Of a stretch of DNA of 24,940 bases, positions 1-24,940 are shown one piece after another. Within the stretch, counting starts at the first letter, position 1. Each line of letters begins with the position of its first letter. The position numbers and the translations under genes are program-made. A model generated the notes under the pieces. The model saw only the letters and a program-made list of their open reading frames with translations. It was not told the origin of the DNA and did no database searches. This DNA is from Octopus sinensis (taxonomy: Eukaryota): positions 1 through 24,940 of the forward strand of contig NW_021836225.1 in assembly GCF_006345805.1 (NCBI RefSeq), in the 5' to 3' direction.

Positions 1-138
1 ATTTGGTGAAGGGTCTAAAATTGCGGCAAGAAATTAGATGGTGCAATGCACAAGAATCTGTTGCCGAGCGAAGAAATGATCATAGAGGATGATTCTCACA
101 TCTAGAACACAACAGTGTAGCTGTATTTTGCGGCAATA

Positions 139-689
139 TAGCACCAAATAGATAAGAAAGCATGAAAAACAGGCTCTCATTAGCACCAACACCATCCGGA
201 AGAATAAGAAACATAATCTAGAAAAGGTGATATGTCGGTCAGCGACACCAATGGAGACTATCAACAGCTTTTATTTTCTATTTCTAACCCAGACCTCTAC
301 AAATGTGGGCTTTAAAACTTCGAAGTTACATATAGGCTAGAATTTCCAAATAAGCAATCTCTACTGTCTTTTCAGCGATAATATTTTGAGCGGGGCATAG
401 AAATATTTCATTACAAAAATTGGAGAATAACTATGAAACAGCATTTATACGAAGCCCCTAGTACTTATAACAACAACAACAACAACAACAATAATAATGA
501 TAATAATAATAATAATAATACCTAGCACCAAATAGATAAGAAAGCATGAAAAACAGACTCTCACTAGCACCCATAGCATCTGGAAGAATAAGAAACACAA
601 TCTGGAAAAGGTGGTACGTCGGTCAGCGACACAAATTGAGGCTATCAACAGCTCTTATTTTCTATCTCTAACCCAGGCCTCAACAAATG
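139..689 (+). repeat. Two direct copies of a ~166-bp sequence (139-304 and 523-689)
   Basis: Hand alignment gives roughly 90% identity with one indel. The second copy sits between two (AAT)n tracts. Confidence 0.9.
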
Positions 690-695
690 ATAATG

Positions 696-776
<81 letters not shown>

Positions 777-808
777 GTAATGATAATAATAATAGTAATG
801 TAATAATA
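686..808. repeat. (AAT)n microsatellite
   Basis: Directly visible; probably an expanded retroelement tail. Confidence 0.95.
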
Positions 809-1115
809 ATGCCCTGATGCAATACTACGCTGTAGCTTTCATGACTTCCGATCTTAATTGATCGGAAGTGTTAACAAGTACCTGATTTGTCTTCGTGAAA
901 AAGATGGGCTATAGCACACATCCTGCGCAAAACCACAGATTTGCTTCTCAGTTGCTTGACCTCAACCAGTTGTGCATGTCCCTTAGTGGCTGACGATATG
1001 TACACGGAGTAGTGGGGGATCATCATACCATGTGCTTAGAGGAATTCTTTGGGGTTTGTATAATTCATTTTTGGAAACATGGGCGTTTCGTTCAAAATCC
1101 TTAAACAGTTCTTAT
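805..1115 (-). mobile_element. 3' end of a non-LTR retroelement with an (ATT)n tail
   Basis: The minus strand ends ...TGCATCAGGGCATTATTATT, running into the (AAT)n tract 686-808. Perfect 10-bp hairpin at 844-869. Recognised from memory as a common octopus repeat; clade not determined. Confidence 0.6.
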
Positions 1116-2050
1116 CGAAGGTTGTTGAACACAAGTAGCAATTCTTACTTATGTGGAACACAAGCGTTAGAATTGTTACTTGTGGAAACTTATGCAGTCG
1201 ACACAACGTCCTTATGGCTAGGTTAGAGAATGAAGGATATTAGAAATGGCCCATGCATTATCGATTCGCTGAAAACTGTCCTTCTGTATTCTGCAAGAGT
1301 CACAAGAACGACATGATGCCATTTGTTACAAAGCTTCATAATAACATCTCTTCTAATCAAATTACCATGTAATAACCTTTTGTAGACCAACAATAACAAC
1401 AACAACAATAACAAAATTGAGTAAGTATATAGGCACAGAGTCACATATTTCGTTGGCGGGGATATTCATTTAGTAGACGTAATTGATGATTGGTACTAAA
1501 AGGGCAAACTGAATTCCGGTGGGATCTGAATTCAGAGAATAAAGGGAGTGATATTTTTGTCCGCCGCGCAAAACAGATCTGAAAGCTTGCCGTCATTAAC
1601 GGTATTTCATTTTCGTATTTGATTTGCAAGATTCTTGTGAATTTGTGTGTTGAATCAGATTTTGCTTGTGATAATAGAGAGTGCATATCATTGATGAAAT
1701 CGCGAATGCCAACAAAACGATTTCTACAAAACTAACTGATTGATTAACCGACTTATTAATCAAACAAATGACTACTGAATTGTTTAAATGCTAACTAACA
1801 GAGTAATGATAATAAAAGAAGTGAAATTGAACCAGTGCGTGTGTTTAATGTCGGCTTGTGACCCTTCTGCAATGCAACAATATTAATGCTGGTGTTTATC
1901 GATTGTTGGCAAAATGTCGCAACTTTGGGGTAGGGTAGACGATTTGTACCGAACCCCAGAGGAAGAAGGGTTAAGATGACATCGAATTTGAACTCAAGAT
2001 ATAAAATGGCTGGATGGTTTGGTTAAATACCGTACGGCAATTTGCCCGTT

Positions 2051-2240
2051 AAGGCGGGGAGATGGAAGAATCGTTAACTCGGAGAATATAATGCTTAGCG
2101 GCATTTTTTCCGGGTCTTCATGTTCTTAGTTCAAATGATATGGAGGTCAAACTTGCTTTCAGTATCGATAAAAGGAAATAACAGTGAAGTACTTAGGCCC
2201 GATGAAATCGATTTGCCCCTTCCCTCAAAAATGCAGGCCT
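2051..2240 (+). mobile_element. Degraded SINE family 1 copy
   Basis: AAGGCGGGGAGATGGAAGAATCGTTA head, TTAGTTCAAAT B-box-like, CCCCTTCCCTCAAAAATGCAGGCCTTG tail. Confidence 0.55.
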
Positions 2241-2506
2241 TGAACCTTGCAACGGACCGGCGTCCCGTTTATGGGAAATATTGCGATCTCGGTGCAAAAC
2301 CGGATAAGCGGCTTTATAAGTCCTCGAAAAATATAATGAGCCCCCACTTTAAACAGATTTAACAATCTACCGCCATTGAAGATGTTAAAAAAAGGAGGAT
2401 ATGTAACAAAGTCATTACCTAAGAATAAACAGAAGAAACTGAAAATAAATTGTACCCCACCCCCATCAACCAAAACAATAAGCTAACCTCAATAATAATA
2501 ATAATA

Positions 2507-2898
2507 ATGGTTTCAAATTTTGTCACAAAGGCAGCCATTTTGGGGGATGGGATGAGTCGATTACTTCGACCCCAGTTTTCAACTGGTACTTATTTTATCG
2601 ACATGGAAAGAATGAAAGGCAAAGTCGACCTCGGGAGAAATTGAACTCAGATCGGAGCGACGAGCGAAATACCGATTTCTTTACTACTCACAAGGGGCTA
2701 AACACAGAGGGGACAAACAAGGACAGACAAAGGGATTAAGTCGATTATATCGAGCCCAGTGCGTAACTGGTACTTAATTTATCGACCCTGAAAGGATGAA
2801 AGGCAAAGTCAACCTCGGCGGAATTTGAACTCGGAACGTAACGGCAGACGAAATACCGCTAAACATTTCCCCGGGGTGCTAACGTTTCTGCCACCGCT
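2507..2898 (-). mobile_element. SINE family 1: young head plus 184-bp module joined to a diverged older-type body
   Basis: Young module 2674-2857. Older diverged body 2507-2673 ends in AAATTTGAAACCATT(ATT)n. Junction at GGTATTTCG (2673). Confidence 0.85.
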
Positions 2899-2932
2899 TT
2901 AATAATAATATTAATAATAATAATAATAATAA

Positions 2933-3151
2933 CAATGGTTCCAAATTTTGGCACAAGGCCAGCAATTTCGAGAGTGGAGGCAAGTCGATTATAGCAACCT
3001 CAATGCTCAACTGGGGGTACTTATTGTACTGACCCCGAGGGGATGAAAATAAGGTCGACTTCACCGGAATTTGAACTCAGATCGCAAAGACGGACGAAAT
3101 GCCCCCAAAAGCATCTTTGCCTGGTATGCTGACGATTCTGCCAGCTTGCCG
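2933..3151 (-). mobile_element. Old SINE family 1 copy with (ATT)n tail
   Basis: The reverse complement has CGGCAAGCTGGCAGAATCGT, GAGTTCAAATTCC and GCTGGCCTTGTGCCAAAATTTGGAACCATT. Followed by the (AAT)n tract at ~2900-2932. Confidence 0.75.
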
Positions 3152-3419
3152 AATATAATCAGTTGAGATTGTATTGTCATGTGGCGAACAGAAGAGATAA
3201 GGTGGTGGTGGGCAAGGGAAGGGGGTGGGTGGGAGGGTGTGAAAAGGTTAGAATGACAGGAAATAATAACAGCGTCGTGGCAACATAAACCAACACACGT
3301 ATACAAACACAGACACACATATGTAAACAAACACACACACACACACATATACAAAGATAATACATACATACTACTACTACTACTACTACTACTACTAATA
3401 ATAATAATAATAATACGTA

Positions 3420-3660
<241 letters not shown>

Positions 3661-3869
3661 ATATGCGTGTGTTTGTGTCTGTATTTGTCCTCCCGTCACC
3701 ACATGACAACCGGTATTAGTGTGTTTACGTACCCGTACACTAGCGGTTCGGCCAAAGGCCCGATAGAATAAGTCCTGGGGGTCAACTTGTTCGACTAAGA
3801 ACCCCTTTAAGGCAGTGCTCTAGTATGGCCGCAGTCAAATATCTGGAATAAATAAAAGAATACAAGAAT
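3661..3869 (+). mobile_element. 3' half of SINE family 2
   Basis: CCGATAGAATAAGTCCTGGGGGTCAACTTGTTCGACTAA...GGCCGCAGTCAAAT...AAAAGAAT. Confidence 0.75.
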
Positions 3870-3934
3870 ATATATGATATACATACATACATACATACAC
3901 ATACACACACCTATATATTCACACACACACACAG

Positions 3935-3965
<31 letters not shown>

Positions 3966-4447
3966 TTGCATACATACACATGAGATTAGCATCTCCCATT
4001 CCACACGTACTCACACTCACATACTCACGCGCGCGCGCACACACACACACACGCTCTCTCATTCTCTCTTTCTACTTCACCCTCTTTCCCCCATCTCTCT
4101 CTCTCACTCTTTCTTTCTCTGACTAAAAAAAAAAACACGGATGTACAGGGTACAACAAGAATGACACGGTTCACGTAAGTCGGCCATGTTTGAGTTTTGT
4201 CTGTTGCTAAAAGATGTCGGCTGTTGAGTGTGAAATGGTTCCTGGAGGACGGGGTCGCTAACTGAACGAGCCCCGACATTGCCGCAGCTGATATATTCTA
4301 TTTATTTGTTCATTTATGTATTTATTGATCTTTGTTTTTAGCTAGAAAGCGGGATAAGAGGGGAATGGCTACGGTTGCGAATTCTCGGAGCAAAAAAAAA
4401 AAAAAAAAGAAAAATCTGACGCACACACATACATATTAAACACACCC

Positions 4448-4836
4448 AGGAATGGCTGTGAGTTCTAGGTTCAGTCCCACTCCATGGCACCTTGGGCAAG
4501 TGTCTTCTACTATAACCTCCGGCTGACCAAAGCCTTGTGAGTAGATTTGGTAGATGGAAACTAAAAGAAACCTGTCATGTATATATATATATATTATATA
4601 TAATATATATATGCATGTGTGTGTGTGTGTGTCTGTGTTTGAGCCCCTCGACATCGCTTGACAACCAACGTTGGTGTGTTTACGTCTCTGTAACTTACCG
4701 GTTCGACATAATTTACCGATAGAATAAGTGCTATGCTTACAAGGAATAAGTCCCGGGGACGATTTGTTCGACTAAAGGCGGTGCTCCAGCATGGTCGCAG
4801 TCAAACGACTGAAACAAGTAAAAGAATAAAAGAATA
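4448..4836 (+). mobile_element. SINE family 2 with a deletion between the A and B boxes
   Basis: AGGAATGGCTGTG joined directly to AGTTCTAGGTTCAGTCCC; the rest of the body and the AAAAGAAT tail are present. Confidence 0.85.
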
Positions 4837-4859
4837 ATACATGCTCGCAGTTATACATA

Positions 4860-4923
4860 CGTAGAGACAAACATACATATATACATACATATGTGTGTGT
4901 GTATGAAGTGAAAACAGTGTATA

Positions 4924-4954
<31 letters not shown>

Positions 4955-5083
4955 GTGTGTGGTGTGTGGTTGTGTGTGTGTGTACTCGATGAACTACGCA
5001 TGCACACACATACGTGTGTATGTACATTTATGTATGTATGTATGTATGTATGTATTATGTATGTATGTATGTATGTTATTATA

Positions 5084-5114
<31 letters not shown>

Positions 5115-5485
5115 CGTGTGTGTGTACTCGGTGACAAGGCCATACACACATATACATGTGTGTCTATATATATATATGTTTATATATATTATATATATGT
5201 ATATATATATATATCATATGTACATTCATATGCATATATATATAATATATATATGTATATATATATATAATAATATATATTTGTGTTGTATATATATATA
5301 ATATATATATATGTGTATATATATATATATAAATATGTATGCATATATTATTATTTTTATATATATATATATATATAATAATATATATATATACATATAT
5401 ATATATATACACATTATATATATATATATATAATACATATTATAATATACATATATATATATATTACATATATATATTTATATAC

Positions 5486-5519
<34 letters not shown>

Positions 5520-5526
5520 TATATAT

Positions 5527-5557
<31 letters not shown>

Positions 5558-5567
5558 TATATATATA
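4860..5567. repeat. Long degenerate (TA)n/(TATG)n/(TG)n low-complexity tract
   Basis: Directly visible. Confidence 0.95.
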
Positions 5568-5830
5568 CGATGTTTTTCCAGCAATCCGACTGAAGCATCA
5601 CTAATTAATGGCCTTAGAGGAACCGACTGGATTCTGACACATCTCACCATTCTGTGGAGTACAACAGAGTAATGTCATGGCCGTGAAAAGTAAACAGTCT
5701 AAAGACACACACACTCGCACAGACTCACACACACACGCACATATACATAAGCGCAAACAAGAATACAAACACGTGTGTGTGTGTGTATGTGTGGAAAAAG
5801 AATGAATAAGAAAGAAAAAGATTTGATAAG

Positions 5831-5960
5831 AAGTTAGGTTCCCAATCGCATGGTTGCGGGTTCAGTTCCATCGCGTGCCGCCTTGCGCAAATGCCTTCTA
5901 TAACCCCAAAGACTTGTGAGTGAATACGACAGGTGAAAACTGAAAGAAACCCATCACATA
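5831..5960 (+). mobile_element. Degraded 5' fragment of SINE family 2
   Basis: GCATGGTTGCGGGTTCAGTTCC...CCTTGCGCAAATG...CTTGTGAGTGAA...AACTGAAAGAAACCC. Confidence 0.6.
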
Positions 5961-5990
5961 CACATTTGAGTGTTTTAACATTTATATTTG

Positions 5991-6018
<28 letters not shown>

Positions 6019-6021
<3 letters not shown>

Positions 6022-6569
6022 GGTCAGGCAAAATGATCTGACACATTTGTAGGTTAAATAAACGGCAAATGAAGTAAAGAAACAAAAAAGTGTTTTTATT
6101 TTTGAAAAGTACATATAATGCCATTTTGCTTCATTATGTTTTAAAAATTAAATCAGTCAAATGGGATCCATTATTGTCCACACACTGTCGAGGCGTTCAC
6201 GAAAGTTGTCAATAACTCGGCGGGTCTTTCATGTGGAATGGCAGTATTTTCTTGACGAATTGCATCTTAAGTTCTGGCTGTGCGAGGTCGGTCGGTTGAT
6301 TTTCGTTTCAATGCAGATCCAGTAGCTCTGAAGTTGGTAACCATAACAAGATCGTGTTTCGAGCTGGTACGGGATCATGTCTACCAAGATTGAAGTGCAA
6401 ACGGAACGCTCTTTGTGTTGCAGTTACAGAATCGTTTGTTTTGATAAACGTTTCCACAATGAAAGCGCGATGCTCACCATTCCAATTCATGGCAGCAACT
6501 GAAAAAGAAACGAAAAACAATGCTTTTTATTTAACCTACAAATGTGTCAGATCATTTTGCCTGACCCTG
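6019..6569 (-). mobile_element. Non-autonomous, internally deleted Tc1/mariner transposon (551 bp)
   Basis: Perfect 44-bp TIRs (CAGGGTCAGGCAAAATGATCTGACACATTTGTAGGTTAAATAAA at 6019-6062; reverse complement at 6526-6569). TA on both sides, inserted in a (TA)n tract. Transposase remnants inside. Confidence 0.93.
6134..6490 (-). pseudogene. Mariner-type transposase remnant: N-terminal HTH fused to the C-terminus, catalytic domain deleted
   Basis: ATG at 6490: MNWNGEHRAFIVETFIKTNDSVTATQRAFRLHFNLGRHDPVPARNTILLW/VTNFRATGSALKRKSTDRPRTART. Then, with frameshifts, DAIRQENTAIPHE/RRVIDNFRERL/RQCVDNNGSHLTDLIFKT* (TAA 6136-6134). Resembles the DUF4817-type HTH and C-terminus of rosa/DD41D-like transposases (subfamily recalled, inferred). 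Confidence 0.85.
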
Positions 6570-6576
6570 TATATAT

Positions 6577-6643
<67 letters not shown>

Positions 6644-7879
6644 GAAAGAAGGTTTGAAAATGCAATTAAAAGATGTTTTATTACTTAACCGGTTTCACTC
6701 TTTGGAAAAAGATTGTCAAAAGTAACACATGGAAGTTTGGTTGCGTTAATTATTGGTTGTTGCAAATTGTCACATTACATGTATATATACAGTCTTTGGT
6801 AACAGGGACATGTTAAGGACATAAAAAAGTACAACAGTATGATGAGAATATTTGAAAAAATGGGCAGAAAAGATTAAAACAAATATATTATACATCTCAG
6901 GGTAATTTCCAGGAGGAATTATCAAAAAAAGTTCAGTACAGAATATTATACATATATATGTTTATCGGAACGTGGCGAAGGAATAAAGGACTATCTTATG
7001 AGTTTCATTGGCTTACAGCCGTCTTTGCTATATGATGCAGGAAAATTCATTGCTGAGTGACTGAGTAACCCCCCCCACAAATACATATACACACTTATAC
7101 GCCAAATGTATGTATGTATATATGTGTGTGTCTTTGTGTTTGTCTCAAGCCTCTTTCCAAGAACCTATGTTAGCTAATTTACGTCCCCCGTATCTTTGTG
7201 GTTCGGTAACATGGAACGATAAAGTATTCACCAGAATTAGAAAAATTACTACTGGAGTCGATTTCTCCAACTAAACTCTTAATAACGGTGCCCCAACACT
7301 AACGTTGGCCCTCAAAGAGGACCGGAATAGAATTGTCGACTGTCATATCGTATGAAATATATATTAGCTTAGGTGTTGGGGTGTAGGACTCACGATGTTG
7401 AGATTGTGGATTTGATTCCTAGACCAGGCGATATGTTGTGCTCTTGAATAAACTACTCCACTTCTCGTTGCTCCATTCCAATCAACTGTAGCAATGAGTT
7501 TAGCCTGGGATGGGCTCCACCAGGCATTCTCGCTCTAGATACGCTGCATGGCTGCAGTGCTCCAGCAACCCCCAAGGGACTTGTCACGAAGTACATGACT
7601 GGTACTTGTTCAATCAATTTTAAAGTATTAAATGACAAACTCATTTCGTTTGGAAGAAATGGGCGGCTTTCTCTAAGGCCGGGCCGACGGCGCTAAACAT
7701 CGTGGCACTGGGTGTGTGTCTCTGTATCTTTCTGTGTCTCTCTCTGTCTCTCTCACTCCTTTTCTGCACTCTCTCTCTCTATATGTATGTACGTATGTAT
7801 GTATGTATGTATGTATGTATGTATGTATGTATGTATGTATGTATATATATATATATATATATTGTACATACGTATGTGC

Positions 7880-7946
7880 ACTAACCCCAACATTCCGAGT
7901 TTGATTCCAGGTAGTGACCTCAATAGTAAATAATAATAATAATAAT

Positions 7947-8002
<56 letters not shown>

Positions 8003-8200
8003 CAACAACATCGAAAAATACTTTAGGAATAAGAACCCATGTTCGAAATTTCACTAAGAAACCTGATAAAGGCTGGAGAGTATATCAGCCGAAACGTTGT
8101 TTTAACAACAAAAATAAAATGAGGACAAATATTCGTCAAATGTAAATACTGTAAATAATGTAAATATTGTATTTATTTATGTTCTCTCCTGTTTTTAATT
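7880..8200 (+). mobile_element. Penelope-like terminal-repeat remnant with a minimal hammerhead-like motif
   Basis: CTGATAA-A-GGCTG(N10)CAGCC-GAAACGTT at 8063-8098, followed by AT-rich TGTAAATA repeats. Family assignment is inferred from the motif. Confidence 0.55.
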
Positions 8201-8476
8201 ATTTAAATTCTTCCTCTGATGAAGGAGCTAGTTTCTAACAAAAATACAAAGCTCCGTCTTTGGAATGTAGATAACAAAAACAATGTCGCATTTTAAACTT
8301 GAGAAGAGTCTTATTCTAACTGTTCCATCTACAGATTGTATTTTTAGCGAGCGAGTTAAATGGTTGATTGCTTTTTCTGAAAACCCTAACCTACCCAGAT
8401 TGTCACTTAGGGATTTACTAAAAAATCCTAGTTGCACCAATCATTATTGGTATAGATCTGAATTTATAATCTAATA

Positions 8477-8888
8477 GGAGTGGCTGTGTGGTAAGTAGCT
8501 TGCTTACCAGCCACATGGTTCCGGGTTCAGTCCCACAGCGTGGTACCTTGGGCAAGTGTCTTCTACTATAGCCTCGGACTGACCAAAGCCTTGTGAGTGG
8601 ATTTGGTAGACGGAAACTGAAAGAAGCCCGTCTTATACGTGTATATATATGTATATGTATGCGTGTATATGTTTGTGTGTCTGTGTTTGTCCCCCAACAC
8701 ACTTGACAACTGATGCTGGTGTGTTTACGTCCCCATAACTTAGCGGTTCGGCAAAAGAGACCGATAGAATAAGTACTAGGCTTCCAAAAGAATAAGTCCT
8801 GGGGTCGATTTGCTCGACTAAAAGGTGGTGCTCCAGCATGGCCGCAGTCAAATGACTGAAACAAGTAAAAGAGTAGAGAGTAAAAGAG
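8477..8888 (+). mobile_element. Full-length tRNA-derived SINE (family 2)
   Basis: A-box-like TGGCTGTGTGG, B-box-like GGTTCAGTCCC, CCTTGGGCAAGTG (as in CORE-type SINEs), internal (TA)/(TG) tract, tail GACTGAAACAAGT(AAAAGAGT)n. Confidence 0.9.
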
Positions 8889-9199
8889 TAAATCGAAGCT
8901 GAAGGTTTCAAATCAATTATCAATATTTATCCTCTGATTGATTCACAAACAGATAATGACAATCAGCAGGACAGCTGAACTCAATGGCGGTACATACGTT
9001 TTCTTGTCTGTCCCTATAAATAATATCCGGTCTGTTATGTTTACACTTGACAGATGTTTTCACAGCAATGTTCTAACAGTATTCTTTGTGTTGATGTTTG
9101 TGTATGTATTCAATAACAGAGAGACTCTTTATACAGTCTTTTTTCTTTTTTACCGAAAGGCACCATATATTGTTTTTGCGGCAGCGTCATGTCACATAG

Positions 9200-9700
9200 G
9201 GAGCTAGTACCTTAATGACGTCTTGGGACAGCTGCTAATCATGTGTGATGCTTTTAACAAAAATATGGCAATCTACATTTTCAGTTGCATTTTGGAGAAC
9301 TCCCAGAGTTTTACTGTCCCTTTTGTCAAATAGATATTTCGAAACAATCTCCTGTTCTTGAATTGCGAATGCTTAGCCTTGGAAGTGTGTTGTGATGCAG
9401 CGGTCACGAGTCTCCGAGAAACATACCAATGCATGGTTTTTTTTTTTTGTATGCTGAGGGTTTCATCTCCAGGTCTTTCTTGAGGTATGCTAGTCCGGCT
9501 AATTTGGAGTTATATAGGAGGTCATCAGGAAGAGAGTACATCTTGAGAAGCTCTCTGCCGAAACGTAGTATATTGTTCTCTTCAATTTTTAGCTCTAAGT
9601 TTATTTATTTTTGCTGTTGTTTAGTACGTGCTGCCTGAGAAAGACTGTACGATATTTGAAGGCCGTCTGGACTGATCTCAAGCCACTACCCGCTTCATCT
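9200..9700 (-). pseudogene. Possible decayed coding remnant, perhaps a non-LTR retroelement ORF
   Basis: The minus strand reads mostly in frame with scattered stops and one frameshift: SPDGLQISYSLSQAARTKQQQK*INLELKIEENNILRFGRELLKMYSLPDDLLYNSKLAGLAYLKKDLEMKPSAYKK / EQEIVSKYLFDKRDSKTLGVLQNATENVDCHIFVKSITHD*QLSQDVIKVLAPY. No motif recognised. Confidence 0.3.
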
Positions 9701-10092
9701 CTTCTTAGTTAGAGCTATTCAATATCATGATTTCATGTGGAGATTTCCAGTTCATGTCAGTATCTTGCGGGTTATGTATGTATGTATGTATGTATGTATG
9801 TATGTATGTGTGTATGTATGTATGTATTTATGTATGTATGTATGTAGGTATTTATCTATAGGTGGGCGAATGGATGTCTGTTTGTATGTATGAAATTTCT
9901 ATTGATGCACGGTGAAGTGATAAATTACAGGACTCAATACCTAAATGTAGAGCATTCTTTAATATACTTATAACTAAAAGATTCATAATAACAGGTAAGC
10001 TGAGTTTTATATCTCACTCCTGAGAAATGGTAATCCGCGCCTGTTTTCTCGTATACTATTCCTTTGAATATGTTTTGAAATATTATACAAAA

Positions 10093-10614
10093 CTAGCAGT
10101 ATCGCCCGGCGTTGCTCGGGTTTGTAAGGGAAATAACTATATAAGCATTTTTAGTGAGTTATAGCAAAAAAATAGCAAAAAATGCATTAAAAATGGAATA
10201 AAAAATGATGGTAATTTTGGTGTCTTCAAGCCATGAAGTCGTTGTTCTAAAAGAACGCTGGTCTCCTTGACAATGCTTTACGACGTTGATTTCCTTACAC
10301 TCCCTTCCCCACAGCTTCACGAGGGAGGGAAGAAGGGGGAGAAGCAACACAGGTGCAGGTGTGACCATAGACGCCAACTCCGCCGCCATCGACACAGGAA
10401 AAAATATGCGTTAAAATGGAAAAAAATGATGTTAAATTATTTTTTAAATCGTAGACTCATCGTAGACGCCCGCTAATACCCAGACGGGCTTGATATGAAT
10501 CACGACTATAAGATACCCGAATTTGGTTAAACTGCACCGCAAAATGTGGGAGTAGTTAGGAATCTAAATCGTAGGAGACAGACACTCACACAACTACAGT
10601 TTTATATATATAGA
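10093..10614 (-). mobile_element. Non-autonomous Helitron (522 bp)
   Basis: On the minus strand it starts 5'-TCTATATATATAAAAC (10614) and ends CCCGAGCAACGCCGGG (hairpin, 10105-10120) then CGATACTGCTAG-3' (CTAG 10093-10096). Inserted between A and T with no TSD, the canonical Helitron ends. Confidence 0.85.
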
Positions 10615-10747
10615 TTTATCAAGAAAACGCTTATCTTTATGCTTTGCTTTTCCAATATGAAATCTTTCTGGTTGCAGCTATGTTTGCATTATCTTGTAGG
10701 CAACTATTATGGTAATTCTTGTACATGTTGGATTGTCTTTCTTCCAG

Positions 10748-10874
10748 GTGACCAAAGTACGAATGGGACGCACATATTTAAGCGGGAAAGTCTCATGTCG
10801 AAATATACGGAAATGTCCACGTCAGACATGCGAAAGTCCTGGAGGTTTATGCTGCAGTACCTGTCGAATATTAG
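10748..10874 (+). CDS. chrd: Internal coding exon of chordin/short gastrulation, C-terminal half of CR1 (VWC domain)
   Basis: Acceptor ttgtctttcttccag| (AG 10746-10747) and donor |gtaagt (10875-10880). 127 nt, phase 0 to phase 1, translating VTKVRMGRTYLSGKVSCRNIRKCPRQTCESPGGLCCSTCRIL(G). The C-x5-C-x4-C-x6-CC-x2-C pattern is a VWC C-terminal half. GKVSCRNIRKCP matches chordin CR1 as recalled (vertebrate GRVSCKNIKPECP, Drosophila Sog ARVQCRNIKNECP). This frame is absent from the ORF track. Confidence 0.88.
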
Positions 10875-11319
10875 GTAAGTGAAACGTGTCTGTAAATTTT
10901 TAAAAGGACTTCAATAATTAATTATATTTAACTGTAACTTTGTGAAACTTATCATCTAAGAATGTGCTTGGTCGAATCATCAGTGTATGTCAAAAGAAAT
11001 CGAAAACACAGACATTCGTAATAACGTCATTCTCAGAATATTGTGTCCACAGTCAAGGTTTTCACCTGATATACACTGGCGTCTCAGTCCGGGGCGATAT
11101 TCGTGTATTATTTCCTTAAAGTTAGGGAAAAATAGTGATCTAATGGGTTACGAAAATCTGTAAAATTCATGGAAAATATAACTAGGTTAAAAGACGAACC
11201 AGCGAATCGTCCGTTAACCCATGAATTTAGCTTGCTTCAATTTCTCACGGTTCCATGATTGAAAACTGAATTTCTTTCTGGTTGTTTTGATGATCCATTA
11301 TTATGGAGAAGTTATGTTA

Positions 11320-12560
11320 TGTCGAACTTGCAGAACCGTTAGCGCGTTGGACGAAATGCTTAGCGATATTTCGCTACGTTCTGAGTTCAAATTCCACCGA
11401 GGTCGACTTTGCCTTTAATTTTTTCGAGGTCGATAAAATAAGAACCAGTTGAACACTGGGGTCGATGTAATCGACTCATCCCCTCCTTCCCAAATTGTCC
11501 ATGAGGAAAAATTTGAAAACATTATTATGGTGAAGTTAAAATGCTTAGCGGCATTTCGTCCGTCTTGCGGTCTGAGTTCAAATTGTGCCGATTTTGACTT
11601 TGCATTTCATCTTTTCGGTTTGGATAAAACGAGTACCAGTTGAACACTGAGGTCGATTACATCTCCCGAAATTGCTGGCTTTGTGCCAAAATATGTAACT
11701 ATTATTATGGAGAAGTTTGAGGGCGACCAGCTGGCAGAATCGTTGGAGTGTCGAAAAAAAAAGCTTTCTGGCATTTGTTCCGACTCTACCTTCTGAGTTC
11801 AAAACCCACTGAGGTTAACTTAGCATTTTACCCATTCGAGGTCAATAAAATAACGTACCAGCCAAATACTTGTGTTGGGGGCAGTGGTTAACCACTCCAC
11901 TCAAAATTGTCGGCCTTGTCCCCAAATTAGAAATATTTTGAGAACAGTGAGTTGTTCTGGTTCTTTACATTCTGAGTTCCGAAGTTAACTTTGTCTTTCA
12001 TCCTTCCGGAGCCAAAAGAAAAAAAAAAACGAAAAATACCAGCCTTGTATGTGGGTCGATGGTAATTACTAACCATCTAAGGCGGCGAGCTGGCAGAAAC
12101 GTTAGCACGCCGGGCGAAATGCTTTGTGGTATTTCGTCCTCCGCTGCGTTCTGAGTTCAAATTCCGCCGAGGTCAACTTTGCCTTTCATCCTTTCGGTGT
12201 CGATTAAATAAGTACCAGTTACGCACTGGGGTCGATATAATCGACTTAATCCGTTTGTCTGTCCTTGTTTGCCTCCTCTGTGTTTAGCCCCTTGTGGGTA
12301 GTAAAGAAATAGGTATTTCATCTGTCGTTACGTTCTGAGTTCAAACTCCGCTGAGGTCGACTTTGCCTTTCATCCTTTTGTGGGCGATTAAATAAGTACC
12401 AGTTACGCACTGGGGTCGATATCCGTTTGTCGATAATCCGTTTGTCTGTCCTTGTTTGTTCCCTCTGTGTTTAGCCCCTTGTGGGTAGTAAAGAAATAGG
12501 TAGTTACTAACCATCTTCGTTAGAAACTGCTGGCCTTGTGCTTAAATTAGAAACCATTAT
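11320..12560 (+). mobile_element. Head-to-tail cluster of four old family-1 SINE copies, the last interrupted by the young dimer
   Basis: Repeated GAGTTCAAA / GAGGTCGACTTTGC / GTCGATAAAATAAGTACCAG / GGCCTTGTG motifs at ~11320-11520, 11539-11700, 11719-11935, and 11955-12078 plus 12517-12560. Confidence 0.8.
12079..12498 (+). mobile_element. Young tRNA-derived SINE (family 1), dimeric: head plus two ~184-bp modules
   Basis: Head AAGGCGGCGAGCTGGCAGAAACGTTAG (A-box-like) and GAGTTCAAATTCC (B-box-like). Modules 12128-12311 and 12312-12498. 18-bp TSD GGTA(A/G)TTACTAACCATCT at 12061-12078 and 12499-12516. Confidence 0.9.
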
Positions 12561-13119
12561 TATGTAGGAGTTCTAAAGTTGATCTTGGTTAAATGAAAAC
12601 CTGTTTTGCTTGTCCGTTATCTCTGAACACCTATTTTAACACGCCTCGTGTTATCTGCTCTTTTTCCTCGTTAATGAAGTCAGCTAGATTAACCTTCTCC
12701 CCTTCCACCCACAAATCTCTTTTTTCACATCTAACATCACTTCCTCTCTCTCTCTCTCTCTCTCTGTCTTAACCTTTCCCTCTCTTTCTCCTTTTTTTTT
12801 GCTTTTCTTTTCTTTATATTGCTTCTGGAATTTACACTCTCCCTTTTTTGGATTCCTTTGAAGAATTTTTTTTATTTTAGCTCAGAATACACCAAAAATT
12901 CCTGAAAGAGGAAGAAAATATCTGAAGACCTTATCTAACTAACGACAACAAAAAATAACAACAACAACAACAACAACTCCATAGTAAAAAAAAAAAGAAC
13001 AAGAAGCAGAAAATAAGCGAAGTATTAGTTTAAATACGAAAACAAAACTGACTAAACACAAAACAAATAACTACTAAACAAGATTATTAAATAAACAACA
13101 AACTACAATAATACGATCG

Positions 13120-13151
13120 CTACTACAAATAATAATAACAACAACAACAAC

Positions 13152-13191
<40 letters not shown>

Positions 13192-13320
13192 TAATAATAA
13201 TAATATAATAATAATAATAAAAGTAATAATAATGATAATAATAATGATAATAATGATAATAATAATAATAATAATGATAATAATAAAAGTAATAATAATA
13301 ATAATAAAAATAATACTGAT
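13120..13320. repeat. (AAT)n/(AAC)n microsatellite
   Basis: Directly visible. Confidence 0.95.
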
Positions 13321-13850
13321 AGTAATGGAAATCTGTAAGATACTTTGTTTGCAGACGGTTTTGAAACGTGCTGCCCGAAACTTTACACACTTTCCGACAT
13401 ATGGCTTGTATTTCTAAGCAGTTGATTAACAAGTGACAGGATCCCTCTAACACCCTACAGGTTTACCCTTCCGTTTGACTCCCAACTGTTTTACTTTTTT
13501 CAATGAAATTCTTCATCATTGGATAGGGATGGTATCTGGCACGGGTACTCTTGTTTCTTTTAACGCTTGCTAATAATTACCTAGCAAAGTGGGGCCACGC
13601 ACGATATAAAAATAACCCTTAATTAAATAACCTGATAACGGTTTGTTATTCTAATTAACACCCGGCAAGAAATATAAACGGGTGGGGTATCCTCTTAGCT
13701 AATTACCACACATCGTAGTGTTAACCATTATTAATAGTTTTTTGATATACTCTAAAACATTGCACGAGCTTCAAGAAATAGTAGCAAAATAACCCTCTTG
13801 TCACGCACAGACCGTCTATTAAATAGGAAGGACGCATTAGATGATATATT

Positions 13851-14097
13851 ATCTTTTACTTGATCCAGCCATTGGACTGCGGCCATGCTGGTACACCGCC
13901 TTGATGGGTTTTTGTTGGAAAAGTTGACCCCTCCAACTACTTATGTTTATTGTTTTGTTTTATTTTTATATAGTTTAAGTCTGGTTCTAATACTATCTTC
14001 ACCTTTGCTGAACTGCTATGTTACGGGGACGTTAACGAAACAACACCGGTTGTCAAGCGGTGGGTGGGTGATAATCAAACACATACACACGCACAGA
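13851..14097 (-). mobile_element. Degraded 3' part of SINE family 2
   Basis: TGGACTGCGGCCATGCTGG, TTACGGGGACGTTAAC, CCGGTTGTCAAGCG. Confidence 0.65.
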
Positions 14098-14384
14098 GTA
14101 TTTCAGTATTTTACAGTTCCCTTCTTCAATCAAAATACAATTGAAATACTGCATACATACCTAACTGGTGGCGGGTTGATTGATATAACCATATGGTTCA
14201 GCGCTACCCGTTAAAAAGTCACCGTTTACAGAATGAGGATAACAACGTAGCTTTCGCGCCCATGCAACCGCCAGTCTACCGCGTCCGGTGGGTGGATCTT
14301 CAAGTTGCCACACGCATTCTTAGTAGCTTAGAGTAGGCTCGAATTAGAGATTATTCTTTGTGGCCTATGGTGTGAGTTCTGATT

Positions 14385-14483
14385 AGAAGAAGAAGAAGAA
14401 GAAAAAGGAGAAGAAGAAGAAGAAGAAGAAGAAGAAGAAGAAGAAGAAGAAGAAGAAGAAGAAGAAGAAGAAGAAGAAGAAGA
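14385..14483. repeat. (GAA)n tract with one interruption
   Basis: Directly visible; interrupted at ~14401-14409. Confidence 0.95.
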
Positions 14484-14546
14484 CAATAGCAACAGAACTA
14501 GCAGTAGTAGCAACAAAGAGAAGACAACTACTACAGCAACAATACC

Positions 14547-14960
14547 TATTTCTTTACTACCCAAAAGGGACTAAACACAGAGAGGACAAACAAGGACAGA
14601 CAAACGGATTAAGTCGATTATATCGACCCCAGTGCGTAACTATTACTTATTTAATCGACCCCGAAAGGATGAAAGGTAAAGTTGACCTCGGCGGAATTTG
14701 AACTCAAAATGCAGCGGCAGACGAAATACCTATTTCTTTACTACCCACAAGGGGCTAAATACAGAGAGGACAAACAAGGATAGACAAACGGATTAAGTCG
14801 ATTATATCGACCCCAGTGTGTAACTAGTACTTATTTAATCGACCCCGAAAGGATGAAAGGCAAAGTCGACCTCGGCGGAATTTGAACTCACAACGTAACG
14901 ACAGACGAAATACCGCTAAGCATTTCGCCCGGCGTGCTAACGTTTCTGCCAGCTCGCCGC
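14547..14960 (-). mobile_element. Young SINE family 1, dimeric
   Basis: Modules 14731-14914 and 14547-14730 (184 bp each). Perfect 16-bp TSD CTACAGCAACAATACC at 14531-14546 and 14961-14976. Confidence 0.9.
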
Positions 14961-15427
14961 CTACAGCAACAATACCGACAACCATTTCAACAAATACAAC
15001 AGCAAATACAACAACAACATCGACCCAAATTTATCAAGGTTACTTACTACACAAGAGTGTGTGACGCTCATACTTACCGTCAGTTGAATGAGTACAATAA
15101 TGTTATAATCCAGGGCGTGAACTCCACTCATTGGGGTCTTAAACACCACTCAATAGCTTCGGTAGTTCCCTTTCTTTTATTATACAAATATATGTATTCA
15201 AACTAGTATTCTTTAATAAGCATAAATTCCCACAAGCCTACCGAGTTTCTACTCATTGACTCCGAAATGATTAACTCCATGCTTGTCAACTGTCTTTTCA
15301 CACACACTCAAGATTTTTGCATTTCCGTTTCCGGTTTGCTGATTGTTTTGTTTCATTCCATAGAATATTCTGGATCACTCTTTGTCTTATTTATTCTTGT
15401 ATGTACATGTCTATATATTTCTAGGGC

Positions 15428-15476
<49 letters not shown>

Positions 15477-15505
15477 ATGTATGTATGTATGTATGTATGT
15501 ATGTA

Positions 15506-15566
<61 letters not shown>
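15428..15566. repeat. Compound microsatellite (CTGT)n-(ATGT)n-(GT)n
   Basis: Directly visible. Confidence 0.95.
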
Positions 15567-15569
<3 letters not shown>

Positions 15570-15573
15570 TATA

Positions 15574-15750
15574 CTCTTTTACTTGTTTCAGTCATTTGAG
15601 GACCACCTTTAGTCGAGCAAATCGATCCCGGGACTTATTCTTTGTAAGCCCAGTACTTATTCTATCGGTCTCTTTTGCCGAACCGCTAAGTTACGGGGAC
15701 GTAAACACACCAACATCGGTTGTCAAGCAATGCTAGGTAGACAAACACAG

Positions 15751-15781
<31 letters not shown>

Positions 15782-15958
15782 CATACATATATACGGCGGG
15801 CTTCTTTCAGTTTCCGTCTTACAAATCCACTCACAAGGCATTGGTCGGCCCGGGGGCTATAGTAGAAGACACTTGCCCAGGATGCCACGCAGTGGGACTG
15901 AACCCGGAACCATGTGGTTGGTTAGCAAGCTACTTACCACACAGCCACTCCTGCGCCT
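15574..15958 (-). mobile_element. Full-length SINE family 2
   Basis: Near-complete reverse complement of 8477-8888, with a short deletion near the tail. Confidence 0.9.
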
Positions 15959-16170
15959 ATATATAATTGAAAAAAAAACAAAACAAGAAAGAGTACTGCT
16001 GGACATTTATTTTTTAATCACTACAATTGTTTCCACGCAACGTATTTCTCCAGGCGTACAAGTATTTGATTAAGCAACCACTTCCTTCCGTTATGATATC
16101 TAGTCGTGTTTCCTCATGTGATATCTAAATATTGCTTCCATAAGTTCAAAATCCTCAAAGACAATATATA

Positions 16171-16426
16171 CTCTTTTTACTCTTTACTTGTTTCAGTCAT
16201 TTGAAAGTGGCCATGCTGGAGCACCGCCTTTAGTCGAGCAAATCGACCCAGGACTTATTCTTTGTAAGCCGAGTGCTTATTCTATCGGTCTTTTTTGCCG
16301 AACCGCGAAGTTAAACACACCAGCATCGGTTGTCAAGCGATGTTGGGGAGACAAACACGGACACACAAACATACACACACACACACATACACACACAAAC
16401 ACACAGACAGACAGACAGACAGACAG

Positions 16427-16457
<31 letters not shown>

Positions 16458-16616
16458 CATACATATATACGGCGGGCTTCTTTCAGTTTCCATCTACCAA
16501 ATCCATTCACAAGACTTTGGTCGGCCCGAGGCTATAGTAGAAGACACTTACCCAAGGTGCCACGCAATGGGACTGAACCCGGAACCATGTGGTCTGTAAG
16601 CAAGCTACTTACCACA
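16171..16616 (-). mobile_element. SINE family 2, slightly 5'-truncated, expanded internal microsatellite
   Basis: Reverse complement of the family consensus. Internal (CA)n(CAGA)n(TA)n at ~16360-16470. Confidence 0.88.
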
Positions 16617-16794
16617 TCTATCTATCTGCCTGTCTATCTGTCTATATTTTACTCTTACCCTCTATTTAAACGGGTGCTTGTCTATATCTCTGTCTGTTGT
16701 TTCCTCCCTCTCTGTCTGTCTGTCTGTCTGCCTCTCTCTCTCAGCATCTCTTTGCATTATGCATACGGGTATGAATGTACGAACGTATGTACAA

Positions 16795-17051
16795 ACGTTT
16801 GTATGTATGTATGTATGTATGTATGTATGTATGTATGTATGTATGTATGTATGTATGTATGTTTGTATGTATGTATGTATGTATGTACGTAGGTATGTAT
16901 GCATGTATGTTTGTATGTATGTATGTTTGTATGTATGTATGTATGTATGTATGTATGTATGTACGTAGGTATGTATGCACATATGTTTGTATGTATGTAT
17001 ATATGTATGTATGTATATATGTATGTATGTATGTATGACTGTATGTATGTA

Positions 17052-17080
<29 letters not shown>
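16795..17080. repeat. (TATG)n microsatellite ending in (CT)n
   Basis: Directly visible. Confidence 0.95.
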
Positions 17081-17082
<2 letters not shown>

Positions 17083-18280
17083 GTATATCTTTAACTAAAA
17101 GTCTGTTTTATGGAGCTGCACTTTCTGCATTTCAAATAGACTGGCTTTGTATAAAACTGGTCCTGCCTGTTTTAAAACAGTTCCCTTGACCCCTAAAAAA
17201 CATAAATAAATACACATACTAAAGGATATAAAAGGGGCTATTGATTTGACCTTGCACAATGAATTTTCCTAAGCCATCTACATCAATCACTTCCTTTATA
17301 TCCCTGATATTTTTCTGCTCCTTTTATTACCTTTTTATGCCTTTGCTGTCTTACATGTCTTTCGTCATTTCTGTTGTAGTTTGTTTTTCTGTTGCTGTTC
17401 ATTTTTCACCCAGGATTGTTTAACCCTCTCTCCCCCAGACAACCATAATATACAAAATAAGCAAAGAAAAGTAAAACTGAGAGACTCATAGACATGAGTA
17501 AAGCATCAAGCTCAATAGGAAACCGATTGGATAATGTCAAAGCCTGTAAGCTTAATGCAACAACATAGTGACTGCTTCATCGCAGGGGACTCGAACATCG
17601 TAAAGTATAAATAAAATAAAAGACGAAAATACGGAGGGAATAAATAGAAAGAAAATAAAATAAGAAATAAAAAAAGGAAATTAAAAAAAGAGGAGAAAAA
17701 AATAATAAAAAAAAAAGGTGTGGGTGATAAATTCAATTTCTCTTTTGGTAAAAATATCCAAAGTTAGGTAGACAAGTTCAGTCTACTGAACTAACCGGAG
17801 GGTGGTTTGATCGTAAAAATCTCCAACGACTTCATCATAAATATTCTATCTTTTTGTTCGGTAAAAAAGAAATTGAACAAAAAAAAAGAAAAGAAAATAC
17901 CTACAAAAATCAGGGAAAGCGATACAAAAACAAAAAAAGACAAAATGTCGTAAGCGGGAAGAGAAAAAAAGGTAGAAGACGAAGAATGTTTGGGGGAAGA
18001 AGTACTGGGGGTGTGGTGGGGAGGACAGGTCTTTCTCATTAAAGACATAAAATAATGGTTTTCGTCTTGAAGTGCTATGTTAATTTTCCATGAGAATATG
18101 CGCTGGAGTCATTTGTTGACTGGGACCCAAAGCATTACTGGTATTTATTTTATCAGACCCCTGCGAAATGAAAGACGCAGCCGACCTTGATCGAAGAGCG
18201 ATAAATACCAGTAACAATGATAGAAATAATGGCATTTGCTAATATTCCGTACACCTTACCCTTATTTTGAAGGGAACAGA

Positions 18281-18339
<59 letters not shown>

Positions 18340-18351
18340 GAGTCTCTCGTC

Positions 18352-18518
18352 AGGAGTGGCTGTGTAGTAAAAAGCTTGCTTCCAATCCATATGTTTCCCA
18401 ACCACGTGGTTGCTTCCTCACATGGGTTCAATCCGACTGCGTATTCGATAGAATAAGTACTAGGATTACAAAGAATAAGTCCTGGGGTCGATTTGTTCGA
18501 CTAAAGGTGGTGCTCCAG
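18352..18518 (+). mobile_element. SINE family 2 with a large internal deletion
   Basis: Head 18352-18442 joined directly to tail GATAGAATAAGTACTAGG...GGTGCTCCAG. Confidence 0.75.
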
Positions 18519-18720
18519 TACCGGCATGAAGTGTGGCCCTCGAGTGATATCAGTTGGAGACCCCTGGTTTATAGGGCTCAAATGTTCGTGCCTCACATTT
18601 GCTTGCTCTCTACATCAAATCGATGTTGCCTGAACATGTGCACAGTGTATCACACGTCAGGTGTCGAAGTTATCGCATGGGTCTGACTCTATCTGTACAT
18701 AAATGTATCTTTATATAAAT

Positions 18721-18754
<34 letters not shown>

Positions 18755-18764
18755 CTTGATAGTA

Positions 18765-19001
18765 ATGTTAAGACAACAAAAGAATGAAAGAGACCTCGAT
18801 ATTATGTAAATAGAGGAATTTATCTGTAAATATAATAAGTGACAAATTATTCGGTAGCCATGATAAAACTCCGAATTTGGGATGTCAGGGTGGATGGCCC
18901 GATAACTGAAGAGATGCCCGTGCAGGTTTCCGCCTCTACAACCGAAATTCGGAGTTTTATCATGGCTACCGAATAATTGTCACATATTATATTTACAGAT
19001 A
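18765..19001. mobile_element. Two inverted copies of a Penelope-like terminal-repeat fragment
   Basis: Inverted repeat 18821-18878 / 18945-19001 (1 mismatch, 1 indel). CTGAAGA (18906) and GAAA (18944) hammerhead core motifs in the right copy. Confidence 0.6.
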
Positions 19002-19450
19002 TATATATATATATACGTATTTGTATGTGTGCGTGTGTGTATGTGTGCGTGTGTGTGTGTGTCTGATTGCGTTCTGCAAGTGTGCTTATATAGCTGAAGA
19101 TCTCTGTGAGTTCGCATTTATGTACATATATATGTATGCTTACATTTTCGCTTGTGCCTTTTGATCAGTGTATTTTGTGCAAATTTATGTTTAGAAGCGT
19201 GCCTCTCTGTCTCTGTAAATCGGTGATTGTATGTGTATATATTTGCATATGTGTGTATGTATCCGTGCGTTCTTATATTTGAACGAATGTATGTGAATAT
19301 AATAATAATAATAAAAAAATATTCGAATAATTTTAAAGGGTAACGAAATAAACAAATTTTTAACGGATATTGAGTGGAAAATTCTTGGTTTTAGTTTACC
19401 AAACTAAATCCTCTGTTCTAATAAGATACAACACAATAATAACATCTTAC

Positions 19451-19642
19451 CTCACGGTTTCAAGTCTGCGGGGGGGGGGGGGGTAAGGCAGATATCTTGT
19501 ACTTGGTGTACTGTAATTGTTGTTGTTGTTGTTGTTATAATAAGTTCGATGATGGGGGATGTTGTTGGTGGTGACTCGGTGGTAGCTGTCGCAGTGATAG
19601 TAGGTACGATTACGAAACCACCAGTAAGAGAACTGTGATAAT
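19451..19642 (-). other. Candidate antisense exon (192 nt)
   Basis: Minus-strand acceptor tttgcttgtttttgttcatctcttctttag| and donor GAG|gtaaga. Length divisible by 3; the phase-2 frame is open. No recognisable protein. Confidence 0.3.
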
Positions 19643-20604
19643 CTAAAGAAGAGATGAACAAAAACAAGCAAAAGCATCGAGAAAGTCTTATCTCTTGTTA
19701 TCATCAGCTGGTAACCATACTCCTATTTTATGGTCCAGCATCGGTAGGGGTCTATTGTTGTTGGCAATCCCAGAGAAATATTTGATAATATCGTTTATCT
19801 AGATTCAACAAGGATTCGGTTGTTTAAAAGGAAACAAAACAAAACAAGAATAATTGCAAGACAGTAAATAAAAAGAAAATACAATATTATAAGTAAAAGT
19901 AACATAAGCTCTCAATACATCTGGTTGTTTATATTTGAAATGTCCTGGGGAGAATGCGAAAAAATACACCAAAGAGCCAAAAGTTGGGCTAACGAAATGG
20001 CTGCCGTTGAGTCGTGTCTATCTTTTGACGGAGTTGTTGGATGGTTGGAACGTAAAGGGCTGGATGACATTTCTTGCGTTTGTTAAGTACTTAAGATGCG
20101 GTATTATTATTTTATTGAGTTCAAATCCGGCTGTGATCTCTCGTGTCTTCCACTTTTGTGCGTGTGTGCGTGTGTGTGTGTGGGGGGGGTGTCAATGAAT
20201 CGATAATCCTCCTCCTTCTCCTCCTCAATTATTTGGTCCTTTCTGCCAATTCAGAAATTCTATTTCATCTAAAAAAAATATCAAATGTTATACACGGATA
20301 TTTGTAACTCCATAATAAAGGGTAAAAAAAAAAGAGGGAGGCACTGAGTGATTTCGCAATACATATCCGCAGCTTACAGCGTGGTTACTTAAATCGTTCT
20401 GGTGAAAGAAGCCCACTGGTATGGTTCTGTAGAACCTTATCAGTAGAATCGTTTCATATTTTTTTTTTTGTCTGAAATTTCTGTTTATAAAATGTTTCTA
20501 TTGTTATATAGCATTGATACTCTTCAGCGGGCTTTTGCTTTACATTTTTTCTAGGGCCCAGGGACCGAGATCACAACACCTCCCCTGAATGCGATGCCAG
20601 GTAG

Positions 20605-20820
20605 TTATAGGGCTCGATGCCAGTAATTTTGATGGGATTAGGATAGGCCAATCACATAGAGCCTGGATTACATTCAATACTACTTTATTTTATCGACCCC
20701 GAAGGAACGAAATTAAATGCCGATCTCGATGGAATTTGAATTTAGAACGTAAAGAACCGGTAAAAGTGACGCTAAGCATTTCCGTCCGACGTGCTAACGA
20801 TCCCGCCAAACCACCACCTT
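20605..20820 (-). mobile_element. Degraded SINE family 1 copy
   Basis: TTTTATCGACCCCGAAGG, GGAATTTGAA and CGACGTGCTAACGATCCCGCCA match the reverse complement of the family consensus seen elsewhere in the window. Confidence 0.65.
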
Positions 20821-20862
20821 AACCTTTATCACTAATCCATTAATGATATATTCTATGTTTTT

Positions 20863-21260
20863 AAGGCAGCGAGCTGGCAGAAACGTTAGCACGCCGGGCG
20901 AAATGTTTACCGGTATTTCGTCTGCCGTTACGTTCTGAGTTCAAATTCCGCCGAGGTCGACATTGCCTTTCAGCTTTTCGGGGTCGATTAAATAAGTAAT
21001 AGTTACGCACTTGGGTCGATATAATCGACTTAATCCGTTTGTCTGTCCTTGTTTGTCCTCTCTGTGTTTAGCCCCTTGGGGGTAGTAAAGAAATAAGTAT
21101 TTTGTCTGCCGTTACGTTCTGAGTTCAAATTCCGCCGAGGTTGACTTTGCCTTTCTTCCTTTCTGGGTCGATAAATTAAGTACCAGTTGCGTACTGGGGT
21201 CGATCTAATCGATGGGCCTCTTCCCCCAAAATTTCGGGCCTTGTGCCTAGAGTAGAAAAG
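20863..21260 (+). mobile_element. Young SINE family 1, head plus module plus second module with a different tail
   Basis: Head at 20863. First module ends GTAGTAAAGAAATA (~21095). Second restarts AGTATTTTGTCTGCCG and ends CCCCCAAAATTTCGGGCCTTGTGCCTAGAGTAGAAAAG. Confidence 0.88.
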
Positions 21261-21726
21261 ATATATATATATATATATATAATACAAGGTGTGTAGTATT
21301 ATATACGTACAATGGTAGAAAGCCTGTCATGTCTACAGGAGAAGTGGGTTCCGGTCCCCTCGTAAGCCTTCGACTTTTTCTACCTAAACTTTTTTTCAAC
21401 GCTTCATTTACATGCTGTTATTTATAGCTTTATGTGATGTGCCTCGAGAGCCGCTATTCCAAAAAAGATTCTTTCATGTTCTCTCGAAAGTTTATGACGT
21501 CAACAATGTGTATGTGATTATGTTGATTAACCGACTGATCGCAGAAACCGACGTGAGACCGTTTACTTTGCGTGCGTTATGAGAGAATGAATATGTATGA
21601 AGGTGACAAGTTCACGGGTGTATGTGTTAAGGAATATGTTAAAGAAAATTAGGGTAGAGATAATATATATGTGTGTGAGTCAGAGACGCTTTGCGGGTGG
21701 ATGATAAAGTACGTGGGAGAATGAGA

Positions 21727-21855
21727 GACAGACAGACGGACGGACTGACTGACGGATGGACTAACGGACGGCCTAACGGACGGACTGACAGACGGAGGGA
21801 CGGACGGATAGAAGAACGGACGAGTGGACGGACGGACGGACGAACGACAGACGAC
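21727..21855. repeat. Degenerate (GACG/GACA)n tetranucleotide repeat
   Basis: Directly visible; source of ORFs 21639-21866 and 21691-22092. Confidence 0.9.
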
Positions 21856-21884
21856 AAACAATGCATATGTGCATATATCTGTAC

Positions 21885-22060
21885 CTTTCTTTTATATTTC
21901 AGTTGTTTAAGTCATTGGACTACGGTCGTAATTTATCGACCTCGAAAGGACGAAAGGCAAAGTCGACCTCGGAGGAATTTGAACCCAGAACGTAACGGCA
22001 TAGGAAATACGGCTACGCATTTCGCCCGGCGTGCTAACGTTTTGGCCAGCTCGTCGCCTT
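21885..22060 (-). mobile_element. SINE with a family-1 head and a family-2-type tail
   Basis: Family-1 head and domain at 22060-21929, fused to GACCGTAGTCCAATGACTTAAACAACTGAAATATAAAAGA, which resembles the family-2 tail GGCCGCAGTCAAATGACTGAAACAAGTAAAAGA. Confidence 0.7.
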
Positions 22061-22319
22061 ATAACGTTGCTATAATGCAAAAGTTTTATTAGTCCAAAAC
22101 GTTTCTTTTTCAGAAAGCGAAAAAATAGCTCCACCATTCCATAGTAAAACCGTTGTATTTCTCTTTGACAACTTTTGGTATCTTGGCATCTGAAGCAGCT
22201 GAAGATACTATAGTTTTACCAAACAAATATCGTAAAAAAAAAAAACCCACTCGGCCAGTTTAGCATAACAACAATAGCAACTATATATATATATATATAT
22301 ATACACAAATTAAACTTAG

Positions 22320-22351
<32 letters not shown>

Positions 22352-22599
22352 CACAAATTAAACTTAAATGTTGAAGTGAATCGAACGGCTTTTGTGTGTT
22401 TCTGAAATGGCTTATAAACACCTTCCACGCTACAATTGTTTTCGTTTCAGCACACGATCTCAGATCAAAATACTTGCTATGCGAGTACATCTCCGTAATA
22501 TATATATATATATATATAATATATAATATATATATATATATTATATATATATATATATATGTATATAGTATATATAGTTTAAATTTGCAGAAAACAAAA

Positions 22600-22760
22600 G
22601 TTGAAGACAGGTGAAGGAACAAAAAGCAGGTGTATAAATTAAGGCTCGGGAAGAATGGAAAGGTCTTTGACGTTTCGAGCCTACGCTGCGACAGAAAGAA
22701 TTAACAGGAGGAAAAGGGGAGAGAGAACGAAAAAACGGAGAGCGATAATAATGTTTAGGG
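22600..22760 (-). mobile_element. Penelope-like remnant with a decayed hammerhead-like motif
   Basis: Minus strand CTGTCGC-AGC-GTAG-GCTC-GAAACGTC-A at 22694-22668. Confidence 0.45.
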
Positions 22761-23241
22761 ATTAACGGTTCAGTATGAGGAAATATGAAGAAATATGTAT
22801 ACGCACAGCAAGTTTTGAGTGAACAACGGATTTTCCTGTAATTTCTGTGACTAAGATGGTCCTTTGAATTACTGAAACAGTCCATCTAACGCGTTTTCAC
22901 AGTTTCCGTCTAAAGCTTGGGTTGATGCGAATTTATGGTAGAAAACAAATGTATAAGGTACTGTATGGTAGGATCGAAACGTATACCTTGTGAATTCTAA
23001 GAGAACTTACTAATCGTTCGGCTATACACATCTAAGAACACACACAGACACACACACACACACACCACACATACACGTAGGCACACATTCACATTCAATA
23101 TATGACATACAATACACATACAGATGTTCTTTTTCTCTTTCTCTTTCTCTGTTTTCATTCTTTCTCTCCTATTCGTTTTTATACAACAGTTCGTAAGTAC
23201 AAGCGCGCGCAGAAATACGCACAAACAGACACACACACACA

Positions 23242-23290
<49 letters not shown>

Positions 23291-23584
23291 ATACACACAC
23301 TCATTCACACGCAAAACCATTCACGAATACATACGCGTAGATTCACACAAAATAATAAACATGCAGATACATACTGATGAACAGACACCAGATACATACA
23401 CGCACCCATACATACACACACACACACACACCCAACCAGCTGTACATACATATGTAGATCATCAAAAATACATACGCAAATCCACGTCGCACATAGTTGT
23501 AAAGACCACACACATACAGACGTCGTCATACATGGTAAGATGAATCGGTAAGATGAATCTCAGTGTTCAGTTAGCTCACAAGAG

Positions 23585-23740
23585 CAGCGGGTGCAGGCAT
23601 AGCTTTGTGGTTAAGAACCTCGCCTTGTAACCGTATGTCCTCGGGTTCAGTTCCACTGTCGGGTACCTTGGTCAAATGTCTTCTGTCATAAACACGGGCC
23701 GATCAATGCTTTGTGATGAGTCTTGTAGATAGAAACATCA
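23585..23740 (+). mobile_element. Degraded 5' fragment of SINE family 2
   Basis: GGGTTCAGTTCCACTGTCGGGTACCTTGGTCAAATGTCTTCT...GGGCCGATCAATGCTTTGTGA. Confidence 0.6.
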
Positions 23741-23791
23741 TATATAATATAGATATATATATATTATATATTATATTATAATATATATATA

Positions 23792-23837
<46 letters not shown>

Positions 23838-24039
23838 TATATATGTATGTATGTTGTATGTATGTATGTATGTATGTATATATATTCTTTATTGTTTTTT
23901 TTATATATGTGTACCCACACACCACTCCTTTATTCTACTACTAGTAACCTGCTACCGTGTTGTTCGCCATACACACACACACACGCACATACACACACTT
24001 GTCATCTTCGCACACCTTCTTTACCATTCCGTCTTTGAT

Positions 24040-24300
24040 ATAGCTCTTCTGTTTTTTAAAAACATTTTCTTCTACTCTGACCACTTCCGTCTTTTAGTAT
24101 GTGACCTCGTCTGTATCACTAGCGATTTTTTTTCCTCTGTCTTCCCTTCTCGGGACCTTTCCTTCTCCTATGTTTCCGACGAAGAGCTCCGCTCGAAACA
24201 TCAAACCCTCCTTCTTCCCTTCTTTCCTGAGCGTCCAATAATACTTTATTTGACCACGTCCTTGCGTTGTTGTCTTTTTGTTTTCTTGTTTGGATTAACT
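24040..24300 (+). mobile_element. Penelope-like remnant with a decayed hammerhead-like motif
   Basis: CCGACGA-A-GAGC-TCC-GCTC-GAAACATC-A at 24176-24203; pyrimidine-rich 3' part ends TGGATTAACTATATATA. Confidence 0.5.
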
Positions 24301-24940
24301 ATATATATGTGTGTGTGTGTGTGTGTGTATTTTATATATCCAGGCCTATTCCCCATTTTTTAGGAGGGAGTACCCACAAGACACACACCAAGCATTCCAT
24401 TCATTTCCCAGCTAAAAGAGGCGAGCCCCTGTCTATGCTCGAAAAACGCAATTCCAAAGAGAATGGAAACAACAATTATTTACATTTAATCCCAAACTGG
24501 AGTTTCTGTATCAATGAACAAATAATTTGTCTTCTGTACTTCATCAGTGGGATCGCCTAAGACAATGCATAAATATATAATTTTCACAGTATATATATAT
24601 ATATATATATATAGAAATATACCAAATGCAAGCACATGAACAAGTTTCATTTCTCGAACTGGAAGATACCAACCGCTGCAGTTTGAGAAGCTCTCACAAA
24701 TGTTCTGTTATACCATTCTGTCACGGCTAGATTAATTATGATTTCTTCAAAGAGGACAATAATCTTCGTTTCCTTATTTTCTTTTACTTCTAGTTTCACT
24801 TTATGCATGAATATTCTTCGCGTTTTCTTGGCTTTTCTTCTCATTTTTTCTCATACACCAGCGTCCTGGTTTTTAAATCTTTATAAACGATATTTACTAA
24901 GTCCGAAATATAGCGCGGAGATACAAGTATTCTGATATAA

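What the first reader, a model, noticed from the sequence alone, without database searches (positions are those of the whole stretch)
12061..14976. SINE family 1 appears to insert specifically at 5'-GGTA
Seen: the young element ends ...GTAGTAAAGAAATA (one copy AAATC) and is followed by GGTA at 5 of 6 junctions. Four of the six are internal module junctions (12312, 14730, 2673, and 21096 which reads AGTA); only two are genomic insertion sites (12499, 14546). At both genomic sites GGTA is also in the upstream TSD copy (GGTAATTACTAACCATCT 12061-12078; TACC at 14973-14976), so it was in the target DNA before insertion. Established: TPRT by APE-type non-LTR elements can use endonuclease preference or 3'-end microhomology. 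Inference: this SINE and its unknown partner LINE prefer GGTA(W)T sites, which would be unusual for a SINE. Two independent genomic sites are a small sample.
Basis: partly seen in the sequence, partly recalled or inferred. Interest (0 to 1): 0.7.

Follow-up and report, generated by a model that had tools for sequence, protein, structure and literature searches.

The report
Octopus SINE lands at GGTAWT sites
A young octopus SINE is followed by GGTA at nearly all of its 3' ends, most likely because its RNA ends in a short sequence that must pair with the DNA that primes its copying; this is a stronger case of a known retroposon habit, seen here in very few copies.

Summary
Six family-1 tails (...GTAGTAAAGAAATA, one AAATC) lie in the window. 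Five are followed by GGTA and one by AGTA.

The two genomic insertions have clean target-site duplications (TSDs) that both start GGTAWT: E is 18 bp (17/18 identical) and F is 14 bp (14/14). Chance gives about 8e-6 for GGTA at both sites.

The four internal "junctions" are not ordinary target sites. There, GGTA is the SINE's own position 50 (GGTATTTCG), where a second, head-less SINE unit of family 1, 2 or 3 begins. A seventh tail, fetched from Octopus vulgaris, has the same junction.

E and F carry their two subfamily modules in opposite order, so they are not copies of one dimeric master.

Best reading: family-1 RNA ends ...AAAUA-GGUAUUU. Reverse transcription is primed by any DNA 3' end that pairs with this. 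That can be a nicked GGTAWTT target or a nascent SINE cDNA that has reached position 50 (template switch).

The main rival is a GGTAWT-specific endonuclease with nested insertion. These data cannot exclude it.

The two sister tail families in the same window also insert into sequence matching their own (ATT)n tails. The habit is known for CR1, L2 and RTE partners.

The sample is seven tails, and no further octopus DNA could be fetched.

The parts
12061..12078 (+). 5' TSD copy of element E, GGTAATTACTAACCATCT. It lies inside an old family-2 SINE copy (D4).
12079..12311 (+). E unit 1: tRNA-like head plus body plus family-1 tail ...GTAGTAAAGAAATA. It carries subfamily markers shared with F unit 2.
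12312..12498 (+). E unit 2: a head-less unit starting at SINE position 50 (GGTATTTCATCTG) and ending in a family-1 tail.
12499..12516 (+). 3' TSD copy of E, GGTAGTTACTAACCATCT (17/18 identical to the 5' copy).
11951..12060 (+). 5' part of the old family-2 SINE copy D4 that E interrupted. The rest is at 12517-12580. The target GAT|GGTAATTACT corresponds to family-2 GAT-GTAATCGACT.
14963..14976 (-). 5' TSD copy of element F. In element orientation it reads GGTATTGTTGCTGT.
14731..14962 (-). F unit 1: head plus body plus family-1 tail.
14547..14730 (-). F unit 2: head-less, starts GGTATTTCGTCTG, ends in a family-1 tail. The 184-bp period x2 is seen by TRF, and the repeat register runs 6 bases (GGTATT) into the 3' flank.
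14533..14546 (-). 3' TSD copy of F (14/14 identical to the 5' copy).
2674..2897 (-). Composite A unit 1: family-1 head, body and tail (AAATC variant).
2490..2673 (-). Composite A unit 2: head-less family-2 unit starting GGTATTTCGCTCG and ending GAAACC(ATT)n. The whole composite sits in the (ATT)n tail of family-2 copy B (2898-3160).
20863..21095 (+). Composite G unit 1: family-1 head, body and tail.
21096..21283 (+). Composite G unit 2: head-less family-3 unit starting AGTATTTTG (a T4 run 5 nt after the family-1 tail) and ending ...CCTAGAGTAGAAAAG(AT)n.
12288..12298 (+). Tail stem-loop CCC-CTTGT-GGG. The equivalent in families 2 and 3 is GGC-CTTGT-GCC, so the difference is compensatory.

Best explanation
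Family 1 is a tRNA-like, LINE-dependent octopus SINE. Its functional 3' end is not ...AAAUA but ...AAAUA-GGUAUUU(U).

Reverse transcription of this RNA starts only on a DNA 3' end that can pair with that terminal stretch. Two kinds of primer qualify.
1. The nicked bottom strand of a genomic site reading GGTAWTT. This gives a TSD that begins GGTAWT, as in E and F.
2. The growing cDNA of any SINE of this superfamily, once it has copied down to the SINE's own position 50-56 (GGTATTT). This is a template switch. It gives 'head + unit + tail | GGTATTTCG... head-less unit', as in E, F, A, G and the O. vulgaris copy.

A plausible source of such RNA is a composite locus in which the downstream GGTATTTCG has decayed at its CpG to GGTATTTTG. 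That creates a Pol III terminator just after the tail.

Shown: the TSDs, the target motif, the position-50 junctions, the swapped module order, and the tail-to-target matching of the sister families.

Inferred: the RNA 3' end, the pairing requirement, the template switch and the terminator idea.
For: 1. Both genomic TSDs start GGTAWT and match GGTATTT at 6 of 7 positions.
2. All 5 internal junctions (4 in the window, plus L001 24118/24117 in O. vulgaris) join the tail to exactly SINE position 50. No TSD is visible at these junctions. In E, positions 50-70 of the two units differ at several positions, while the outer TSD is 17/18 identical.
3. The downstream unit belongs to three different tail families. 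In E and F the subfamily order is swapped: E1 and F2 share linked markers at alignment columns 17, 19 and 48, and E2 and F1 share column 14. The junction was therefore made repeatedly and is not inherited from one dimer.
4. Composite A has no family-2 head upstream of the family-1 unit, which a simple nested insertion would leave.
5. Other family-2-like copies read GGCATT (B, D2, D3, C) or GATATTTCG (D1) at position 50. Only the unit fused to a family-1 tail (A2) reads GGTATTTCG. This is expected if GGU is copied from the family-1 RNA end.
6. Sister families behave the same way. Four family-2 units with different 5' truncations are each separated by CATTATTATGGAGAAGTT (11280-12580). A, which has an (ATT)n tail, lies in B's (ATT)n tail.
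7. The G junction AGTATTTTG has a T4 run 5 nt after the tail.
8. The tail has a small stem-loop with compensatory changes between families (85.7% of cells paired, 0 of 500 shuffles reach this). This is the hairpin-plus-terminal-repeat layout of CR1-type tails (PMC5729268).
9. [quoted passage not shown]
Against: - There are only two independent genomic sites and seven tails in 49 kb.
- There is no direct evidence on where the SINE RNA ends.
- Most junctions read GGTATTTCG, with T3 rather than a T4 terminator.
- No monomeric family-1 copy was seen, although the model predicts some.
- Exactly one switch in 5 of 5 loci is only moderately likely.
- Unit 2 is slightly more diverged than unit 1 in both E (8.7% versus 4.9%) and F (5.4% versus 3.3%). 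This trend would also fit an older target element, i.e. nested insertion.
- The O. vulgaris locus has an unexplained order of pieces (91-232, then 50-108, then 1-46).
- The final DNA product is the same whether pairing or endonuclease specificity selects the site.
Confidence: 0.45

Rival explanations
1. Endonuclease specificity with nested insertion. The partner LINE's endonuclease nicks preferentially at N|GGTAWT. Because SINEs make up over 10% of octopus DNA and carry GGTATTTCG at position 50, many insertions land inside older SINE copies. The 5' junction is then resolved by annealing of the new cDNA to the homologous head of the target copy, leaving an apparently perfect 'head + unit + unit' with no inner TSD.
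For: - The same target motif is seen at the genomic sites and at position 50.
- E itself landed in an old SINE.
- O. vulgaris SINEs are 11.6% of the genome (PMC13282606), so position-50 sites are a sizeable share of all GGTATT sites.
- Unit 2 is somewhat more diverged than unit 1 in E and F.
- In F the first 13 bases of both units are identical, compatible with a TSD.
- Site-specific non-LTR elements are well known (PMC4640811).
Against: - No locus shows the expected head-TSD-head arrangement (0 of 5).
- In A the whole head looks like family 1, and no family-2 head lies upstream.
- In E positions 50-70 of the two units differ too much to be a TSD.
- The family-2 unit in A has GGTA where other family-2-like copies have GGCA or GATA.
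- The (ATT)n and (AT)n sister families show tail-matched targets, which argues for RNA pairing as the shared rule.
Confidence: 0.3
2. Fixed complex SINE plus coincidence. Family 1 is simply a dimeric or composite SINE whose master already contains the tail-GGTATTTCG junction. The GGTA at the two genomic sites is a chance or small-sample effect.
For: - Dimeric SINE families are common (SINEBase definitions, PMC3531059).
- TRF sees a clean 184-bp period x2 in F.
- A1 and the O. vulgaris copy share the AAATC-GGTATTTCG variant, so some junctions may be inherited.
Against: - The probability that both TSDs start with the pre-specified GGTA is about 8e-6.
- Module order is swapped between E and F, and three different tail families serve as the downstream unit. 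One master cannot explain these junctions.
Confidence: 0.05
3. Internal priming on long composite transcripts. There is no dedicated 3' end. Long read-through RNAs of composite loci are primed at their internal AAAUA-GGUAUUUCG junction by targets that happen to pair there, giving 3'-truncated copies that end in AAATA followed by target GGTA.
For: It rests on the same pairing logic and the same data as the best explanation. It would also explain why no T4 run is needed at most junctions.
Against: - It needs trimeric or longer templates for E and F.
- The tail has its own conserved stem-loop just upstream of AAATA, as expected for a genuine reverse-transcription start region.
- It does not explain why the composites form.
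Confidence: 0.1

Closest known systems
RTE-, CR1- and L2-type LINE/SINE pairs whose 3'-terminal microsatellite-like sequence overlaps the first bases of the TSD (Nishiyama & Ohshima 2018, PMC6007223)
   Same: The first bases of the TSD equal the sequence that ends, or immediately follows, the element. The same SINE body with different terminal repeats shows different target starts. Here families 1, 2 and 3 give GGTAWT, (ATT)n and AT-rich starts respectively.
   Different: The reported overlap is one to several bases and involves simple repeats. Here it is 4-7 bases of a non-repetitive motif that is also an internal sequence of the SINE. The T-stretch-plus-10-nt RTE signature is not seen at E.
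CR1-mobilised SINEs with a hairpin plus terminal microsatellite, and chimeric SINEs made by template switching (TguSINE1/PittSINE, PMC5729268)
   Same: The tail has a small conserved hairpin followed by a short terminal sequence. Mosaic elements are explained by reverse-transcriptase template switching during target-primed reverse transcription.
   Different: Here the switch point is the same base (position 50) in five loci and looks homology-guided. No partner LINE was found, so CR1 ancestry of the tail is untested.
Site-specific non-LTR retrotransposons whose read-through RNA carries downstream target sequence that pairs with the nicked target, such as R1Bm, SART1, I factor and R2Ol (cited in PMC6007223, section 18), and microsatellite-targeting RLE clades such as R4/Dong (PMC4640811)
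   Same: RNA that ends in target-like sequence homes to that sequence, and every insertion regenerates the site. The family-2 array at 11280-12580 looks like repeated homing to one (ATT)n site.
   Different: Those are autonomous LINEs with long, unique targets such as rDNA or telomeres. Here it is a SINE with a short degenerate motif, and its TSDs (14 and 18 bp) are ordinary.
Alu/L1 TT|AAAA preference
   Same: SINE target choice is inherited from the partner's endonuclease plus pairing of the RNA tail (A-tract to T-tract).
   Different: The motif is not homopolymeric, and the tail is not poly(A).
Octopus tRNA-derived SINEs OK, OR1 and OR2 (Ohshima & Okada 1994, cited in PMC4824008) and the 'unclassified SINE' families of the O. 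vulgaris repeat annotation (PMC13282606)
   Same: The host is the same (the SINE ORF hits only an O. bimaculoides protein, and the same element is in O. vulgaris). It has a tRNA-like head with A-box-like and B-box-like motifs and is very abundant.
   Different: No consensus library was available, so I could not tell which named family this is. I found no published statement on its target sites.

Membership tests
Retroposed SINE copy made by target-primed reverse transcription | Flanked by direct target-site duplications, and the empty site can be reconstructed | tested here: met
   E has an 18-bp TSD (17/18) and F a 14-bp TSD (14/14). The joined flanks of E restore a colinear family-2 copy.
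tRNA-derived SINE | Head recognisable as a tRNA with internal Pol III A and B boxes | tested here: inconclusive
   By eye there is a B-box-like GAGTTCAAATTCC and an A-box-like GCTGGCAGAA. The 5' GGCGG can pair with CCGCC after the B box. ARAGORN found no tRNA and Rfam gave no tRNA hit even at E<=10.
Stringent-type LINE-dependent SINE (CR1/L2/RTE-like tail) | 3' stem-loop recognised by the partner's reverse transcriptase, followed by a short terminal repeat | tested here: met
   The (G/T)GGC-CTTGT-GCC(T/A) stem in families 2 and 3 becomes GCCC-CTTGT-GGGT in family 1. 85.7% of cells are paired, the covariation score is 0.56 versus 0.18 in shuffles, and 0 of 500 shuffles reach it. This amounts to about two family-level events, so the support is modest.
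Stringent-type LINE-dependent SINE (CR1/L2/RTE-like tail) | Tail sequence shared with an autonomous LINE in the same genome | not testable with these tools
   There is no LINE with this tail in the window or L001. The only LINE 3' end seen (L001 23248-23590, RTE-like) ends in (GATA)3 with an unrelated tail. The octopus genome was not searchable.
Target-sequence-specific retroposon | Nearly all independent insertions have the same sequence at the insertion point, present before insertion | tested here: inconclusive
   2 of 2 genomic sites have GGTAWT in the upstream TSD copy. 5 of 5 other tails abut SINE position 50 (GGTATTTCG or AGTATTTTG). The sample is too small for a logo.
Fixed dimeric (complex) SINE family | All copies descend from one dimeric master, with the same units in the same order | tested here: not met
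   E is subfamily a followed by b, and F is b followed by a (columns 14, 17, 19 and 48 of alignment A1). In A and G the downstream units belong to families 2 and 3.
R4/Dong-type microsatellite-targeting system (considered for family 2 only) | Insertion into (TAA)n/(ATT)n repeats by an RLE-encoding LINE | not tested
   Family-2 copies end in (ATT)n and lie in ATT-containing targets. Dong-R4 is the most active LINE group in O. vulgaris (PMC13282606). No LINE sequence was available to link them.

The most novel reading that the evidence does not exclude
Family 1 is a 'SINE that rides on other SINEs'. Its RNA ends in a copy of the superfamily's own position-50 motif, and a CpG-decay-born Pol III terminator (GGTATTTCG to GGTATTTTG) fixes that end. 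It is therefore preferentially reverse-transcribed from the nascent cDNA of any related SINE. This builds composite elements in a single event and continually regenerates its own source-gene structure. Genomic GGTAWTT sites are only the secondary primer. That would be a directly observable, homology-guided mechanism for the 'jigsaw' modular evolution of SINEs.
Probability: 0.2. Interest if true: 0.6.

Novelty: new variant of a known kind. Interest (0 to 1): 0.4.

Why it matters
If the preference holds genome-wide, it would be one of the clearest cases of a SINE's target choice and its tendency to form composite elements being set by a short non-repetitive 3'-terminal homology. That would link two textbook but poorly documented steps of non-LTR retrotransposition: priming by RNA-target pairing, and template switching. 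Octopus genomes are 10% or more SINE, and SINE and LINE activity there is under discussion for brain biology, so knowing where the young families can land also has practical value for annotation and insertion-polymorphism calling. If it does not hold, this is an ordinary SINE with two coincidentally similar TSDs.

Tried and rejected
1. More copies from public collections. Exact-pattern scans for the family-1 tail and for the conserved B-box region in metagenome, GTDB-genome and viral contigs gave 0 hits each.

2. A protein route to octopus DNA.
- The SINE-derived ORF hit only one UniRef O. bimaculoides protein, which has no recorded locus.
- A rhodopsin query gave one usable octopus protein (P0002) and one 24.3-kb O. 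vulgaris locus, L001. L001 holds a single further family-1 tail.
- An RTE C-terminal fragment from L001 returned 7 proteins, none identifiable as octopus.
- Two window ORFs are not on record.

3. Literature. A full-text search for the SINE sequence strings found nothing. I found no paper on octopus SINE target sites.

4. tRNA identity of the head. ARAGORN and Rfam found nothing.

5. Rejected readings.
- GGTA belongs only to the element's 3' end and the TSDs are 4 bp shorter. Rejected because GGTA is also at the far end of the upstream TSD copy at both sites.
- Simple nested insertion with a visible inner TSD. This is not seen in any of the 5 composites.
- One dimeric master. The module order is swapped between E and F.
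- The 6071-6084 pattern match was not examined. It did not appear among the SINE BLAST hits.

6. Relative ages of units 1 and 2. The counts are too small to discriminate between the models.
Full report
**What the window is.**
- The 24.9-kb window is AT-rich (GC 25-43%), non-coding and repeat-laden animal DNA.
- A peptide translated from the SINE's minus strand hits a single protein among 5.8 billion, an uncharacterised Octopus bimaculoides protein.
- The same SINE occurs in the Octopus vulgaris rhodopsin locus that I fetched as L001 (GCA_951406725.2, OX597836.1).
- The host is therefore an octopus.

**The observation.**
- Pattern search and direct reading confirm six family-1 tails (...GTAGTAAAGAAATA, once AAATC) at 12298-12311(+), 12485-12498(+), 14731-14744(-), 14547-14560(-), 2674-2687(-) and 21082-21095(+).
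- Two elements have unambiguous TSDs.
  - E (12079-12498, +) is flanked by GGTAATTACTAACCATCT and GGTAGTTACTAACCATCT.
  - F (14547-14962, -) is flanked, in its own orientation, by GGTATTGTTGCTGT twice.
- Removing E and one TSD copy restores a colinear old SINE of another family, so E is a real insertion.
- GGTA occurs at 0.28% of non-SINE positions and GGTAWT at 0.05%. Both TSDs starting that way by chance is about 8e-6 and 3e-7 respectively.

**Anatomy.** BLAST of one unit against the window and alignments show three related SINE families. They share a tRNA-like head and body and differ after ...AATCGACT.
- Family 1 has a 65-nt segment ending ...TTTAGCCCCTTGTGGGTAGTAAAGAAATA.
- Family 2 ends ...CTGGCCTTGTGCCAAAATTTGAAACC(ATT)n.
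- Family 3 ends ...CGGGCCTTGTGCCTAGAGTAGAAAAG followed by an AT-rich repeat.
- The tails are homologous and share a small hairpin with an invariant CTTGT loop.
- The hairpin stem reads GGC/GCC in families 2 and 3 and CCC/GGG in family 1, which is a compensatory change.
- Hairpin plus short terminal repeat is the layout described for CR1-type tails (PMC5729268).
- I found no LINE with this tail. The one LINE 3' end in L001 is RTE-like, ends in (GATA)3 and is unrelated.

**The internal junctions.** Every family-1 locus is a composite: head + unit + family-1 tail, immediately followed by a second, head-less unit.
- That second unit starts at the SINE's own position 50, GGTATTTCG, which lies between the A-box-like and B-box-like motifs.
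- It is family 1 in E and F, family 2 in A (2490-2673) and family 3 in G (21096-21283).
- The O. vulgaris copy (L001 24118-24259) has the same tail-to-position-50 junction.
- At these junctions, then, GGTA is SINE sequence and not anonymous target DNA.
- E unit 1 and F unit 2 share three linked markers, and E unit 2 and F unit 1 share another.
- The same two subfamilies are therefore joined in opposite order, and the junction has been made repeatedly. A single dimeric master is excluded.

**How it most likely works.** Three facts point to base pairing with the SINE RNA's 3' end.
- First, the genomic targets resemble not just GGTA but GGTATTT (GGTAATT and GGTATTG, 6 of 7 each). That is the sequence that follows the tail in every composite. 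TRF even extends F's 184-bp register 6 bases into the flank.
- Second, the sister families insert into sequence matching their own terminal repeats.
  - Four family-2 units with different 5' truncations are each separated by CATTATTATGGAGAAGTT (11280-12580).
  - Composite A, which ends in (ATT)n, sits in the (ATT)n tail of copy B.
- Third, other family-2-like copies read GGCATT (four copies) or GATATTTCG (one) at position 50. Only the unit fused to a family-1 tail reads GGTATTTCG, as if GGU had been copied from the family-1 RNA.

I therefore propose the following.
- Family-1 RNA ends ...AAAUA-GGUAUUU(U).
- It is primed either by a nicked GGTAWTT site or by a nascent SINE cDNA that has reached position 50, which is a template switch.
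- A CpG-to-TpG change turns GGTATTTCG into GGTATTTTG, as seen at G's junction. This places a T4 Pol III terminator 5 nt after the tail, so composite loci could be the source genes of exactly such RNA.
- Only the DNA facts are shown. The RNA end, the pairing requirement and the switch are inferred.

**Rivals.**
- A GGTAWT-specific endonuclease with nested insertion into older SINEs, and homology-mediated 5' resolution, fits most of the data. It is mildly favoured by the slightly higher divergence of unit 2.
- It is disfavoured in three ways.
  - The head-TSD-head arrangement is absent from all five composites.
  - Composite A has an all-family-1 head with no family-2 head upstream.
  - The GGTA-versus-GGCA contrast is not explained.
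- Chance, or a fixed dimer, is effectively excluded.
- The sequences in hand cannot separate pairing from endonuclease specificity, because both give the same product.

**Comparison with the known.**
- Overlap between the element's 3' terminus and the first TSD bases, and correlation of terminal microsatellites with the TSD start, are established for CR1, L2 and RTE LINEs and their SINEs (PMC6007223).
- RNA-target pairing is used by site-specific LINEs, as cited in that paper.
- RLE clades target microsatellites (PMC4640811).
- Template switching is the accepted origin of chimeric SINEs (PMC5729268).
- The octopus case differs in three ways. The motif is longer and non-repetitive. It is identical to an internal SINE sequence. 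It has an apparent role in building composites.
- I file it as a new variant of a known kind, provisionally.

**Limits.**
- Only seven tails in 49 kb could be examined.
- All routes to more octopus DNA failed or were exhausted.
- The decisive tests are a genome-wide TSD logo, orthologous empty sites, RNA 3'-end mapping and identification of the partner LINE. They are listed separately.

Noticed in passing
window 11280-12580: A head-to-tail array of four old family-2 SINE units with different 5' starts (about positions 8, 39, 1 and 70). Each is followed by the same CATTATTATGG(A/T)GAAGTT linker, which also precedes the first unit. It looks like repeated insertion into one (ATT)n-containing site with the TSD regenerated each time. 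The last unit is the one E later interrupted.
   Followed up: partly
window 2490-3160 (minus strand): Composite A, which ends in (ATT)n, lies directly in the (ATT)n tail of another family-2 copy, B. The target therefore again matches the inserted element's tail.
   Followed up: partly
window 12288-12298, 21237-21247, 2950-2960; L001 7456-7466, 22511-22521: A small tail hairpin with an invariant CTTGT loop. Its stem is GGC/GCC in families 2 and 3 and CCC/GGG in family 1, a compensatory change. It is probably the partner reverse transcriptase's recognition site.
   Followed up: yes
window 21096-21104: The junction reads AGTATTTTG instead of GGTATTTCG. The C-to-T change is at a CpG and creates a T4 run (a potential Pol III terminator) 5 nt after a family-1 tail.
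   Followed up: partly
L001 24005-24262 (minus strand), Octopus vulgaris: An odd composite with pieces in this order: a 5'-truncated family-1 unit (positions 91-232, tail AAATC), then SINE positions 50-108, then AAAA plus head positions 1-46, then non-SINE DNA. No TSD was found. The order of the pieces is unexplained.
   Followed up: partly
L001 23248-23590 (+): A 5'-truncated RTE-like LINE 3' end. Its ORF2 C-terminus reads ...GKRGRGRPRTRWLDTIKSD..., it ends in (GATA)3, and it is flanked by the TSD ATGTCTAAAG. Its tail is unrelated to the SINE tails.
   Followed up: partly
window 21929-22062 (minus strand): A SINE copy with the same head and body up to about position 132. It then continues into a different 3' part that resembles another abundant repeat of the window (...GTAGTCCAATGACTTAAACAAC...). 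This is a mosaic, 'jigsaw' SINE.
   Followed up: no
window 4341-4771(-), 8421-8926(-), 15613-16070(+), 16122-16600(+); L001 19276-19690(-), 20055-20507(+): A second abundant repeat family unrelated to the SINE in question. It is recognisable by recurring translated stretches (...RRASFSFHLPNP.TRLWS.RGYSRRHLPKVPR.GTEPGTMW...). It is interrupted by microsatellites and present several times in both species' loci.
   Followed up: no
L001 11600-11645 (minus strand), rhodopsin intron: A roughly 35-bp solitary match to the family-2 tail (GGCCTTGTGCCAAAATTTGAGACC) with no SINE body upstream. It is either an extremely 5'-truncated SINE or a fragment of the partner LINE's 3' end.
   Followed up: partly
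window 13128-13326, 14385-14483, 5029-5567, 16800-17052: Long microsatellites: (AAT)67, (AGA)33, (TA)n/(TATATATG)n and (TGTA)63. The (AGA)33 array lies about 60 bp from F's 3' end.
   Followed up: no
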